In this document: positions 1 to 64,000 of the stretch, piece by piece | Layout: the number at the start of each line of letters is the position of its first letter | Position numbering within the stretch: the stretch's first letter is position 1 | NCBI GenBank assembly: GCA_965218435.1 | Contig: CBDCKW010000009.1 | Coordinates: 1,920,001-1,984,000, forward strand | Direction: 5' to 3' | DNA from: Truepera sp. | GTDB taxonomy: Bacteria > Deinococcota > Deinococci > Deinococcales > Trueperaceae | DNA: 64,000 bases | Notes under the pieces: model-generated | The model's input: the letters and a program-made list of their open reading frames with translations, nothing else | Told to the model about the DNA's origin: nothing | Database searches by the model: none | Translations under genes and position numbers: made by a program

Positions 1-244
1 TTAGTTGGGGACAGTTGCAGCGTGGCGCACGAGAGAAATCGGGGGTTGTAGTTCAGCTGCAGAGAAGCGTAACTCTCAAAGCGCCGAAACCATAACAGTA
101 AAAACCTGTATGAGACAATGCTCTCACGGCTTGAGGTGAAGCTCCTACTAAGAACTTTGTACATTGGCCCGCACCAGCCAAAGCTGCAAGCTTCAGACTC
201 GGCACCTACGAAAACCGCTCTGAGCGTTTGTTCGCCACCAATTG

Positions 245-631
245 TCAGCCGCCAAAAATAGCCGCCAAAGACCAACGCGCCGGACCCAATACCGTAAAAA
301 CTTGCTCGCCGTGCTCTCCGATACCGTACGCGACTTTGACGCGCTCACCTACGCTAAGGTGCTCAGTGGGTACTGCGGTGAGCGCCTTGACGACAGCGCC
401 GTCTTTAAGCTGCGCGACGATGATTTTGTTGGTTCCGTCTATATAGCCGATCTTCCCAGTCGTTTCACCCGTTTTCTGAACTTTATGGGTATGTGGCAAC
501 GCTTCAGCGACCCTTTGAACCACAGTTGTTGGCACGATGCCGAAACTGTGTGCAGGACGCAACTGCGCAAAACCTAACCAGACCAAGCCTGCTATACACA
601 GGACGAGCGCGGCAACGAGACTAAAGCGCAT
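245..631 (-). CDS. Hypothetical membrane-anchored/exported protein, last gene of the respiratory operon
   Basis: N-terminal hydrophobic helix followed by a small beta-rich domain; start overlaps the upstream stop (TAATG). Confidence 0.65.
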   Translation of the reverse strand: MRFSLVAALVLCIAGLVWLGFAQLRPAHSFGIVPTTVVQRVAEALPHTHKVQKTGETTGKIGYIDGTNKIIVAQLKDGAVVKALTAVPTEHLSVGERVKVAYGIGEHGEQVFTVLGPARWSLAAIFGG

Positions 632-1038
632 TATGGCGTAGCAGCGGTAACCTGAACAACGCCGATAGGCGTGTTGGTCTGCCGGTTGCTCGGGGCATTT
701 GACGTGTCGTAGCGGTCTTTGACAAAACGGCTGAGGTAAACGTAAGTTCCAGGAACTTCAAAGGTGTAGCTGTATGTTTCACCGGGGTAAAGGAGGCCGG
801 ACTCGAGCGCCGCCGCCCCGTCCGGCAGTTTGACGAGCGTCCCTTCATTTTTTGACTGTGGGTCCGCCGTTACGGTCTGCGGCGTCGTGCTGGTATTTTT
901 GAAGACCACAGTGGTTCCTGCGGTAATACTCAGGTTACCCGGCGTAAAGGGACGCTCGTCGCTGATTTCGACGCCGTAGCTCGTTCGTCCGGCACAGCCC
1001 GCCAGCAGCGCCAGTAACAGAAACAAGGTCGCTTTCAT
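631..1038 (-). CDS. Cupredoxin/plastocyanin-fold lipoprotein lacking type-1 copper ligands
   Basis: Lipobox LAGC; FTPGNLSITAGTTVVFKN and SGLLYPGETYSYTFEVPGTYVY are cupredoxin signatures. Confidence 0.8.
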   Translation of the reverse strand: MKATLFLLLALLAGCAGRTSYGVEISDERPFTPGNLSITAGTTVVFKNTSTTPQTVTADPQSKNEGTLVKLPDGAAALESGLLYPGETYSYTFEVPGTYVYLSRFVKDRYDTSNAPSNRQTNTPIGVVQVTAATP

Positions 1039-1046
1039 CCTTCCCC

Positions 1047-2909
1047 CTAGTCCAGCAGCTCGTTCGGACGGTTGAAATACTCGTCGCGCACTTTGTCACC
1101 GGCCATATACGCCAGCGCCAACAGCGTAGCAGTCGGGTTGGCACCGGGATTCTGCGGGTAGAGGGCCGCGCCTGTCACAAAGACGTTGGGCGTATCCCAC
1201 ACCTGCCCGTACTTGTTCGTCACTGAATTACCGGGGTCGGTCCCCATAATCGCGCCGCCCGTACAGTGCGTGGACTGATACTGATGCACGTTGTAAGGAT
1301 CGAGCGAGCCGGTAAAGTCGATGCGGTCAGGGTTCATCTCTTTGGCAATCTCATTGCAACGCTGAGCCAAAAACTTGTAGAGGTTCTTCTCATTTTCGTG
1401 AAAGTCGAAGGTCAGCCGCAGGAGCGGTTGGCCCCACGCGTCTTTATAGTTGGGGTCTAAGTCGAGATAGTTCTGTTTGTAGGCTTGCACTTCGCCCTGA
1501 ATTCCGACCCCGACGATGCCGTCCCAGTTGCGGCGCATGTTTTCTTTCCAGGCTTGGCCCCACTCGCTCCCCTGGTGGGCCAAACTGCCGACTTCGCTGC
1601 TGATCGTCGCGCCGCCCTGAACATCTTCGGCTTGTCCGCTGGGGCTTTCCGTTGCTGCCGGCGTCCCGGCCTTAAGAGACGGCATACTGATCACCGAAGT
1701 GAGCGGATCGTTCTGACCGCCGCCCGCGTAGATGGACGCCCCACCGATAAAGTTTTGCGCGGAATGGTCGAAGTTATCGGCGTTAAACTCATAGATCAGG
1801 TTTTGAATCACACCGTTGCCCATAAAGGTGTTGAAGCGCCGCCCTTCAAAAATGGCGTTGGCAGGCGTTTTAAGAATCTGGTAGGTATAGTTTTTCCCGA
1901 CCTTGCCTCGGTCGTTGCCGATCCCGTTAGGGTGGGCCTTACTTTTGGACAAGAGCAGCATCCGCACGTTGGTCAGCGTATAACCGGTGACCATCACCAC
2001 ATCGGCGGGTTGGACGTGCTCTTCGCCCGCCTCATCTATATAGGTGACGCCAGTCGCAAGGCCGTCCGCGCCGATGTTGATATGCAAGACCTTGCTGTTG
2101 GGGCGCACGTCCCAATTGCCGGTTTGCAAGGCGACCGGCACGTGCGAGGTCACGGCGCTCGTTTTGGCGTCTACTTCGCAGCCGAAACGGGTACAAAAGC
2201 CGCAGTAGATACAGCCCGAGCGGACGCGTCCCGAAAGGTCTTTATACGCTTCGGACAAAATGCCTGCAGGTTGCGGAAAGGGGTGGTAGCCCAGGTTGCG
2301 GCAGGCGTCGGCGAAGATTTGGGCGTGAACGCTGACCGGGTTGGGGGGTAACGGATAAGGACGTGAGCGCGGCGCTTCAAAGGGATTCCCGCCCGGAACC
2401 TTTTGCCCCGCCAGATTGCCCACCTGCCCGGCGGTACCGATATCGTAGTCTACGGTATCGTAGTAGGGCTCGAGCTCGTCATAGGTCAGCGGCCAATCTT
2501 GAACGGTCATGTTCGCTGGAATCTTATTTTTGCCGTAACGCGCTACGTTATGGCTGTAGTGCTGAAAGTCGGCGGGCAAAAAGCGCCAGAACTGCGCCGT
2601 CCAGTGAACGCTCGCCCCACCGAGGCCGTTTCCCGGCATAAACGACCCGAACTGCCGAATGGGTAACGCGGGCAAGCTGTCGTTGGGTCGCCAGCTCCAG
2701 GTTTCTTTCGCGAGGTCGAACATCATCGCTTTGCGGACGCGGTATCTGAGACCGTCGTGGTTATGGTTGTAGTCCGGGTTGGCCCAGCGCAAGGGGCCTT
2801 GTTCGATCGACACGACTTTGCGCCCCGCCGCCCCGAGTTTCCAGCCCATAATCGCCGCCGTCCATCCTGCGCCAATCGTTACCACGTCAACTTTTTTGTG
2901 TACTGCCAT
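1047..2909 (-). CDS. GMC oxidoreductase, gluconate 2-dehydrogenase flavoprotein (alpha) subunit-like
   Basis: IGAGWTA FAD motif, GNGLGGASVHW, CIYCGFC..FGC Cys cluster, STHCTGG, NPTAT. Confidence 0.9.
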   Translation of the reverse strand: MAVHKKVDVVTIGAGWTAAIMGWKLGAAGRKVVSIEQGPLRWANPDYNHNHDGLRYRVRKAMMFDLAKETWSWRPNDSLPALPIRQFGSFMPGNGLGGASVHWTAQFWRFLPADFQHYSHNVARYGKNKIPANMTVQDWPLTYDELEPYYDTVDYDIGTAGQVGNLAGQKVPGGNPFEAPRSRPYPLPPNPVSVHAQIFADACRNLGYHPFPQPAGILSEAYKDLSGRVRSGCIYCGFCTRFGCEVDAKTSAVTSHVPVALQTGNWDVRPNSKVLHINIGADGLATGVTYIDEAGEEHVQPADVVMVTGYTLTNVRMLLLSKSKAHPNGIGNDRGKVGKNYTYQILKTPANAIFEGRRFNTFMGNGVIQNLIYEFNADNFDHSAQNFIGGASIYAGGGQNDPLTSVISMPSLKAGTPAATESPSGQAEDVQGGATISSEVGSLAHQGSEWGQAWKENMRRNWDGIVGVGIQGEVQAYKQNYLDLDPNYKDAWGQPLLRLTFDFHENEKNLYKFLAQRCNEIAKEMNPDRIDFTGSLDPYNVHQYQSTHCTGGAIMGTDPGNSVTNKYGQVWDTPNVFVTGAALYPQNPGANPTATLLALAYMAGDKVRDEYFNRPNELLD

Positions 2910-2929
2910 CTTTCCCCCTTGGTTCGGAA

Positions 2930-2969
2930 AGAATACAGAATAAATGGGTAATTCTCTATTCTGTATTCT
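2930..2969. repeat. REP-like heptamer-based hairpin (related copies at 30902..30942 and 51637..51696; half copy at 27094..27122)
   Basis: AGAATACAGAATA/TATTCTGTATTCT perfect inverted repeat. Confidence 0.65.
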
Positions 2970-2990
2970 CTAGTCCTGCTAAATCTTTCT

Positions 2991-4034
2991 TTAGTTCGAA
3001 TGCTGCTGATCACGCCCCGACACCGGTAAGATAACCTCGCCGCTAGCCGGTTGCCCCGGATTAAAGTAGTTCAGGTCGGCGATCGCCTGCGGTTTTCGCG
3101 TCGTGCCTTCGGTCTGAATTTCACTCGGCAAATACGCGCGCTGTGCGCCGGGGTAACCCACCAATTTCCAACCGACCAGATCGCGGTTGCCGCCGTAAGC
3201 CGGGTCGGAAAACATCCCTTCGGTGGTGTGACGCCGGAGCGTGTGAAAAAAGCTTTCGGCGCTGAGTTCTTTGTCAAAGGTGGCGATTTTACCGCCCGCC
3301 ATGTCCCCGACGACGCCGTCTTGCTGCGCTTCGCTCAGGTTTGCGAAGTCTTTGCCGAACTGCGCGTTCGCGTAACGGTCGGTTGCCGCGACGCCGATAC
3401 GGTACACGTCTCGAGGGGTCAACATGGACTGGTAACCGTAGCGTTCAATCTGGTCGTGGGGCACCCACATCACTTTGTAGGGACCGTCCGTGTCGGCGGG
3501 TGGTTTATTCCCCGTATAGGTCCTGGCAAAGGGCGGTTCGCGGTAGGTCGGCTCGGGCAGCCCATCTTTGACATTTAAGAAGTTGTCAATGTAGGTGACG
3601 ACCCCCGCCTCCCTCGCGCCGGGGTCATCCGGGGTACCGGGCAAAATGCGAGCGGTCAGCGCCTCGACGGTGCGCGCCTCGTGTGGGGTAAAGACGCGCA
3701 GGATGTTCCGGGGCGGCGGCTCGGTCGGGGTATAGGGTACATCGGGGTACTGCTTGGCCGTCGGCACCTCAGCTGCGGGTAGCTCCCCAGACACGGCGAG
3801 TGGCTCGGCGGTGTCAACGCGCTCACACGCCTCGAGGCTGGCGGCCACCAAGGTTACCCCGGTTAATTTAAGGAAGTCGCGGCGTGAAGGCCCCTTCCGG
3901 CTTAGCTCAAGTTGGGTAGCCACCGGTTTAGCGGCCTTGTCGTTTTGTAGGCTATTTTTTTGTCTATCTTCGGGCACAGTGTCTTGGACGGTGTCTGGAA
4001 TGGCGTGCGCCGCTTTATGAGTACGTCTAAACAT
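2991..4034 (-). CDS. Gluconate 2-dehydrogenase subunit 3 (gamma)-like Tat protein
   Basis: SRRDFLK twin-arginine motif, PGAREAGVVTYID, EGMFSDPAYGGNRDLVGWKLVGYPG; ATG at 4034 follows GGAG. Confidence 0.88.
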   Translation of the reverse strand: MFRRTHKAAHAIPDTVQDTVPEDRQKNSLQNDKAAKPVATQLELSRKGPSRRDFLKLTGVTLVAASLEACERVDTAEPLAVSGELPAAEVPTAKQYPDVPYTPTEPPPRNILRVFTPHEARTVEALTARILPGTPDDPGAREAGVVTYIDNFLNVKDGLPEPTYREPPFARTYTGNKPPADTDGPYKVMWVPHDQIERYGYQSMLTPRDVYRIGVAATDRYANAQFGKDFANLSEAQQDGVVGDMAGGKIATFDKELSAESFFHTLRRHTTEGMFSDPAYGGNRDLVGWKLVGYPGAQRAYLPSEIQTEGTTRKPQAIADLNYFNPGQPASGEVILPVSGRDQQHSN

Positions 4035-4072
4035 CTTTTCTCCTGACTGGCGTAACCAGATCATTTCTGGGG

Positions 4073-4483
4073 CTACTGCAACGAATAGAAATAGGCGGCC
4101 ATATTCGCCGCGTCACTTCTGGTGACGCCCAGGTTCGGCATCGCGTTCCCAGGGTCAACCGCTTGGGGTACCTGAAGCCAGCGGATAAGATTGTCCGGGG
4201 TATTTGAAAGCCTACCGGCAATATACGCACGTTCAGCAAATTGCCCGTCGAGTTCGGGGCCGACCTGTCCTTTGACGTTGTCTATTCCCTGAATCGTGTG
4301 GCACGCGACGCAGCCGTAAGAGGCGAAAGCCGCTGACGCTTGCTCCGGGTCGCCCCCGACGACGGTGTGCGGCGGCGCTTTGGGAATATCGGTTCGCCCT
4401 GAAAGCTTCATGATGGCAATGAGGCCGACTAGCGCGACGATACCCACCAGCACGGTTGACAAAATGCGGTTTTCCCGTCTCAA
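4073..4483 (-). CDS. Membrane-anchored monoheme cytochrome c
   Basis: CVACH, GPEL, distal AMP Met; TTG start overlaps the ctaG stop and follows GAGGTG. Confidence 0.85.
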   Translation of the reverse strand: MRRENRILSTVLVGIVALVGLIAIMKLSGRTDIPKAPPHTVVGGDPEQASAAFASYGCVACHTIQGIDNVKGQVGPELDGQFAERAYIAGRLSNTPDNLIRWLQVPQAVDPGNAMPNLGVTRSDAANMAAYFYSLQ

Positions 4484-5376
4484 GGTCTCACCTCTTGAAC
4501 AGTTTGGGGCTGCGCGACTTGGGGCTGAGCTCTTGGTGCAAAAGCGTGTTGGCGTACCTGCATTCGCGCTTCGACGTCGCGCAGCCAAAGGAGAAAAAAT
4601 ATCCCGGCCAGCACTGTAAACAGAGTCCCCAGCGGCAACCACATCAGCAGGCCGGCGAGCTGTTGGTCACCTAACGCCGACCGGCCCAGCGCCTCGGTGG
4701 TTCTTGCATACGCGCCGTACCAGGGCGTCGGCGAAAAGGTGATCAGCGCCCCCAATGCGCCGCCCTGCAACGACGCGGCGAAGAGGTACAAAATCGCTGC
4801 GCCGCGCCCCAAACGCCGGTGACCGACAGGTTGGAGCAGCGTCCACCAAAAGAGCAATGAGGTGGCTAAAAAGGTGAGGTGCTCGAGCCCGTGCACCACG
4901 TTTGACCGCAGCGCGGCTTCGTAGAGTCCCGGTGTGTGCCAGACCCAAAACGTAGCCACGAACAGCGTCCAGGCGAGTACCGGGTTGGTCAGGGTATGAA
5001 CAACGTTTCTCAGAGCTTTTGCCCGTAACCAACCCTGCGCGACGGCTTTTCTCGCACTGGTAGGTAAAGCCCATAATCCGGCCACGACCGGCAAACTCAG
5101 CACCAGCAGCGGAGCCGCGACGATCATGATGAGCAGGTGCTGCACCATATGCGCGGAAAATAAGAGGCCGCTCAGCGCCTCGAGCGGCGAAATGAGCGCC
5201 ACCCCGAGAACTAAAAACGCACCGACACCGAGCAGCGCCCGCCACCGCTGAATGCCGCGCCCCACCCCGGCACGCCCCCAAAGCCTGAGCACGCCGCAGG
5301 TATAGAGCGCGAGCCCGAACAGCAAGCCGACGACGACAGCAGGCTCGAGCGTCCATAAACTCGTGACTCCTTTCAT
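4480..5376 (-). CDS. ctaG: Cytochrome c oxidase assembly factor, caa3-type CtaG
   Basis: FSAHMVQHLL, WHTPGLY, EHLTF and DQQLAGLLMW motifs. Confidence 0.9.
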   Translation of the reverse strand: MKGVTSLWTLEPAVVVGLLFGLALYTCGVLRLWGRAGVGRGIQRWRALLGVGAFLVLGVALISPLEALSGLLFSAHMVQHLLIMIVAAPLLVLSLPVVAGLWALPTSARKAVAQGWLRAKALRNVVHTLTNPVLAWTLFVATFWVWHTPGLYEAALRSNVVHGLEHLTFLATSLLFWWTLLQPVGHRRLGRGAAILYLFAASLQGGALGALITFSPTPWYGAYARTTEALGRSALGDQQLAGLLMWLPLGTLFTVLAGIFFLLWLRDVEARMQVRQHAFAPRAQPQVAQPQTVQEVRP

Positions 5377-5388
5377 TTCTCCCTCACC

Positions 5389-5814
5389 TCAGCGTATCCG
5401 GCACGGGTCTAAGAGCAGCATCGCTGCGCCCGTCGTCAAAATCAGAGCGAAGAAGGCGATACTCGTGACAAAACCGGCGTAGGTCATAAACGGGGTGACG
5501 CCTTCGTCGTGCCGACCGACCACCGCCGGGTCATCGCCCCGAGCCCTGCGCCAGTGCGTAAAACTGTTTACTCCGGCCCAGAGCGTCAATACAGTAGCGG
5601 CGAGTGAGATGATATAGAAGGGCAACCGTGAGCCGCCACAGACCGACGGCACGAACGCGTACCCGAGCAGCAGCTGCACCGCCCACGCCAAAGGACCGGC
5701 GAAAAAGCCGAACCAGAAGACGAAATAGTCTTTGGCCTCGTGGTAGCTGCCGCGGTAGTTAGCTTCACCGGCAGTGGCGGTTTGCCCGGTCTGTTTTTGT
5801 GTAGCCTGTTTCAC
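5389..5814 (-). CDS. Three-TM membrane protein, possible oxidase accessory subunit
   Basis: GPLAWAVQLLLGY..C; GTG start overlaps the subunit III stop. Confidence 0.65.
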   Translation of the reverse strand: MKQATQKQTGQTATAGEANYRGSYHEAKDYFVFWFGFFAGPLAWAVQLLLGYAFVPSVCGGSRLPFYIISLAATVLTLWAGVNSFTHWRRARGDDPAVVGRHDEGVTPFMTYAGFVTSIAFFALILTTGAAMLLLDPCRIR

Positions 5815-6476
5815 TACCGGGTCCCCAAAAAATGCGGCGACAAGTAGAGCGACGTCCAGACGAACAGCCACACGCCGTCTACAAAGTGCCAGTAGAGCGA
5901 GACATTTGAAAAACTCAGGTGGCGCTTGGGCGTAAAGTAGCCGAGCATAGCCCATAAGAGCATCACGCTCAGCAAGAGCACCCCGACCAACACGTGTAGC
6001 CCGTGCAACCCGGTAATGGTATAGAAGAGCGCCCCGTACGCGCCGTCTTGCGGCCTAAAATCAAGCTTGGTGTATTCATAAACTTGAATCCCTAAAAAGA
6101 CGACGCCGAGCAGGACGGTCAGCAGCAGACCCAGCTTGAAGTTACCCAGATGACCGCTTTTTAAGCGGCGCTCAGCCCAGATAAGAGCGGCGCTGCTCGA
6201 GACTAGGACGATCGTCGCCACCACCGGCAAGACAACCTCGGGCAGGTCTATCTCGTTAGGCGGCCAGACCGGGTTGTTCGAGCGCAAGTAAAAGTAACCG
6301 GACAAGAGGCAGGCGAAAAACACGGCTTCGGTCAGGATGAGAAGGGCGATCCCCCAACGGCTCGTTACCCGGCTACCCGACACCTGCGGCAGATCGAGGA
6401 GCGACTCACGGGAGATGTCGGCAAACGGGTTGGGTACCTGACCCAGTTGCCCTGCTTGATGATCCGTACCGCTCAC
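5814..6476 (-). CDS. ctaE: Cytochrome c oxidase subunit III
   Basis: ILTEAVFF, FYTITGLHGLHV, YWHFVDGVW. Confidence 0.92.
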   Translation of the reverse strand: MSGTDHQAGQLGQVPNPFADISRESLLDLPQVSGSRVTSRWGIALLILTEAVFFACLLSGYFYLRSNNPVWPPNEIDLPEVVLPVVATIVLVSSSAALIWAERRLKSGHLGNFKLGLLLTVLLGVVFLGIQVYEYTKLDFRPQDGAYGALFYTITGLHGLHVLVGVLLLSVMLLWAMLGYFTPKRHLSFSNVSLYWHFVDGVWLFVWTSLYLSPHFLGTR

Positions 6477-8416
6477 CTTTGCGCCTCCGCCCCTTCAAAC
6501 CTGTCCTGACGGCTGTTTTGCCGCGCGGCCTGCTGTTCACTGCGGTGCGGCCACAGCCACCACAGCGAAAAGACGAATACACCTGCCGCGCCGACACCGG
6601 TAAGCCACCACAGATGTAACAGCGTTCCCGCAAAAAAGACGAACATCGCGCCCGCGACGAAAAAGGGTGACGCGGATTCAGGTGGGATACGGATAATCTC
6701 TTCGGGCCGGGCTTCTAACAGGGTCGTGCCGATAGTTTCTCGTAAAAAGGGGTCGGTCGGGTCAACCTGGGCGGTGTCGGCACGCTGCGCTTCGGCCTCG
6801 ACATTACGGCGCTCCCAGAGCGGAGCCATGCTCGTGACCGGCGGGATGGTACGGAAGTTGTACGGCGGCGGCGGTGATGAAGTGGCCCACTCGAGCGTCG
6901 CCCCGTTCCAAGGGTTGTCCTCCGCGTCACCGCGTTTAGTCAGGCTCCAGTACACGTTGACGATAAAAAGAATCACGCCCGCCGCGATGGTGTACGCCCC
7001 AAGCGTCGAGATCAAATTGAGGTTACCCCAGCCCATTTCGGGCAGGTAGGTATAGATGCGGCGCGGCATCCCGAGCAGTCCCAACAGGTGCTGCACAAAA
7101 AAAGCGACGTTAAAGCCGACGAACATCAGCCAAAAGTTCCATTTGCCCAAGGTGTCGTTTAACATTTTGCCGGTTATTTTAGGAAACCAGTAGTAAAACG
7201 CGCCGAAGAGCGGAAACACCATCCCACCGACTAAGGTATAGTGAAAGTGCGCCACGATAAAGTAAGTGTCGGTCACCTGCCGGTCAAACGAGATCACCGG
7301 AAACATCACGCCCGTGACCCCGCCGATCACGAATAAGACGATAAACCCGGCGGCGAAGAGCAGCGGCGTTTTGAAGTTGGGATTCCCGCTTAAGATCGTC
7401 GCGATCCAGGCGAATACCTGAATGCCTGCAGGCAGCGCGATAATGACGCTCGCCGCTGCGAAAAATGAACCGGACAAGGGCGAGATGCCGGTCGCAAACA
7501 TGTGGTGCGCCCACACGCCGAAGCCGATCATGCCGGTTAAGACCGTCGACATAGCGACGAGGTTATAGGCGACCAGAGGACGACGTGAAAAGGTTTGGAT
7601 AATTTCCGATACGAAGCCGAACGCCGGTAAGACGATGATGTATACGTCCGGGTGACCGAACACCCAAAAGAGGTGCTGCCACAAGAGCGGCGAGCCGCCC
7701 CCGGCAGGGTCAAAAAACTTCAGGTCGAAGGTGCGCTCGAGCCACAAAAACACGTTGGCGGTGTTGAGCGCCGGAATCGCAAACAGCACCGCAAACGAGG
7801 TGACTAAAATAGACCAGCAGAAGATCGGGATGCGGTTGATGGACATCCCCGGCGCACGCATCCGGAAGATCGTCACGATGAAGTTGATCGCGCCCGCCGT
7901 GGTTGCAAAGCCTAAAAAGAGGAGCCCTAAGACGTAGTAGTCGATCCCGAGTCCCGGCGTGTACTTGCTGGTGGTGTAGGGCACGTAAGCAAACCAGCCG
8001 CCGTTCGGTACGCGGCCGACTAAGAGGCTCGAGTAGATAAACCCGGCAGAAAACAGATAGACCCAGTAGCCAAAGGCGTTCAGCCGCGGAAACGCCATAT
8101 CGCGCGCACCGATTAAAAGCGGGACCAAAAAGTTGCCGAAACCGAACAAGATCGGCGTGGCGAAGAAAAAAATCATCATGGTGCCGTGCATGGTAAAGTA
8201 CTCGTTATATGACGCCGGGCTTAAAAAGCTGTTGCCGGGTCTGATAAGCTGCGTACGGATCATCATGGCGTCGGTACCGGCGAGCAAAAAGACCGCGAAC
8301 GCCGTAACGATGTAACGAATCCCGATGGTTTTATGGTCAACGGTTGTCAACCAGCCGAAGAGCCCGCCGCCCTCCCAGATACTTTTTAATTCCCGACTCG
8401 GCAGTGACTGAGCCAT
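6473..8416 (-). CDS. ctaD: Heme-copper oxidase subunit I (A-family-like, atypical proton-channel residues)
   Basis: TVDHK, TMHGT, RDMAFPRLN, GHPDVY, WAHHMF, AHFHY, GMPRR. Confidence 0.95.
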   Translation of the reverse strand: MAQSLPSRELKSIWEGGGLFGWLTTVDHKTIGIRYIVTAFAVFLLAGTDAMMIRTQLIRPGNSFLSPASYNEYFTMHGTMMIFFFATPILFGFGNFLVPLLIGARDMAFPRLNAFGYWVYLFSAGFIYSSLLVGRVPNGGWFAYVPYTTSKYTPGLGIDYYVLGLLFLGFATTAGAINFIVTIFRMRAPGMSINRIPIFCWSILVTSFAVLFAIPALNTANVFLWLERTFDLKFFDPAGGGSPLLWQHLFWVFGHPDVYIIVLPAFGFVSEIIQTFSRRPLVAYNLVAMSTVLTGMIGFGVWAHHMFATGISPLSGSFFAAASVIIALPAGIQVFAWIATILSGNPNFKTPLLFAAGFIVLFVIGGVTGVMFPVISFDRQVTDTYFIVAHFHYTLVGGMVFPLFGAFYYWFPKITGKMLNDTLGKWNFWLMFVGFNVAFFVQHLLGLLGMPRRIYTYLPEMGWGNLNLISTLGAYTIAAGVILFIVNVYWSLTKRGDAEDNPWNGATLEWATSSPPPPYNFRTIPPVTSMAPLWERRNVEAEAQRADTAQVDPTDPFLRETIGTTLLEARPEEIIRIPPESASPFFVAGAMFVFFAGTLLHLWWLTGVGAAGVFVFSLWWLWPHRSEQQAARQNSRQDRFEGAEAQR

Positions 8417-8426
8417 CTTATCCCCT

Positions 8427-9431
8427 TTACTCGAGCGTCTTTAGGTACGCTAAAAGCGCCTGTAAATCGTGTGATTCTAAATACATAGGCGGCATCTTGT
8501 TCCCTGGTTTGACCGTCTGCGGATTGACGATCCACCCGGCTAAATTGCCTTCAGTATTCGGGAGCGCCCCCGCGCCGATGGTGCGGCGGCTCGCGAGGTG
8601 CGTCAAGTCAGGACCCAGACGGCTCGAGGCGTTCGTACCTTTAATCGCGTGGCAGTACACGCACGCCGACCCTAAAAAGACCTGTTGCCCCCGCAACGCT
8701 TCGCCGCCTTTGGGAACAGGCGCGGCGAGTTGCTGCTGTGAGACCCACGCCTGATACTTTTGGGGCGCGTCGGCCACTACCCAAAACGCCATCTTCGCGT
8801 GCTGTAAGCCGCAGTATTCACCGCACTGCCCGCGAAACGCACCCGGCTGGTCGGCCTCTATAGAGATGGTATTGGTCTGCCCCGGGATCGTATCGATTTT
8901 GCCGTTCAGCTCCGGTACCCAAAACGAGTGAATCACATCGGCCGAAGTCACTTTGATCTGCACAGGTTCCCCCGCCGGGATATGCAGTTCGTTGGCCGTG
9001 GTAATGCCCTCTTGCGGATAGATGACCTCCCACCACCAGCGGTGACCGATCACCTGGATGACGCGCGTCGGAGCCTGAGCGCGAGCGGTGATCACGTTTT
9101 CCGTATAGATGTTAAAACCCATCAGCGTGCCTAACACGGCAATGGGAAAGGCGGCCCCCAAAAGCCCCACAAACCACAGCAGCCCCCGCTCTCGGTCCGA
9201 ATGCAGTTGTGGGTCAGTTGATGCGTCTCGGCGTTTTCTAAAAAGTGCGACGAGGAGCAGCACTGTAACTAACACCACGACAAAACTGGCGACCGAAAAA
9301 AGGACCCACCACCAGGTATCTATATACCTGCTGATCGGTCCCTGAGGATTAAGGGCGGACTGCGTGCGGGCAGCGCAGGTGCTGGCCAAAGCGCCGACAC
9401 TAACAGCTAAGCCGACGTTTAGGCGCTTCAC
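8427..9431 (-). CDS. ctaC: Cytochrome c oxidase subunit II with fused cytochrome c (caa3-type)
   Basis: CuA ligands DVIHSFW and CGEYCGLQHAKM; C-terminal CVYCH...KMP. Confidence 0.93.
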   Translation of the reverse strand: MKRLNVGLAVSVGALASTCAARTQSALNPQGPISRYIDTWWWVLFSVASFVVVLVTVLLLVALFRKRRDASTDPQLHSDRERGLLWFVGLLGAAFPIAVLGTLMGFNIYTENVITARAQAPTRVIQVIGHRWWWEVIYPQEGITTANELHIPAGEPVQIKVTSADVIHSFWVPELNGKIDTIPGQTNTISIEADQPGAFRGQCGEYCGLQHAKMAFWVVADAPQKYQAWVSQQQLAAPVPKGGEALRGQQVFLGSACVYCHAIKGTNASSRLGPDLTHLASRRTIGAGALPNTEGNLAGWIVNPQTVKPGNKMPPMYLESHDLQALLAYLKTLE

Positions 9432-9993
9432 CGCCCGTCCTGTCTAGGTAACCCTCGAGCCGGTGGGCTCACAGCTCCGTCCCGGAAAATAGACCCGGTT
9501 TTACGGGCAGCCAACTTTTAGAACGGATCTTGCTAAGACAATCAGCACAACTTTTACTTATTATGTGTACTGCAGCTACTTGGTTGATCACTTTACACCT
9601 CAGCGGCGTCATTAAATGCCGTACAGCTATGTAGTTCGTCGCACCTCGAGACGAGCGGCTGACTGGGTCAGTTGGCAGCGTAGCAAGACAGACAAAAGTG
9701 CTCACAACGCAAAAGCAAGCACCGCGTTGTCGGCACCTTGACGATATTCATTTGCCACCCCCAAATAAAGTGTTGCAAATTCAGCGTGTGCTGAAGCTCC
9801 TATTATGCGAACGCTTTGGCCGGGATGTCAACACCGTAGTTGTTGGATGAGGAGGGTAAAGCTGTCCCTAGACACGACCTTAGTGCGCGTGCTAAAGCGG
9901 AGATACGCGGACAAAAATCCAGCTATCTGGCAGATAGCGGCAGAGCGAAAAAGGCTAGAAGTCCGAAGATGAGTTGTTAAGTTACCAGTTCGT

Positions 9994-11163
9994 TCAGCGG
10001 CGCGCGAGCACTCGCCTCAAAAACCCTGTAACACGCCCGAACTCGTCGTCACTTAAGCTGCTCCCCGACGGCAAACAGAGCCCTTGCTCAAAAAGCCTTT
10101 CCGAAAGCCGGTCGCCGTAGTAAGGGTAGTGCGCGAAAACGGGTTGGAGATGGAGCGGTTTCCAGAGGGGCCGCGCTTCGATATCGTTGGCGTCTAAGGC
10201 GAGGCGCAGGTCTTCACGGGTCACGCCGCCGGTCTCTAAAGGGTCAACCAAAATGGTGGTGAGCCAGCGGTTACTGAACATGCCTTCGGGTTCAGGTTGC
10301 AGCGTGACGCCGAGATAGTCGGCAAAAAAGGCCGCGTAACGCTCCGTATTGGCGCGTCTGGCAGCGACTCGCTCGTCTAAAACTTGCATCTGACCACGCC
10401 CGATACCCGCCGAAACGTTGCTCAAACGGTAGTTGTAGCCGATCTGTGAGTGCTGATAGTGCGGCGCGGGGTCCCGAGCCTGCGTCGCTAAAAATCTGGC
10501 CTGCTCGATCCACGCGGCGTTATCGGATAGGAGTGCGCCGCCACCTGACGTGGTAATAATCTTGTTGCCGTTAAACGACAACACCCCGAACGCGCCAAAC
10601 GTGCCCATCGCTTTGCCGTCATACGTTGAGCCGAGCGCCTCGGCCGCGTCTTCAATTAGGGGCACGCCGTAACGCGCGCAGGTTTGCGCGATCTCGGTCA
10701 TCTTCGCGGGCATCCCGTAAAGATGGACGGCGATCACGGCTTTGGGCACCTTACCAAGACGCTGACGGTCTCTTAGCGCCGCCTCGAGCGCCGCCGGGTC
10801 CATATTCCAAGTATCAGCTTCGCTGTCTACAAAGATCGGCACCGCACCCTGATAGACAATCGGATTGGCCGACGCTGAAAAGGTAAAGCTCGAGCACACC
10901 ACCTCGTCACCGGGGCCGACGCCGAGCAAAATCAGCGCGAGGTGCAAGGCTGCCGTCCCGGACGAGAGCGCCGCCGCGTGCGCCGCGCCGGTATAGGCTG
11001 CTAAATCCCCCTCGAAGCCGTTGACATTTGGACCTAACGGCGCAACCCAGTTGCTGTCGAAAGCTTCAGTGACAAAGGTGCGTTCAGCGCCGCTTAGATG
11101 CGGGGGCGAAAGGTAGATGCGCGTCGCGGTTTGCGTTAGATCAGCCACAGTTTGTTGTACCAC
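9994..11163 (-). CDS. DegT/DnrJ/EryC1/StrS family sugar aminotransferase
   Basis: IYLSPPH, SSGTAALH, IEDAAEALG, SFNGNKIITTSGGG. Confidence 0.92.
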   Translation of the reverse strand: MVQQTVADLTQTATRIYLSPPHLSGAERTFVTEAFDSNWVAPLGPNVNGFEGDLAAYTGAAHAAALSSGTAALHLALILLGVGPGDEVVCSSFTFSASANPIVYQGAVPIFVDSEADTWNMDPAALEAALRDRQRLGKVPKAVIAVHLYGMPAKMTEIAQTCARYGVPLIEDAAEALGSTYDGKAMGTFGAFGVLSFNGNKIITTSGGGALLSDNAAWIEQARFLATQARDPAPHYQHSQIGYNYRLSNVSAGIGRGQMQVLDERVAARRANTERYAAFFADYLGVTLQPEPEGMFSNRWLTTILVDPLETGGVTREDLRLALDANDIEARPLWKPLHLQPVFAHYPYYGDRLSERLFEQGLCLPSGSSLSDDEFGRVTGFLRRVLARR

Positions 11164-11279
11164 GCGGCTCTACTTGTGCGCAGTAGCAAAGGTCGCAACG
11201 CCTGAGCTTATTTGTTCGGCACTTTTTAAGAGCCCGAATATTGTGTACTTATCGACAACCGACTCAAGCGTTCAGTGAA

Positions 11280-11308
11280 TTGATTTTCAGGTCTATAAAC
11301 GCTATAAT
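11280..11308 (+). promoter_or_regulatory. Sigma70-type promoter of the cold-shock gene
   Basis: TTGATT-N17-TATAAT, giving a ~90-nt GC-rich leader before ATG 11403. Confidence 0.7.
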
Positions 11309-11402
11309 CAGGCCACTTACGCAATCTTAAAGAGCGCGAAAGGGTGGGCGCGAGCTCACAATTACACGGCACGGGTTTCGGCGTGCGGCTAAGGGTTAGA
11401 AC

Positions 11403-11648
11403 ATGGCAACAGGCAGAGTCAAGTGGTTTAGCAACGAAAAAGGGTTTGGGTTTATCGAGCAAGACGGCGGCGGAGCCGATGTATTTTGTCACTTTTCCGC
11501 GATCAGCGCGAGCGGCTTTCGCAGCCTTAACGAAGGCGACGAAGTTGAGTTCGAGGTTGAGCAAGGTCAAAAAGGGTTACAAGCCAAAGATGTCGTAGTC
11601 ACCAACGCCGCGCCCGCTCCGGCACGTTCACAGCGCGAGCGTTACTAG
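11403..11648 (+). CDS. cspA: Cold-shock domain protein
   Basis: GRVKWF, KGFGFI (RNP1), DVFCHFSAI (RNP2). Confidence 0.95.
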
Positions 11649-11742
11649 GCCCACCCAACAACCGTTCATAACAATAGGTTTACCTATAGCCTCGGTGTCG
11701 GTAGACCTAAAGTAGATAGACATAAAGTAGATAATCTAGTGC

Positions 11743-11768
11743 AAACCCGGCTCGAGCCGGGTTTTTTG
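11743..11768. terminator. Intrinsic, probably bidirectional terminator
   Basis: Perfect palindrome AAACCCGGCTCGAGCCGGGTTT plus T-run, between convergent genes. Confidence 0.8.
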
Positions 11769-11781
11769 CTTTTCAGTTGTC

Positions 11782-12573
11782 TTAGTTGCGCCCAAGCACG
11801 TACCCATTTTCAACCAACCGGGTCACTCGGTAACCCGACGTGAGCAGCGGCACCATCACCTCGCGGAGCGCCAGACGCCAGCGCAGCGCGTGTTCAGGGT
11901 CGGTCTCGGGGGAGATTTGGCGGGGCAGCTCGAGCCATACCTGCCGCGCCGCCACTGCTTCCCCGGTAATCTGCGGTTCGTCGTCCTCACCGCGTACCAA
12001 ACCGGACACAAAAGGTTTTTTTACCGCCGGTCTTTTCTCCCCTGCCGCCAGCATCCTGACAGGTTCCGCCGTCAAGGGCCACTCAGCAACCAAACGGTCA
12101 CTCGGCAAGTCCCCATTTAAGCCGCCGCCTAGAGCGCCGTAAAAGTCCACCTCGTAGTGCTTGGCCACTGCGCCGAGATGTTCCAAATTGAGTTTGGCGT
12201 TTTTGGCGCGAACCGGGTCAAAGGTCCAGGTAACGTGCGTGATACCGCGTCCTAGACACCAGTCCCGTTGAAACCATTTGAGCGCCTGACCGAGACCGCG
12301 GCCTCTCGCTTCAGGCAAGACCGCGAGCAAATGTGAGTGCTGCCCGACGCGGCCCTCGACATACGACGGAAAGCCGTAGACGAAGCCGAGCAGCGTCTCC
12401 CCTGCAAAGGCCCCGGCTATGAGTGCCCCGGCGTGTTGGGCAGCTCGGAACGATGTGGCGCTCACCTCGGGCACCGGTTCGCCCCAAACCGCGCACTGCA
12501 CTGCCTCACAGTGACGCAGCTCGGCGACGCCCTGCAGTTCACGGATTGTCCAGTCATCGACCGGCTTAGTCAC
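11782..12573 (-). CDS. GNAT family acyltransferase
   Basis: HSHLLAVLPEARGRGLGQALK, WTFDP, NAKLNL, SDRLVAEW. Confidence 0.85.
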   Translation of the reverse strand: MTKPVDDWTIRELQGVAELRHCEAVQCAVWGEPVPEVSATSFRAAQHAGALIAGAFAGETLLGFVYGFPSYVEGRVGQHSHLLAVLPEARGRGLGQALKWFQRDWCLGRGITHVTWTFDPVRAKNAKLNLEHLGAVAKHYEVDFYGALGGGLNGDLPSDRLVAEWPLTAEPVRMLAAGEKRPAVKKPFVSGLVRGEDDEPQITGEAVAARQVWLELPRQISPETDPEHALRWRLALREVMVPLLTSGYRVTRLVENGYVLGRN

Positions 12574-12590
12574 GTACTGACAGTCCCGCG

Positions 12591-14144
12591 CTAGCCCGCT
12601 CGAGCCCTAAAGCGGCGGTTAAAGGGGGGGTGCGCGGCTACAGCTTGCGGCAACTGCTGAAACGCCAAGCCCGCCGAAAAAACCCACCACGTCAAGTGAC
12701 TGAACTGCGCCGACTCAAACCAGGTCAGCGTATAGATCAGGTAGACGACCCCGACAGCCTCGAGGCCCCACCCCTCGCCCCGCGCGGTCACCCATAAAAA
12801 GATGCCCAACAGCAGCACATAGGTGATGAGTCCGCCCAACCCCACCGATACCCAAAGGTCAAAGATGAGGTCATGTGCCTTACTGGACAACACCTTGCCG
12901 AGGTGAACTTTCCCGTCAGTACTGATATAGCGAAAATAGTAGTGATCGGTTCCTCGGAGCGTATCCACCTCATAAACTTTCGACTCACCGGAATTGAGTT
13001 TTCCCTCTTTACGGGGAAGCACAGTCTTCCACTTCTTATCGAAATCATTAACATAAGGGAAAGCTAAGCCAAAACCGTTGTACCCCCAACCTAAAAGTGG
13101 TCGCTCACGGATACCGTCTGCGGCAATCCTCCAATAATCGAGCCGGAACGAAAAGAACGCATCGGGGTTAGTAACTAACAGTTTAAGAGAGGGTAAAGAC
13201 CGAGTTGCACTTGGCGTGCCTAGTGTAGCTGCACCCAGCAGGGCTGCCCCACCTATAACGAGCGGTACGAACGCCAGTAAAACAATTCGCCGCGCTCTTT
13301 CGGCACGCCAAAAACGAATGAGCAAGTAGATAAGTCCTCCGATAAAGGCCGCCTGCGCCCCCCGCGTCGAGGTCAGATAAACACCTATCAGCATCAGCAG
13401 ATAAAGCGGCCAACCGTAACGTTTTCCTACCCAGCCGCGCAACATACTAACGAGTGCAAGAACTCCAATCGCTGCGACGATAAACCCGGCGTGCCCCCGG
13501 TGCGAGGTCAAGCCAATCGGCATCTGTCCCTTATAGATATTGCTGTAAAGAAGCTTGAAGGCGTCGGTACTATAGGCAACTTTGCCCATCGTCGCGGTAA
13601 AATCGAGCCGCCAGTCAACCGTTTGGACGATGACCGCGAGACCCGTTAAGAGTCCGGCAGCCAAAAAGCCGTAAAGCTGCGCCTTAAAGAGCTGCGGGAA
13701 CCGCTTGAGTAATAGCGCGTTACCCAGGACAAACGCCGCGACGTAGGCCCAGTAAACCCAGCCGTCGCCCATCTCGTTGTTGGGCATCAGGGCGTTACTC
13801 GTTTTGACCGGGCTGTAGTAGACGCTTAGCAGGCCAAAGCCTAAATACACGGCCCATAAGAGGGCGGCCCAACCCCAAGCGGGTGGCGGGTAAAAGCGCG
13901 AACGCCCGTGACCCAGGCGTTGCAGCACAAAACGTACCAGCAGCACCAAGAGAATGCTCCAGGTCAATAGAGCGAGCGCGATGACCGCGTAGACTTTAGG
14001 GTCGGTCCAAATTTCGCCGCGCGGCCGTCCCCAAGGATTGATGAGCACGAGTGAGAGAGCACAGAGTACGCCGTAAACGAAACCTAAATCTGAGAAGTCG
14101 AGAAAGCGCCGCTTTGCTTTGGGTACAACTGTTACGGGCTTCAC
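12591..14144 (-). CDS. O-antigen ligase / O-oligosaccharyltransferase family protein
   Basis: Multi-TM; TSTRGA, R..YW..A...I.ERPLLGWG, KAHD. Confidence 0.8.
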   Translation of the reverse strand: MKPVTVVPKAKRRFLDFSDLGFVYGVLCALSLVLINPWGRPRGEIWTDPKVYAVIALALLTWSILLVLLVRFVLQRLGHGRSRFYPPPAWGWAALLWAVYLGFGLLSVYYSPVKTSNALMPNNEMGDGWVYWAYVAAFVLGNALLLKRFPQLFKAQLYGFLAAGLLTGLAVIVQTVDWRLDFTATMGKVAYSTDAFKLLYSNIYKGQMPIGLTSHRGHAGFIVAAIGVLALVSMLRGWVGKRYGWPLYLLMLIGVYLTSTRGAQAAFIGGLIYLLIRFWRAERARRIVLLAFVPLVIGGAALLGAATLGTPSATRSLPSLKLLVTNPDAFFSFRLDYWRIAADGIRERPLLGWGYNGFGLAFPYVNDFDKKWKTVLPRKEGKLNSGESKVYEVDTLRGTDHYYFRYISTDGKVHLGKVLSSKAHDLIFDLWVSVGLGGLITYVLLLGIFLWVTARGEGWGLEAVGVVYLIYTLTWFESAQFSHLTWWVFSAGLAFQQLPQAVAAHPPFNRRFRARAG

Positions 14145-14303
14145 GGTAAAACCTGTGTGACAAAAGCGGCTAAAGACGAGCTATAAAAATCCGCAGCGGC
14201 AACGTGCCGCTGTGGTAGCTTTTTAAGGGGTGCTGAGAACATGCTGCAAAGTCTAGCACCTCCGCTTAGGTTTTACGACGTGAGTTTAGGCTAACCAGAA
14301 GGG

Positions 14304-14945
14304 TTAGGAAAGTGTCTTGAGTTGCTCCAGAGCTGCCGCTGCCCGCTGCCGTACCAGGCTGCTGTCGCTGCGGCCACCCATCATCATGTGCATCTCCATG
14401 TGCCGGTCCACGTCACCAAAGATGCTACCCAAGACTTCGACCTCTTCACGGCTGCGCAAAGAGGCGTCGTCGCGGAAGGTGGTGGTGTAGGCGAACTCGA
14501 ACTCGCGGTCGTCAAGTTCCCCGTTTAAGTAACGCTCGAGGAGCCCTACATAGGGCGTCAGATCGCTGGTCGAGGTGTTGGTATTCGCCGCCGCCGCGCC
14601 GCTGTAGGGCGCTTTGGCAAGGCCCGCGTCCAAGACTTCGGGCGTAATGTCCCAGTTGTCCGCGTCGAAAACGGCCTCACCGTCGCGGTAGAGAATGACC
14701 TGCGGCGACTGGTGGGTGATGCCGGTCTGCTCGGCGATAAAGTTGCTGGCTGGCCGCGCCTGCACCACACGGACGAGCCCGACCGAGAGGTCGTCACGGG
14801 TTTCTAGCTGCTCTTGTAAAAAGCCGAAGCCTTGCATCGTCTTGTGGCAGGTACCGGCCTTAAAGATGACACTGGTCGGGTTTTCTTTTAGAAAGCCTTG
14901 CACGTCTTCGGGTGTCTCGAGGTTGTAAATGCGGTCTCTTAGCAT
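14304..14945 (-). CDS. Monothiol bacilliredoxin BrxC/YtxJ-like protein with C-terminal extension
   Basis: IFKAGTCHK, RPASNFIA, ITHQSPQ; ATG 14945 lies 6 nt after TACAAT. Confidence 0.75.
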   Translation of the reverse strand: MLRDRIYNLETPEDVQGFLKENPTSVIFKAGTCHKTMQGFGFLQEQLETRDDLSVGLVRVVQARPASNFIAEQTGITHQSPQVILYRDGEAVFDADNWDITPEVLDAGLAKAPYSGAAAANTNTSTSDLTPYVGLLERYLNGELDDREFEFAYTTTFRDDASLRSREEVEVLGSIFGDVDRHMEMHMMMGGRSDSSLVRQRAAAALEQLKTLS

Positions 14946-15056
14946 AGCGTCATTGTAGCCACGCACGCCTCCCCCACCATGTCGCGGGCATTGCGAACAC
15001 ACCTACAAACTTGCTAGACTCTGGGGCCGGACGGTTGACGCCCGGCTCAAAAATCT

Positions 15057-15148
15057 GGAGAGGTGTCCGAGCGGTTTAAGGAGCACGCCTGGAAAGCGTG
15101 TGTACGGGGCAACCTGTACCGAGGGTTCGAATCCCTCTCTCTCCGCCA
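15057..15148 (+). tRNA. tRNA-Ser(GGA)
   Basis: GGAGAGG/TCTCTCC acceptor stem, CACGC-CTGGAAA-GCGTG anticodon arm, long variable arm, GGTTCGAATCC, encoded CCA. Confidence 0.97.
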
Positions 15149-15154
15149 AAGGTT

Positions 15155-15188
15155 AAGCGCCGCTCGAGTTGCAAGCGGCGCTTCTTTA
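15155..15188 (+). terminator. Terminator after the tRNA
   Basis: AAGCGCCGCT/AGCGGCGCTT 10-bp stem followed by a T-rich tail. Confidence 0.75.
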
Positions 15189-15197
15189 TAAAACTCA

Positions 15198-15347
15198 GGG
15201 AGTATTGACCTCTGCTGTTGTTATTACGCCTTGAACGGGTAAGCGGTGCTGTTTTGGCTAGTACCCGAAGCTAGACGCTCCCTTTAGCACTTTGACTTCG
15301 CAAAGCTCAGTAACCACTGCGAGGAGGCTTTAGAAGTCAGCAAAACC
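15198..15347. mobile_element. MITE family 1, diverged copy
   Basis: Ends GGGAGTATTGAC...GTCAGCAAAACC(TAG); interior aligns by eye with 36227..36385. Confidence 0.55.
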
Positions 15348-15997
15348 TAGAACGCTACCGAATAGGCGAACTCGAGCAGCGCCCGCTGCTCAAAGCTGTA
15401 ACGCCCCCGTGTCCCGCTCAGCACCCCTTGTGCACGCATTTCACCGATTAAGGCCGTGGTCGTTTCGCGGGCTGCGCCGACAAGGGCGGCCAGCGTGTCG
15501 TGGGTGAGCGGCAGGGTGAGGTGAACGCGGCCTGTTTCGGTGGTGTGACCAAAGCGTTGTCCAAGCCGTGAAAGCGTCCGGGCAAGGCGGGCGGCGACGG
15601 GTAGGTCGGTGTCCTCGAGGCCGTCTCTTACGCGCTGAAGCTGCTCACCGGTCGCCCCCAACAGCGCCGGATAAAGTGCGCCGGCGTTTTCTTTGGCGAT
15701 CTCGCTGACGCCCACCTTAGCTGAGAGCGCCTCGGCACGTTCGCCGTAAAAAGGGGCGTTGGCGAGTGCGCCGATATAGTCGCCGGGGCCGACGAGTTGC
15801 GTGATACGTTCGCGGCCGCTGGGAAGCTCGAGGCTCAGTTTTAGGAGCCCTTCATCAATTTGGTAGAGGCTTACAGCCTCGTCTTGAGCGTGATAGAGAA
15901 CCTCACCTTTGCGGAGCTCGCAGCGCAGAGCGTCGGGTAAAACAGAGGGTACGGGCCTGGGTGCAACAACGGTAAAGCCATTCAAGCCTGGAGTCAT
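15347..15997 (-). CDS. Crp/Fnr family transcriptional regulator
   Basis: cNMP-binding-like N-terminal domain; LTHDTLAALVGAARETTT HTH. Confidence 0.9.
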   Translation of the reverse strand: MTPGLNGFTVVAPRPVPSVLPDALRCELRKGEVLYHAQDEAVSLYQIDEGLLKLSLELPSGRERITQLVGPGDYIGALANAPFYGERAEALSAKVGVSEIAKENAGALYPALLGATGEQLQRVRDGLEDTDLPVAARLARTLSRLGQRFGHTTETGRVHLTLPLTHDTLAALVGAARETTTALIGEMRAQGVLSGTRGRYSFEQRALLEFAYSVAF

Positions 15998-16141
15998 AGG
16001 CTACTTTACAGTGCGCTGACACAAAAGGGTGTCATTTATAACCTCGAGGTGTCGGCTATAATTTTTGAGTAGATTAGAAGCGGCCGAACCGGATAGACCA
16101 AATTAGCGGATCAGCCCACACGCAAACTAAGCCAAACGCCA

Positions 16142-16300
16142 GGTTGCATTGACGTTTGACCTTGTTATCCCTCTTTAAGCAACTGAGAGACGCCGGTTTC
16201 GTCGTTTAGCCCTTACTTTCCTACTTCTTGCCGCTTCATTCTTACTTCTTTCGTACTCCACACTGCTTACAACTCTTGCTGAGCTTATGTCAACCGAGCC
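16142..16300. mobile_element. MITE family 1 copy (159 bp)
   Basis: Collinear with, and the same length as, 36227..36385; degenerate terminal inverted repeats. Confidence 0.75.
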
Positions 16301-17268
16301 TAGCCCGCTAAAATTTTATTGATGTCGTAGAGGTGCCACTCGAGCTCTTTTTGCTTTTCCCAGGTGTCTCGCAGCGGGACAAACACGGTGTCGCGTTTGT
16401 CCACCCCGACCATCACGTCGGTTCGGCCTTCTAACAGAGCCAGCACCGCGTGGTAGCCCAGCCGCGCTGCGAGCACCCGGTCACGGGTACTCGGCGCACC
16501 GCCGCGCTGCACATGACCTAAAATACTGGTGCGCACTTCGTAGCCACTCGCCGCCTCGATCCGTTTTTCGATATCGGCTGCGCCGCCCTTCGCCGCGCCC
16601 TCAGCCACCACGATAATAGACGAACTGCGTCCCCGTTTGCGCCCCGCCGCAATCGACGCGACCATCTGATCGATGTCGTAGTCGCGCTCGGGAACCAAAA
16701 TCTCCTCCGCGCCGCCCGCAATGCCGACGTTGAGCGCGATATGGCCCGAGTGCCGCCCCATCACCTCGACTAAAAAGAGCCGGTCGTGCGAGTGGCCGGT
16801 GTCGCGGAGCCGGTCAATGGCGCTCAGCGCGATATTCATCGCGGTGTGAAACCCGATGGTCACGTCGGTGCCGTAGATGTCGTTGTCAATCGTACCGGGA
16901 ACGCCGATAACCTTGACGCCGTGCTCTTCGGCCAAGAGGTGCGCCCCCTGAAACGAGCCGTTGCCGCCGATCACCACGAGCCCTTCGATACCGTGGTTGC
17001 GCAGAGATTCGGCGGCCTGAGCACGGCCCTGGGGTTCTAAAAACTCGGGGCAGCGGGCGCTGTAGAGGATGGTGCCGCCGCGCTGGGTGATGTTATCGAC
17101 GCTGCGGGCGTTCATCTGGATCATGTCGCCGCCGATCAGCCCTCGGTAGCCGCGGGTTACGCCGAAGATTTCAAGGTTTTCATAGATGGCGGTGCGGACA
17201 ACAGCACGGATGGCTGCGTTCATGCCGGGGGCGTCGCCCCCACTGGTAAGGACTGCAATACGCTTCAT
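16300..17268 (-). CDS. pfkA: ATP-dependent 6-phosphofructokinase
   Basis: TSGGDAPGMN, PGTIDNDI, VEVMGR, LGHVQRGG. Confidence 0.97.
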   Translation of the reverse strand: MKRIAVLTSGGDAPGMNAAIRAVVRTAIYENLEIFGVTRGYRGLIGGDMIQMNARSVDNITQRGGTILYSARCPEFLEPQGRAQAAESLRNHGIEGLVVIGGNGSFQGAHLLAEEHGVKVIGVPGTIDNDIYGTDVTIGFHTAMNIALSAIDRLRDTGHSHDRLFLVEVMGRHSGHIALNVGIAGGAEEILVPERDYDIDQMVASIAAGRKRGRSSSIIVVAEGAAKGGAADIEKRIEAASGYEVRTSILGHVQRGGAPSTRDRVLAARLGYHAVLALLEGRTDVMVGVDKRDTVFVPLRDTWEKQKELEWHLYDINKILAG

Positions 17269-17510
17269 AGGCGCAGTATAACGCCCTTTATGGTGAGTAG
17301 AAATGTCGTGCTAGACGGTTGCAAACAGCTCCGAGCCGACACGACTCGAGCACGCAGCAGCGCCCCCACAATCTTCTCGTCGTCTTTCTCACCCTTTACC
17401 TAATTATTTAAGGTATACTGCACTTAGTTGAGCTGGAACTGCCGACAAACAGGCACAGGCTCGCAAGCGAAAAAACTATAAGCGGAAAGAGTAAGTCGAA
17501 AGGATGCCAG

Positions 17511-17846
17511 ATGAGCCCAGAAGTTGCCCTCCTCGTTCGCGCTGCCCTCCTCGGTCTAGTCGTGCTCGCCGCCGAGCGTTTCGGCAAACGCCGACAGGCA
17601 AAACGAGCTGAAGCCGAGCGCATCATCATCCGGCTGCCGGCAACCCGTCGTCCGAATGAACCCCTCGCCGGTCGGCCGCTGCAGGTCATTCGCCCCCATA
17701 CCAATGCACCTACCGCTTCAGCCCAAGCTAAGCCAGGGCAAGCTAACTCAGAACCAGCCACAATTGTGCAGCTCGAGCCCGCCGCAACTATGACTGCGAC
17801 GCCCAAACTCTACGACGGACACGTCACCGAAAAACGCGCAGCCTAA
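17511..17846 (+). CDS. Hypothetical single-TM protein
   Basis: N-terminal hydrophobic helix with a Pro/Ala-rich tail; AAGGA upstream. Confidence 0.5.
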   Translation: MSPEVALLVRAALLGLVVLAAERFGKRRQAKRAEAERIIIRLPATRRPNEPLAGRPLQVIRPHTNAPTASAQAKPGQANSEPATIVQLEPAATMTATPKLYDGHVTEKRAA

Positions 17847-17887
17847 TACTCTTTATGTCGTAGGTACATCAGAGTGAAAGGGATAAT

Positions 17888-18220
17888 ATGACCGAGTATC
17901 TAGCTCCTATTCTTCGGGTTGCCGACGGGCAGAAGGCATCAGAATGGTATGCGAGACTAGGATTTGAGGTCGAGGGGGAACACCGTTTTGCTCCAAACCT
18001 TCCCCTCTACCTTTTCTTAAAACGAGGCAATACTCGTCTGCACCTCTCAGAGCATAAAGGTGATGCGACGCCGGACACACTTGTCTATCTTTACGTTAAT
18101 GATGTAGATGCTGTTGCTTCGGAATTTGGAGTGGTTGTAAAAGAAGAACCGTGGGCTAGGGAGATTTCTCTAACTGACTTAGACGGCAACCGATTGCGTA
18201 TTGGCACGCTTTACGAATAA
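17888..18220 (+). CDS. VOC/glyoxalase superfamily protein
   Basis: PILRV, WYARLGF, LHLSEH, PWARE, DLDGNRLRIG. Confidence 0.85.
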   Translation: MTEYLAPILRVADGQKASEWYARLGFEVEGEHRFAPNLPLYLFLKRGNTRLHLSEHKGDATPDTLVYLYVNDVDAVASEFGVVVKEEPWAREISLTDLDGNRLRIGTLYE

Positions 18221-18377
18221 GCGTAGCGCACCGTTAGTCACGTACTATAACGAGGCGCCGCAAGAGTTACGAAACCATTCTCTTCAAAATGCGAGAAAGA
18301 GCTAGGGCATGTCAACTCGCACTGTCGAGGTTTTCAAACCCCTGAGCTGTAACCGGTAAGTCGGGGTACGATAGAGC

Positions 18378-21300
18378 ATGGCGGACGCTTCTAAAATTCT
18401 CAAGCCGGACTCAGCAAGTACGTCTCAACCGCTCAAGTTCGCACACCTTCACCAGCACACGGCGTACAGCCTCTTGGACGGGGCCGCGCGGATCAAAGAC
18501 CTGATGCGGTGGGTGAAAGAGGTCTCACCGGAAAACCCGACGGTGGCGATGACCGACCACGGCAACATGCACGGCGCGGTCGAGTTTTATAAGGCGGCAG
18601 AAAAGGAGGGCGTCAAACCGATCATCGGTTTTGAAGCGTACGTCACCGCCGGATCACGTTTTGAAAAAAAACGCCCCTCAAATAAATTAGACGGCGGCTA
18701 CTTTCACCTGACGCTCTTAGCGAAAAACTTTAAGGGCTACCAAAATCTCTGCAAACTGAATTCTCGGGGGTGGCTCGAGGGCTTTTACATGAAACCGCGC
18801 GTAGACCACGAACTCCTGCGTGAATACAGTGAGGGCGTGATTGCGCTGTCGGGTTGCCTGGGCGCACAACTCCCGCGCAATCTGCTCGATGTCGGGCTCG
18901 AGGCGGGTGAAGAGGTTTTACGGCAATATTTAGACATCTACGGCGACAACTTTTTTATCGAACTGCAAAACCACGTCCCGACCGAAGCGTCGGAGATGAC
19001 GGACTCTTTACAGGACCTGACCGAGCAGCAAACCCGGCTCAACCCCATGCTCCGTGAACTAGCCGATAAACACGGCCTCGGGATGATCGCCACCAACGAC
19101 GGGCACTACGTCAAAAAGGACGACGCCAAAGCGCACGAGGCGCTGTTAGCGATTCAGACCAAAACGACACTGTCTGATCCCAAACGCTTCAGATTCCCGT
19201 GCGACGAGTTTTACGTCAAAACGCCCGAAGAGATGGCGCAGGCGATTCCTGAAAGTGACTTTCCAAGTGCGTTAGCAAACAGCGTCACGGTAGCCGACAT
19301 GTGCGACGTCACCTTGCCCATCGGTTCAAACCGTGTATACCAGATGCCTGAACTGCCGATTCCGGCGGGGCGTACGCTGGCTGAACAGCTCCGAGTGCAG
19401 ACGTATGAGGGCTTGATCGAACGCTACGAGGTCATCACTGAAGACTTGTACCGGCAGTACCTGAGCATGACTGAAAGTGAAAAACTAGATGATTCGGGAA
19501 CCCTCGAGGACGTGCTCGACAAGCTCGCCACCGCGGGCGAACTGTGTCAGCGGCAAGCTAAAGACGCCGGGACGAAATACGTTTCTTACGCGCACCTAGA
19601 AAAGCTCAAAACCGAGGGCAGTATCAGCGAAGAAGCCATGATCATTCTAGAAAGAGCCGAATACGAACTCGGCGTGATTATGGCGATGGGTTTCCCCGAC
19701 TATCTCCTCATCGTGGCAGACTTTATCAACTGGGCCAAAGATCAGGGAATTGCGGTCGGGCCGGGGCGCGGCTCGGGCGCAGGCTCGATTGTCTGCTACG
19801 CTACCCGCATTACCAATATAGAGCCATTACGGTACGGCCTCCTTTTCGAACGTTTTTTGAATCCTGACCGGGTGAGTATGCCTGACATCGACGTAGACTT
19901 TTCCGACTCGAGGCGTATGGAAGTCGTCGAGTACGTCCGGCAAAAATACGGTGAGGAAAAAGTTGCGCAAATTGCGACTTTTGGAACGATGGCGTCAAAA
20001 GCAGCCGTGCGTGACGCGGCAAGGGTGTTAGAAATCCCCTACGCCGACGCCGACGCCGTATCGAAACTCATCCCGGTTGTGTTTGGTCGTTCAACACCCA
20101 TCAAACGGGCGATGGACGAAGTTTCGGAAATCAAAACCTTGTACGACAATGGGGCCAAAGAGTTTATGGACGTCGCCATCAATTTGGAGGGCTTGACGCG
20201 GCACGCTTCGGTGCACGCGGCAGGCGTGATTATCTCCCGTGAACCGGTACAAGAACTCGCGCCGGTCTTTCGCAGCGGTGACGGCCCGATTGTCTGTCAG
20301 TACGATATGGGCTCGGTTGAAGAGATGGGCTTTATCAAGATGGATTTCTTGGGACTTAGAACCCTAACATTCATCGAGACGGCGCTGCGGATTATCAAAG
20401 AGTCGCAGGGAAAAGAGCTTATTCCCGACGATTTTCCTTTAGAAGACGACAAAACCTTCGAGTTGCTGGCGCGTGGCGAGGCCGTAGGTGTCTTTCAATT
20501 TGAAGGTCCTGGAATGATTGACACGCTAAAAAAGCTCAAACCGACCCGCATTCAAGACCTGATTGCAGTTTCGGCCCTGTACCGCCCCGGCCCGATGGAA
20601 AATATCCCGACCTATATCCGGCGGCACCATAAGCTTGAAGCGGTGGACTACACCGAGCAGTTTCCTAAAGCGGGAGCATACCTCGAGCCCATCTTGGAGG
20701 AAACCTACGGCATCCCGGTCTATCAAGAGCAAATTCTAAAAATAGCCCAGGCGGTAGCGGGCTACAGCTTAGGTGAAGCAGACCTTTTACGCAAAGCGAT
20801 GGGCAAAAAAATTCTCGAGGCGATGGTCAAACACCGCGCGATTTTCGAGAAAGGTGCAGCACAGAAGAGTATCCCGGCAGGCGAGGCGAACGCGATTTTC
20901 GACCTACTCGAGAAGTTTGCCAATTATGGCTTTAACAAAGCACATTCAACAGCTTACGGGATGCTCTCTTACCAAACCGCGTACCTCAAAGCCCACTACC
21001 CCGTCGAGTTCGCCGCTGCGCTTTTAACCGTTGAACGCGGCGATTCGGACAAGGTGGCGCAGTACGCCGCCGACGCACGGCGCTTGGGCACCGAGGTCTT
21101 GCCACCCGACATCAACGATTCACGGAGCGACTTTACGCCCGTCGGTGAGGTGGTGCGTTTCGGGCTTTACGGCATTAAAAACGTCGGGGACGGCGCAGTC
21201 GAGCATATCCTCAAGGTACGCGAGCAGGGCAAGTTCAAAGACCTGTACGACTTTTGCAAACGGGTTGACGCGTCTTTGGTCAACAAACGGGCGCTCGAGC

Positions 21301-22220
21301 ACCTGGTCAAGGCGGGGGCGTTTGACAAGGTGGGTGACCGGAGTACGATTTTGGCCAACTTGGAAGCGGCGATTAAATGGGGTGCGGCAGAGCGCGAGAG
21401 TGCTTCAGCGGGGCAGTTCGGACTCTTTGGCGCGGAAGAAACCAAACCGCCCGAGGTCAAGGTCACGCCGTACACGCAGCTCGAGCTGCTCAAATTTGAA
21501 AAAGACGCGCTCGGCCTGTACATTTCCGACCACCCGATGAACGCGTATCCGGGTCTGGCGGAAGCCGCGAGCTGTACGGCGGCAGGGCTCGAGCGGTGCT
21601 ATCAAACCCTGGTCAACGCAAGCCGGGGCGACCCACGGCAACACATCGTTTTAGCCGGACTCATCCAAAAGGTACAGAAAAAAGCAACCCGCTCGGGCGG
21701 GATGATGGCGTTTTTTGAGTTGGCCGACGAGACCGGCAGCCAAGAGGTGGTGGCTTTTGGCCGGACGTATGAAGACATCGCCGACAAGTTGGCGGAAGAC
21801 GTACCGGCGGTGCTCGTCGCTGAAGCGTCGGACAAAGACGGCAGCGTCCGGTTGGTCGTAGACCGGCTGATCCGCTGGGATGAGCGTGCGGTTTTACCCG
21901 AAGTGGCGATTGCCGAGTTTCGGCTCGAGGAGGTCAACGAGACGATGCTCACAGATTTTCGCTCGCACGTAGACGAGTACGCTGGCACGACTAGCCTACA
22001 CCTCAAGGTACGCTCGGAACAGGGTACCGCAACTTATCAGACCGACGCACTCCGGGTTGCTAAAGAACATTTGGACGATTTGCAGCGGAGTTGTCCGTGG
22101 CTCAAAGTGTCGGTCACGCTCGACCGGAGCAACCTTTTGCGCGCCGCGGCGAGCCGAGGTAACCGCTTCGGCAGGCCAGCGCAAGAGACGAATACCCGTC
22201 CAGCGGAAGTTCCTTTTTAG
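18378..22220 (+). CDS. dnaE: DNA polymerase III alpha subunit
   Basis: PHP motif HLHQHTAYSLLDG, GPGRGSGAGS, SMPDIDVDF, FANYGFNKAH. Confidence 0.98.
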   Translation: MADASKILKPDSASTSQPLKFAHLHQHTAYSLLDGAARIKDLMRWVKEVSPENPTVAMTDHGNMHGAVEFYKAAEKEGVKPIIGFEAYVTAGSRFEKKRPSNKLDGGYFHLTLLAKNFKGYQNLCKLNSRGWLEGFYMKPRVDHELLREYSEGVIALSGCLGAQLPRNLLDVGLEAGEEVLRQYLDIYGDNFFIELQNHVPTEASEMTDSLQDLTEQQTRLNPMLRELADKHGLGMIATNDGHYVKKDDAKAHEALLAIQTKTTLSDPKRFRFPCDEFYVKTPEEMAQAIPESDFPSALANSVTVADMCDVTLPIGSNRVYQMPELPIPAGRTLAEQLRVQTYEGLIERYEVITEDLYRQYLSMTESEKLDDSGTLEDVLDKLATAGELCQRQAKDAGTKYVSYAHLEKLKTEGSISEEAMIILERAEYELGVIMAMGFPDYLLIVADFINWAKDQGIAVGPGRGSGAGSIVCYATRITNIEPLRYGLLFERFLNPDRVSMPDIDVDFSDSRRMEVVEYVRQKYGEEKVAQIATFGTMASKAAVRDAARVLEIPYADADAVSKLIPVVFGRSTPIKRAMDEVSEIKTLYDNGAKEFMDVAINLEGLTRHASVHAAGVIISREPVQELAPVFRSGDGPIVCQYDMGSVEEMGFIKMDFLGLRTLTFIETALRIIKESQGKELIPDDFPLEDDKTFELLARGEAVGVFQFEGPGMIDTLKKLKPTRIQDLIAVSALYRPGPMENIPTYIRRHHKLEAVDYTEQFPKAGAYLEPILEETYGIPVYQEQILKIAQAVAGYSLGEADLLRKAMGKKILEAMVKHRAIFEKGAAQKSIPAGEANAIFDLLEKFANYGFNKAHSTAYGMLSYQTAYLKAHYPVEFAAALLTVERGDSDKVAQYAADARRLGTEVLPPDINDSRSDFTPVGEVVRFGLYGIKNVGDGAVEHILKVREQGKFKDLYDFCKRVDASLVNKRALEHLVKAGAFDKVGDRSTILANLEAAIKWGAAERESASAGQFGLFGAEETKPPEVKVTPYTQLELLKFEKDALGLYISDHPMNAYPGLAEAASCTAAGLERCYQTLVNASRGDPRQHIVLAGLIQKVQKKATRSGGMMAFFELADETGSQEVVAFGRTYEDIADKLAEDVPAVLVAEASDKDGSVRLVVDRLIRWDERAVLPEVAIAEFRLEEVNETMLTDFRSHVDEYAGTTSLHLKVRSEQGTATYQTDALRVAKEHLDDLQRSCPWLKVSVTLDRSNLLRAAASRGNRFGRPAQETNTRPAEVPF

Positions 22221-22299
22221 CCCTGTCTCGACATGTTCTGAGCGAAGTTCCTGTATAAGACGTGACGGGAACTTCGCCTATTTTTGCGTAGGGTGGACT

Positions 22300-22632
22300 G
22301 TGAAACCAACCTACACGTCAGTTCAGCGTCTCGTCTCTCGCCGCAATCTCCTCAGGGGTTTGGGTATCGGTGCGCTCGGCGCGAGCGTCAACCTCGCCTC
22401 AGCGCAAGAAGCGCCGCCGCAAGGAATTTTGGGCCTCGAGCACACCTCGGTCGGTGACGTTCAGATTGCGGTTATCAAGGACGTAAGCCTCCTCCCACCC
22501 GGCGCGTTTGGTGGCAGCGCACCTGAGGGCGCAGTTGGTAAGCTTTTAGGTTAGTACAACTTGCCAACAGACAGCACCGCAGCGAGTGCAAGCGGAACTC
22601 AAGCAGAAACTGAAACGAATACGATGCTTTAA
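22300..22632 (+). pseudogene. Remnant of a Tat-exported protein, probably a metallo-beta-lactamase-fold hydrolase
   Basis: SRRNLL Tat signal plus ASA-Q cleavage site and VGDVQIAVIKD; in-frame TAG at 22552, then YNLPTD...; no catalytic core. Confidence 0.6.
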
Positions 22633-22660
22633 TGTCTCAGAACTCTGATACATTTGCACG

Positions 22661-23143
22661 ATGCCTACTCACTTTAAGCTCGAGCCCCTTTTGCGCCGTC
22701 ACAACAAAAGCGTGCTGACGCTGGCTAAAGCTAGCGGACTTGCCAAAACTACGGTCTACAACCTCGTCAATAATAAAGCGAAAGCAGTTGAGCTCGAGAC
22801 CTTGAGTAAACTTGTAGACGGGCTCGAGCGCCTGACGGGTAAAACCATCACTTTTGATGACGTTTTGGAGAAGGAGCCGCAAGAGCGCAACACGCTCCTA
22901 GACGCCCTGCTCAAAGACGCCAAGCCGCTCGATTGGGACAAGATGATAACGGGTATTCCCGATTGGACACAAGAAGAACGTGAGGAAAACTCGCGGGTTT
23001 TTGAAATAGAGCGGGAGAGAAAAAATGCCAAACGCCCGTCTAAACGGCTAGAGCAAATGCTCGAGATTTTCAGCTCTAGTAAAGCGTCTACAGAAACGTC
23101 TACAGAAAAACCTATAGAAAACCCTCCAGTGACCAAGCCGTGA
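22661..23143 (+). CDS. XRE/Cro-type HTH protein, putative antitoxin
   Basis: LAKASGLAKTTVYNL...VELETLSKL; overlaps the PIN gene (GTGA). Confidence 0.8.
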   Translation: MPTHFKLEPLLRRHNKSVLTLAKASGLAKTTVYNLVNNKAKAVELETLSKLVDGLERLTGKTITFDDVLEKEPQERNTLLDALLKDAKPLDWDKMITGIPDWTQEEREENSRVFEIERERKNAKRPSKRLEQMLEIFSSSKASTETSTEKPIENPPVTKP

Positions 23144-23548
23144 GCGGCGTCTTAACTGGTAGATACCAACATCATCAGCTATATCTTTAATGGTCATTCG
23201 CTTGCAGGCGGCTACGAAAAGCATCTGCGCGGACAGACTATCCTGATAGCCGCGCAGACCGTCGCAGAGATGCGCTTTAGGGCGTACAGGGCCAGCTGGG
23301 GTGAGCGCCGCCGGAGAAGTTTAGAAGAGACGCTGGCAAATTGCACTGTTGTCTACCCGAACGATGCTATCTGCACGTTTTGGGCACGCAGCCTGTACCG
23401 CGGGTACGAACTGGGCCGCCCCCTAGACGAGTCTGACGCCTGGATAGCCGCGACTGCCCTGACATTTGGCGTTCCCCTGGTCACACATAACCGGAGAGCC
23501 TTCGACTTTATCCCTGAGCTTGACCTCATCTCAGAGAATCACACCTGA
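23140..23548 (+). pseudogene. vapC: PIN-domain (VapC-like) toxin with a frameshift near the start
   Basis: LVDTNIISY, QTVAE, DAWIAATA, LVTHN..F; the coupled GTG 23140 is out of frame by one base (TTA A CTG). Confidence 0.75.
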
Positions 23549-23641
23549 GCAAGCAGAACCTCGAGCTTACTCGGGTCAGCCAAGCGAGGTTACTTTAGAA
23601 CAGACCTACAGTGCCGTCCCCGTCGACGCGGTAAAGTCACC

Positions 23642-24706
23642 TTGATGCCTATGCTCTCTCCCGCTGACCTCTACTCGGTCGGCGCAGGTCGCCCCGCGTA
23701 CACCCTGCTCGACGTGCGTGCGCCTGTCGAGGTCGCAGCGGGTGCCTTACCCGGTGCCGTGCCCCTGCCAATTTTGTCCGACGAAGAGCGGCACTTGGTC
23801 GGTTTGCGGTACAAAGAGACGGGGCAAGAGGCCGCGATAACTTTGGGTTACGCGCTCACCGAGTCGCACCTACCGGGGCGTATCGAGGCGTGGCGGGCCG
23901 TAGTAGCACAGGGGCCGACGGCGGTCACCTGCTGGCGCGGCGGACTCCGCAGCAAGCTCGCCGCAGAGTTTATTGGAGACGACCGCGTTCCCCGCGTTGA
24001 GGGTGGGTATAAGGCGATTCGCGCCCATCTAATACGCGAACTAGCGCCGTCGCTGGCGCGGTATGAGAGCATCGTTGTCGGTGGGCTGACGGGTTCAGGT
24101 AAAACAGCGTTGTTAGAGAAGTTGCGAGGAACCCCAAACTTGCGGGTGCTCGATCTGGAGCATGAAGCCCGCCATAGGGGGAGCGCGTTCGGGCGGCTCG
24201 CCGAACCGCAGCCTGCACAAGCGACGTTTGAAAACAGCGTTGCGACGCAACTTTTGCTAGGTAATGAACAGAGATTGGTGCTCGAGGACGAATCTCGCAC
24301 TATCGGCCGGATTGAGCTACCTGACCCGCTATATGAGGTGGTGCAAGCCTCGCCCGTGGTTTTGGTCGAAGAGCCTTTAGAAAACCGCGTCGCACGGATT
24401 CACCGGGATTATGTGCTTTCTTTGAGCCGCACACTCGGCGTTTCCGAAACGCGGCGCTATTTGAGCGGGAGCTTGTTACGCCTGAAAAAACGGCTCTCCG
24501 GCGCGGTGACTGACGCGGCACTCGGGAGCTTAGCGGACGCCGAACACTCCGGTCAGTGGACGCAAGTAGACGCGCACCGAGGTTGGATTACGCCACTGCT
24601 CGAGCTTTACTACGACCCGCTCTACCGCAAAGGACTCAAAAATTTAGGACGCCCGGTGCGCTTTGCGGGCGATTTGGAGGCGTGTTACACATGGTTGACA
24701 CAGTAA
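23642..24706 (+). CDS. mnmH: tRNA 2-selenouridine(34) synthase
   Basis: Rhodanese DVRAPVE and CWRGGLRS, P-loop GLTGSGKT, HRGSAFG, EDESRTIG, YYDPLY. Confidence 0.93.
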   Translation: MMPMLSPADLYSVGAGRPAYTLLDVRAPVEVAAGALPGAVPLPILSDEERHLVGLRYKETGQEAAITLGYALTESHLPGRIEAWRAVVAQGPTAVTCWRGGLRSKLAAEFIGDDRVPRVEGGYKAIRAHLIRELAPSLARYESIVVGGLTGSGKTALLEKLRGTPNLRVLDLEHEARHRGSAFGRLAEPQPAQATFENSVATQLLLGNEQRLVLEDESRTIGRIELPDPLYEVVQASPVVLVEEPLENRVARIHRDYVLSLSRTLGVSETRRYLSGSLLRLKKRLSGAVTDAALGSLADAEHSGQWTQVDAHRGWITPLLELYYDPLYRKGLKNLGRPVRFAGDLEACYTWLTQ

Positions 24707-25776
24707 ACAAAAAAGCAGATAGAACTGTAGACAAAACGGTAAATACTCCTATCAAACTTACGCAAACCGTTAAAAAAGGTGGCTGCGCTGCGAAAATCGC
24801 CGCTGGGACGCTTTCCGAGTTGCTGCAAACACTCCCTCGTCAGAGTCACCCCGACCTGCTCGTCGGTACGGACTTTTTAGATGACGCCGCCGTCTGGCGC
24901 GTCAACGACCAGCAGGTGATGGTGCAGACCCTCGACTTTTTTACACCCATTTTGGACGACGCTTATGACTTCGGCGCGGTGGCTGCCGCGAACGCTCTAT
25001 CCGACGTGTTTGCGATGGGCGCGGCTCCGGTTACGGCGTTGACGATTCTGGCGTATCCCCTAGACACCTTGCCGCCCGACATACTGCGCGAGCTGATGGC
25101 CGGCGCAGTTGAAAAGGTCAATGAAGCCGGGGCGTGTCTCGTTGGCGGTCACTCGATTGACGACGACACCCTCAAACTCGGGTTTAGCGTGACGGGATTG
25201 GCGCACCCGGACCAGCTCTGGAGCAACCGGGGCGCACGTGAAGGCGACACACTCATCTTGACCAAAGCCGTCGGCACCGGCACACTGACGGGCGCACTTA
25301 AAAACGGTGAGCTGGGCTATGACGATATTGCCGAAGCGATTTCTTCGATGAAGACGTTGAATAACTTGGCGTTGCCAAACGAGCTGCACAGCGCCGTTCG
25401 CGCGGCGACCGACGTGACAGGCTTCGGCATTTTGGGACACGCACTGCATCTGGCGCAGGGCGGGGGCGTTACCCTCAACTTGTCAGCACAGGCCGTCCCC
25501 CTCTTAGAACACGCCGCCGACACCTTAGCCAAAATCCTGACCAAAGCCCACCGGAGCAACACCGGCTACGTGCAGGCCCACACAAGTGGACGTGAGCGCA
25601 TCTCGGAAAGTACGTGGTGGGCGCTGACCGACCCGCAAACGTCAGGTGGATTGCTGCTCGCCGTTTCACCTGAACAAGCTGACGAGTTGTTGAACTTTAT
25701 CCAGCCTAAGTTTCCCAGGGCTACTGTGATTGGCCGAGTTGAGAAGCGAGGAGAAAGGGCGCTCGAGGTCGCCTAG
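24691..25776 (+). CDS. selD: Selenide, water dikinase (Cys form)
   Basis: GGCAAK, DDAAV, QTLDFFTP, NALSDVFAMG, DPQTSGGLL; GGAGG precedes ATG 24691. Confidence 0.95.
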   Translation: MVDTVNKKADRTVDKTVNTPIKLTQTVKKGGCAAKIAAGTLSELLQTLPRQSHPDLLVGTDFLDDAAVWRVNDQQVMVQTLDFFTPILDDAYDFGAVAAANALSDVFAMGAAPVTALTILAYPLDTLPPDILRELMAGAVEKVNEAGACLVGGHSIDDDTLKLGFSVTGLAHPDQLWSNRGAREGDTLILTKAVGTGTLTGALKNGELGYDDIAEAISSMKTLNNLALPNELHSAVRAATDVTGFGILGHALHLAQGGGVTLNLSAQAVPLLEHAADTLAKILTKAHRSNTGYVQAHTSGRERISESTWWALTDPQTSGGLLLAVSPEQADELLNFIQPKFPRATVIGRVEKRGERALEVA

Positions 25777-25936
25777 AGCCACCTTTTAAGATCGGCCGGA
25801 AGCATTACAGCAGGCCGAGAGTCAGAAGTAAGCACACAAAAGTCAGTCGGTAACATCCGGCGGCTAACTTGATTAAGACCCTCGCGTCTCGTGCATTCAA
25901 AACGTAGAGACGTTATAAAAATAGCGTAAAAACACG

Positions 25937-27028
25937 TTATACCGCCTGCTTTTGTTTAGCCCGCAGGTCAATCTGCGTCGCCGCCATCTTAAAGCTCTGC
26001 GAACTCGTCGCCGCGTGAAAGCCGGTGTCAAAGTCAATCTTGCCCTCGGCGTAGAGTTCGGCAAGAGCGTCGTCGAAAAGCTGCATCCCGTCGAGCTTCG
26101 AGTCGCGGAGCGCGTCGTAGAGTTCGCCGTAGCGGTCTTCGTCGCGGAGTAAGTCTTTAATCCGCAACGTCCCTTTCATAATTTCAGACGCGGCAATACG
26201 GCCGCCGCCCGCCCGCGGCAACAGCCGCTGTGACACGATGCCGACGAGCGAATCGGCAAAAAGAACTCTGGCCGACGCCCGTTCATGAGGGGGAAAGAGT
26301 TCCATCACGCGGTTCACCGTGCGCACCGTATCGAGCGTATGCAGCGTACTAAAAACCAGGTGACCCGTCTGCGCGGCGCTGATGGCCGCGGCCGCCGTCG
26401 CGTAGTCACGGATTTCGCCGATCATAATGACTTCGGGGTCTTGCCGCATCGCCGCGACGAGCGCCTCGGAGAAGGTCAACGCGTCTACCCCGATTTCACG
26501 CTGGACGATGATCGAGCGTTTGGTGCGGTGCAGGTATTCGATCGGGTCTTCGACGGTAATAATCATCTTGTCGTGTGTCTGGTTGATCTCGTCAATGATC
26601 CGCGTCAAGGTCGTAGATTTACCCGAACCCGTCGGGCCGGTGACTAAAATCAGGCCCTTTTCTTGGTCTCGAAAATATTTGAGCAGGTCAGGCGGTAAGT
26701 TCACCACGCGGAGTTGTGACTCATCCGAATTGATCACACGCAAAACGGCGCTGACCGACGACCGCTGATGAAACAAGTTCACCCGGAAACGCGCCACCCC
26801 GCTGACACTGTAGGCGAGGTCAACTTGGTGCCGGTCGGCAAAAATGGCCTTTTGCCGTTCGTCACACATGATCTCTAAAAGCGATGCGGTCGCAGCGGGC
26901 GAGAGTTTAGTCTCGCCGACCGGGACGAGCCGCCCGCTCAGGCGGGCCATCGGATACATCCCGGCGTGGAGGTGAATGTCCGACGCACCTTTGGCGACGA
27001 ACGAGGTAAGCATATCGTTAAAGGTCAT
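25937..27028 (-). CDS. pilT: PilT/PilU type IV pilus retraction ATPase
   Basis: ASDIHL, GPTGSGKSTT, TVEDPIE, RQDPEVIMIGEIRD, TGHLVFSTLH. Confidence 0.93.
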   Translation of the reverse strand: MTFNDMLTSFVAKGASDIHLHAGMYPMARLSGRLVPVGETKLSPAATASLLEIMCDERQKAIFADRHQVDLAYSVSGVARFRVNLFHQRSSVSAVLRVINSDESQLRVVNLPPDLLKYFRDQEKGLILVTGPTGSGKSTTLTRIIDEINQTHDKMIITVEDPIEYLHRTKRSIIVQREIGVDALTFSEALVAAMRQDPEVIMIGEIRDYATAAAAISAAQTGHLVFSTLHTLDTVRTVNRVMELFPPHERASARVLFADSLVGIVSQRLLPRAGGGRIAASEIMKGTLRIKDLLRDEDRYGELYDALRDSKLDGMQLFDDALAELYAEGKIDFDTGFHAATSSQSFKMAATQIDLRAKQKQAV

Positions 27029-27245
27029 GGCGTCAGTGTAAAAAGTTGGAGCGGGGTATGGGGCTAAAAAAGCCATAGTTGTAAGAAAGAATTGAGAATA
27101 CAGAAGTCAGAATGCAGAACTCATACGCCGGAGAAACGTCCCTCAAGAGTCCCAAATCCGTTACCTAGAGCAAATTTTACGTTTTGACCCTCAGCTAAAC
27201 TTAAGAGATGGTTAGTCAGCACAAACTATTACAAAAGATAACGTT

Positions 27246-28349
27246 ATGAGCGCGACCGCCACCGAAACCGTCACCCCACCCACGGCTGAACTTGAAGGGG
27301 CCGTCAGACAGGCGCAGCTCCGCTACGTTTCTGATCACGAACCAGGACTAGGCCGTAAACGCGCGGGTAAGGGCTTTTCTTACGTCGGCTTAGACGGTAA
27401 ACGCATTACCGACAAGGCGGTGCGTAAGCGGCTCGAGTCTCTCGTTATCCCCCCGGCTTGGGAAAACGTGTGGATTTGTTCCGATGAGCACGGCCATATT
27501 CAGGCGACGGGCCGCGACGAGCGCGGTCGTAAACAGTACCTCTATCACGAGGAGTGGCACCGCGTCAGGGACACCGCCAAGTTCGACCGGATGTTGGGCT
27601 TCGGCAAGCTCTTGCCGGGGATACGTGAGCGGGTCAAGCAGGATTTGGCGCTGCGGGGACTGCCTAAAAACAAAGTGCTCGCCGCCGTCGTGCAGCTCTT
27701 AGAAACAACCCTGATCCGCGTCGGCAACGCCACCTACGCCAAAGAAAACGGCTCTTACGGCCTCACTACCATCCGCAAAAAACACGCCCACGTCTCCGGC
27801 AACACCGTCGAGTTCGAGTTTACGGGCAAAAGCGGCAAGGAATGGGACATTGAGCTTCGTGACAAAAAAATCGCGCAGATCGTCAAAAAATGCGCGGAAC
27901 TGCCGGGCTACGAGTTATTCAAGTATTACGACGATGACGGCAAGTTGCAAGACTTGGACTCCGGCGACGTGAACGCGTACCTTAAGGAAATCACCGGCGA
28001 AGATATCAGTGCCAAAGATTTTCGCACCTGGGCCGGAACGGTGCTAGCGACCTTTACGCTGACCGGCTTGGAGCAGTTCCAAACGAAGACGCAGGCGACG
28101 AAAAATGTCACGGCGGCGATTAAAGAGGTGTCTAAAAAGCTCGGCAATACCCCGGCCGTGTGCCGTAAAAGCTACGTGCATCCGGGCGTCATTGACTGCT
28201 ATCTGGACGGCTCGCTGACCAAACTGGCCGAGGTTCGTCAGACGGTCTCGAGTTCACTTCCCGAAGGGCTCCGGGTCGAAGAGGTCGCGGTGCTGGAGTT
28301 TCTCGAGGCGCGTGAGGCGTTGGAAAAGCGTTCTGCCGCTAAAAAGTAA
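27246..28349 (+). CDS. DNA topoisomerase IB (poxvirus-like)
   Basis: IPPAW, GRKQYLY, IRVGN, GKSG, AKDFRTW, LGNTPAVCRKSY. Confidence 0.93.
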   Translation: MSATATETVTPPTAELEGAVRQAQLRYVSDHEPGLGRKRAGKGFSYVGLDGKRITDKAVRKRLESLVIPPAWENVWICSDEHGHIQATGRDERGRKQYLYHEEWHRVRDTAKFDRMLGFGKLLPGIRERVKQDLALRGLPKNKVLAAVVQLLETTLIRVGNATYAKENGSYGLTTIRKKHAHVSGNTVEFEFTGKSGKEWDIELRDKKIAQIVKKCAELPGYELFKYYDDDGKLQDLDSGDVNAYLKEITGEDISAKDFRTWAGTVLATFTLTGLEQFQTKTQATKNVTAAIKEVSKKLGNTPAVCRKSYVHPGVIDCYLDGSLTKLAEVRQTVSSSLPEGLRVEEVAVLEFLEAREALEKRSAAKK

Positions 28350-28480
28350 AAAGTGCCATAAATCCGGCTTTTACGGCGAGAAATTACGGCAAAAAAATCA
28401 TAACGAGAAAAGGGGCAGGCTCGCCGTAAAAAGCTCGGCAGCTCTCTTTATCACTACAAAGCTAGCTCTATACTCCGGCT

Positions 28481-28708
28481 ATGACCAGCAACCTACACCC
28501 TTCAGATCAGAGTGAGCTTGTGCTTAGAGCTATCTCGCTTCTCCTCACTGACCTCTGCGTCACCCGTTTCGACCTGCTGCTACTTTCACGCGACCCTTTA
28601 GAAGCGGCGCAAGAGGTGATTGACAGCCTTGACCGCTACGATTTTTTAGGCGGCTTAGCGTCAGAAGCCGGTTATCAAGACCTCAAAAAGCAGGTTGAGA
28701 GCAGTTAG
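28481..28708 (+). CDS. Small hypothetical protein
   Basis: 75-aa ORF with TATACT 6 nt before the ATG. Confidence 0.55.
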   Translation: MTSNLHPSDQSELVLRAISLLLTDLCVTRFDLLLLSRDPLEAAQEVIDSLDRYDFLGGLASEAGYQDLKKQVESS

Positions 28709-28775
28709 TGATAGAGCGGACGCGGTCATCCGGGAGCAAAATCCTCGGTAGAATCCACTTAACTCAGTTCATCCC

Positions 28776-29240
28776 TCAAACTTTTAAGGGTGGGCCTACC
28801 AGCTCCATCCCATGAGCGTGCCATAACGCTGGGTCTTGCGGCGGCATGGCGTCGTCTTTAGTCACTTCACGAAAAAACGCTTCCATCTTGCCTGCGGGAC
28901 TAAACGTGATTAGAATGCGCCCTTGACTGTTCCCAACAAACGCCCAGACGTGTGGTACCTGGCGCGGTGCAAAAAGCGAATCACCCGGACGGAGCCGGAA
29001 ACTTTTACTACCGACCTCGAGCCAAAATTCGCCTTCGAGCGCGTAGAAATACTCGTCTTGTTCCGTGTGCAGGTGCCGCGCCGGGCCGCCTTTGGCGTGA
29101 AAGATGTTTTCTAAAACTAGCAGACCGCTACTGTCTTTTGGAAGCACCTTGAAGTCGATATGGCTGACCCCGAGCCCACGGTATTCACTAAAGCAGTCTT
29201 GACCTGCTGAGATGTAAGAGGCCGCAGATAAATCGTTCAT
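28776..29240 (-). CDS. Cupin domain protein (quercetinase-like)
   Basis: GPARHLHTEQDE, PRQVPH, SPAGKMEAFF. Confidence 0.85.
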   Translation of the reverse strand: MNDLSAASYISAGQDCFSEYRGLGVSHIDFKVLPKDSSGLLVLENIFHAKGGPARHLHTEQDEYFYALEGEFWLEVGSKSFRLRPGDSLFAPRQVPHVWAFVGNSQGRILITFSPAGKMEAFFREVTKDDAMPPQDPALWHAHGMELVGPPLKV

Positions 29241-29302
29241 AGAGTCCTCCCCTAAAGTTATGCACCAACCGAGTAACGTTTGGATGGCTTGAGCATAGTC
29301 TT

Positions 29303-30280
29303 TTAGCGGCGTGTGGCGCTGCTTACGATTTTATCTCTGGACGTAGCACGCTCTGCACGCTCAGCGAGGGTTTGAAAAGCTTGAACGAGTTCAGGCGGGG
29401 TTTTAACCTCGAGCCCACATCCTAGATAGAGCAGCGTCACCGCAAACTCGTCTAAGTTTGTGACGCCGCAGCGTAGCCGCGTCCCGCCCCGCTCGGGTTC
29501 CAAAATCGCCCGCGCCCCTATGCGCCGCCGCACCGTTTCCGGTGGTGCGCCGAGCCACACCGAAACCTCCCACGGCGCAGGCGCAAAGGCGATACTCTCA
29601 CGGAGAAACGCGGCCATCTCAAATTCTTCAGGACGTACAAACGTTTCTTTTAGTACCGTCACAGCTTTTATGCGGTCAACCCGAAAGAGCCGCAAGTCTT
29701 GGCGTAAAAGGCAGTGACCACCTAAAAACCAGCGCCCGCTGTGCTGCATCAGGCCGTAGGGCTCTAGCTCGCGTTCACTTGCCGCTCGGCCCTGCGCCCG
29801 GTAACTCAGCCGAATCCGTTTACGAGAATGTACCGCGCTCGCCAACCGTGTCAATAAAGCGATGTCTGCTGCTGCGACCCAACCCGGACGCTCGAGCTCG
29901 AGCACCGCCCGGAGCGCCTCGACTTGTTCGCTTACCGCTTCGGGCAAGACCCGCGCTAGCTTCGCCTTGACGCTCGCCGCAGCCGGGGCCGTCTCACTGA
30001 GGCCCAAAAAAACGAGCGCGTCGAGCCCAAGGGCAACCGCGAACGCCTCTTCCGTGCCGAACATCAGCGGGGGTAAGCGAAATCCCGGTTTGAGCCGGTA
30101 ACAGCCACCCGGCCCCCGGCTGCTTGCCACCGGAATCCCCAAGTCTTGCAGCCGCGCCACATAACGCTGCACCGTCCGCACACTGACCTCCATGTGCGCT
30201 GCCAGCTCACCGCCCGACAACCGCCCGTGTGTTTGGAGCAGCTCGAGCACCGTCAGGACGCGCATTGATGGGTCATACAT
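29303..30280 (-). CDS. YafY-type HTH-WYL transcriptional regulator
   Basis: VSVRTVQRY HTH, RLPPLMF, PYGL, WFLGGHC, FRVDRI. Confidence 0.92.
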   Translation of the reverse strand: MYDPSMRVLTVLELLQTHGRLSGGELAAHMEVSVRTVQRYVARLQDLGIPVASSRGPGGCYRLKPGFRLPPLMFGTEEAFAVALGLDALVFLGLSETAPAAASVKAKLARVLPEAVSEQVEALRAVLELERPGWVAAADIALLTRLASAVHSRKRIRLSYRAQGRAASERELEPYGLMQHSGRWFLGGHCLLRQDLRLFRVDRIKAVTVLKETFVRPEEFEMAAFLRESIAFAPAPWEVSVWLGAPPETVRRRIGARAILEPERGGTRLRCGVTNLDEFAVTLLYLGCGLEVKTPPELVQAFQTLAERAERATSRDKIVSSATRR

Positions 30281-30300
30281 AGAACTAGTGTGCCACAAAA

Positions 30301-30335
30301 TCCCGACAAGCTCTGACGGGAACTCGCGCTAGACT
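30301..30335 (+). promoter_or_regulatory. Putative WYL operator and -10 element of the DinB-family gene
   Basis: TCCCGACA-N5-TGACGGGA inverted repeat; TGACGG-N10-TAGACT. Confidence 0.65.
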
Positions 30336-30379
30336 TGCCTTAGAGCCGGATATAGCAAAGAAGGCTCGCGGAGGCAACC

Positions 30380-30877
30380 ATGACTAGTCAAACCGAAGCA
30401 GAAACTTTTATTACGGCAGATGCACTTTTAGCACATTGGGAAGGCCACCGCCGGTTGACACGGCGCGTTATCGAAGCCTACCCGGAAGACCAGCTCTTTT
30501 CGTTTCAACCCGCGCCGCCGATGCGGAGTTTTGGTGTCTTAGTGCTCGAGATAGACGGCATGGTCGCGCCGACGCTAAACGGCCTGGCCACCGGAACCTG
30601 GGAAGCACCCGATTGGGCCGCGCTGAAAGCACAAGCAGAGCCGACCAAAACCGAGCTGTTAAAGCTTTGGGACGATACAAGCGAGGTGCTTCGCAGCCAC
30701 TGGTCAGAGATTCCGACGAGCACCTTTCAGGAGACGCATAACGCTTTTGGGTACATGACGATGCCGGGGAATGAGCTGATTTTCTACCTTATAGATAATG
30801 AGATTCATCACCGGGGACAGGGGTACGTGTATCTGCGGCTGTTGGGGATAGAGCCGCCTGCGTTTTACGAACGGTAA
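30380..30877 (+). CDS. DinB/YfiT superfamily protein
   Basis: HWEGHRRLTRR, DNEIHHRGQGYVYLR. Confidence 0.9.
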   Translation: MTSQTEAETFITADALLAHWEGHRRLTRRVIEAYPEDQLFSFQPAPPMRSFGVLVLEIDGMVAPTLNGLATGTWEAPDWAALKAQAEPTKTELLKLWDDTSEVLRSHWSEIPTSTFQETHNAFGYMTMPGNELIFYLIDNEIHHRGQGYVYLRLLGIEPPAFYER

Positions 30878-30953
30878 GGCAGAAGCCGGTATCAAGCAGT
30901 AAGAATGCAGGAGGGTTTAGGTTATTCCGCCTTCTGTATTCTCCCTTCTCAGC

Positions 30954-32120
30954 TTATTGCCCTCCCCCGAACGGCCCCCGAAACGGCTTCAACTTCGTAT
31001 TTTTGTCCGTCTTGCCGTAAGGGTAGCGGTCGTAGTTGGTCAGCTCAACGTAACCGACGCCCGGTCTCGAGCCCTCGACCTCAACCGAGCCCTCCCAATA
31101 GACGATGCCGGTTGACGCCCGCGTATCCATCTCTTGTGCGGGAAAGTCGGGCGTTACGGTGACGTCAACGCCGTTTTTAGGTACCTGGACGCGCCACTGC
31201 ATAGGGTAAACCCCACCCGTCGCCGGACTCGTCCAAGTTTTGCCGGTCGGTATCAAGGTGATATCTTTGGCCGCTAAATGGAGCGTCTGTCCGTCACGGT
31301 TGACGAAGCTCCCGGCCTGCGTCAGATAGGTGCCGTCAGCGGCGCGGATGAAGTAGAGCATCAGCTCGGTCTGGTCGGCAAACTGCACGCTGAACCAGTC
31401 CCATCCCGCGTAGCTCGAGACGTTAAAGTTACCCCACTGGTGGTCGTGCCACATCTCTCCTGTAACCTTGAGCGTTTGGCAACCCAAGTCCAAAAAGCCG
31501 CAGTTTTTAGAGAGTGTCCCCGTGACCTTCATCCGCGTGTACGACACGTAATAGCTCGTCCCACCCGGTCCCATAGACTGAATTCCCGGCGGGTTGCCGT
31601 GCAAAGCGGCGGGTTTTTCCGGCGTCAGGGTGAGGTCAACTTTGTACCCGTCTTGTGACGCTTGGAGGTGATGGCTCACGCCGTCGTCGGCACGCTCGGC
31701 GGACCAGTTGGCGACGCGCACGCCGAGGTCATCTTTGGACGATTCGCCGGTATACGCCCAAAAATCGGTACGCTCCCCCATCGTAAAGGTTTTGGTGTCA
31801 AGATCGCTGATGGCGAAGTGGCCGACGTAGCCGCGGTCTACGGTATCAGACACCGGATAGACGCCGAAAAGTTTAATCGAAGGCGGGATAAACGCTTTGA
31901 AAAAGGTCAGCTCGAGCCCCAGCTTCTCCCCTGTTTCGGTCCGCAGATGCCCGGTGTAGTACCACCATTCGATGGGCGCGTCGTGCGCCGCGTCGTCTTT
32001 GGGCAGCGTGACCGGCTCGACTGGGTAGGGCGTATCGTAGACAGAAGGCGCACAGGCGCTGAGGGTAACGAGCAGCACCGAACAAAGAGATAGAAGAGAG
32101 TGTAGACGCAAACGGTTCAT
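30954..32120 (-). CDS. Lipocalin-like CrtC/AttH family lipoprotein
   Basis: LSAC lipobox, EWWYYTG, SYYVSY, WHDHQWG, GWDWF, YWEG. Confidence 0.85.
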   Translation of the reverse strand: MNRLRLHSLLSLCSVLLVTLSACAPSVYDTPYPVEPVTLPKDDAAHDAPIEWWYYTGHLRTETGEKLGLELTFFKAFIPPSIKLFGVYPVSDTVDRGYVGHFAISDLDTKTFTMGERTDFWAYTGESSKDDLGVRVANWSAERADDGVSHHLQASQDGYKVDLTLTPEKPAALHGNPPGIQSMGPGGTSYYVSYTRMKVTGTLSKNCGFLDLGCQTLKVTGEMWHDHQWGNFNVSSYAGWDWFSVQFADQTELMLYFIRAADGTYLTQAGSFVNRDGQTLHLAAKDITLIPTGKTWTSPATGGVYPMQWRVQVPKNGVDVTVTPDFPAQEMDTRASTGIVYWEGSVEVEGSRPGVGYVELTNYDRYPYGKTDKNTKLKPFRGPFGGGQ

Positions 32121-32204
32121 ACCCCAGCGTAAAAGAAACAGGCGCGGCAGGTCGTAACGCCCGGTTGCAAACCGTTCTCAGAAGGCCGGGCTATAGTAGA
32201 GGTT

Positions 32205-33056
32205 ATGCACAGAACGCACAGATTTCTACTTGTTTGCTCGAGTCTCATTTTGGCCAGCGCGTTGGCTCAACCCGCACCCAAAGCTGCCCCTGAAATCCCG
32301 GAGGGCTATACCGCCGTCCCCTTTTTGTCGCAAAAGCCCGAGCGAGAGTTCTCTAAAGCTGACAAGGTACTAAAGCCGGATACAGATTACGCGGCGGTGC
32401 TGCAAACGAACAAAGGCACGCTGGTACTAGACCTGTTTGAAGATAAAGCTCCCCAAACCGTCAACAACTTCGTCTTTTTGGCGCTGCATCATTTTTACGA
32501 CGGCGTGGTTTTTCACCGGGTGTTAGACGGCTTTATGGCGCAGACCGGCGACCCGACCGGCACCGGGACGGGCGGCCCCGGTTACGCCTTTAACGATGAG
32601 ATTGCAGACGGCCTGAGCTTTGACAAGGCGGGCGTGGTGGCGATGGCGAACGCAGGACCTAACACCAACGGGTCACAGTTTTTTATCACCTTTGCGGCGG
32701 CTCCCTGGTTAGACGGCGGGTACTCGATCTTTGGCGCTTTGCTGAGTGGCGAGAACGTGCTCGGTAAGCTCGAGCGCATTGACCCGTCTTCAGCCGACCC
32801 CGCGCACATCTTTTCACCTGATGACGCACTCGCTAAAGTGCGAGCGGGCGGCGTCGCGCTACCCGAAAATGTGAAGGGAACGCTGAGGGCTTACCTCGAG
32901 CAACAGCTTGGAAGTATGCCCCAGGCCGGTGAACGTTTCGAGGTCGGCGGCTATACTGGCGTGGTTGGTCGGCAGGGCAGCGAAACGCTGGTCGGCTTTT
33001 ACGCGAAACCCGACGTGATGAAAGCTGTGACTATCGTCGAAAAACCCACGCCATAA
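32205..33056 (+). CDS. Exported cyclophilin-type PPIase with a C-terminal insertion
   Basis: Signal peptide, FHRV, QTGDP, MANAGPNTNGSQFF. Confidence 0.9.
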   Translation: MHRTHRFLLVCSSLILASALAQPAPKAAPEIPEGYTAVPFLSQKPEREFSKADKVLKPDTDYAAVLQTNKGTLVLDLFEDKAPQTVNNFVFLALHHFYDGVVFHRVLDGFMAQTGDPTGTGTGGPGYAFNDEIADGLSFDKAGVVAMANAGPNTNGSQFFITFAAAPWLDGGYSIFGALLSGENVLGKLERIDPSSADPAHIFSPDDALAKVRAGGVALPENVKGTLRAYLEQQLGSMPQAGERFEVGGYTGVVGRQGSETLVGFYAKPDVMKAVTIVEKPTP

Positions 33057-33082
33057 ATTAATTTACGTTGTAAGGAGTGAAT

Positions 33083-33646
33083 ATGGACAATACCCAAACA
33101 GGCTACGTCGAGGCTGAACCCTTAAGCCAGGAACGCAAACCCAAGTTTAGCAAACCCGAACAGGTTTTGGAGTCGGGCAAAGATTACCGCGCTGTGATCG
33201 AAACGAACAAGGGCCGGATCGTCGTTGATCTGTTTCAAGACGACGCGCCCGAAACGGTCAACAACTTCGTCTTTTTGGCCCGCAACGGTTACTACGACGG
33301 CATCGTCTTTCATAGGGTGCTCGAGGACTTTATGGCGCAAACCGGCGACCCGACGGGTTCGGGGCGCGGCGGACCGGGCTACGAATTCGGGGATGAGACC
33401 GATAACGGCCGCTCACATACGGGTAAGGGCGTCTTGTCAATGGCCAACGCCGGACCCGGTACCAACGGGTCGCAGTTCTTTCTGACCTTCATCCCAACGC
33501 CGTGGTTAGACGGTAAACACACCGTCTTTGGTCAAGTGATTGATGGCTTAGACGTGTTGGATAAGCTGCAACGTATCGACCCGATGCGCCCGTCCGGAAC
33601 GAAACCTGACGTGATGGAGCGCGTGACGATTTTAGAGCGCGCCTGA
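33083..33646 (+). CDS. Cytoplasmic cyclophilin-type PPIase
   Basis: [26 protein letters not shown] ribosome-binding site. Confidence 0.93.
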
Positions 33647-33651
33647 ACACC

Positions 33652-34152
33652 GTGCAGGTCGGGGGCGTCCACTTTTACGAGCCGGGTACGCTACAAGACG
33701 GGCTGCTGACGCTCATCTTACGGCGCACCTATAAGGGGAGCCGCCCCCTCGGGCTGGCTCCTAACTACGCGTTTGCCATGACGCACGCCGAAACGGGCGC
33801 ACATATGGGCGACATTGATCTGCGGCTCAGCAACGAGCACTACATCACCCACTACGCGGGGCATATCGGGTACGGCGTTGACCGCCCCTACCGGGGTCAG
33901 CACTACGCGGCGCGGGCGTGCCGTTTACTTTTACCCCTTGCCAAAAAACACGGGCTCGAGCCCCTGTGGATCACCTGTGACCCCGACAACCTGGCTTCGC
34001 GTAAAACCTGTGAGGCTGTGGGCGCAACCCTTGAGGAGATCGTCTCGGTACCGCCCGGTAGCGACCTCTTTCGGCGCGGCGAACGGGAAAAGTGCCGCTA
34101 CCGCGTAGACCTCAGTACGGTTGCTTTAGATTCGGCTTTAGACGACGCTTAA
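33652..34152 (+). CDS. GNAT family acetyltransferase
   Basis: GHIGY, YRGQHYA, ITCDPDNLASRK. Confidence 0.85.
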   Translation: MQVGGVHFYEPGTLQDGLLTLILRRTYKGSRPLGLAPNYAFAMTHAETGAHMGDIDLRLSNEHYITHYAGHIGYGVDRPYRGQHYAARACRLLLPLAKKHGLEPLWITCDPDNLASRKTCEAVGATLEEIVSVPPGSDLFRRGEREKCRYRVDLSTVALDSALDDA

Positions 34153-34333
34153 ACGCTCCGCTAAGTTTTACCAGTTTTTCTAGCGGACAAAGCCGGTGTA
34201 CAGGAAAAAGTCGGTGCGGTGCCGCGGTCTCTACTTCGGTTGAACCGGGTCAAGTCACGTTCGGGCCAATGTGTAGGTCAGCACACACGCCCGCCTGCTT
34301 ATAGCAGCCTAGCCTTAACGCGGGAGGTTAACG

Positions 34334-34951
34334 GTGAAAATCGGGATTATCGGTGCAGGACATATCGGCAGCACTCTGGCAAAACTGTTTGCGGTTGCCG
34401 GGCATGAGGTCGCGCTCAGCAATTCGCGCGGCCCCGAAACGCTCTCAGAAACTGTGCTAGACATCGGCTACGGCGTGATTGCAGCGACCGCCGAAGAAGC
34501 GGCGACGTTTGGCGATGTGGCGCTCGAGGCCGTCCCCTTTGGTCATTACCAAGAGCTGCCTGCAGACGCGCTCACAGGTAAAGTCGTGATGAGCGCCTCG
34601 AACTACTACCCGGAACGCGACGGGGAGATTGACCTGCACGGCCTGACCCAAACGGGTTTGGTTGCCGAGCATCTTAAAGATTCAGCGGTTGTCAAGGCGT
34701 TTAACACGATCTTTTGGCAAGACCTGCGTGACCAAGGTGACGCCAGCAGACCGTTAGCTGAGCGCCGCGCTATCTTTATTGCTGGAGATGACGAGAACGC
34801 CAAGACGCTCGTCACTGAGCTGATCGAAGGGCTCGGTTTTGCGGCCGTAGCTACCGGCAGCTTGGCGGAGAGTGCGGTGCAAGAACCCGGTTCAGCGGTC
34901 TATACCAAAGACCTTACAGCGGCAGACGCCCGCGATATGCTCGAGCACTAA
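34334..34951 (+). CDS. NADPH-dependent F420 reductase family oxidoreductase
   Basis: GAGHIG, SNSRGPE, NYYPERDG, VVKAFNT. Confidence 0.88.
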   Translation: MKIGIIGAGHIGSTLAKLFAVAGHEVALSNSRGPETLSETVLDIGYGVIAATAEEAATFGDVALEAVPFGHYQELPADALTGKVVMSASNYYPERDGEIDLHGLTQTGLVAEHLKDSAVVKAFNTIFWQDLRDQGDASRPLAERRAIFIAGDDENAKTLVTELIEGLGFAAVATGSLAESAVQEPGSAVYTKDLTAADARDMLEH

Positions 34952-34993
34952 AGTGATGCGGCGTACGCTGCTACCGAAGGGTTAAGCTGCAGT

Positions 34994-35983
34994 GTGAGTG
35001 ACATAAAGACCGTCCCAACGCGTAGACCTCAAGGAGCCCCCGGCGAGCTCCCACCGGACGCGAGTTCCAAGCCAAACCCTGACCTCGGCTTCGGGACGGT
35101 GGTCTCACGAAGAAGTCGCAACCGGCTCCTCAACCGCGACGGCAGCTTTAACGTCCGGCGCGAAGGGCTCGGACCGGCGTCGGCGCTGAGCCCGTACTAC
35201 TCCCTCCTGACGATGCCGTGGTGGGGGTTTTTTCTGGTCGTTTCGCTGTCGTACTTGCTAATTAATATCTTGTTCGCCGCCGCCTACGTCTTATCTGGCC
35301 CCGGTGCGCTCAGCCATATCGGGGCTAGAGCGCCGGGAGGCGTGTTCGTTCAGGCGTTTTTCTTTAGTGTGCAGACGTTCGGCTCGATCGGTTACGGCCG
35401 TATCGCGCCGCTGAGTTTGGCCGCCAACTGGCTCGTTGTACTCGAGGCGCTGGCCGGACTTTTCGGTCTGGCCCTCGCTACCGGCATCATCTTCGCCCGT
35501 TTTTCGCGGCCTACTGCCAAGATCATCTTTAGTCGTCAAGCCGTCGTCGCGCCCTACCACGGCGCGACCGGCTTTATGTTTCAGGTTGTCAATCCGCGCC
35601 GCAGCCAGCTGATCCGGCTGAACGCCGAGGTGACCTTGAGCGTTTTTAACCCGGAAGAAAAAAGTCGCGACTTTTATCCGCTAAAGCTCGAGCGCGATCA
35701 GGTGACCTTTTTTCCGCTGACTTGGACCGTCGTCCATCCGATTGATCAGGAGAGCCCACTATACGGCCTGAGCGACGCTGACTTACACGGGCTGAACGCC
35801 GAGTTTCTCGTCTTGCTGACCGGATTTGACGAGACTTTTTCGCAAACCGTTCACGTGCGCTCTTCTTATATCGCTAAAGAGGTCGTTTGGAACGCCAAAT
35901 TTACCAGTGTTTTTAACACCGAGCAAAAAGATGGACAGGTGACTATCGATGTCAGAAAGCTTAACGAACTCGAGCGGCTTTAG
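34994..35983 (+). CDS. Inward-rectifier K+ channel (KirBac)
   Basis: FFFSVQT..SIGYG, FARFSRP, WTVVHPIDQESPLYG. Confidence 0.9.
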   Translation: MSDIKTVPTRRPQGAPGELPPDASSKPNPDLGFGTVVSRRSRNRLLNRDGSFNVRREGLGPASALSPYYSLLTMPWWGFFLVVSLSYLLINILFAAAYVLSGPGALSHIGARAPGGVFVQAFFFSVQTFGSIGYGRIAPLSLAANWLVVLEALAGLFGLALATGIIFARFSRPTAKIIFSRQAVVAPYHGATGFMFQVVNPRRSQLIRLNAEVTLSVFNPEEKSRDFYPLKLERDQVTFFPLTWTVVHPIDQESPLYGLSDADLHGLNAEFLVLLTGFDETFSQTVHVRSSYIAKEVVWNAKFTSVFNTEQKDGQVTIDVRKLNELERL

Positions 35984-36226
35984 CTGATTGTAAATATAGA
36001 AATTGTGATGGACCAAAACCCTGCAAAGCCCCGGTACATAGCGGCTCCTAGCCGGGCCACAGGTTGTTTCAGAGCCTCAGTGGTAGGGGCGTCGCGGTCA
36101 ACGCTACAGTTCATGTCGTTGCTTTAGCCGCGCTGTCCCCAACGCTGAGCCCCACTGATTTACGATATTTTTGCAGGAGTACGTCAATTGAACCGTTTGC
36201 TGTTTCTGCTGAGCTGAAGTCCAACT

Positions 36227-36385
36227 GGTTGTGTTGACACTTACGCTTATCATCCTGCTTTAAGTACGTGAGAAACGCTGGTTTCGCTATCTAGCACCCA
36301 CTTTCCTACGCCTTGCGACTTCATGCTTACTTTCGTACTCCACGCTGCCAATAACTCTCGCTGAGTTTAGAAGGTCAACACAACC
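36227..36385. mobile_element. MITE family 1 copy (159 bp) with perfect 12-bp terminal inverted repeats
   Basis: GGTTGTGTTGAC...GTCAACACAACC(TAG). Confidence 0.8.
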
Positions 36386-36446
36386 TAGAAACAGTGCCGG
36401 ATACGCCCTGAAAAAGACGCTCTAGGCAGCCTTTTTACTAAAGTCG

Positions 36447-36648
36447 CTTAGTACACGACAAAAAATAGTTTTACGAATCTGAACGGGCTATTCAGCCCTC
36501 TGAAAAGTAGCGTTCATGTCCCCCGAGACTGCTGTTTAGGACGATGTTAAAAGTGATTTACCTGATTATGCAGACGAAAATCCTTTTTTCGGGCTTATAC
36601 AACAATCACGTTCTGGACAAGGTTTCTAAAGAATTGTCGTGTACTCGG
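36447..36648. mobile_element. MITE family 2 (202 bp) with a 9-bp target-site duplication
   Basis: CTAAAGTCG|CTTAGTACACGACAA...TTGTCGTGTACTCGG|CTAAAGTCG. Confidence 0.85.
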
Positions 36649-36774
36649 CTAAAGTCGTTAAACCCATCGCCTCGCTTCTTGCTCCGTTACAGCTATACCT
36701 CTGCTGTACCTCTTGTGTTACATTGACCCTACGATGTCTTTTCCCAAATATCAGACGACCCGGAGGAGCAAGGT

Positions 36775-37791
36775 ATGAGACGTGTAGGAATCGTAGGGGC
36801 AGGGCTGATCGGCAGCTGGCACGCCGAACGCTGGAAAAACTTGCCGGTTGAACTCGTCGGCTTTTACGACCACACTTTGAAACATGCCGAACGCGCCGCC
36901 GAGCAGTTTGGCGGGCAGGCGTTTTCTAGTTTGGATGAGCTTCTAGGGGCCGTTGACTTAGTTGACGTGTGTACCCCGACCTACGCCCACAAAGAAGGCG
37001 TGCTGGCAGCGGCAGCAGCGGGTAAAGACATTATCTGCGAAAAACCGATTGCGCGGCATCTCAAAGACGCTGAAGAGATGATCCAAGCGTGCGAAACGGC
37101 GGGCGTGCCGCTCTTTATCGCCCATGTGGTGCGCTTTTTTCCGCAATACGAAACGGCGAAAGCCTTGCAAGACAGTGGCGACCTCGGGCGTCCGGGTGTG
37201 CTGAGAACAGTGCGGGCCGGGAGCTTTCCGCGGACCGACCCGGACACCTGGTACAACAGCTTCGAGCAGGGCGGCGGCGTGGTGATGGATTTATCCATTC
37301 ACGATCTCGATTTTGCCCACTGGCTTTACGGCGAGGTCGAACGAGTGTTCGCGCACGGCCTGACGTTTTCCGGTGAGAGTATGCGCGACCAGTCGCTGAT
37401 TACGCTTCGGTTTAAGAACGGGGCGATTGGACATATTGAAGGGAGCTGGGCGTCGCCACCGGGACAATTTGTCACGTCGCTCGAGGTCGCCGGGGAAGGC
37501 ACCCTGCTCGAGTGGAGCGGCAGCGAGCCGCCGCCCTTTATCCTGCAAGTTGACGTAGCTAAAACCGGTGACGAGAAGATTCCGGGTTCGGATAATCCGC
37601 TCGTACCGACCGATGACCCCTATTACAAAGAGCTGAAGCATGTGTTGCACTGCCTAGATACCGGAGAGCCCTTTCTCGTCTCACCGCAAGACGGCCTGAT
37701 GGCGCTCAAGCTTTCGCTCGCAGCGATTGCTTCAGTCAAAACAGGGCAACCCGTTACAGTAGACACGTTTATCGAAGAGGTACTCGCATGA
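36775..37791 (+). CDS. Gfo/Idh/MocA oxidoreductase
   Basis: GAGLIG, CEKP, DLSIHDLD. Confidence 0.9.
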   Translation: MRRVGIVGAGLIGSWHAERWKNLPVELVGFYDHTLKHAERAAEQFGGQAFSSLDELLGAVDLVDVCTPTYAHKEGVLAAAAAGKDIICEKPIARHLKDAEEMIQACETAGVPLFIAHVVRFFPQYETAKALQDSGDLGRPGVLRTVRAGSFPRTDPDTWYNSFEQGGGVVMDLSIHDLDFAHWLYGEVERVFAHGLTFSGESMRDQSLITLRFKNGAIGHIEGSWASPPGQFVTSLEVAGEGTLLEWSGSEPPPFILQVDVAKTGDEKIPGSDNPLVPTDDPYYKELKHVLHCLDTGEPFLVSPQDGLMALKLSLAAIASVKTGQPVTVDTFIEEVLA

Positions 37792-38780
37792 CGGAGACAA
37801 AAACAAGTCCAAAAATTGGCATGATCAGCTTTGCTCACATGCACGCGCTGAGTTACGCGAACGCGCTGCAAACTCTGGGCGTCGGGATTGCTGGGATTTA
37901 CGACGACGCGGCAAGGGCTAAGGAGATGGCGGAGAACTTCGGCACGCAGGTGTTCAGTTCATTGGACGAGCTTTTTGCTGCCAATTTAGAAGGCGTGATC
38001 ATCTGTTCGGAAAACAGCAACCACCGCGAGCACGTTCTGGCAGCAGCGGGTAAAGTCCCGAATATCTTGTGCGAAAAGCCCATCGCTACGACGGTAGAAG
38101 CTGCTCAGGCAATGATTTCAGCGTGCGAACAAGCCGGGAGCAAATTGCAGATTGCGTTTCCGGTACGGTTTGCGCCGCCGGTTCAAAAACTCAAAGCGGT
38201 TTTAGACGAGGGCACGTTAGGCCGCCTCATCAGCGCAAAATGCACCAACCACGGGAAGATGCCCGGGGGCTGGTTTATTGACCGGGAGAAGGCGGGCGGC
38301 GGCGCGGTCATGGACCACACCGTCCACATCATTGACGTGCTGCGCTGGGCTTTAGACACAGAAGTCACCGAGGTCTACGCCGAAGTCGGCCACGGGCTGT
38401 TGCACGAGACCGACATAGATGACGCCGGGATGCTCTCGTTTAGACTGGAGAACGGCGTGTACGGCACGCTCGATACGAGCTGGTCACGACCCGACACGTA
38501 TCCAACCTGGGGCGACGTGACGATAGAGATTTTGGGTGAACGCGGGATAGCCACAGTTGACGCCTTTGACCAGAAGCTGACCTTGACCTCGGCACCGGCC
38601 CAAAAAACCGAGTGGATACCGTGGGGAAGCGACGCCGACTTGGGACTCGTCAAAGACTTTGTTGAGATGATCGAAACGGGCCGTGAACCCTCGATTACCG
38701 GTCAAGACGGCCTGAAAGCACTGGAAGTGGCGCTCGCCGCGTACCGCTCAGCTAACGAAACCAAACCCGTTGCACTGTAA
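37788..38780 (+). CDS. Gfo/Idh/MocA oxidoreductase
   Basis: SFAHMH, CEKP, GGGAVMDHTVH. Confidence 0.9.
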   Translation: MTETKTSPKIGMISFAHMHALSYANALQTLGVGIAGIYDDAARAKEMAENFGTQVFSSLDELFAANLEGVIICSENSNHREHVLAAAGKVPNILCEKPIATTVEAAQAMISACEQAGSKLQIAFPVRFAPPVQKLKAVLDEGTLGRLISAKCTNHGKMPGGWFIDREKAGGGAVMDHTVHIIDVLRWALDTEVTEVYAEVGHGLLHETDIDDAGMLSFRLENGVYGTLDTSWSRPDTYPTWGDVTIEILGERGIATVDAFDQKLTLTSAPAQKTEWIPWGSDADLGLVKDFVEMIETGREPSITGQDGLKALEVALAAYRSANETKPVAL

Positions 38781-38803
38781 GCTCACTTTTTGAAAGGAAA
38801 ACT

Positions 38804-39643
38804 ATGACCACTTTACGCCTCGGCGTCTCCTCGTACTCGTACTGGCACTTCGTCCCAGAAAAGGTTCCGCTTTCGGTCATTGTAGATAAAGCTGCCGACT
38901 CGGGGGTGATGGGGCTCGAGATTCTCCACCAGCAGCTCGAGAGTGAATCAAACAGCTATCTGCAAGACATCAAACGCCAAGCGTTTCGGCGTGGGCTGGC
39001 GCTCTACAACCTCGGCACGTCGCAAAACTTTATCGCTAAAGAGCAATCTGAGCGGCAAGAGCAGGTCGCGCACACGAAGCACTGTATTGACCTCGCGCAC
39101 GCACTCGGGGTGCCATCTATCCGGGTGAACGCCGGAACGTGGCAGTATCCCGGTGGGCCGGGGCTGGTTGAAAGCAAAGGTTGGACGCAGCCGTGGGACG
39201 GCTTCAGCGACGAGGACGGGTTTACCTGGGCTATCGAAGGTTTGGGCGCGTGCGTAGACTACGCTAAAGAGCAGGGCGTGATGCTCCTCTTGGAGAACCA
39301 CTGGGGTCTCACGACGACTGCGGCGGGGATGCTCCGGGTGTTAGAAGGCGTCAATTCGCCATGGCTCCGCGCAATTTTAGATATGGGAAACTTCTACTAC
39401 GACGGCGATATGTACGGGCCGATGGAGCGGGTTGCGCCGTATGTAGATTTGGCGCACGCGAAGACGTATCCGGGCGGCGGCTTGGTGTTTACGATTGATA
39501 TAGATTTTGCCCGCGTTTTCCGCATTCTGAAAAATGCCGGGTTTCAGGGGTACGTTTCGGTGGAGATGGAAGGCAAAGAGCACGCGGATACGGCGGTGCC
39601 GAAGAGTATTGAGGTGTTAGAAGAAGCGTGGGCAGAGTCTTAG
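38804..39643 (+). CDS. Sugar phosphate isomerase/epimerase (xylose-isomerase-like TIM barrel)
   Basis: LENHWG, LDMGNF, HAK, GYVSVEMEG. Confidence 0.85.
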   Translation: MTTLRLGVSSYSYWHFVPEKVPLSVIVDKAADSGVMGLEILHQQLESESNSYLQDIKRQAFRRGLALYNLGTSQNFIAKEQSERQEQVAHTKHCIDLAHALGVPSIRVNAGTWQYPGGPGLVESKGWTQPWDGFSDEDGFTWAIEGLGACVDYAKEQGVMLLLENHWGLTTTAAGMLRVLEGVNSPWLRAILDMGNFYYDGDMYGPMERVAPYVDLAHAKTYPGGGLVFTIDIDFARVFRILKNAGFQGYVSVEMEGKEHADTAVPKSIEVLEEAWAES

Positions 39644-39720
39644 TCACCGTAACGCCGTAGAGCATAGGGTTCTGCGCCCGCAACAGATAGCTCTACGACT
39701 TGTTACGTTAAAATACTGCT

Positions 39721-39999
39721 GTGAATTTCAGGTGGGACGCCCGTAAAGAAACATCAAATGAGCTAAAGCACGGCGTCACCTTTGAAGAGGCAAAAACGGT
39801 TTTCGACAACCCTCTTGCTGTCATTTTTGGGGACGAAGAACATTCAGCAGATGAAGCAAGGCAGATTATTGTGGGTCACTCCCGGCGTAACCGTATACTG
39901 GTCATCAGCTTTACTGAAAGGTCGAGGGCTGTTCGTATCATCAGCGCACGCCTGGCCACTGGAAAGGAGCAAAAAGACTATGAAGAAACCCTCGCCTGA
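39721..39999 (+). CDS. brnT: BrnT family ribonuclease toxin
   Basis: FRWD..K...N..KHGVTF, RIISAR.AT. Confidence 0.9.
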   Translation: MNFRWDARKETSNELKHGVTFEEAKTVFDNPLAVIFGDEEHSADEARQIIVGHSRRNRILVISFTERSRAVRIISARLATGKEQKDYEETLA

Positions 40000-40198
40000 A
40001 GATGATTTGCTACCTGAATACGACTTCGACTATACCAAAGCAAAACCCAACCGCTTCGCTTCGGACACCTCTCGGCGAACTGTCGCCGTACTTGATGAAG
40101 AGTTGTCAAAAGTTTTTACGACCACAGAAGCCGTCAACAAGGCTTTACGTGCGCTTGTCGAGGCTATCCCAGCACAATCCGATAAAGACGCAGCCTAG
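39980..40198 (+). CDS. BrnA-like antitoxin
   Basis: DDLLPEYDFDY..AKPNRF, AVNKALR; overlaps brnT. Confidence 0.8.
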   Translation: MKKPSPEDDLLPEYDFDYTKAKPNRFASDTSRRTVAVLDEELSKVFTTTEAVNKALRALVEAIPAQSDKDAA

Positions 40199-40235
40199 AA
40201 CCGCAATTTGCCAATCAAATGACTCGGCAACACCC

Positions 40236-41318
40236 TTAAAAGTCTGGAGTCGCCAACGCTTCCGGCCTTTTACACCGGCTACTTATCGTCACCGTCTGCC
40301 CGGTTTCAGCAGCTTCGAGCGTCGCCAGCATGACCTCGAGCCCATGTAGCGCAAAGCGCCCATCGGCCCGGTGCGGTCTCCCCTGTTCAATAGCTGAGAC
40401 CAAATCTGCTAAGGCCAAGCCCCAACCGGACTCGAGGGTGTCAAACCGGTGGACGAGCGGTTCCTCCCGCCAGGTTTTTTCGCCCGCTTCACGCACCCGC
40501 ACCGGCCCGTCCATCGCGTTGGGCGCGGCCAAACTGAGGGTGCCGTCCGCGCCGTAAACCTCAAATTTGGGCTGCTCGGTGGCCCAGACATCGAACGAAG
40601 TCGTCAGCGTGCCGATAACGCCGCTTTCAAATTCCAACGTGCTGACGATATGCGTCGGCGTCGTGACTTTGAACGTTGTGCCAGCGAGCGGCTGGGAGGT
40701 AATCGTGCGTTCCGGGAAACTGATGCGGCTCATCCCGGCGACGTGCGCGACCGGCCCCAAAAGCGCGACGAGCGCCGCGACGTAGTACGGCCCGATGTCA
40801 AACATCGGGCCAGCACCGGGTTCGTAAAAAAATGCCGGGTTCGGGTGCCACGTTTCCATCCCGTGACTGAGCATCGCCGCGTGAAAGGCGACGGGTAGAC
40901 CGATGGCAGACTCGTCCAGGAGTTTACGGCAGGTTTGCACTGCCGCACCTAAAAAGGTCGAGGGGGCACACGCAACGCGCAAACCCTTAGCGTCAGCCAG
41001 CTCGAGCAACCCCTGAGCATCCTCTAGCGACGTAGCAAGCGGTTTTTCGCTGTAGACGTGTTTGCCCGCTTCCAGCACCGCTTTAGAAACCGCCGCGTGG
41101 ACTTGCGGCACGGTTAAATTGACGATAACTTCGATTTCGGGATGCTCGAGCAGTTCAGAGACCGGCAGAACTTCAGGGATGTTGAACTCGGCGGCTCTGG
41201 CCCGCGCCACGTCCATATCGAGGTCGCTGCAGGCGATGAACTCGAGCTCCGGAAAATACTTTGCCGCCCGAAAGTAGAACGGGCTGATGTTGCCACAACC
41301 GATCACACCTAGTTTCAC
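40236..41318 (-). CDS. Gfo/Idh/MocA oxidoreductase
   Basis: GCGNIS, YSEKP, WHPNP, GPMFDIGPYY. Confidence 0.9.
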   Translation of the reverse strand: MKLGVIGCGNISPFYFRAAKYFPELEFIACSDLDMDVARARAAEFNIPEVLPVSELLEHPEIEVIVNLTVPQVHAAVSKAVLEAGKHVYSEKPLATSLEDAQGLLELADAKGLRVACAPSTFLGAAVQTCRKLLDESAIGLPVAFHAAMLSHGMETWHPNPAFFYEPGAGPMFDIGPYYVAALVALLGPVAHVAGMSRISFPERTITSQPLAGTTFKVTTPTHIVSTLEFESGVIGTLTTSFDVWATEQPKFEVYGADGTLSLAAPNAMDGPVRVREAGEKTWREEPLVHRFDTLESGWGLALADLVSAIEQGRPHRADGRFALHGLEVMLATLEAAETGQTVTISSRCKRPEALATPDF

Positions 41319-41347
41319 CTAAATCTCCTTTACACTCCACATAATCT

Positions 41348-42535
41348 CTAAACTTTTACGGCGACAGAGACCGTTTTATGGGTACCGTAACGAACGAGCG
41401 CCTCGTGCGCGACAAACTGCAACACTGCTAAAACGACCAACCCCGGTGCAATCAGCGCCGCGCCGCCCCAATCGGCAACCCCACTCAGCACCCCCGGCAG
41501 CGCCGCCGACCCTAAAGACCCCGCCGCGACCTGAATCCCAATCGCGTGAGCACTCAGCGCGGGGCCGACGAGCGCCGGAGTCCGTGATACCGAAGTCGGA
41601 TAGACCGGCGCAAGCGTCAAACCCATCACGGCGACCCCGAGAAAACTTACGAGCGGCAGCGGGGCAAACCACAACAGCACTGCGCCGACAACAGTCCCGG
41701 CGGTACAAAAGCGCAGGAGCCTCGAGCTGCCCACGCGGTCTACCACCGCGCCCATCAACAACCTGCCGACGGTGATACACGCCCAGTAAAGCGCCGCCGC
41801 GTTGCCCGCGATTTCAGCAGGCACGCCCCGGCCCAAATTGAGAAGACTGCTGCTGAGCTGACCGGCACTGACTGAGGTACCGGTGTGCGTAAAAAAGAGC
41901 GCCATCCCCAGCCAGGTGACGCCGAGAGTGAGGGTTACACGCAGGCTAGCTTTGGCTGTTTCTGCCACGCCCGCCTCGGCTTCGGTAGCCTTGAAACGCA
42001 GCGGCGGCCACAGCTGCCGGTAGCGGAGCATCAGGACGATAAGCACAAAGTAAACCCCGGCAATCCCGGCGTAGACCCAGCGCCACGGTAAACCCAGTGA
42101 AAATACCCAGAGCGTAAACAAAAAGGGGCCGAGGCTCGAGCCCAGCCCGTAAAAGGCGTGCAGCCAGTTCATCCGGCTGGCAGGATAGTGCGCGGCGACA
42201 AAGGTATTGAGGCCAGCGTTGAGCATCCCGACCCCAACTCCTAAAATGAGCGTCGAAACGACAACGAGCGGCCACGACGACCCCAGATAACCGAGCAGGC
42301 CGACTAGAGCCAACACGCTGCCGAGTGTGCAGTACGACGAGGTTCGCAGACGGGCAAGGATGGGGCCGCTTGAGAGACTTGAAACCAACCCCCCCAGCAT
42401 CAGCGCCGCAATCAGCAGCCCGACCGCGCCCAGAGATTGTCCGAACACCGGACGCAGCACCAGCCACGCCGCGCCGAGCACGTTGTTTGACAGTCCTACT
42501 GCGACAAACCCCAGATACGCCGTCCAGAGCGGCAC
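41348..42535 (-). CDS. MFS transporter
   Basis: About 12 TM segments; MNWLHAFYGLG. Confidence 0.85.
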   Translation of the reverse strand: MPLWTAYLGFVAVGLSNNVLGAAWLVLRPVFGQSLGAVGLLIAALMLGGLVSSLSSGPILARLRTSSYCTLGSVLALVGLLGYLGSSWPLVVVSTLILGVGVGMLNAGLNTFVAAHYPASRMNWLHAFYGLGSSLGPFLFTLWVFSLGLPWRWVYAGIAGVYFVLIVLMLRYRQLWPPLRFKATEAEAGVAETAKASLRVTLTLGVTWLGMALFFTHTGTSVSAGQLSSSLLNLGRGVPAEIAGNAAALYWACITVGRLLMGAVVDRVGSSRLLRFCTAGTVVGAVLLWFAPLPLVSFLGVAVMGLTLAPVYPTSVSRTPALVGPALSAHAIGIQVAAGSLGSAALPGVLSGVADWGGAALIAPGLVVLAVLQFVAHEALVRYGTHKTVSVAVKV

Positions 42536-42564
42536 AGAACCACCTGAATTGAGCCTGGAAGCTG

Positions 42565-42768
42565 CTATTTGCTACCGCCCCCCCACCCTCGAGCGAGAAA
42601 TGCTAAAATTACCAGCACCAACCCGATGATAAGCGAGAGCACCGAGACGACGAACTCGGCGCTGTCTCGGGGAACCCATACGAGCAGCAGGAGCGACAAC
42701 ACGACGATAAACATCCCGGCCCTGGCAAACAGCTTGAGGCCGTCACCGGACATATGGGGCACGTTCAA
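42565..42768 (-). CDS. Small two-TM hypothetical protein
   Basis: Two hydrophobic helices linked by PRDSAEF; true start may be ATG 42753. Confidence 0.55.
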   Translation of the reverse strand: MNVPHMSGDGLKLFARAGMFIVVLSLLLLVWVPRDSAEFVVSVLSLIIGLVLVILAFLARGWGGGSK

Positions 42769-42773
42769 AATTA

Positions 42774-42934
42774 GGGTGTGTTGTCAGCTGGTGTTTTGGA
42801 CACACTTTTAAGTTCATTGTAGCTATCAATGGTTCGCGGCTTTCTGACTGCTGAGTGACTGCTGAGTTCTGACTACTGGGTGCTGACGTCTAGCACAGCG
42901 GAAACGGTACTGGAAAGGTAGAATCAAGAGAACC
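42774..42934. mobile_element. MITE family 1, diverged copy (161 bp)
   Basis: (TA)GGGTGTGTTGTC...ATCAAGAGAACC(TA); similar length; heptamer repeats inside. Confidence 0.45.
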
Positions 42935-43983
42935 TAATCGCTATAGGGCTCGAGCCTGCCGCCCGCCGTCAGCGGGATACACGCGACCTGCGCCGTACTG
43001 CCTGAAACGTCACCTAGTTCCGGCTCCTCGGCGTCACAACGCCCCGGTTCAAAAAAAGGACAACGCGGATGAAAGGTGCAGCCTGCGGGCAGCGCCGTCA
43101 AACTCGGCACATCTTCACTGCGCAGGTTTAAGATTTCTTTGTGCCGCGTCCGGTCCGGGTCGGGTTCAGGGATGGCCGCGAGGAGCGTTTTGGTGTACGG
43201 GTGCTGCGGTCGTTCGGTGACCTCACGCGTCGGCCCGACTTCGACCACGCGGCCCAGATACATCACGGCAATCCGCCCTTCCCAGGCAAAATACTTCGCC
43301 AGCGCGAGGTCGTGGGTGATAAAAACGATCGTCAGAGAGAGCGTTTCACGCATCTTCATCAGCGTATTTAAGATCGAGATACGGATCGAGACGTCTACCA
43401 TACTGACCGCTTCGTCGGCGACGATGACTTTGGGTTCGGTCGTGAGCGCCCGTGCAATTGAAACCCTTTGGCGTTGCCCGCCCGAAAGTTGATGCGGATA
43501 TTTACCGATGATGTCGGCGGTCGGCGTCAGGCCGACCAACTCTAACAGTTCTTCAGCTCGCACGCGGGCCGCTTTACGGTTTTTGGCGAAGCCGTGCCGC
43601 AAGAGCGGATAACTCATGATGTTAGAGACGCTCTGCGTCGGGTTTAGCGACGCGTAGGGGTCTTGGTGGATAATCTGTACGGCGCGGCGGTAACGGGTAT
43701 ACGCTTCGCCGTGCAGCGTGCTCACGTCTTGCCCTTCAAAAAGAACCTGTCCGGCGGTCGGAGCCAGGAGCCCCGACAAGATTTTGCCGGTCGTCGTTTT
43801 GCCGCAGCCCGATTCACCGACCAAACAGAGGAACTCGAGCCCGTTGACCCTCAAATCCACGTCTCTAAGAACCGGCACGACGGTGCGCTCTTTGCGAAAG
43901 TCACGCCCGACCCTTCTAAACTCGAGGAGCGGCGCAGCTCCCGGTGCGGTTTGGCTTGTTATCTGCTCAGCTACCAGCGTCAT
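42934..43983 (-). CDS. Dpp/Opp ABC transporter ATPase (F-type)
   Basis: GESGCGKTT, LSGGQRQR, HPYT, GCTFHPRCP. Confidence 0.92.
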   Translation of the reverse strand: MTLVAEQITSQTAPGAAPLLEFRRVGRDFRKERTVVPVLRDVDLRVNGLEFLCLVGESGCGKTTTGKILSGLLAPTAGQVLFEGQDVSTLHGEAYTRYRRAVQIIHQDPYASLNPTQSVSNIMSYPLLRHGFAKNRKAARVRAEELLELVGLTPTADIIGKYPHQLSGGQRQRVSIARALTTEPKVIVADEAVSMVDVSIRISILNTLMKMRETLSLTIVFITHDLALAKYFAWEGRIAVMYLGRVVEVGPTREVTERPQHPYTKTLLAAIPEPDPDRTRHKEILNLRSEDVPSLTALPAGCTFHPRCPFFEPGRCDAEEPELGDVSGSTAQVACIPLTAGGRLEPYSD

Positions 43984-45041
43984 TGCTTCACAACTGCCGT
44001 ATCTTTTGGTGTTTTGTCCCACAACCCTTGACGCGCCTCGATAACTTTATCCGTATGCCAGCACGCCGCTGCGTGCGCCTTGCCAAAGTCCACGAGCGGT
44101 GGGTCTTCGCTTTTGCACTTTTCACTGGCGAAGGGGCAGCGCGGGTGAAACTTGCATCCCGGCGGCGGATCGATCAGGTCGGGCGGGGTCCCGGCGATGC
44201 TGACGAGCTCGAGCGACCCGCTCAGGCGCGGCACGGAGCGCAGGAGCCCGAGCGTGTAGGGGTGGAGCGGTTCGTAAAAGATATCGTCCACTGCGCCCAT
44301 TTCGACGATTTCGCCCGCGTACATCGTCGCTACGCGGTCGGCCATCTCCGCCGCGAGCGCCAGGTCGTGACTGATAAAAATGATCGAGAATCCTAGACGT
44401 TCTTGCATTTCGGAGAGTACATCAATAATCGCGCGTTGCGTCAAGATGTCTAACGCCGTCGTCGGCTCGTCTAAAATCACGACCTGCGGGTCCAAGAGCA
44501 CACCCAAGGCTAAGAGTGCCCGCTGTTTCATCCCGCCGGAGAGCTCATGCGGGTAGCTGTTCCAAACGCGTTCGGGGTCCAAACGGACGAGCTTAAAAAG
44601 TTCCAACGTCCGCTCTTTAACTTTCGCCGCGCTGCGTTCGCCGTGCGCCCTAGCCGTATCCAAAAACTGCTCGTAAATCCGGAGCACCGGATTAAAGGCA
44701 TTTTGCGCACCCTGAAAGACCATCGCGCACTCGTTCCAGCGAAACCGCCGCAGCTCGCGTTCGCTCATCGCCAAAACGTCTTGGGTACGGCCGCTTTTAA
44801 CGTAATGGACGCTTCCTTGGGTGACTTTAGCTGCGCGCACGAGCATCCGGATCAGCGCCAGCGACAAGGTAGTTTTGCCGCTCCCCGATTCACCGATAAG
44901 TGCCAGCGCCTCGCCTCGGTGCAGCGTAAACGTCACGTCGTTCACCGCCCGAACCGCGCCGCGTGACGCGGCGTAAGCGACCGAGAGGTTGGCGACCTCG
45001 AGCACCTTCTCCGCCGTCTTTAAAGTAGTCTGGCTCGCCAT
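43980..45041 (-). CDS. Dpp/Opp ABC transporter ATPase (D-type)
   Basis: GESGSGKTT, LSGGMKQR, DEPTTALD; TGATG coupling at 45041. Confidence 0.92.
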   Translation of the reverse strand: MASQTTLKTAEKVLEVANLSVAYAASRGAVRAVNDVTFTLHRGEALALIGESGSGKTTLSLALIRMLVRAAKVTQGSVHYVKSGRTQDVLAMSERELRRFRWNECAMVFQGAQNAFNPVLRIYEQFLDTARAHGERSAAKVKERTLELFKLVRLDPERVWNSYPHELSGGMKQRALLALGVLLDPQVVILDEPTTALDILTQRAIIDVLSEMQERLGFSIIFISHDLALAAEMADRVATMYAGEIVEMGAVDDIFYEPLHPYTLGLLRSVPRLSGSLELVSIAGTPPDLIDPPPGCKFHPRCPFASEKCKSEDPPLVDFGKAHAAACWHTDKVIEARQGLWDKTPKDTAVVKQ

Positions 45042-46207
45042 CAAGCCGTCCTCAACCGGGGATCGAAGACTTCTTCCAAAGCTCGAGCAAACATCACCAT
45101 GCTCACCTGAAAAAGCGCAATCGCTATCACGGGCGCGAGTACCATCGCCGCGCTGTCGGGGCTGAATAACGCGCCCCGCGTCCGCCCGAAATAGAGCATC
45201 ACGCCCCATGAATAGTCGTTGATCGGGGCCATTCCCAGAAAGATCAGGCCGATCTGATCATACATCGCAACAGTCACCGCTAAAATCAGATTGATCAGCA
45301 CAAAGCTCATCATATTCGGCAGGATTTCACGGACGATGATGTGGCGGCGACCCAGGTCAAGCGCCCGCGCCGCCTCGACATAGTCGCGTTCACGCAAACT
45401 AAGCACCTGCGCCCGTATCGCCCGCATCAAGGCGGGCCAGACCAAAAGACCGATCAGGGTCGCTAACAGCACGATGTTATTCAAGGTAAAGAGCGCGGCC
45501 AACACGATAAGAAGCGGAAACTTGGGGAGCACCAGGATAAAGTTGGCGAGCGCCGTCAGCACCTTGTCTACCGGACCGCCGACGAGCGCGGCGAGCGATC
45601 CCAGCAAAACCGCAATCGTCGTTGAAATGAGACCCGCTAAAAGTGCGGTGACGATGAGCGTCCGGCCCCCATTGACGATGTGGCTGAAGATGTCGCGCCC
45701 CTGCGTATCGGTGCCGAGCAGGTGCCGGGGGCCGAGCGCCGCGTTCGAGACCGCTAGGTTGGGAAAATCGGTACCGGGGCCGATAGGGTAGGTTTTGAGC
45801 GATTCGGAAAAGAGCACGAGTGCGCCCAGCTTATTGTCCACCAGGTCTTGCAAACCATCCTCGACACCCGAACCGCGGCGGTAGTCTTCGGTACCTTCAA
45901 AGGTATCTTCCAGAGGTTTGACCAAATCTTCGCCCGCTGAACGCTTGACGTAGCCGACAATTTGACCGTTGAGTTTATCCAATGAGGTATAGACATTGGC
46001 GTCAGCAGCGCGGGTGACGAGTTCTAACCGTGACCCCGGCGGCGCGTTGACCTGATCGGTTTTGACCTCGCTGTCAAACGGCACGAAGAGCGGGCCGACA
46101 AAAACCAGCAGCGCGTAAAAGACCAGGCCGATAAACCCGATCAGTCCGGCTCTCGTCCGGCCTAACGCCCGAAAAAACCGTGCTATACCACCCATTAGCC
46201 CGCCCAT
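45041..46207 (-). CDS. Dpp/Opp ABC permease (C-type) with an extracytoplasmic insertion
   Basis: HLLGTDTQGRD, YVEAARALDLG EAA loop. Confidence 0.9.
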   Translation of the reverse strand: MGGLMGGIARFFRALGRTRAGLIGFIGLVFYALLVFVGPLFVPFDSEVKTDQVNAPPGSRLELVTRAADANVYTSLDKLNGQIVGYVKRSAGEDLVKPLEDTFEGTEDYRRGSGVEDGLQDLVDNKLGALVLFSESLKTYPIGPGTDFPNLAVSNAALGPRHLLGTDTQGRDIFSHIVNGGRTLIVTALLAGLISTTIAVLLGSLAALVGGPVDKVLTALANFILVLPKFPLLIVLAALFTLNNIVLLATLIGLLVWPALMRAIRAQVLSLRERDYVEAARALDLGRRHIIVREILPNMMSFVLINLILAVTVAMYDQIGLIFLGMAPINDYSWGVMLYFGRTRGALFSPDSAAMVLAPVIAIALFQVSMVMFARALEEVFDPRLRTA

Positions 46208-47280
46208 CAGCGGTCTCCTTCAACCCTGACTCTGGGGTCAAGGCGGCTATAGAGCAGATCAGCCAAGATGTTGGCCGCCACCACCGAAATGGCGATTACC
46301 AAAAACACCCCCTGCATCGAGGTGTAGTCGCGCTGTGAGATAGAGAAAAATAAAAAGCTTCCGATACCCTTATAGACAAACAGTTCTTCGATAATGACGC
46401 CCGCGCCGAAGACCAAGCCGATATTGACCGCGAGCAGCGTAAAGAGCGGGAGCGCCGCGTTACGCCCGACGTAGGTTCCGGCGATACGCCCCGGCGACAA
46501 GCCTCTGGCACGCGCCACATTCACATAATCTTCGCCTAGGACACTGATGGTGCTGCTCCGCATATTGAGCGTCCAGCTGCCGAGTGTGCCGATGATATAA
46601 ACCAAAATCGGTAAAAAAGCGTGGCTGAGTACGCTCCAGATAAACGCCGGGGTCAAACCAGGGGTCAAACTGGGGTCATAGGTTCCGCGCAACGCCCCGA
46701 TATTAAACCACTGAAGTTGCACCCCAAAAATCACTAAGATAAGCAGGCCCCAGATATAATCCGGGACTGCGCTCAAGATCGCTGCAAAAAACGAAATAAA
46801 GGTGTCGAGTACCGAGTTGCGGTAGTAGGCGATCAACATCCCGAACAGCATCCCGATCACAAAGCTGAGCAGCAGCCCAAGCCCGACACAAAAGAGTGTC
46901 CACGGCAGATAACGCGCAATTTGGTCAATCACCTGCGTGCCGGTCGAGGTGATGGACTGCCCCAAATCGCCGCGCACGAGGTCACCCAAGTAACCCAGAT
47001 ATTGCTGAAACACGCTCGCGGTCGGGTCAAACGAAAATTGCGACGCGGCTTGCTGCATCGCTTCACTATAGGTCAGGTTTGACTGGTTCATCAAAAAGCC
47101 CACGTACACGTCAACGGGGTTACCGGGCATCAGCCGGATCAGAAAAAAAGTAAAGGTCACCACCGCCCAGATGGTCAAGAGCGCCTGTAAGAGGGTGCGG
47201 ACGGCGTAGCTCGAGACCACCCGCTGCAGCCAGTTACTCTGCAGCGGCGGGGGACCAGACAACGACTTAGTGGTTTGCAT
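46207..47280 (-). CDS. Dpp/Opp ABC permease (B-type)
   Basis: MPGNP, GDLGQS, EDYVNVARARGL. Confidence 0.92.
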   Translation of the reverse strand: MQTTKSLSGPPPLQSNWLQRVVSSYAVRTLLQALLTIWAVVTFTFFLIRLMPGNPVDVYVGFLMNQSNLTYSEAMQQAASQFSFDPTASVFQQYLGYLGDLVRGDLGQSITSTGTQVIDQIARYLPWTLFCVGLGLLLSFVIGMLFGMLIAYYRNSVLDTFISFFAAILSAVPDYIWGLLILVIFGVQLQWFNIGALRGTYDPSLTPGLTPAFIWSVLSHAFLPILVYIIGTLGSWTLNMRSSTISVLGEDYVNVARARGLSPGRIAGTYVGRNAALPLFTLLAVNIGLVFGAGVIIEELFVYKGIGSFLFFSISQRDYTSMQGVFLVIAISVVAANILADLLYSRLDPRVRVEGDR

Positions 47281-47414
47281 ACTCTGCAGTAACCAAATAT
47301 GAACCGAGCATCGTCACGTAAGTTGACCTCTCACAAAAAAAGTGTTTATCTCCGCTGGGCCTATAGTCTTGAATACGCCTCCGCATAGGTCAATGATGGA
47401 TCAATAATAAAGGG

Positions 47415-47442
47415 TAAGGGGCACTTAACGCCGTGCCCCTTA
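47415..47442 (-). terminator. Hairpin after the solute-binding protein gene (terminator or stabiliser)
   Basis: TAAGGGGCAC/GTGCCCCTTA stem. Confidence 0.65.
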
Positions 47443-47450
47443 AAAAGTTG

Positions 47451-49190
47451 TTACTGTGCTGCGGGACCGATGCCGCCGGTGAGAAGCAGATAGGTCATAA
47501 ACGGATCGGGTACTGAGGTACCGTTTTGATAGATAGGGTCGCCGTCGGGCGGCGCGTCTACAAACTTACGGTTTAAGGGGTTGTTGCCGTAACGCTCCCA
47601 GAGCGGAATTGCAGGCAAGAGTTCGTTATACGACTGCGCCAGCTGACCAGCCTGTTTACGCTGCTTGGCCTTATCGAGCCCACGCGACGACGCCAGAGTT
47701 AGGTCAAGCAGATTGGCCTTACCGCCTGAATAGGTTACGTCGAGTTTGAAGTTCATGCCGCCACCGGTACTCTCACCCGCTAACGTCCCCTGACCGTTGT
47801 ACCGCTGATACGGCTCTAAGTAGCTCACATAGGGGAGCGGGCTCGCCGCGCCCCAGTTACGAATCGCCATTTGGAAGTTACTGTCGTACACGTCTTGCAA
47901 CTGTTGCTGCGACTGCTCACCGCGCGCGGTAATCTCAAAACCGAAATCATTGAGCGCCTGCGTGACGTTTTCAGCGGCGGCCGCCCAGTCCGAATAATCC
48001 GACGGAAAGATCAGCGTAAACGCCATCCGTTTGCCGGTATCGTCTATCCACACGCCGTCGTCACCTTTGGTGAAGCCGATGTCAGTCAGCATCTGCGCGG
48101 CTGTGTCAGGATCGTAGTCGTACTGATCAAGTCCATCTAAAATTGACTTGTCTACGGTATTTTCAGCGATCAGGTCGCTCATCCCGGCCATGTACTCGAC
48201 CGCCACACCCGAATCACCTAACGAGACAAAGCCGTTTTCGTCACGGTCAATGGCGTGGGCGAGGGCGCGGCGCACTTCGGGACGGTCAAGCGGGGTCACA
48301 GACTGATTAAAGTAGAGCGCCGGACCCGAGTAGAGTGGGCCGCGGATAATGTCGATCCCCTGATCTACGAACGCGGCTTCAGTTGCGGGCGGAAAACCGT
48401 AGGTGCCGTACCACAGCTGACCGGCAGTGACGAGCGGGGTGACGGTTTCAGTTTCACCGTTCCACAAGACGACGTTATCGAACTTCACCACGTCGGCGTT
48501 AAAGCCGCCGGGATTTTTGGTCAGTAGCGCACGCGCGTCGCTGATGTTGGCTTTAGTCAGATTGTAAGGGCCGGAGGTCACGTACTTAGCCGGACGAAAC
48601 TCGGTCAGCTCGGTTAACAGGTCGGAAAACGCTTTGTCGTCCGAGGTCACACCTTCGCTGATCAGCTTACCGGCGCGGTCACCTATGTCACCGTACACGC
48701 TATTCGCGCGGATCGCCTCGACCAAAATCTGCCGCTCGGCGGCGAGCGACGGCTCGTCAAAAACAAATTTGACCGTCTTGTCGTCTACCGCTTCGACACT
48801 TTTAAGTCCGTCCCAAACGGGCGAATTGAGCAGATAGTTGATGTTAAAGGTCGTCACGACGTCAGCTGAACTAAACGGGGTGCCGTCGCTCCAGGTGATG
48901 CCACCCTTTAACTTGACCACATAGTCATTGCCGTCAAACCCGAACGAATCGGCGAGCATCCCTTCGTAGCTGCCGTCGGCCCATTTGTAGATCGCCAGGG
49001 GCGGCTCGAGCAAATCCGAATAAAAACCGTAGAAGTTGATTGCGTTGGTTGCAAAGGTGTTGAAGTGCCCGTCCGGGGGTACCGGGTACGGATAGCCGCC
49101 GTAAAACGTCGGCCCTTTTTGCGCCGCCGCTGTTCCCAACGTGAGAACTAGAGCAGCACCTAACGTCAGCTGTTTAACCCTGCGCCACAT
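47451..49190 (-). CDS. ABC solute-binding protein, family 5
   Basis: Signal peptide, WSDGTPFSSADV, VRRALAHAIDR. Confidence 0.9.
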   Translation of the reverse strand: MWRRVKQLTLGAALVLTLGTAAAQKGPTFYGGYPYPVPPDGHFNTFATNAINFYGFYSDLLEPPLAIYKWADGSYEGMLADSFGFDGNDYVVKLKGGITWSDGTPFSSADVVTTFNINYLLNSPVWDGLKSVEAVDDKTVKFVFDEPSLAAERQILVEAIRANSVYGDIGDRAGKLISEGVTSDDKAFSDLLTELTEFRPAKYVTSGPYNLTKANISDARALLTKNPGGFNADVVKFDNVVLWNGETETVTPLVTAGQLWYGTYGFPPATEAAFVDQGIDIIRGPLYSGPALYFNQSVTPLDRPEVRRALAHAIDRDENGFVSLGDSGVAVEYMAGMSDLIAENTVDKSILDGLDQYDYDPDTAAQMLTDIGFTKGDDGVWIDDTGKRMAFTLIFPSDYSDWAAAAENVTQALNDFGFEITARGEQSQQQLQDVYDSNFQMAIRNWGAASPLPYVSYLEPYQRYNGQGTLAGESTGGGMNFKLDVTYSGGKANLLDLTLASSRGLDKAKQRKQAGQLAQSYNELLPAIPLWERYGNNPLNRKFVDAPPDGDPIYQNGTSVPDPFMTYLLLTGGIGPAAQ

Positions 49191-49423
49191 AGCTAACCTC
49201 CTTATAAATGTCTTACTCTAAGGTCTTGCACTTTGAAGTGTACCACTACTTTACCAATCGTGTCATGAAAACCCATTGATGCTTTGATCAAATTTGCGTT
49301 GACACAGTACCGAAAAAACTTGACTAAGTAGAAAAGTGAACGGGGTTTGTAAGCTGTGTATCAAAAAGACGTAACACCCAGCACTGTTTAGCAAATACTG
49401 TGAGCCACGCACAAATAGCGGTT

Positions 49424-50872
49424 TTAGTGTTTGTAACGTGCAGCTTGGTAGGGTTGAGGTGTCCAGATAAGGTGAGGCTCGAGCGGAAATCTCGGTCCTT
49501 GCCGCTGGTAATGCAGACGGCTCAGGTCTTGCGAAACCGTTCCAGGCGTCAGCGCCAGGAGCGTAGAGGCCGCCGCGCGGGTCAGCTCGGCGGTCAAATA
49601 GCCCGATTTGACGACGAGCAGCCGCACGTCTGAGAGCTTGACGCCTAAGCTTTCAATATCTGCCGGGTAATGGTACGGGCGGCGGGCCGCGCTCAAAATC
49701 ACCGTGACTTTCCCAACTCTGATGACCGCTTGGCGTTCACGTTCGGTTTCGGTAGGGTGCAAGTAAACGACGTGAGCATGGACGGGTAGAGGCTGACTCG
49801 TTTCAGGGTCGAGCGTTGCGCCAAGGGTCAGCTCGCGGCTCTTCCCTACTCCGGCTGCGTAACAGGCGTTCGTAGCGGGCGCGTCAGCAAGACCGGCGAC
49901 GACGGCACCTGCTAAGTCACGCTTTAGTAGTTCTGCTAAAACAAACGTCGTATCTCCCACGCCGCCACCGGTTGGATTGTCACCGGAGTCGCTTAAGATA
50001 ACCGGATAGTTCTCTAACGCGGTGAACTGCTCTAAGCACCAAGTCAAACTCCCAGCCGGAACACCGAAGTTGAACTCGGCTCGAGCGTTCCAGTAGCGTT
50101 CGGCCAGCCGGACGGCTTCACGCTTTAACACGTCCTCATCTGTTCCGGTCATCACCACGCTCGCCCCCGCCCTCGGTTCGTCCGCCCAAACATAGCCCAC
50201 CAGCAGCGAAGCATCTAAAACACCGTCTAGCGCATCAATGTGGGGCAAGCTTTCGTAGAGGCTCCGGGCCGGTTCATCGTCGGTACTGGTCATTTCACCG
50301 GGCAGCACGACCGGCACCGGCACCCAGACGAGTTGCGGCCGGTAGCCGCCTTTAAGCGCGTTTAGCAGCAGCGTACAAGCCCGCTGCTTGGTTTCGGTCA
50401 CGTCAATATGCGGTGCGGTGCGAAACGCACTCAACCCGTCTAGCGCGTCAATAATGCGTTCTGTGAGGTTGCCGTGCAGGTCGTAACTCGCCACCACGAG
50501 ACAGTCCGGCCCGACGACCGCCCGCGCCGCCGCAAGCCAGTCACCTTCGGCGTCGTCCATGCCGGAGACGTTCATCGCGCCGTGCATGTCTAAGAAAAGG
50601 CCGTCTACCGGCCCGTAGTCGGTGAGACGAAATAGAAACTCGTTTTTGAAGGTCTGGTAGGTCTGGGGTGCCACCGGCCCGCCCGGAAGCGCCCGCGCGT
50701 GCAGCGTCGGCAAAAATTCGGCGTCGTCCGAGTAAGCCTCTAAAAAACGGTAGCGGTCACTCTCCCGTAAAGCGTCGCCACGCAGCACGCTGAAATCTTC
50801 AGTCTCGGTCAGCACCGGATTAAAGGTGCTCGATTCGGTGTGAATACCGCCAAAGGCAATACGATAACTCAT
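49424..50872 (-). CDS. M81 family metallopeptidase (MlrC-like)
   Basis: HTESSTF, LDMHGAM, YDLHGN, RTAPHID, DSGDNP, VVKSGY. Confidence 0.9.
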   Translation of the reverse strand: MSYRIAFGGIHTESSTFNPVLTETEDFSVLRGDALRESDRYRFLEAYSDDAEFLPTLHARALPGGPVAPQTYQTFKNEFLFRLTDYGPVDGLFLDMHGAMNVSGMDDAEGDWLAAARAVVGPDCLVVASYDLHGNLTERIIDALDGLSAFRTAPHIDVTETKQRACTLLLNALKGGYRPQLVWVPVPVVLPGEMTSTDDEPARSLYESLPHIDALDGVLDASLLVGYVWADEPRAGASVVMTGTDEDVLKREAVRLAERYWNARAEFNFGVPAGSLTWCLEQFTALENYPVILSDSGDNPTGGGVGDTTFVLAELLKRDLAGAVVAGLADAPATNACYAAGVGKSRELTLGATLDPETSQPLPVHAHVVYLHPTETERERQAVIRVGKVTVILSAARRPYHYPADIESLGVKLSDVRLLVVKSGYLTAELTRAAASTLLALTPGTVSQDLSRLHYQRQGPRFPLEPHLIWTPQPYQAARYKH

Positions 50873-51591
50873 AAACTCCTGACCAACACTTCAATCGCGG
50901 CTTTGTCCGCAAAAGCTGGGGAACCGAAAGAAAAGGGGGTTAAGGGCAGCTGCACGGGTTTTTGCGCGGAGAAGTGCAGTTCGGACACGCCGGTCTCACG
51001 GACAATCTGCGCAGCATTAGCCGCCCTGACGCCGCCCCCGGCCATCACGATGAGGCGGTCGCCCGCCTGCTCAGTCAAGGTTTTTAGTAAAGGCGCACCG
51101 CTCAGCGCGCCCGGTTCTTGACCCGAAGTCAGCAGACGCGCCACACCTAAGGCAATGAGTTGTTCCAAAACTTTGAACGGTTCCAGGCAAACATCAAATG
51201 CACGGTGAAAGGTCACCGGAAGCGGTTCAGCGGCGGCCATCAGCCGCTTCATTCCCGGTAAATCGAGCGACCCGTCACGCGTCAGTGCGCCAAAAACCAG
51301 ACCCGCCGCGCCCGCCGCCCGAAACTGCGCAACGTCGTCTAACATAACTGCAAGCTCGAGCCCCCCGTAACAAAAGTCCCCGGCCCGAGGCCGCACGAGC
51401 ACGTGAAGCGGCAATTTTGAACGTGCTTTAGCTTGCCGGAACAACCCTAAACTCGGCGTCAACCCACCTTCAGCGAGGGCGCTGCACAGCTCAATGCGGT
51501 GTGCACCCACCTCCCCTGCGGCGAGCACACCCGCAAGGTTCTCGGTGCAGAGCTCGAGGGTTACATTGGGCTCTTTAGGTAATTTACTCAC
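50869..51591 (-). CDS. cutC: Copper homeostasis protein CutC
   Basis: LELC, RIELC, GGLTPS, RPRAGDF, TFHRAFD, LTSG; GTG start estimated. Confidence 0.9.
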   Translation of the reverse strand: MSKLPKEPNVTLELCTENLAGVLAAGEVGAHRIELCSALAEGGLTPSLGLFRQAKARSKLPLHVLVRPRAGDFCYGGLELAVMLDDVAQFRAAGAAGLVFGALTRDGSLDLPGMKRLMAAAEPLPVTFHRAFDVCLEPFKVLEQLIALGVARLLTSGQEPGALSGAPLLKTLTEQAGDRLIVMAGGGVRAANAAQIVRETGVSELHFSAQKPVQLPLTPFSFGSPAFADKAAIEVLVRSL

Positions 51592-51747
51592 CTTGCACAG
51601 TTTGTTCTCGGCAGACAGGTTTGCAAACGCGTATAAAGAATAGCGAATGTAGAAGGGAGAATAAAACAAGCATTCCGTGTTCTACATTCTCTGTTCCGGA
51701 GCTTCTCGGCATTTCTGTACCGCCAGCTTGCGCGTAAGATGAATGAT

Positions 51748-53055
51748 TTAGGCAATGTCGGCGAGCGCCTGCCCCAACAGCTCACACCCCGTCGCCATGT
51801 CTTCCGCTGAGACGTTGAGCTGCGGCGCAATCCGGTTGACGTTGCTGTAACGCCCGCCTTTACCGATGAGCAGGCCCCGTTTCCGCGCTACTACGACCAA
51901 CGCGTTCGCTCGAGCCGCGTCCGGGGTTTTCGTTCCCGGCTCGACCATCTCAAACGCTTGCATCAGTCCCATGCCGCGTACATCCCCGATAAAGTCGTAG
52001 CGTTCGCCCTGTTCTTCCATAAAGGTGCGGAGGCTCGAGCCTCGCATCTCTGCGTTCTCCCAGAGCTTGTGCTTTTCAATATATGAGATCGTCGCGTATG
52101 CCTGCGCCATCGAGACCGGATTCCCGCCGTAGGTTGAAAGCGTTAACCCACTCAGCGACTCGGCGACTTCCGGTGTCATCACCGTACACCCGACCGGCGC
52201 ACCGTTGGCAATCCCTTTAGCAAAGGTCATGATGTCCGGCTCGACGCCCCAGTGCTCAATCCCGCACCAATACTGCCCGGTCCGCCCCCAAGCCGTCTGC
52301 ACCTCATCAATGATCAGCACGCCGCCCGCTGCTTTGACGAGTGGCAAGATGCGCTTGAAATAGTCTTTCGGCACGACTTGGAACCCGCCGACGCCTTGAA
52401 TCGGCTCGGCCATAAACGCGGCGATATTGCCGTCCGTGCAAGTAGCTAGAAAATCCTCGAGGTCTTCGACCAAAAAGTCTAAATACGCGTCTTCGCTCAG
52501 CCCCTCGGGGCGGCGGTACATGTTTGGGCTACGGACGTGCTTAATGGTGCCGTCGTAAACGCCGCCGAGCTTCCAGTTCGCGTGCGCGGTCATCCCCATC
52601 ATGGCGCTGCTCCGGCCCGAATAGGCGTGGCGCAGGGCGATGATGTCGGTGTTACCGGTGTAAACGCGGGCCGCCATAATCGCGGTTTCGTCGGCTTCAG
52701 TGCCCGAGTTGGTAAAAAACGAATGTTGCAGGCGTCCGGGCGTAATTTCAGCAATTTTTTCGGCGACTTTGAGCGTGATTTCGTTGATGTATAGGGTGCT
52801 CGTGTGCCCCGTCTTTTTCATCTGCTCATAGGTAGCCTCAACTACCTCGTCGTTACAGTGACCGACCGAGACGGTCAGGATGCCGCCGAAAAAGTCCAGG
52901 TAGCGTGTCCCCTCCACGTCCCAAAGGTACTGGTTTTTGGCGTGATCTACGGCGATAGGGTCGTCACCGTAGTAGAGCATGTTGGTCAGGCTGGGCACGA
53001 GGTATTTTTGCTGGCGCTCTCTCAAGTCTTGAGTTTTGCTGGCGGTTGAAGTCAT
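51748..53055 (-). CDS. Class III aminotransferase (AGXT2 / beta-alanine aminotransferase-like)
   Basis: YLDFFGGI, EPIQGVGG, DEVQTAWGRTG, FAKG; pyrimidine-catabolism context. Confidence 0.88.
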   Translation of the reverse strand: MTSTASKTQDLRERQQKYLVPSLTNMLYYGDDPIAVDHAKNQYLWDVEGTRYLDFFGGILTVSVGHCNDEVVEATYEQMKKTGHTSTLYINEITLKVAEKIAEITPGRLQHSFFTNSGTEADETAIMAARVYTGNTDIIALRHAYSGRSSAMMGMTAHANWKLGGVYDGTIKHVRSPNMYRRPEGLSEDAYLDFLVEDLEDFLATCTDGNIAAFMAEPIQGVGGFQVVPKDYFKRILPLVKAAGGVLIIDEVQTAWGRTGQYWCGIEHWGVEPDIMTFAKGIANGAPVGCTVMTPEVAESLSGLTLSTYGGNPVSMAQAYATISYIEKHKLWENAEMRGSSLRTFMEEQGERYDFIGDVRGMGLMQAFEMVEPGTKTPDAARANALVVVARKRGLLIGKGGRYSNVNRIAPQLNVSAEDMATGCELLGQALADIA

Positions 53056-53168
53056 CGGGGCCTCCTAAAAATTTGGTCTTGAGCCTATAGAGGATACTGT
53101 AGCACTTGACTCAAACGGAAGTTCCCATTCTTTTTGCATTCGGTGAGTAGCTATAATCTAAGCAGATT

Positions 53169-53558
53169 ATGATGGACTCATTACTTTCAACTACAATCAG
53201 CAGCCTCGTTGAACTGCTCGCCGGGAAGGTACATAAATCTGAAGAACTCGCAGAAGTAGACGATCTTGAACTTATCAGTGACGAAGCAAAACAGCAAAAA
53301 CTTGAACTACAAGTTGCTTTTGAACAGGCTAAGGTGGCACAAGAAATTGCAATCGCCGAAAGGATTCAGAATGCTAACGAAGTAGTTCTAGAAGAGTATT
53401 ACGAATATACTGCGAAGGGACAGCTAGGACTTGCGACAGATGACAATAGCGTTTCCATAGGGGCTTCAGGGGAGGGCCGACGGGTTACTAAACGCATCTA
53501 TCGCTTTATAGGCAACTCAAATTCGAAAGAGATTAAAGAAACGAGGGAGAATTCTTGA
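53169..53558 (+). CDS. Hypothetical protein (AT-rich)
   Basis: 129-aa ORF with TATAAT upstream. Confidence 0.65.
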   Translation: MMDSLLSTTISSLVELLAGKVHKSEELAEVDDLELISDEAKQQKLELQVAFEQAKVAQEIAIAERIQNANEVVLEEYYEYTAKGQLGLATDDNSVSIGASGEGRRVTKRIYRFIGNSNSKEIKETRENS

Positions 53559-53620
53559 TTGTAAGAAAGGACTGTACAAAAAGGATGCACCGGCTCGAGC
53601 GTGCCAGCTAAACGGCCTTT

Positions 53621-53881
53621 ATGAGTGAGAAAGCTGACGACACCCTGCGCGACGATTACGGCTTTTCAAACGGTGTAAGGGGCAAGTACCGCCACTTTAG
53701 CGACCAGCCCCGCACCTTTCGGATTCGTCAGCCAGACGGGTCGGTCATAGAAAAAACAGTCGAGGCTCCTGTCACACTAGACCCGGACGTGCGCCGTTAT
53801 TTTCCGGACTCGGAAGCCGTAAACAGAGCCTTACGCGGACTGATCGAGCTGATACCTGAAGAAAACCGCAAGTCTTCTTAA
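53621..53881 (+). CDS. Orphan BrnA-like antitoxin
   Basis: LRDDYGFS.GVRGKY, LDPDV..YFPDSEAVNRALR; resembles 39980..40198. Confidence 0.75.
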   Translation: MSEKADDTLRDDYGFSNGVRGKYRHFSDQPRTFRIRQPDGSVIEKTVEAPVTLDPDVRRYFPDSEAVNRALRGLIELIPEENRKSS

Positions 53882-53891
53882 AAGCTAGAAA

Positions 53892-53918
53892 GCCCCTGCT
53901 CGAGCCCAGAGCAGGGGC
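53892..53918. terminator. Hairpin between convergent genes
   Basis: GCCCCTGCTC/GAGCAGGGGC stem. Confidence 0.65.
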
Positions 53919-53951
53919 CACCAACCCAAAACGCCGTAAAGCCCGTAAAAC

Positions 53952-55007
53952 CTACCGCGCTACAGCGTCATACACACTTTCGTCTACCACATCCCCATAC
54001 GCCACCGGCTGCGCGAGTAAACCTACTTGATTGAGCAGCGCCACGGAACGGTTAAAGGCGTCTTCGTTCAACGCCCCCACACTGGTGTCAGCTTCCGGTT
54101 TGACGAGTTCAGCAACGCGGGCCATCTGCCAGGTTTGGTGAATCTGCGGGCTCTGGGTGCTACCCGACCCGGCGCAGGTATCGCCGCACGACTCTAAAAC
54201 GATACTTACCGCTTCTTCTTGATTGGCAACGGCGTACTCCCAGCCCTTAATCGTCGCGCGTAAAAAGCGTTCGGCGACTTCGTGACCGGAAACGCCCGAG
54301 CCTTTGAAGTCGGGGTTTTGTAAGAGTTCGGGCGTGGTAAAGATTAGGTCCTCGAGCAAAGCCGCGTCAACGTCGGCGGGGTCCAAGACGTTAAGCGTGT
54401 CGAGCGGGTAGCCGAGCCCGACGATTTGGTCGAGTTCGTTGTAGGTCATCGCCGAGGCCACTTCGACCTCATCGGGAAATACCAGTGACGGGTCAAAGGC
54501 GTATACGACAGCACTCACGTCCGGGTTCGTCACCGTCGGGTCAAGATCAGATGTGAGGTCTTCAGCAGCAAAGACTGCCTGTGCGACGAACTCATTACCG
54601 AAACCCCAGACGCCCACGGTGCGGCCCGCCAGGTCAGGGAGCGCCTCAATCCCGGAGTCTTTGAGCGCGACCATCCGGTAGCCCGACTTCTGATAAATCT
54701 GCGCGATCTGCACCACGTTTAAGCCTTGTTCGCGCTGCACCAGCATGTTAGCGATCCAGTCGGTGCCGAAGTCGGCGTTGCCCGAAGCGACCTGCACGGT
54801 CGGGTTGACGTTGCCGCCGTCTAACACGGTGACGTTTAAGCCTTCGTCCTCATAAAAGCCCTTGGACTGCGCGACAAAGTAACCGGCAAACTGCGCCTGC
54901 GGAAACCATTTGGACTGAAAGGTCACGTCAATCATGTTTTGGGCCGACACCAAACTTACGAGCAGCAGCACACCTAAACCGACACCTAAACCGAGCATTC
55001 GCTTCAT
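53952..55007 (-). CDS. NMT1/THI5-like ABC solute-binding protein (probably pyrimidine)
   Basis: KWFPQAQFAGY, WGFGNE, AMTYNE; GGAGG ribosome-binding site. Confidence 0.88.
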   Translation of the reverse strand: MKRMLGLGVGLGVLLLVSLVSAQNMIDVTFQSKWFPQAQFAGYFVAQSKGFYEDEGLNVTVLDGGNVNPTVQVASGNADFGTDWIANMLVQREQGLNVVQIAQIYQKSGYRMVALKDSGIEALPDLAGRTVGVWGFGNEFVAQAVFAAEDLTSDLDPTVTNPDVSAVVYAFDPSLVFPDEVEVASAMTYNELDQIVGLGYPLDTLNVLDPADVDAALLEDLIFTTPELLQNPDFKGSGVSGHEVAERFLRATIKGWEYAVANQEEAVSIVLESCGDTCAGSGSTQSPQIHQTWQMARVAELVKPEADTSVGALNEDAFNRSVALLNQVGLLAQPVAYGDVVDESVYDAVAR

Positions 55008-55175
55008 CTCGCCTCCTTGGATACGTTCTGTGAACGTCCTCACAGTGTATCGGGATAGACGTACAGGTTGCAATCAGTGAGGCTCAAAGCGACCATTTTG
55101 ATAGCCAAGGTTGAAAGGCGTCAAGTGAAAAGGTACGCTCGAGCCACCCTGTATAAAACAGCCGTAAAGCCGACT

Positions 55176-56102
55176 TTAGTTCTCCCGAGCCGACGCGTGC
55201 CAGCTCGTCGTGCGCCGCTCCGCCCAGGCGACGAGATTATAGACGGTGACTGAAACGAGGCTCGAGACGAAAATGGCGGCGAACACCACGTCATACGCCC
55301 CTCGCCGTGCTGACAGCGAGATGCGCTGCCCCAACCCTTCCGGCGGCCCCGGAATCAGAAACTCGGCGACGATGACGCTGACAATAGATAAGACCACCGC
55401 GAGCCTGAGGGCGTTAAAGAGATACGGCGCAGCGTTGGGCAAGCGGAGTTTGACGAACACTTCCCACGGTTTCGCGGCGTAAGCGCGGAGGAGCTCGAGC
55501 TTCAGGGCGTCCACCGACAACAGCCCCTGCACCGTATTGAGCAGCACCGGAAAAAACGTGACGATGACGACCACCGCTGCCTTCGACTCCCAATCGACGC
55601 CGAAAGCCCGCCCCAGCACCGGAGCCAACCCGACAATCGGCACTGCGCCGAACGCCGCCGCTAAGGGCAAAAACCCACGTTGCAAAAAGACGTTGCTCGC
55701 CACCCCGATACCTGCCACGACGCCCGCCGTAAACCCGATGACAAAACCCAGCAAAATCTCTTTGACGAACGTGACATAGGCGTCACGAAGCAAAACCGGA
55801 AACGTGGCTGAGAGCGATACCCAAACATCCGTTACGCTCGGAAAGATACCTTTGGGCACGCGAAAGCCTACAACTAAACCTTGCCAGAGCAGCAGTAAGA
55901 CAAACGGCACCGCTGCCGGAAGCAAGAGCTGTCCCAGACGCGAGCGTCCGCCTTGACCTGCCGCGATACAGGCAAGCAGCAAAAAGCCCCAGAACCTGAG
56001 CCAATAGAGAGGAGTCACGTCACCCATGACTGTCCAGAAGGCTCCGGCGAGGCCCAACGCTGTTAGCAAGACTGCAATCAACACCTTCACGAACGTTCCC
56101 AC
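55176..56102 (-). CDS. NitT/TauT-type ABC permease
   Basis: VPIVGLAP, FFP, KLRLPNAAPYLF. Confidence 0.9.
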   Translation of the reverse strand: MGTFVKVLIAVLLTALGLAGAFWTVMGDVTPLYWLRFWGFLLLACIAAGQGGRSRLGQLLLPAAVPFVLLLLWQGLVVGFRVPKGIFPSVTDVWVSLSATFPVLLRDAYVTFVKEILLGFVIGFTAGVVAGIGVASNVFLQRGFLPLAAAFGAVPIVGLAPVLGRAFGVDWESKAAVVVIVTFFPVLLNTVQGLLSVDALKLELLRAYAAKPWEVFVKLRLPNAAPYLFNALRLAVVLSIVSVIVAEFLIPGPPEGLGQRISLSARRGAYDVVFAAIFVSSLVSVTVYNLVAWAERRTTSWHASAREN

Positions 56103-57928
56103 GGTGCGAGGACACGCTGCACCAGGCTAACGAGTCCGACGAGCCCAATCCCGAGCAGCGCCGAGATCAGCAGCAAAATCCATACGTCTGCAACGTTGCC
56201 CGATTGCACTTGACCCAAAATCTGAAACCCTAACCCACGCCGGTTGTTCGATTCGGTTTCGGCAACCAAAGCCCCGACAAGGGCCGCCGCCGCTGCCAGC
56301 TTGAGTGAAGTAAACAAAAACGGCACCGCCGCCGGAAACCGCACCTTGGTAAAAAGCTGCGCGGGCGTCGCGGCGTATGACTTCATCAGGTCGAGGGCCA
56401 AAGGGTCCACTGACCGCAAGCCTTTTACGGTGCCAACCACGACCGGGAAAAAGGCGATATACGCGCCGATAAGAGCCGTCGGCAACAGCGAAGTTTGAAT
56501 GGTGATGCCCACGTTACCTAAAATCAGCAGCAGCACAGGGACGAGGGCAATGATTGGCACCGTTTGCGAAGCTACGAGCCACGGGAGTAAGGCACGCTCG
56601 AGTGGCCTCACCATCACAAATAACACCGCCAAAAACGTTCCGACGGCAGCACCTAAGGCTAACGCCGAAAGCGTCCCGGCAGCGGTGTAGAGCACGGCGC
56701 GGAAGATGTTGCGTTCGTCACCTAACGGAAACTTGCTGAAAAACGGCCCAATACGCGCGGCAATCCAGTTAGGAAAGGGTACCGGATGTTGCGGCAGGGC
56801 GAGGAAACACTCGAGCACTCCCTGCCCGCACCCCGGTTGTGCGTAAATCGTATAGGCGTCCGTCCAGACCGTTGCGCCCGCCGGGGGCGTCCGGGCGAGC
56901 AGCACGTCACCCGTTTCAAAATCACTCAAAAATGCACCCGGATACTGCCGGAGCTGCGCGTTACGGGCGGGCGGCTTGGCAAACGTCACCGTAAAACCAT
57001 CCCGTGTGTAATCTTCACCTTCGGTTTGCGGCGCACCGTCTACTGTCACGATGCCCTCGGCACTCCTAAACGTAAACGTCTTTTGCTCACCGTCTACTCG
57101 TTCGTCGGGACGTTCATCATCGTCCGACAACAGCGTGTCGTCCACATAAACGTCGTAGGGTTCGGTCTCGACCACGGGCGTTTGAGGAAAGGTAAAGGTG
57201 CGGTTTGTCCCATCTACTTGTCCCGAAAGGCGTTCAGCAAGTTTGACGACGCTTTTTGCGGCTCGCACCTCACCGGAGGGCGGCGCAGCAAAAACCACCG
57301 TGCTTTTGCCCTCGTCTAAAACCGCGTAATCACCGGAGACGCGCCGTAAATCACTCCCAAAACTCGGCGCTGCGGTAAAGGTCACAGTAGTGTTTTGAAC
57401 GGCGTAATCTTTGCCCTCAGCTAAAATCTCAGCGTCTAGCAAGATAGGCCCGGACGCGTCGCTGAAAGTAAACGCGGTACGCACATCGTCAGGTGTTTCG
57501 GCAGCTGGGGTCGCGCCGCCAACAGCGAACGTGTCCCCAACGTAAAGTATCAGCGGGTCGGGCAGGTTGCCGGGGTACCGGTAGAGCGTTTCTGAAACAG
57601 GTGTCAGGGTTTCTCCCCAGGTCACCAGCGGCTTGGGTTCCGCGTCCAGCGTGACGGTCTCGCCTTTTTGAGTGTAAGCCGTGCCCAGCGGCGCATCGTC
57701 CCGGACGAGCACGCCGTTCTCGGCTTCGTCAGCGAAGATCAGCGTAGTCGCGTCGCCGAGTCTTTGGGGCGGTTGCGCCGTGATGGTCGCCTTATCCCAC
57801 TTCCGCAGGTCGCGCAGGTCGCGCAGGGCCAACGGCAGACCGAACAGGAGCGCCAGCGGATACATAAGTAGAACTAAACCGACGAGGACAACTAAAATGG
57901 GAACAAAGGTTGAAACCCTCTGGCGCAC
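56087..57928 (-). CDS. NitT/TauT-type ABC permease with a large repeated extracytoplasmic region
   Basis: C-terminal SQTVPIIALVP, FFP, KVRFPAAVPFLF; ~340-aa insert after TM1. Confidence 0.88.
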   Translation of the reverse strand: MRQRVSTFVPILVVLVGLVLLMYPLALLFGLPLALRDLRDLRKWDKATITAQPPQRLGDATTLIFADEAENGVLVRDDAPLGTAYTQKGETVTLDAEPKPLVTWGETLTPVSETLYRYPGNLPDPLILYVGDTFAVGGATPAAETPDDVRTAFTFSDASGPILLDAEILAEGKDYAVQNTTVTFTAAPSFGSDLRRVSGDYAVLDEGKSTVVFAAPPSGEVRAAKSVVKLAERLSGQVDGTNRTFTFPQTPVVETEPYDVYVDDTLLSDDDERPDERVDGEQKTFTFRSAEGIVTVDGAPQTEGEDYTRDGFTVTFAKPPARNAQLRQYPGAFLSDFETGDVLLARTPPAGATVWTDAYTIYAQPGCGQGVLECFLALPQHPVPFPNWIAARIGPFFSKFPLGDERNIFRAVLYTAAGTLSALALGAAVGTFLAVLFVMVRPLERALLPWLVASQTVPIIALVPVLLLILGNVGITIQTSLLPTALIGAYIAFFPVVVGTVKGLRSVDPLALDLMKSYAATPAQLFTKVRFPAAVPFLFTSLKLAAAAALVGALVAETESNNRRGLGFQILGQVQSGNVADVWILLLISALLGIGLVGLVSLVQRVLAPWERS

Positions 57929-57929
57929 G

Positions 57930-58742
57930 CTAGTGCGTCCCCTTGAGGGCGTCGCGCACTGCAGAAGTTAGCTCGAAAAAGCGCCTCGAGTCCCGCACAC
58001 TTTCGTCACGCGGATAGGGCAAATCTACGTCAATTACCCGCTCAATCTTGCCGGGGCGCGGCGTCATCACTACAATGCGCGATGACAAAAAGACCGCTTC
58101 GGAGATCGAGTGCGTCACGAACACGACGGTTTTATGCGTCTCTTGCCAGATGCGTAAGAGCTCATCGTTCATGCTCTCGCGGGTAATCTCATCCAACGCG
58201 CCGAAGGGTTCGTCCATCAGCAAGAGCTTGGGGTCAAAAGCTAGAGCCCGCGCTATCGAGACGCGCTGCTGCATCCCGCCGGAGAGCTGAAACGGATACT
58301 GACGGTGAAAATCTTGGAGGCCGACGAGTTTGAGTAAACGTGAGGCCCGCTCCCGCTGTTCAGACTTGGGAAAACGCATGATCTCTAAAGGCAGCATCAC
58401 ATTTTTGATGACCGTGCGCCATTCGTATAAGACCGGAGCCTGAAAGACGTAACCATATTCTCTTGCCTCACGCGCCTCTTTCGGCGTTTTACCTGCCACC
58501 TCCAGCTCACCCGAGGTCGGTTCGATAAGGTCGGCAATCAACCGTAAAAGCGTCGTTTTGCCGCACCCTGAAGGTCCGATCAAGCTGACGAACTCGCCCG
58601 CTTGTATCTCCAAGTTGGCGTTTTGCAGCGCGACGGTCTCCCCTGCTCTGGCCTTGTAAACCATTGAGAGGTCACGCACCGAGATAACTGGAGGGCTTTC
58701 TCTAGGTTGACTGTGGTTTTGCGTCTGGAACTGGGTTATCAA
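57930..58742 (-). CDS. NitT/TauT-type ABC ATPase
   Basis: GPSGCGKTT, LSGGMQQR, DEPFGALD. Confidence 0.93.
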   Translation of the reverse strand: MITQFQTQNHSQPRESPPVISVRDLSMVYKARAGETVALQNANLEIQAGEFVSLIGPSGCGKTTLLRLIADLIEPTSGELEVAGKTPKEAREAREYGYVFQAPVLYEWRTVIKNVMLPLEIMRFPKSEQRERASRLLKLVGLQDFHRQYPFQLSGGMQQRVSIARALAFDPKLLLMDEPFGALDEITRESMNDELLRIWQETHKTVVFVTHSISEAVFLSSRIVVMTPRPGKIERVIDVDLPYPRDESVRDSRRFFELTSAVRDALKGTH

Positions 58743-58743
58743 G

Positions 58744-60132
58744 CTAACCGCCTACGGTCTCAGCGGTTTTTCGCCGTAAAAACTTACCTCTAGCCTTATC
58801 GCCGATGAACTGCCCGTCTTTAACCTGGACAGCGCCGCGCACCGTCACGACTTCGGGTTTGCCGTCTATCTCAACACCTTCAAACCCGCTGTAATCGACG
58901 TTCATGTGCTGCGTCTTCGCCGACAGCTTACCGCGATACTCAGGGTCATAGATGACTAAATCGGCGTCGCACCCGACTGCTATCGTCCCTTTGTGCGGAT
59001 AGAGGCCGAACAACTTGGCTGCTTGGGTGCTGGCTGCGTCTACAAAACGGTGGATATCGAGGTCGCCACGTGATACCCCGTAGGTATAGAGCAGATTTAC
59101 CCGGTCTTCTATCGCCGGGATGCCGTTCGGAATCCTGGTAAAGTCGCCCTTGCCCATCGCTTTTTGCGTGGTATCAAAGGGCGCGTGGTCGGTGCCGACG
59201 GTGCTGATGTCGCCGCGCTCCAAGGCTTCCCAGAGTACCGCCTGATTGCGTTTATCGCGCAGGGGCGGGCTCATCACATATTTTGCGCTCTCAAAGTCCG
59301 GGCGTTCGGCGTAGGTTTTCTCGAGCATGAGGTGTGGGATAACCGCTTCGACAGAGACATCTACACCCCTGGCTTTGGCCGCTAACGCCGCGTCTAACGC
59401 CGGTTTGCACGACAGGTGAACGATATAACCCTTTGCACCGGTAGCCTCTAAAAACGTCACAAAATGGTCTACCCCGTCCGCTTCAACATATTCTGGGCGG
59501 CTCGGTTCGTGCCATTCGGGGCCGGTTTTGCCTTCGGATAAAAGTTTCTGCTGAAGTTGCGCGACTAGTTCGGCGTTTTCAGTGTGCGCCGTGGTAATGA
59601 CGCCCAACTCTTTAGCGAGCGTCAGCGTCTTGTAAAGTCCTTCGTCGCTTAGGCTAAACGCGCCCTTGTAGGCCAAAAACACCTTAAACGACGCTGTACC
59701 GTCCGCGACAATCTCGCGGAGCTGAGCTTCAGTCTGCTCGTCAAACCGGGTCACGCCCATGTGAAAGGCGTAGTCGCACGCGGCGTTGCCTTCAGCGAGA
59801 GACTTCCAGTGCTGGTAGCCCTCTAAAGTATCCTCGCTCCCCGCCGGAGCGCACATCTCGATAAAGGTCGTCGTTCCGCCGATGAGCGCCGCTTGCGAAC
59901 CCGTCGCGTGCGTGTCTTTGCTGTAGGTTCCCATAAACGGTAGGTAGATATGGACGTGCGGGTCAATAAAACCGGGAAAAACATACTTGCCCGAGGCGTC
60001 GATGACCTCGGTACCTTCAGACACCTGTAGGTTTTCACCGATTTCGGTAATCGTTTCGTCTTCGATGTAGATGTCGGCCTTGGTGCGTTTGTCGGCGGTG
60101 ATGATGTCGCCGTTTTGGATAAGTAGACCCAT
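58744..60132 (-). CDS. hydA: Dihydropyrimidinase
   Basis: DPHVH, SFKVFLAYKG, HTEN, VHLS, SPPLR, TDHAPF, IPNG. Confidence 0.93.
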   Translation of the reverse strand: MGLLIQNGDIITADKRTKADIYIEDETITEIGENLQVSEGTEVIDASGKYVFPGFIDPHVHIYLPFMGTYSKDTHATGSQAALIGGTTTFIEMCAPAGSEDTLEGYQHWKSLAEGNAACDYAFHMGVTRFDEQTEAQLREIVADGTASFKVFLAYKGAFSLSDEGLYKTLTLAKELGVITTAHTENAELVAQLQQKLLSEGKTGPEWHEPSRPEYVEADGVDHFVTFLEATGAKGYIVHLSCKPALDAALAAKARGVDVSVEAVIPHLMLEKTYAERPDFESAKYVMSPPLRDKRNQAVLWEALERGDISTVGTDHAPFDTTQKAMGKGDFTRIPNGIPAIEDRVNLLYTYGVSRGDLDIHRFVDAASTQAAKLFGLYPHKGTIAVGCDADLVIYDPEYRGKLSAKTQHMNVDYSGFEGVEIDGKPEVVTVRGAVQVKDGQFIGDKARGKFLRRKTAETVGG

Positions 60133-60156
60133 ACGTTCCTCCTTGCTTCTACGAGT

Positions 60157-60597
60157 TTATTCTGCCACTTCGCGGGGATGGATGGCTCTAATATCAAAGC
60201 GTGTGAAATCGTCACCGTTCAGCGTGAGCAAGTTTTCGACGTTGTGCGCTTTTAGAGCAGCAGCTAAACGAGCGTCGTGAACCTGCTTGCCTGAAACTCG
60301 ATGCGTGGTGACGAGCTCGAGCCAGATAGCAAAAACTTCGGGTGTATCGCCCAAAAGCGTCCACTCTTTCAAAAAATCGTTAACTACGGAGCGAACAGTT
60401 GATAAGGTCCAACCGAAACCGTTAACGTTTGCGGGCCTGCTTGCTACCGACCAAAACTCATAGATAACTTGAGGTACGATAACAAGTTCTTGACCTTGAA
60501 TAGAGAGGTTTTGAACTGCTCGAGACACTAACGGATAGAGTTCGTTATCTGGATTGACGGTTCGCAGCACGACGTTCGTGTCGAGGAGAAAACGCAT
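60157..60597 (-). CDS. vapC: PIN-domain VapC toxin
   Basis: LLDTNV, QVIYEF, HDARLAA, LLTLN..DF. Confidence 0.9.
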   Translation of the reverse strand: MRFLLDTNVVLRTVNPDNELYPLVSRAVQNLSIQGQELVIVPQVIYEFWSVASRPANVNGFGWTLSTVRSVVNDFLKEWTLLGDTPEVFAIWLELVTTHRVSGKQVHDARLAAALKAHNVENLLTLNGDDFTRFDIRAIHPREVAE

Positions 60598-60863
60598 CAG
60601 TCGTAGATATCGTCTCTGACGTTGTAATTTTCGGGCCAGTTCACACCTGTTTTATGAGCGATACGCGCCATAAACGCCTCAACAGCCTTTGCTCGTTCTT
60701 CTGGGTCTTCAATCTCATAGAGTTTACGGGGAGCAGGCTCGAGCCTCAGCACCTTTCCCTCTCGCTCTACCCGAAAATCCGTACCGGGTTCTACTTCACC
60801 CAAGAGTTCTTTGGGTATGGTGACGCTGCCGTCGGGGGCGGTTTTAAGGAGAATTTTTGTCAT
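60597..60863 (-). CDS. AbrB/MazE-like antitoxin
   Basis: GSVTIPKEL...PGT.F.V; TGATG coupling to vapC. Confidence 0.75.
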   Translation of the reverse strand: MTKILLKTAPDGSVTIPKELLGEVEPGTDFRVEREGKVLRLEPAPRKLYEIEDPEERAKAVEAFMARIAHKTGVNWPENYNVRDDIYD

Positions 60864-60950
60864 AATATAAGTCTTTCCCGTGCTCAGCTTTGTTTCCAAG
60901 CATTAAAAGCAGTCTTAGACCCGCGCAAATCTTCCAGACTCGGATAGAAC

Positions 60951-61445
60951 TCACTGCGCTATACCTAGAATCAAGTTAGTAAATTTTTCTACTAAAAGTT
61001 TCAAATCAGTTATGCTCAGCTGAGCCGTCCAATTGGTTTTTCCTGCTTTATTAACATTCCAAATCTTTAAGCCGGAAATTTTTCCGGCGTCATCGAGAAA
61101 TCTGATATTGAAATGCGCTATTGAGTTACGCACATATCTCATCAAATCGTTGAGATTTTCAAAGTCTTTAGGGAGATTGCCTTGCATAAGAGGACGGGGC
61201 CAACCAGATTTCTCCAAATCTGCTAAAGGAATCTTAGGAATTTCATTAAAGTAGTTTTGTTGAGGAAGAACAATCAACCCAAGCAGCGAGTTAATAAGTT
61301 GAGTGACCTCGTATACACTTACTTCCCGCGACGTAGCCGCGTCGTTGGCTATCAAATAGGATTCTCTGTCCGCGATTTCCTCAATTACTTCAAGATTGGC
61401 TTTCGTTCTAGCTACGAAGTCGTAAACGAAACTTTGGTAATTCAC
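60951..61445 (-). CDS. HEPN family nuclease
   Basis: YEVTQLINSLLGL..LP and RNSIAH (RxxxxH); AT-rich. Confidence 0.8.
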   Translation of the reverse strand: MNYQSFVYDFVARTKANLEVIEEIADRESYLIANDAATSREVSVYEVTQLINSLLGLIVLPQQNYFNEIPKIPLADLEKSGWPRPLMQGNLPKDFENLNDLMRYVRNSIAHFNIRFLDDAGKISGLKIWNVNKAGKTNWTAQLSITDLKLLVEKFTNLILGIAQ

Positions 61446-61460
61446 AATCTCTTACCACCT

Positions 61461-62816
61461 TTAGTGAATCTCGATGCCTTTTACGGCCCGGTAACGCTCC
61501 ATCTCGTCCCACTTAACGGTCACTTCCGGCTGCCGCGCCGTAATCTCACCCCAGGTTATCGGGTCTCTACCCGAGGGCATTTCAATCATCGAAATGCAGC
61601 CGTCTACCGGGCACACTAGCGAGCAGAGGTTACACCCTACACAGTCGCCCTCGCGCACCACGGGTTGCGCTTTGACCTCACCGCGATACGTCGCCGGGTC
61701 AATCTTGGCCCCGTCTACGGTCAAATCAATACACTGATGTGCGCCTTCATCACACGCGACGTAGCAGAGGTTGCAGTTGATGCAGGTGCTTTTATCAATC
61801 CGCGCCACGACCTTGTACGACAAATCGAGCTCATTAAAAGGTGAGTAGCGGGGGGCCGCTGCGCCGATGACCTCTTGAATGCTTTTCGCTCCCTTGTCGT
61901 CTAACCAATTCGATAGGCCGTCGGTCAGGTCGTCAATCAGGCGAAAGCCGTAGTGCATCACCGCGGTGCAGACCTGCAAGCTCGTCGCACCCAGCAGCAA
62001 AAACTCGGCGGCGTCGCGCCACGTTTGAATGCCGCCCATCCCTGAAATCGGAATCTGATAACGCTGCGTTTCAGGCAGTTGCATCACTTCAGAGAGCATA
62101 CTGAGCGCAATCGGTTTGACCGCTGGCCCTGCGTAGCCGCCGTGCCCGCCTTTGCCGCCGACGTTGGGCCGGAGTTGAAAAGACTCGAGGTCTACTCCAA
62201 CCACCGAGTTGATGGTGTTGATTAAACTAAGGGCGTTGGCTTGCCCTGCAATCGCAGCCCTTGCAGGCATCTTGATGTCGGTAATATTCGGTGTCAGCTT
62301 GACGATGACGGGGATGTTCGCTACTGAGGTGACCCACTCGGTAATCATCGTGCAGTATTCCGGGACTTGCCCGACCGCCGAGCCCATCCCGCGCTCCGAC
62401 ATTCCGTGCGGACAGCCGTAGTTGAGTTCGATGGCGTCCGCGCCGGTATCTTCAATGCGTTTGACGGCGTCGGCCCAAACTTTCGGGTCGGACTCGAACA
62501 TCGCTGAGACGATCACCGCCCGGTCGGGCCAGAGCTTTTTAACCTCGGCGATTTCGCGCAAGTTGACGTCTAAAGGCCGGTCGGAAATCAGCTCGATGTT
62601 GTTGATCGCCGCGAGCTTGTTGCCGTTATATTCCCAGCCGCCGTACCGTGAGGAGACGTTTAAGACGGGCGTGCCAATGGTTTTCCAAGCCGCGCCGCCC
62701 CAGCCGTACTCGAACGCTTTGTTAATCTGATAGGCCGTGTTCGTCGGCGGGGCCGAAGCGAGCCAGAACGGGTTGGGGCTTTTGACGCCGCAAAAGTCGG
62801 TAGTGAGGTCAGCCAT
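61461..62816 (-). CDS. preA: NAD-dependent dihydropyrimidine dehydrogenase subunit PreA
   Basis: NPFWLASAPP, NNIELI, ELNYGCPHGM, KLTPN, two ferredoxin Cys motifs. Confidence 0.95.
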   Translation of the reverse strand: MADLTTDFCGVKSPNPFWLASAPPTNTAYQINKAFEYGWGGAAWKTIGTPVLNVSSRYGGWEYNGNKLAAINNIELISDRPLDVNLREIAEVKKLWPDRAVIVSAMFESDPKVWADAVKRIEDTGADAIELNYGCPHGMSERGMGSAVGQVPEYCTMITEWVTSVANIPVIVKLTPNITDIKMPARAAIAGQANALSLINTINSVVGVDLESFQLRPNVGGKGGHGGYAGPAVKPIALSMLSEVMQLPETQRYQIPISGMGGIQTWRDAAEFLLLGATSLQVCTAVMHYGFRLIDDLTDGLSNWLDDKGAKSIQEVIGAAAPRYSPFNELDLSYKVVARIDKSTCINCNLCYVACDEGAHQCIDLTVDGAKIDPATYRGEVKAQPVVREGDCVGCNLCSLVCPVDGCISMIEMPSGRDPITWGEITARQPEVTVKWDEMERYRAVKGIEIH

Positions 62817-63268
62817 CAGACACGCTCCGGGAGAAAATCTTCGTCTAAGGTTTCAGTGAGGGTGTAAGGACTCGCTTCAGGAAAAGCAGTTAAGCTTAGT
62901 CCTGTCTCATCACTGGCCTTACGTCTTGCATAGGTGTAGCTGTCGTCAAATACTTGTGGAGCGTAGTTTTTAAGCAAACTCGGGCTGTCTTTGAAAACTA
63001 AATCGAGTTGTCGCCGCTGCTCACTTATCGTTGTTGTCCAACTACGTGAGCGTCGTTTCGGTTGAAACTGATACTTTAAAAGGTGCGCCAAAAGTATGCT
63101 AAGTCGGTTTTGCACCTCTCGCTTGTCACTCCGTCCGATGCTTTCGACCTCCTCGGCGAGGTTCTCTAAGTCAAGCTCAGCTACCCGCCCTTGCCGTAAA
63201 AGTTCGGCTTGATGCTCGAGCCACAGCACGAAGTCCTCTTCATAGGTTGGTTTTGCTAAGGTGTCCAT
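62816..63268 (-). CDS. DUF29 family protein
   Basis: YEEDF..W...Q, LDLENLAEE, HLLKYQFQ, SW..TI..QR, SPSL. Confidence 0.88.
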   Translation of the reverse strand: MDTLAKPTYEEDFVLWLEHQAELLRQGRVAELDLENLAEEVESIGRSDKREVQNRLSILLAHLLKYQFQPKRRSRSWTTTISEQRRQLDLVFKDSPSLLKNYAPQVFDDSYTYARRKASDETGLSLTAFPEASPYTLTETLDEDFLPERV

Positions 63269-63286
63269 AGACCAGTGTAAGCCAAA

Positions 63287-64000
63287 CTAATCGGCGGTGC
63301 GTGCGGGAGAAAGCTGGGCGTGGATACTCTGTGCCGCAAGCTTGCCGTCTTGCGTCGCGGTCACGGTCATCGCGTCGCCGGTCGCGCGGATACAGTCGCC
63401 ACCCGCGAAGATTTTAGGGTTGGTCGTCCGCAGCTCATCGTCTACTTTGAGATAGCCACGCTCTTGTTCCAAGCCGAAATGAGCGTACAGGTCAAAGCGT
63501 TTTTCTTGCCCAATCGCCTTGATGACTTGATCACAGGGGATGACGAATTCGCTGCCTGCCACAGGTTCGGGAAGTGCCCGTCCGTCGGGTCCGGGTGCGC
63601 CGAGTTCCACGCGGAGACACTCCAAACCCGTTACCTTGCCGTTTTCACCCAGAACTCGTACCGGCTGACTTAAAAAACGAAATTCCACGCCCTCGAGTTT
63701 GATAAAATCGTACTCGAAGTCGTACACGCTCATCTGGTCTTCGCCGCGCCGATACGCCAGCGTGACCCGTGCGCCTAACCGTTTGGCAATCGTCGCCGCG
63801 TCTATAGCTGTATTGCCTGCCCCAATAACCACGACCTGTTGCCCAACGGGAAGTGCTTGCAAACGCTCTAAGCCGTCTTTCTCCGCAAGTTTGGTCTCCG
63901 CAATAAACGACAAGGCTTCGGTGACACCCTCTAAATCTTCGCCGGGAATCCCTAGATGCGGCACTGAACCCATCCCGACACCTAAAAACACGGCGTCGAA
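63287..64000 (-). CDS. preT: Dihydropyrimidine dehydrogenase subunit PreT (GltD-like); 5' part lies outside the window
   Basis: VIGAGNTAID, YRRG, FAGGDC; context upstream of preA. Confidence 0.88.
   Translation of the reverse strand, partial: FDAVFLGVGMGSVPHLGIPGEDLEGVTEALSFIAETKLAEKDGLERLQALPVGQQVVVIGAGNTAIDAATIAKRLGARVTLAYRRGEDQMSVYDFEYDFIKLEGVEFRFLSQPVRVLGENGKVTGLECLRVELGAPGPDGRALPEPVAGSEFVIPCDQVIKAIGQEKRFDLYAHFGLEQERGYLKVDDELRTTNPKIFAGGDCIRATGDAMTVTATQDGKLAAQSIHAQLSPARTAD

Follow-up and report, generated by a model that had tools for sequence, protein, structure and literature searches.

Precedents Among Oxidase-Linked Operons

Precedents exist for each part of the operon described here: the XoxF3 and type a-II operons, the two-subunit gluconate dehydrogenase of Campylobacter, and the oxidases of iron oxidizers that lack the K-channel. 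In the available sections of the sources, the XoxF3 systems (Voutsinos et al. 2024, PMC10875860) as well as the a-II type of COX operon (Degli Esposti et al. 2014, PMC4013037) share with our operon an exported dehydrogenase beside CoxI-III, CtaG, and cytochrome c. The XoxF3 systems have a protein of 110-130 aa between CoxIII and CtaG, a slot occupied here by a protein of 141 aa with three transmembrane segments (the 3TM protein); the type a-II COX1 is 630-670 aa long with a C-terminal extension, which CtaD fits with its 647 aa and a PF00115 domain that ends at residue 475. The donors differ, as XoxF3 is a PQQ methanol dehydrogenase, whereas our operon encodes a GMC flavoprotein with a gamma subunit and no PQQ enzyme in the row; two PQQ dehydrogenase queries match one other place in the genome. 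Those sections of the XoxF3 and type a-II texts yielded no mention of proton channels, and the accessible part of a 2021 table gives "yes" for the K-channel of "subtype a & a-II", opposite to the loss found in the operon oxidase.

Oxidases that have lost the K-channel are called K-less below. The rus operon oxidases of Acidithiobacillus are entered without the K-channel Lys and the subunit II Glu in the available K-channel table (PMC8239418), and the K-less oxidases of iron oxidizers work, according to the sections available, in a chain that oxidizes Fe, reduces O2, and is supplied by periplasmic cytochromes (PMC2754497). From the same partial sources, the rus operon resembles ours in uniting a donor side, a cytochrome c, a cupredoxin-like protein, and a K-less aa3 oxidase, and in the downhill flow to O2 through cytochromes that we propose below; it differs in its iron donor, acid habitat, replacement of Lys by a hydrophobic residue, retention of HPEVY, and two extra N-terminal helices. 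Functional data on natural K-less O2 reductases come from acidophiles, whose enzymes belong to a clade different from that of the operon oxidase, an assignment taken from their listing as another clade.

Cj0414/Cj0415 of Campylobacter jejuni is a two-subunit periplasmic gluconate dehydrogenase for which cytochrome c is the predicted electron acceptor (PMC4178425, in the sections available). Likened by description, it matches our GMC/gamma pair in its two components, periplasmic location, and predicted acceptor, but its two co-transcribed genes are described there without an oxidase, which the present operon has. Our literature search found no description of the signature of the operon oxidase, of the channel loss in this clade, or of a GMC-oxidase operon.

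Layout and Conservation of the Operon

The window, meaning the whole stretch of 64,000 nucleotides analyzed, carries at 245..9431 ten tightly packed ORFs, all on the minus strand, separated from ctaC to the last gene by 10, -4, -1, 12, -4, 38, 81, 8, and -1 bases, in line with the ten co-oriented and often overlapping genes listed in the original prediction. A broken or frameshifted operon is ruled out, as all ten frames are open. The start sites, with ribosome-binding sites read by eye, are probably 4483 for the cytochrome c, 4034 for gamma, and 5814 for the 3TM gene. A sigma-70-like promoter candidate lies 370 bases upstream of ctaC (9802..9831, minus strand) and matches 11 of 12 consensus positions; it is a weak lead, since the scan returned 3 sites against 3.7 expected by chance and was uninformative, as was the terminator scan of the row.

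The earlier analysis had proposed neighborhood conservation as a check, and the linkage is indeed conserved. Eight core genes (CtaC with its heme c, CtaD, CtaE, 3TM, CtaG, cytochrome c, Tat gamma, and GMC) recur in this order in Chloroflexota and in related genomes. The order is conserved in G152, G073, G082 (same HPDVY/Gln oxidase), G293, G298, G299, G301, G326, L137, and L140, and also in L034, L043, L045, and L083. Close relatives of the GMC whose upstream DNA was long enough number 13; ten of them sit behind an oxidase, which in all ten has Gln for Lys; the other three (L136, L139, and G011) have no oxidase nearby, and G011 carries a K-less oxidase on another contig. The locus with the closest CtaD (L025) has no GMC within 10 kb, and none of the five same-genus genomes gives a GMC match at E<=1e-60. 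Either transfer or loss would fit so patchy a distribution; nine of the ten row genes are native-like in GC and GC3, so that composition gives no sign of recent transfer.

The Oxidase and Its Proton Channels

CtaC/CoxB (8427..9431, minus strand) is a subunit II with CuA and a fused C-terminal heme c (TIGR02866, 177 bits against a cut-off of 148; PF00116; PF00034), in which the CuA motif lies at 168 and 203-214 and CxxCH at 257. CtaD/CoxA (6473..8416, minus) scores above the TIGR02891 cut-off, and its best solved match is the mycobacterial subunit I (7RH5, E 1.7e-154). The set is completed by CtaE/CoxC (5814..6476, minus), a short subunit III (PF00510, COX3, E 1e-40), and by the copper assembly factor Caa3_CtaG (4480..5376, minus; PF09678, E 3e-54).

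In the alignment to solved oxidases, the metal and cofactor sites of CtaD are intact (H77, H255, the cross-link Tyr Y259, H304, H305, H390, and H392), and so is the D-channel entry (N95, D106, N113, and N178). CtaD and CtaC thus share with A1-type caa3/aa3 oxidases the six His, the cross-link Tyr, the Arg pair, the D-channel Asp and Asn, and CuA. They depart from them at two places: HPEVY reads HPDVY, with Asp257 replacing the key Glu, and four K-channel residues are absent, with Gln333 for Lys, Ala330 for Thr, Ala336 for Asn/Ser, and loss of the entry Glu in helix 2 of CtaC (the reference residues K354, T351, and subunit II E78 follow Paracoccus numbering). Ser270 and Tyr259 are still present in the K-channel region. 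The K-channel loss together with the Glu-to-Asp change is the most surprising feature of the operon. The oxidase had earlier been called atypical, which holds, although what made it so was left undefined and neither of these features was reported.

These features belong to a larger group. In a quick tree, the K-less CtaD sequences form one side of a branch (SH-aLRT 99) that spans several phyla, and the subunit II entry Glu occurs in 56 of 56 K-intact against 0 of 52 K-less proteins. The key-Glu position varies across the clade among Glu, Asp, and Trp; among 65 K-less sequences, 20 have Trp there and one has Leu. Column comparison, from whose Asp group P0117 was left out as it groups with the Trp forms, brought out no compensating charged residue in the K-channel helices, and our literature search on Glu-to-Asp oxidase mutants found nothing. 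Among the 120 nearest CtaD homologues, D106 is kept in 111 of 111 and N113 in 112 of 112 ungapped rows, and position 257 is Asp in 119 of 120, a pattern suggestive of a functional D-channel in the subclade.

It is unlikely that the enzyme, with the same wiring, conserves little or no energy, taking its chemical protons from outside and serving as an electron sink in incomplete oxidation, in detoxification, or in the removal of O2. The loss of the K-channel across two subunits would suit such a role, as would the Trp and Leu forms, in which the D-channel exit would also be closed, and a genome that already encodes an alternative complex III besides its two K-intact oxidases; the conservation of D106, N113, and the acid at 257 argues against it.

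A different function, improbable in our judgment, would be that of a heme-copper peroxidase confined to the D-channel, with H2O2 as its main substrate and with reductant that the dehydrogenase draws from an outside compound. K-channel mutants are described as keeping peroxidase activity through the D-channel alone while losing oxidase activity (PMC7601700, citing Vygodina 1998, in the sections available), a pattern that the operon oxidase fits with its missing K-channel and preserved D-channel entry. Nevertheless, our literature searches found no natural example, the K-less oxidases of iron oxidizers reduce O2 in the available account (PMC2754497), the Trp forms of the clade misfit a D-channel-dependent peroxidase, and the 94 annotated neighbors include no peroxide-stress genes.

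That the oxidase is a decaying, inactive paralogue is very improbable. Residues essential in model enzymes are lost and the distribution is patchy, down to the lack of a GMC match at E<=1e-60 in the five same-genus genomes, but K-less CtaD is under purifying selection (dN 0.06-0.36 and dS 0.62-1.42 over six pairs), the metal ligands are invariant, the operon retains its own assembly factor, and the sequences form one clade over several phyla.

The Dehydrogenase Pair

The GMC flavoprotein (1047..2909, minus strand) is of the gluconate 2-dehydrogenase alpha type, has the GMC_oxred_C domain, and lacks a signal peptide. Its FAD and Fe-S motifs and its catalytic His/Asn, with the residues H102, C233/C236/C239/C244, H548, and N591, are invariant in 42 of 42 aligned sequences, and the Cys cluster aligns with those of FAD-glucose and fructose dehydrogenases (6A2U and 7W2J). 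The protein is 39-42% identical to the Pantoea alpha subunits and falls in a separate well-supported clade, a dehydrogenase group of possible biosensor interest. The gamma or small subunit (2991..4034, minus; PF13618) has a Tat signal followed by a lipoprotein-type Cys, an arrangement found in 13 of 20 gamma proteins, and is probably a lipoprotein; such a Cys can, as read from the sequence, replace a triheme anchor.

The gluconate 2-dehydrogenase operons of Pantoea, known from annotation and not from assays, have the order gamma-alpha-triheme and share with ours the PF13618 small subunit with its Tat signal and, like the solved GMC dehydrogenases, the same His, Cys-cluster, and His/Asn motifs. 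They differ in their triheme subunit with three CxxCH motifs. The view that the operon encodes no such subunit stands: the row contains none, no protein with three hemes emerged when the whole genome was scanned for CxxCH, and a two-heme query (45-47% identical to the Pantoea triheme subunits) gave only short single-domain matches in the genome.

The Small Proteins

The 3TM protein (5389..5814, minus strand), which carries two nearly invariant Cys in its alignment, occupies the slot that in K-intact operons is taken by a different gene of subunit-IV type, and by position it is a probable substitute for subunit IV. Its predicted model consists of three helices (pLDDT 80), for which a fold search returned generic three-helix bundles only (best Z 10.2, a designed protein). 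Pfam, PDB-sequence, and profile comparisons gave no match, and hhalign assigned a probability of 0.3% to its relation with the K-intact subunit IV family, which we take to be of the CtaF/CyoD type.

The membrane-anchored monoheme class I cytochrome c (4073..4483, minus), with CxxCH and a distal Met, shows 36-44% identity to the heme c domains found in the genome's three subunit II proteins. It tracks the oxidase and not the GMC, being absent from some GMC operons (L034 and L170), and at 5 of 27 loci it is fused to CtaG (L026, L029, L101, L140, and L149); these absences and fusions indicate that it may serve assembly.

The cupredoxin-fold lipoprotein (631..1038, minus) matches PF00127 (Copper-bind) weakly (E 3.5e-5); the type-1 copper ligands are missing, with Gln52 for His, Ser103 for Cys, and no His/Met in the loop. 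The ligands are kept in L043 and L083, whereas the Cys is lost in the window and in L135, L141, L143, L144, L145, and L170. A role as blue-copper carrier is therefore ruled out for the operon protein. The last gene (245..631, minus) encodes a small exported or membrane-anchored protein with no Pfam or NCBIfam match and a single full-length relative among 5 matches in 1.84 billion representatives; it lies in the row as predicted, but the mapped related loci gave no match, and its membership is not conserved. Atlas searches placed the last gene and the 3TM protein in unnamed clusters only, with values below 0.9 for the last gene and of 0.91-0.93 for the 3TM protein.

Putative Electron Donors of the K-less Clade

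Among 80 CtaD-recruited loci, a co-oriented GMC or PQQ dehydrogenase lies within 6.5 kb at 18 of 36 K-less against 0 of 44 K-intact loci, or 8 of 17 against 0 of 18 where 6 kb is available on both sides, a contrast that is overstated because K-less loci supplied the partner queries and related loci do not count independently. GMC itself is present at just 4 of the 36 K-less loci. Nonetheless, at least three separate GMC lineages and PQQ enzymes adjoin K-less oxidases, including distant GMCs (33-44%) in G331, G409, G020, and G329, whereas no such dehydrogenase turned up in co-orientation with a K-intact oxidase. The PQQ-linked oxidases examined fall in the same K-less clade as the operon CtaD and have Trp at the Glu position (one has Glu), where the operon has Asp. 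From these neighborhoods, the K-less oxidase may be the constant part of a module whose donor, GMC, PQQ dehydrogenase, or Rieske/cytochrome b, is swapped by lineage. In the cultured Phototrophicus methaneseepsis, a subunit I of the Asp/Gln form co-occurs in the organism with a related GMC (P0009, P0193), while Trp/Ala and Glu/Gln forms are plasmid-borne in Mesorhizobium sp. INR15 and Rhizobium leguminosarum WSM1325.

This linkage bears on whether dehydrogenase and oxidase are merely co-regulated, the former passing its electrons to menaquinone or to a common pool of cytochrome c, with the operon cytochrome c helping CtaG to assemble the oxidase. Such an arrangement would agree with the CtaG-cytochrome c fusions, with the three close GMC relatives that have no oxidase nearby, and with the other c-type carriers of the genome, one of which lies just beyond the operon end (C9:1919469-1919891). 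It is rather unlikely, given the recurrent pairing of several donor types with K-less oxidases alone and the lack of a quinone-binding subunit in the row.

A Proposed Quinone-Bypassing Chain

We favor, at slightly better than even confidence, a quinone-bypassing chain from dehydrogenase to heme c to CuA, ending in an O2 reductase that uses the D-channel only. The gamma subunit would carry the folded GMC out via Tat and anchor it at the outward face of the membrane, where the GMC would oxidize a sugar acid, a sugar, or a polyol. Electrons would leave FAD via Fe-S, reach the monoheme cytochrome c, the subunit II heme c, or both, and then move through CuA and heme a to the heme a3-CuB site, bypassing menaquinone and the alternative complex III of the genome. 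O2 would be reduced to water with protons delivered through the D-channel only, with Asp257 in place of the usual Glu, and the rate or pumping yield would probably be lower than that of the two K-intact oxidases. O2 reduction on one channel is consistent with the purifying selection on K-less CtaD and with the chain of the iron oxidizers; against it stand the K362M mutation of Rhodobacter sphaeroides, by which oxidase activity is fully blocked (PMC7601700), and the lack of a compensating charged residue in the K-channel helices. Against dedicated wiring count the three close GMC relatives with no oxidase nearby, L025, the presence of a GMC at only 4 of the 36 K-less loci, and the loci at which the separate cytochrome c is absent or fused.

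The dedicated bypass of quinone advanced in the original prediction accords with the conserved linkage, the lack of a quinone-binding subunit in the row, the lipoprotein-type Cys of gamma, and the C. jejuni precedent as far as its source goes (PMC4178425); the cupredoxin it lists is unfit as a blue-copper carrier. A co-folding model of the GMC with gamma, heme, and cytochrome c scored 0.02, against a mark of 0.32, and carries no weight for or against the chain.

Implications

It has long been asked why A-family oxidases require two proton channels, mostly through work on dead point mutants. Having lost one of the two textbook channels, the operon oxidase offers a natural test of one-channel respiration, and it belongs to a conserved clade that has dropped the K-channel in both subunits, varied the key Glu, and attached its own electron donor, with cultured carriers at hand. 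The clade might even be a separate functional class of heme-copper enzyme, specialized as the end point for exchangeable dehydrogenases that face outward and completing the entire cycle via the D-channel alone, and, in the boldest form, a natural proton-pumping peroxidase working on H2O2 rather than O2; we regard this as a long shot. Because annotation pipelines label K-less enzymes as ordinary cytochrome c oxidases, genome-based energy models may misjudge them.

Operon Organization

The ten minus-strand genes that the original prediction had placed at 245−9431 of the window were borne out, with successive gaps of 10, −4, −1, 12, −4, 38, 81, 8, and −1 bases, and the operon is real and conserved. 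Profile searches matched subunit II with heme c, subunits I and III, Caa3_CtaG, and a monoheme cytochrome c, and, at the dehydrogenase end, the PF13618 gamma subunit with its Tat signal and the GMC flavoprotein; the cupredoxin match was weak. By the same search no family was found for the 3TM protein, which lies between CtaE and CtaG, or for the last gene; across 1.84 billion representatives, the latter has a single relative over its full length (78%).

The 81-base gamma/GMC gap (2910−2990) contains an AT-rich inverted repeat, recognized by eye, that could act in transcript stabilization or attenuation. Directly left of the window, at C9:1919469−1919891 (contig positions), lies a gene for a small exported monoheme cytochrome c, convergent with the operon end. 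Two larger proteins (C9:1850768−1852819, which has a PQQ dehydrogenase match, and C9:3259020−3260714) carry N-terminal cytochrome domains similar to the heme domain of this cytochrome. Elsewhere in the window, judged by eye, two adjacent genes at 23642−25776 look like those for tRNA 2-selenouridine synthase and selenophosphate synthetase, and 51748−64000 holds what we take to be a reductive pyrimidine degradation-like cluster with an ABC transporter, apparently interrupted near 60157−61445 by small toxin-antitoxin-like and low-GC genes.

Oxidase and Its Proton Channels

Compared with solved oxidases, CtaD keeps the six His, the cross-link Tyr, and the D-channel entry residues N95, D106, and N113; HPDVY replaces HPEVY, and Gln333 and Ala330 occupy the positions of the K-channel Lys and Thr. 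Adding 21 to each position gives the Paracoccus numbering (K354, T351, S357, S291, and Y280, as in the supplement of PMC8239418). The enzyme is predicted to work like an A1 caa3 oxidase, but two features that define the A1 type are absent from it. Among the best 120 of 7990 homologues of CtaD residues 200−420, Asp257 and Gln333 each occur in 119, a set enriched for both because the query contains the motifs. A broader set of 134 sequences includes 65 without the K-channel Lys (K-less); Gln replaces it in 47, Ala in 10, and Ser, Gly, or others in the remainder, and position 257 is Glu in 28, Trp in 20, Asp in 16, and Leu in 1. All 60 K-intact A1-type rows share Glu, Thr, Lys, and Asn. The K-channel entry Glu of subunit II is present in 56/56 K-intact loci and 0/52 K-less loci (one of these a gap), in a helix that is loosely aligned. 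The channel residues are gone from both subunits, which speaks for a genuine channel loss. That the oxidase is an uncoupled electron sink we regard as rather improbable.

The K-less rows form one side of a branch, with a FastTree value of 0.71 for the 134 rows and an SH-aLRT of 99 in a quick tree of 48 of them with the trait columns kept in. At locus L167, on Rhizobium leguminosarum plasmid pR132503, the K-less oxidase additionally carries Asn in place of the Asp at the D-channel entry, and its gene follows those for an FdhF/YdeP oxidoreductase and a cytochrome c. K-channel loss is described in the literature for other clades, and the K-channel table of PMC8239418 lists Gln at K354 in none of its rows and gives subtypes a and a-II as channel-bearing. 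A literature search, to which subscription papers were mostly closed, found neither a description of HPDVY/Gln oxidases nor one of a GMC-oxidase operon.

Linkage of Dehydrogenase and Oxidase

Eighty loci recruited by subunit I (36 K-less, 44 K-intact) were scored for co-oriented partners within 6.5 kb, named by Pfam. In this contrast, for which the partner queries were drawn from K-less loci and kin are not independent (L032 and L033 are near copies), the K-less loci contained GMC in 4/36, GMC or PQQ dehydrogenase in 18/36, either of these or Rieske/cytochrome b in 24/36, and an extra c-type cytochrome in 26/36, versus 0/44 K-intact loci in every case. Where 6 kb was available on both sides, GMC or PQQ dehydrogenase occurred in 8/17 K-less versus 0/18 K-intact loci, and GMC alone in 2/17 versus 0/18, a contrast that is not significant. 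At K-intact L097, a related GMC is encoded on the opposite strand at a distance of about 8 kb. PQQ dehydrogenase-oxidase operons are already on record in PMC4013037 and PMC10875860.

Four actinomycetotal loci (L030, L040, L041, and L049) have the K-less oxidase followed by QcrCAB-like genes for diheme cytochrome c, Rieske protein, and cytochrome b, so some clade members are probably quinol-fed. L144 and L145 carry a PQQ-type beta-propeller gene after a ligand-less cupredoxin; therefore, both donor types may be present there.

At E ≤ 1e-60 the GMC was matched in 30/364 genomes of its own phylum and 0/5 of its own genus, and in 16/401 genomes sampled from the phylum of genome G364. The neighborhood conservation that the original prediction had named as a check was found: oxidase genes lie directly upstream in 10 of 13 GMC-recruited loci with at least 52% identity and enough upstream DNA (G152, G073, G082, G293, G298, G299, G301, G326, L137, and L140). 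The oxidase is of the Asp/Gln type with fused subunits I and III in G082 and of the Glu/Gln type in L140. L136, L139, and G011 have none directly upstream; in G011 CtaG alone remains by the GMC, and a K-less oxidase sits on another contig. Outside this count are L135, L138, L141, L146, and L168 (short contigs) and G334; the gamma sequence of L146 is identical to that of L137. Of the less similar GMCs, most come without an oxidase (5/5 at 38−45% identity apart from G331, 14/15 further regions, and those on Thermus and two Pantoea plasmids). The distant GMCs that adjoin K-less oxidases are those of G331 (44%), G409 (41%, ctaD in pieces), and G020 and G329 (33−34%, with a multiheme cytochrome and the GMC divergent from the oxidase genes); in a tree without G409, the G331, G020, and G329 GMCs occupy separate branches.

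Dehydrogenase and Electron Carriers

GMC residues H102, C233/C236/C239/C244, H548, and N591 are invariant in 42/42 aligned sequences, and in alignment the four Cys match the cluster seen in FAD-glucose and fructose dehydrogenases of solved structure. The four Cys would act as Fe−S ligands, H102 as the FAD His, and H548 and N591 as the catalytic pair. The protein shares 39−42% identity with Pantoea alpha subunits, whose partners are triheme cytochromes, yet it forms its own clade (support 1.0), and gluconate is therefore a lead, not a result. As the original prediction had remarked, the window's dehydrogenase lacks the triheme feature of the classical gluconate 2-dehydrogenase; a two-subunit gluconate dehydrogenase is reported for Campylobacter in PMC4178425. 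The gamma subunit has a twin-arginine motif in 20/20 proteins, and in 13/20, the window's included, the signal ends in a Cys, pointing to a lipid anchor.

The monoheme cytochrome c is similar to the heme c domain of subunit II. K-less loci without GMC encode it as well (L025, L027, and L051), L034 and L170 lack it, and in 5/27 loci it forms a fusion with CtaG. Mere coregulation of dehydrogenase and oxidase, without wiring, seems unlikely to us. In L150 and L160, CtaG is fused N-terminally to subunit II. The cupredoxin copper ligands are kept in L043 and in L083 (unpublished genome G366), the latter being one of the four GMC loci; the Cys is lost in the window and six other loci.

Proposed Electron Transfer Chain

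On gene content and motifs, we lean toward a chain in which the GMC would oxidize a substrate outside the membrane, electrons would pass from FAD through Fe−S, heme c, CuA, and heme a to heme a3−CuB, and O2 would be reduced with protons from the D-channel alone; this is the most likely reading, with export, wiring, acceptor, and coupling as its inferred parts. However, the Rhodobacter K362M variant lost oxidase activity and kept peroxidase activity (PMC7601700), which is the main objection to O2 reduction by the D-channel alone, and the oxidase might then be a peroxidase, which we find improbable. The main answer comes from iron oxidizers, whose K-less oxidases work in an O2-reducing chain (bioRxiv 2020.03.01.968255; PMC8239418; PMC2754497). 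PMC6431628, PMC6682613, and PMC11214002 serve as background only.

Respiratory Context of the Genome

The host probably belongs to the Deinococcota, judging from named homologues and a Thermus-like caa3 locus. Besides the window's oxidase, its genome encodes two of A type in which the K-channel is intact, namely an HPEVY enzyme (C9:68028−73835) and a YSHPAVY enzyme (C9:3175117−3180874), the latter with heme A synthesis genes alongside, as read by eye. At the K-intact A1 locus, C9:68825−69985 encodes a subunit-IV-type membrane domain fused to cytochrome c. That the window's oxidase is a dead paralogue is highly implausible; six pairwise comparisons of K-less CtaD gave dN of 0.06−0.36 versus dS of 0.62−1.42. 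Three Pfam models found neither a bc1-type cytochrome b nor a bd oxidase in the assembly, which is 100% complete. An alternative complex III-type cluster with pentaheme cytochrome and NrfD lies at C9:2763283−2772151. Because two K-intact oxidases and an alternative complex III are encoded elsewhere in the genome, the operon is regarded as an accessory branch of respiration.

Follow-up and report, generated by a model that had tools for sequence, protein, structure and literature searches.

A caa3-type oxidase from Truepera sp. lacks the K-channel lysine and belongs to a conserved A-family clade

Gene organization of the locus

The window, by which we mean the whole 64,000-nucleotide stretch of Truepera sp. 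DNA analysed here, carries a caa3-type oxidase within a run of genes on the minus strand:

9802..9831, minus strand: sigma-70-like promoter match (11/12, 18-nt spacer), ~370 nt upstream of subunit II
9431..8427, minus strand: subunit II with a CuA site and a fused C-terminal cytochrome c, 334 aa; TIGR02866 above cut-off
8416..6473, minus strand: subunit I, 647 aa, 12 core helices and a two-helix C-terminal extension; TIGR02891 above cut-off
5814..6476, minus strand: subunit III, short form; its start overlaps the subunit I stop
5389..5814, minus strand: small membrane protein, probable accessory subunit
4480..5376, minus strand: Caa3_CtaG copper assembly factor (family match)
4073..4483, minus strand: membrane-anchored monoheme cytochrome c, 36% identity to the subunit II cytochrome domain
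2991..4064, minus strand: gluconate 2-dehydrogenase subunit 3-like protein carrying a twin-arginine motif; its start codon is uncertain
1047..2909, minus strand: large subunit of a GMC flavoprotein dehydrogenase, containing a cysteine cluster (family match)
631..1038, minus strand: cupredoxin-fold lipoprotein; type-1 copper His/Cys ligands apparently absent (read by eye)
245..631, minus strand: 128-aa ORF of no family, last gene in the same-strand run

The search for sigma-70-like promoters returned 3 sites, with 3.7 expected in shuffles, so the match at 9802..9831 is suggestive only. The small membrane protein at 5389..5814 has no Pfam or NCBIfam match and falls only into unnamed Atlas clusters; a protein of this kind is repeatedly found after subunit III in operons of lysine-less oxidases, i.e., those without Lys at the K362 position.

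Subunit I's C-terminal extension consists of helices 583-599 and 603-621, and there are no extra N-terminal helices. The model of the subunit, obtained with a 102-sequence alignment (pLDDT 89.6; a single-sequence fold reached only pLDDT 44.9), has the A-family fold, with an rmsd of 1.4-1.9 Å to the R. sphaeroides and P. denitrificans chains. The closest fold is that of the T. thermophilus caa3 oxidase (2YEV).

Residues of the K and D pathways

Residues of the window enzyme were mapped in two steps, to locus L235 and from there to P. denitrificans 1AR1, which gives Q333=K354, A330=T351, A336=S357, S270=S291, and D257=E278. Unless indicated, we use R. sphaeroides numbers, which we take to be the P. 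denitrificans numbers plus 8. This offset is consistent with the K362/E286/B-E101 labels used in PMC8239185. The positions that set the enzyme apart are:

7418..7420, minus strand: Gln333 at the K362 position, codon CAG
7427..7429, minus strand: Ala330 at the T359 position, from the mapping to P. denitrificans
7646..7648, minus strand: Asp257 at the E286 position, from residue mapping
8156..8158, minus strand: Thr87 at P. denitrificans I104 / R. sphaeroides I112; Thr in 122/122 members of the Asp286 branch
7754..7756, minus strand: Asn221 at P. denitrificans I242 / R. sphaeroides I250, in the O2-channel lining; Asn in 89% of the branch
9167..9165, minus strand: Gly89 of subunit II in the column of the K-entry Glu, from the alignment with Lys-bearing enzymes

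The original prediction held that subunit I keeps its six heme/CuB histidines, the active-site Tyr, the D-channel entry motif and PRR. All of these are located: H77, H255, H304/H305, H390/H392, Y259, D106 in RDMAFPRLN, and PRR at 451-453, with the Tyr judged at the sequence level, where the cross-link itself is invisible. A gapless alignment of helix VIII with M. smegmatis CtaD places Q over K and, together with the mapping to 1AR1, confirms the proposed replacement of K362 by Gln and of T359 by Ala. The proposed loss of the K-entry Glu from helix II of subunit II is likewise found, and Gly92 of this subunit occupies the column of a Trp in Lys-bearing enzymes. For the D channel, the entry was described correctly and the top was overlooked; it is not canonical, because E286 is Asp (HPDVY).

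With the canonical A1 enzymes (P. denitrificans 1AR1, R. sphaeroides 1M56, M. smegmatis CtaD, and T. thermophilus caa3 2YEV), the window oxidase shares the fold, the heme/CuB ligands, the Tyr, CuA in subunit II, D132/N121/N139/N207, R481/R482, and W172. It differs from them by K362Q, T359A, S365A, and E286D, by polar residues at I112 and I250, and by the absence of subunit II E101 (Gly). The Glu of GHPEVY is absent (GHPDVY), as is the A2-type YS motif.

Lys is missing from the K362 position in all of the 120 best homologs listed, and a 95%-identical homolog (P0001) carries the same residues as the window; the residue pattern is therefore neither chance nor an assembly error. All metal ligands, Y288, D132, N139, N207, and R481/R482 are present in 120/120 of these homologs, and N121 in 119. 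In nitric oxide reductases the active-site Tyr is replaced; its presence in 120/120 top homologs led us to reject that identity for the window enzyme.

Conservation of the lysine-less clade

Lysine-less sequences form a single clade (232/232) in our trees, which were built without the lysine-less 2TM, CyoCAB, Elusimicrobia, and Ferrigenium straubiae sequences. When the tree is rooted on A2, the clade is nested among Lys-bearing A1 sequences. With two cbb3 sequences as outgroup, whose branch is very long (3.95), the root falls among the lysine-less sequences. We distrust this placement and read the direction of change from the A2 rooting.

The losses in the two subunits go together. The helix II Glu of subunit II is present in 50/50 Lys-bearing and 0/86 lysine-less enzymes. 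No compensating acid was found: an Asp or Glu up to 10 residues from the helix II Pro occurs in all 50 of the former and none of the latter. All tallies given here are drawn from sequences related to each other and correspond to one event or a few. Among loci selected by the E286D motif alone (n = 120), 108 have Gln362 and one has Lys, 11 being unreadable. Relaxed selection is not indicated: the median dN/dS is 0.102 (29 lysine-less pairs) versus 0.089 (18 Lys-bearing pairs), a sign of purifying selection that concerns pairs of relatives, since the nearest DNA relatives of the window gene are 63-66% identical, with synonymous sites near saturation. Judged by these sequences, the lysine-less oxidases are a conserved, widespread subfamily and not products of decay, as had been proposed; the single clade, the coupled loss of Lys and the subunit II Glu, and the purifying selection all support this.

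In the Asp286 branch to which the window enzyme belongs (n = 122), D132, N139, N207, T112, and Q362 are conserved in 100%, N121 and Y33 in 99%, and N250 in 89%, whereas Lys-bearing sequences (n = 58) have Met at 112 (100%) and Leu at 250 (91%). A sister branch (n = 46), also without Lys, has Trp at 286 and retains D132/N139/N207. Trp286 has one origin inside the Asp286-dominated branch (support 0.999), and Gln362 subsequently changed to Ala, Ser, Gly, or Thr, leaving 46 conserved sequences without both canonical terminal residues. In the Asp and Trp branches alike, conservation of the cytoplasmic D-channel entry stays at 98-100%. In the other main branch (n = 57) the D channel is rebuilt, and 9% of the sequences have Asn instead of D132. 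Repeated alternation between Glu and Asp at position 286 is seen in the lysine-less clade only.

Relation to described oxidases

The prediction of a little-characterised family was right as to its breadth and overstated its novelty: publications already describe the combined loss of the Lys and the subunit II Glu for other A-family lineages, as well as the operon type. COX operon subtype a-II (Degli Esposti et al. 2014, PMC4013037) includes XoxF3-linked oxidases (PMC10875860) and has among its features extra mono- or diheme cytochromes and a PQQ dehydrogenase partner that is "frequent", not obligate (PMC4013037). The window shares with it a subunit I in the 630-670 aa range that is extended at its C terminus, a cytochrome c fused to subunit II, an extra cytochrome c, and a linked dehydrogenase, but here the partner is a GMC flavoprotein and not a PQQ enzyme. 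The a-II proteins L111 and L113 cluster with the window enzyme in the tree. An Azospirillum Az39 protein that matches the C-terminal stretch of the a-II exemplar printed in PMC4013037 has Gln at K362; this protein lies outside the tree and is 70% identical to L111. Proteins of S. medicae WSM419 and R. leguminosarum WSM1325 also have Gln at K362 and fall in the same clade; the rhizobial a-II-like proteins are in the branch with the rebuilt D channel, whereas the window enzyme is in that with a classical lower D channel and Asp286. On the operon definition and the printed exemplar stretch, the lysine-less clade appears to correspond to, or include, subtype a-II. A 2021 table scores "subtype a & a-II" as K-channel "yes" (PMC8239418 Table S1), which finds no support in the sequences examined.

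Lysine-less A-family oxidases have been described in the 2TM lineage (Acidithiobacillus, Thioclava, Chloroflexi), CyoCAB, Elusimicrobia, and the Ferrigenium straubiae COX. Like the window enzyme, these have lost the Lys and often the subunit II Glu and largely retain the D channel; unlike it, those tabulated have a hydrophobic residue or Thr at the Lys position, never Gln (PMC8239418). The 2TM lineage has a hydrophobic residue at K354 (P. denitrificans numbering), keeps T351, has lost S291, and mostly has two extra N-terminal helices, whereas the window enzyme has Gln at K354, Ala at T351, a retained S291, and no extra helices, which places it outside that lineage.

In a literature search that most subscription journals were beyond the reach of, no paper was evidently on K>Q, HPDVY, or HPWVY oxidases; a mention of Lys loss in a-II may exist outside it. 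Three papers on the physiology of accessory oxidases (PMC11742914, PMC5492768, and PMC4274787) give no sequence tie between those enzymes and the clade. To the literature searched, the present analysis would add the coupling with E286D and the a-II link.

Host context and electron donors

Lysine-less oxidases are accessory: another heme-copper enzyme is present in 46/47 genomes. The host has two canonical oxidases, the window enzyme being its third, and the latter was not found in 5/5 same-genus genomes searched. The host genome also encodes a two-domain heme peroxidase (KatG-like) and two Mn catalases; a search for a monofunctional catalase found none.

Among loci spanning 9 kb or more, those of lysine-less oxidases encode a PQQ, GMC, or Rieske/cytochrome b donor in 33/61 cases and those of Lys-bearing oxidases in 1/37; a PQQ enzyme stands beside 17 of the 61. 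The clade thus appears often to be wired to its own electron donor, in this case probably a flavin dehydrogenase and a cytochrome c.

Proton supply and function

We propose that the enzyme is an accessory, A1-derived caa3-type O2 reductase that ends a short dedicated chain. Electrons would pass from the exported flavin dehydrogenase to the membrane cytochrome c, to the cytochrome c and CuA of subunit II, and via heme a to heme a3/CuB. The K pathway would be closed, with the Lys, the hydroxyls of T359 and S365, and the subunit II entry acid all missing, and all four substrate protons would enter by the intact lower D pathway. The top of this pathway appears remodelled: a shorter Asp286 is combined with polar Thr112, which we take to lie close to residue 286, and Asn250, the latter two replacing hydrophobic residues of Lys-bearing enzymes. 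Together, the three probably accommodate additional water towards the binuclear centre. Pumping is probably diminished. That O2 reduction is fed solely by the remodelled D pathway is, of the mechanisms originally suggested, the best reading, and we regard the case for and against it as evenly balanced. In canonical enzymes, mutation of the K channel abolishes most of the activity and the D pathway is no substitute (PMC7196763, PMC8239185). The E-to-D change is compatible with turnover in yeast, where E243D keeps coupling at 46% turnover (PMC7196763); a non-pumping enzyme, also suggested originally, is thus not implied by E286D alone.

A lysine-free polar K-like pathway, formed by E300/S299, Q362, helix VII threonines, and Y288 as in B-type oxidases, would make the enzyme an ordinary two-channel pump. 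Gln362 is kept in 100% and S299 in 98% of the Asp286 branch. Helix VII of this branch has also gained Thr, at residue 291 of the window enzyme (54%; mostly Gly in Lys-bearing enzymes) and at residue 294 (80%; invariably Ile in Lys-bearing enzymes), and PMC8239418 Table S7 assigns a K-channel to a ba3 oxidase whose Lys position is occupied by Thr. That ba3 enzyme, however, keeps a subunit II entry acid, which is present in 0/86 lysine-less enzymes; the window enzyme carries Ala in place of T359 and of S365 (Ala in 38% and 84% of the branch, respectively), E300 is variable (65%), and the C-family helix VII set (S, S, H, Y), sought in the branch, is not matched (A, V, S, G). We consider this pathway rather unlikely. 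A simply abandoned channel would need neither Gln362 nor S299, an observation that also speaks against the D-only reading. Taken together, the Trp286 branch and the branch with the rebuilt D channel imply that Glu or Asp at 286 is not indispensable in the clade and make a third route conceivable. Substrate protons might then arrive partly or wholly by a non-canonical, possibly periplasmic route, the enzyme serving its partner dehydrogenase as a weakly electrogenic or non-electrogenic electron sink. The 46 Trp286 sequences, the confinement of E/D alternation to this clade, and the accessory status are consistent with such a route, but the conserved cytoplasmic D-channel entry in both branches and a column scan that found no new conserved acid on the periplasmic side make it improbable.

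Mutants of K362 can turn over with H2O2, and peroxide reduction, bypassing the K-dependent reductive phase, was among the functions originally suggested. The family of the operon flavoprotein includes H2O2-forming oxidases, and the finding of no monofunctional catalase in the host genome would fit. Yet H2O2 binds to the T. thermophilus caa3 oxidase at 1540 M-1 s-1 (PMC8509429), which we calculate to give ~0.015 per second at 10 µM H2O2; the host has its KatG-like gene and Mn catalases, and the partners seen at other loci, PQQ dehydrogenases or bc-type complexes, do not serve as sources of peroxide. On these grounds, a role mainly as an H2O2 reductase is extremely improbable. Nor do we give much credence to a decaying or non-catalytic copy, or a nitric oxide reductase: redundancy beside two canonical oxidases and absence from the same-genus genomes searched would suit such an enzyme, but the frames are open, relatives are under purifying selection, all ligands and CuA are kept, a dedicated CtaG is present, and the active-site Tyr is retained with no Glu in its place.

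Under the preferred D-pathway reading, we tentatively suggest that a large A-family lineage carries out full O2 reduction, including the reductive half-cycle, on one D-type pathway, K362 having been lost first, a loss that allowed E286 to change to Asp, together with Thr112 and Asn250, and later to Trp. Such a lineage would mirror the B and C families, in which a K-type pathway alone is retained, and the K channel would be mechanistically dispensable. The need for two proton pathways, and the failure of the D pathway in the reductive steps, have been studied mostly with crippled point mutants; the clade supplies natural enzymes, maintained by selection, that lack K362 and subunit II E101, with an apparent series of Glu, Asp, and Trp at 286. 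Members occur in culturable hosts that are harmless, Sinorhizobium, Rhizobium, and Azospirillum among them, so the one-route question is directly testable. For annotation, energy conservation may be overestimated for many accessory "ctaD" genes that accompany methanol, sugar, or bc-type donor modules.

Oxidase genes and channel residues

The oxidase is encoded by three genes, assigned by gene and family calls:
9431..8427, minus strand, heme-copper oxidase subunit II
8416..6473, minus strand, heme-copper oxidase subunit I
6476..5814, minus strand, heme-copper oxidase subunit III

An alignment-based model of subunit I (pLDDT 89.6) has the A-family fold by Foldseek comparison. The original prediction described a caa3-type oxidase without a recognisable K channel, and every residue that it named is found in place. 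Codon 7420..7418 encodes Gln and residue 330 is Ala; mapping via L235, an intermediate locus, onto P. denitrificans 1AR1 equates them with K354 and T351, which we take to be R. sphaeroides K362 and T359 by an offset of +8, and Ala336 with S357. One substitution had been overlooked: residue 257 (GHPDVY) maps to E278/E286, the terminal D-channel glutamate, which is Asp in the window.

Two extra C-terminal helices of subunit I (window 6473-6700) superpose on subunit I of E. coli bo3 (~620 aligned columns) and on the Thermus I+III fusion (~610 aligned columns). The E. coli subunit carries the first subunit III helices, and the extra helices may correspond to these; for a-II, a published COX operon subtype, a fused COX4 has been proposed instead.

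Distribution of the variant

Lys362 is absent from all of the best 120 homologs (8000 were scored), the residue being Q in 95, A in 18, S in six and G in one. Position 286 is D (95) or W (25); the His ligands, Y288, D132, N139, N207 and both arginines are kept in 120/120. Genome searches yielded 110 loci, 58 with the lysine and 52 without. Where subunit II could be read (103 loci), the Glu at the K-channel entry is present in 55/55 Lys-bearing and 0/48 lysine-less loci. Metagenome loci bring the subunit II set to 177 sequences, of which 141 span helix II, five of them of unknown Lys state. The predicted co-conservation of K>Q with loss of this Glu is borne out here, the residue being present in 50/50 Lys-bearing sequences, while none of 86 lysine-less ones has a compensating Asp or Glu 10 residues or fewer from the helix Pro. 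In 97% of lysine-less sequences Gly takes the place of the ExxWT Trp.

To avoid reliance on helix VIII, metagenomes were also scanned with the E286D motif alone. Of at least 120 loci, 108 have Gln362 (106 by pattern, two by eye) and one has Lys; in the other 11 the gene is incomplete or frameshifted. The single Lys-keeping locus, L233, has a helix VIII like that of actinobacterial CtaD. Because the counted sequences are related, the counts show the signature of one clade and not many independent events.

The main tree, rooted on the A2 paralog, leaves out nine diagnostic columns and uses the 291 of 356 sequences that passed a coverage filter. It places 232/232 lysine-less sequences in one clade (SH-like 0.94). 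An IQ-TREE analysis of 46 sequences, with proteobacterial A1 and A2 enzymes, groups 24/24 lysine-less sequences as one clade nested among Lys-bearing A1 enzymes (aLRT 90.2). The subfamily that had been proposed is recovered as a clade in both trees. A cbb3 outgroup gives the same split but puts the root inside the lysine-less group, so that loss of the lysine is only the likely direction of change.

Median dN/dS (NG86, non-overlapping close pairs) is 0.102 for lysine-less enzymes (29 pairs) vs 0.089 for Lys-bearing ones (18 pairs), as expected from the earlier view that the variant is not decaying; the Asp286 subset gives 0.105 (14 pairs). The window variant is real and conserved. A PF00115 search of the genomes for 47 of the 52 lysine-less loci found at least two matches in 46, the exception being a fragmented assembly. 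Among 20 partner-oxidase regions picked by hand from lysine-less genomes, 15 are A-type (14 genomes), four are cbb3 and one was unparsed; all 15 A-type partners keep Lys. L005 (genome G251) and L089 (G332), from unpublished genomes, enter the subunit I counts, the trees, one dN/dS pair and the 47-genome tally, and the conclusions stand without them.

Remodelling of the D channel

In the window's branch the lower D channel is of the classical type. Among its 122 Asp286 members, all have Thr at I112, presumably a neighbour of E286, and 89% have Asn at I250; Lys-bearing enzymes have Met and Leu there. I250 is part of the lining of an O2 channel whose end lies close to E286 (PMC4256069). In the other main branch (57 sequences, rhizobial proteins included) the D channel is rebuilt, and Glu occupies window positions 169 (100%) and 178 (95%). 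Thr/Ser87 or Glu169 (window positions), one or the other, occurs in 156/156 Asp286 sequences.

In the main tree, Trp286 has a single origin inside the window's branch (0.999), and decay of Gln362 came afterwards. Loci of this Trp286 branch (L112, L114, L032-L035, L058, L059, L062, L064) lack both terminal channel residues, keep the lower D channel (98-100%) and gain Tyr85, Ser94 and Thr205. In the other branch, certain a-II proteins (L259:4917-6866, L107, L111, L113) have lost or altered the D132 motif and gained two buried Glu; D132 is Asn in the Azospirillum protein and in 9% of that branch.

Proton supply

In canonical enzymes the K pathway takes two of the eight protons, in reductive steps (PMC8239185, PMC7196763). 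Missing here are the Lys, two hydroxyls and the entry acid, whereas the lower D pathway shows no variation and correlated changes reshape its upper end. The simplest reading, to which we give about an even chance, is that the D pathway would deliver all substrate protons to the O2-reducing site of an oxidase terminating a short dehydrogenase-cytochrome c-oxidase chain. Since yeast E243D retains 46% turnover and stays coupled (PMC7196763), the E-to-D change alone, by analogy, does not uncouple, and E286D would not decide pumping.

The main rival, a K-like pathway that still works without lysine, is possible though rather doubtful; the strict Gln, the kept S299 and new helix VII threonines speak for it. 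A third proton route, which the Trp286 branch permits, seems unlikely. Decay or NO reduction is quite improbable, and least probable is the peroxide-reducing role that the original prediction had entertained, which is kinetically weak (PMC8509429) and would duplicate the work of host catalases.

Gene neighbourhood and host

Tightly packed 3' of subunit III lie genes for a small membrane protein, Caa3_CtaG and a monoheme cytochrome c, then for a twin-arginine gluconate-dehydrogenase-subunit-3-like protein, a GMC flavoprotein, a cupredoxin-like lipoprotein and one further ORF. A PQQ dehydrogenase, GMC enzyme or Rieske/cytochrome b pair accompanies 33/61 lysine-less vs 1/37 Lys-bearing loci (at least 9 kb; collection-biased samples). 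Window 1047-4483 encodes a two-subunit flavin dehydrogenase beside the monoheme cytochrome c, without the triheme subunit that is the usual third part of such enzymes; similar cassettes occur in L040, L049, L051, L175 and L183. The small membrane protein (5389-5814), placed after subunit III, belongs to no family. Because the COX4_pro cluster is found in 28/37 Lys-bearing vs 0/61 lysine-less loci, the protein may take the place of subunit IV. PMC10875860 describes XoxF3 operons that contain Cox genes and encode a small protein, located between CoxIII and CtaG.

The host genome, which by its named relatives appears to belong to the Deinococcota, is 100% complete and has three subunit I genes, all three heme-copper enzymes being A-type; the other two paralogs (one A1, one A2) keep both Lys and the subunit II Glu. 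Searches of the whole host genome found neither a bd oxidase nor a monofunctional catalase. In five same-genus genomes, all nine subunit I matches at E <= 1e-100 have Lys, and the window's GMC query found no protein in any of the five, two of which are fragmented. The cassette is patchy in distribution and shows no sign of recent arrival, since its oxidase gene matches the host paralogs in GC3 (0.74 vs 0.73).

Relation to described oxidases

Degli Esposti et al. (2014, PMC4013037; subtypes restated in PMC6431628) recognised a-II by three traits: subunit I is extended at its C-terminus, subunit II is fused to cytochrome c, and PQQ partners are frequent. The window shares the first two. An Azospirillum Az39 protein that matches the printed a-II exemplar (PMC4013037) at a C-terminal stretch has Gln362 and Asn132; Gln362 is also present in the homologs from S. 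medicae and R. leguminosarum. A 2021 catalogue (PMC8239418) covers numerous A-family enzymes that lack the lysine and often the subunit II Glu as well; in the portions consulted no Gln form appears among them and 'a & a-II' is scored as K-channel-bearing. Joint loss of Lys and the subunit II Glu is described in other lineages (10.1101/2020.03.01.968255, 10.64898/2026.01.22.701106). Neither the a-II operon type nor lysine-less oxidases as such are new to the literature. In the part of the literature searched no Gln362 or E286D form was evident, nor any mention that a-II enzymes carry Gln362 or that E286D goes together with T112/N250.

Subunit I has Trp14 and Arg34 in 51/52 lysine-less loci; in Lys-bearing enzymes position 34 is Leu/Met, and their consensus contains neither Trp14 nor Arg34. 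The lipoprotein at window 631-1038 has a cupredoxin fold, apparently without the copper-binding His and Cys; in L049 and L089 (the latter from an unpublished genome) such a lipoprotein likewise follows the GMC gene. Just left of the window, at G000:C9:1919469-1919891 on the host contig, the gene for a small c-type cytochrome lies on the opposite strand and converges on the operon end.
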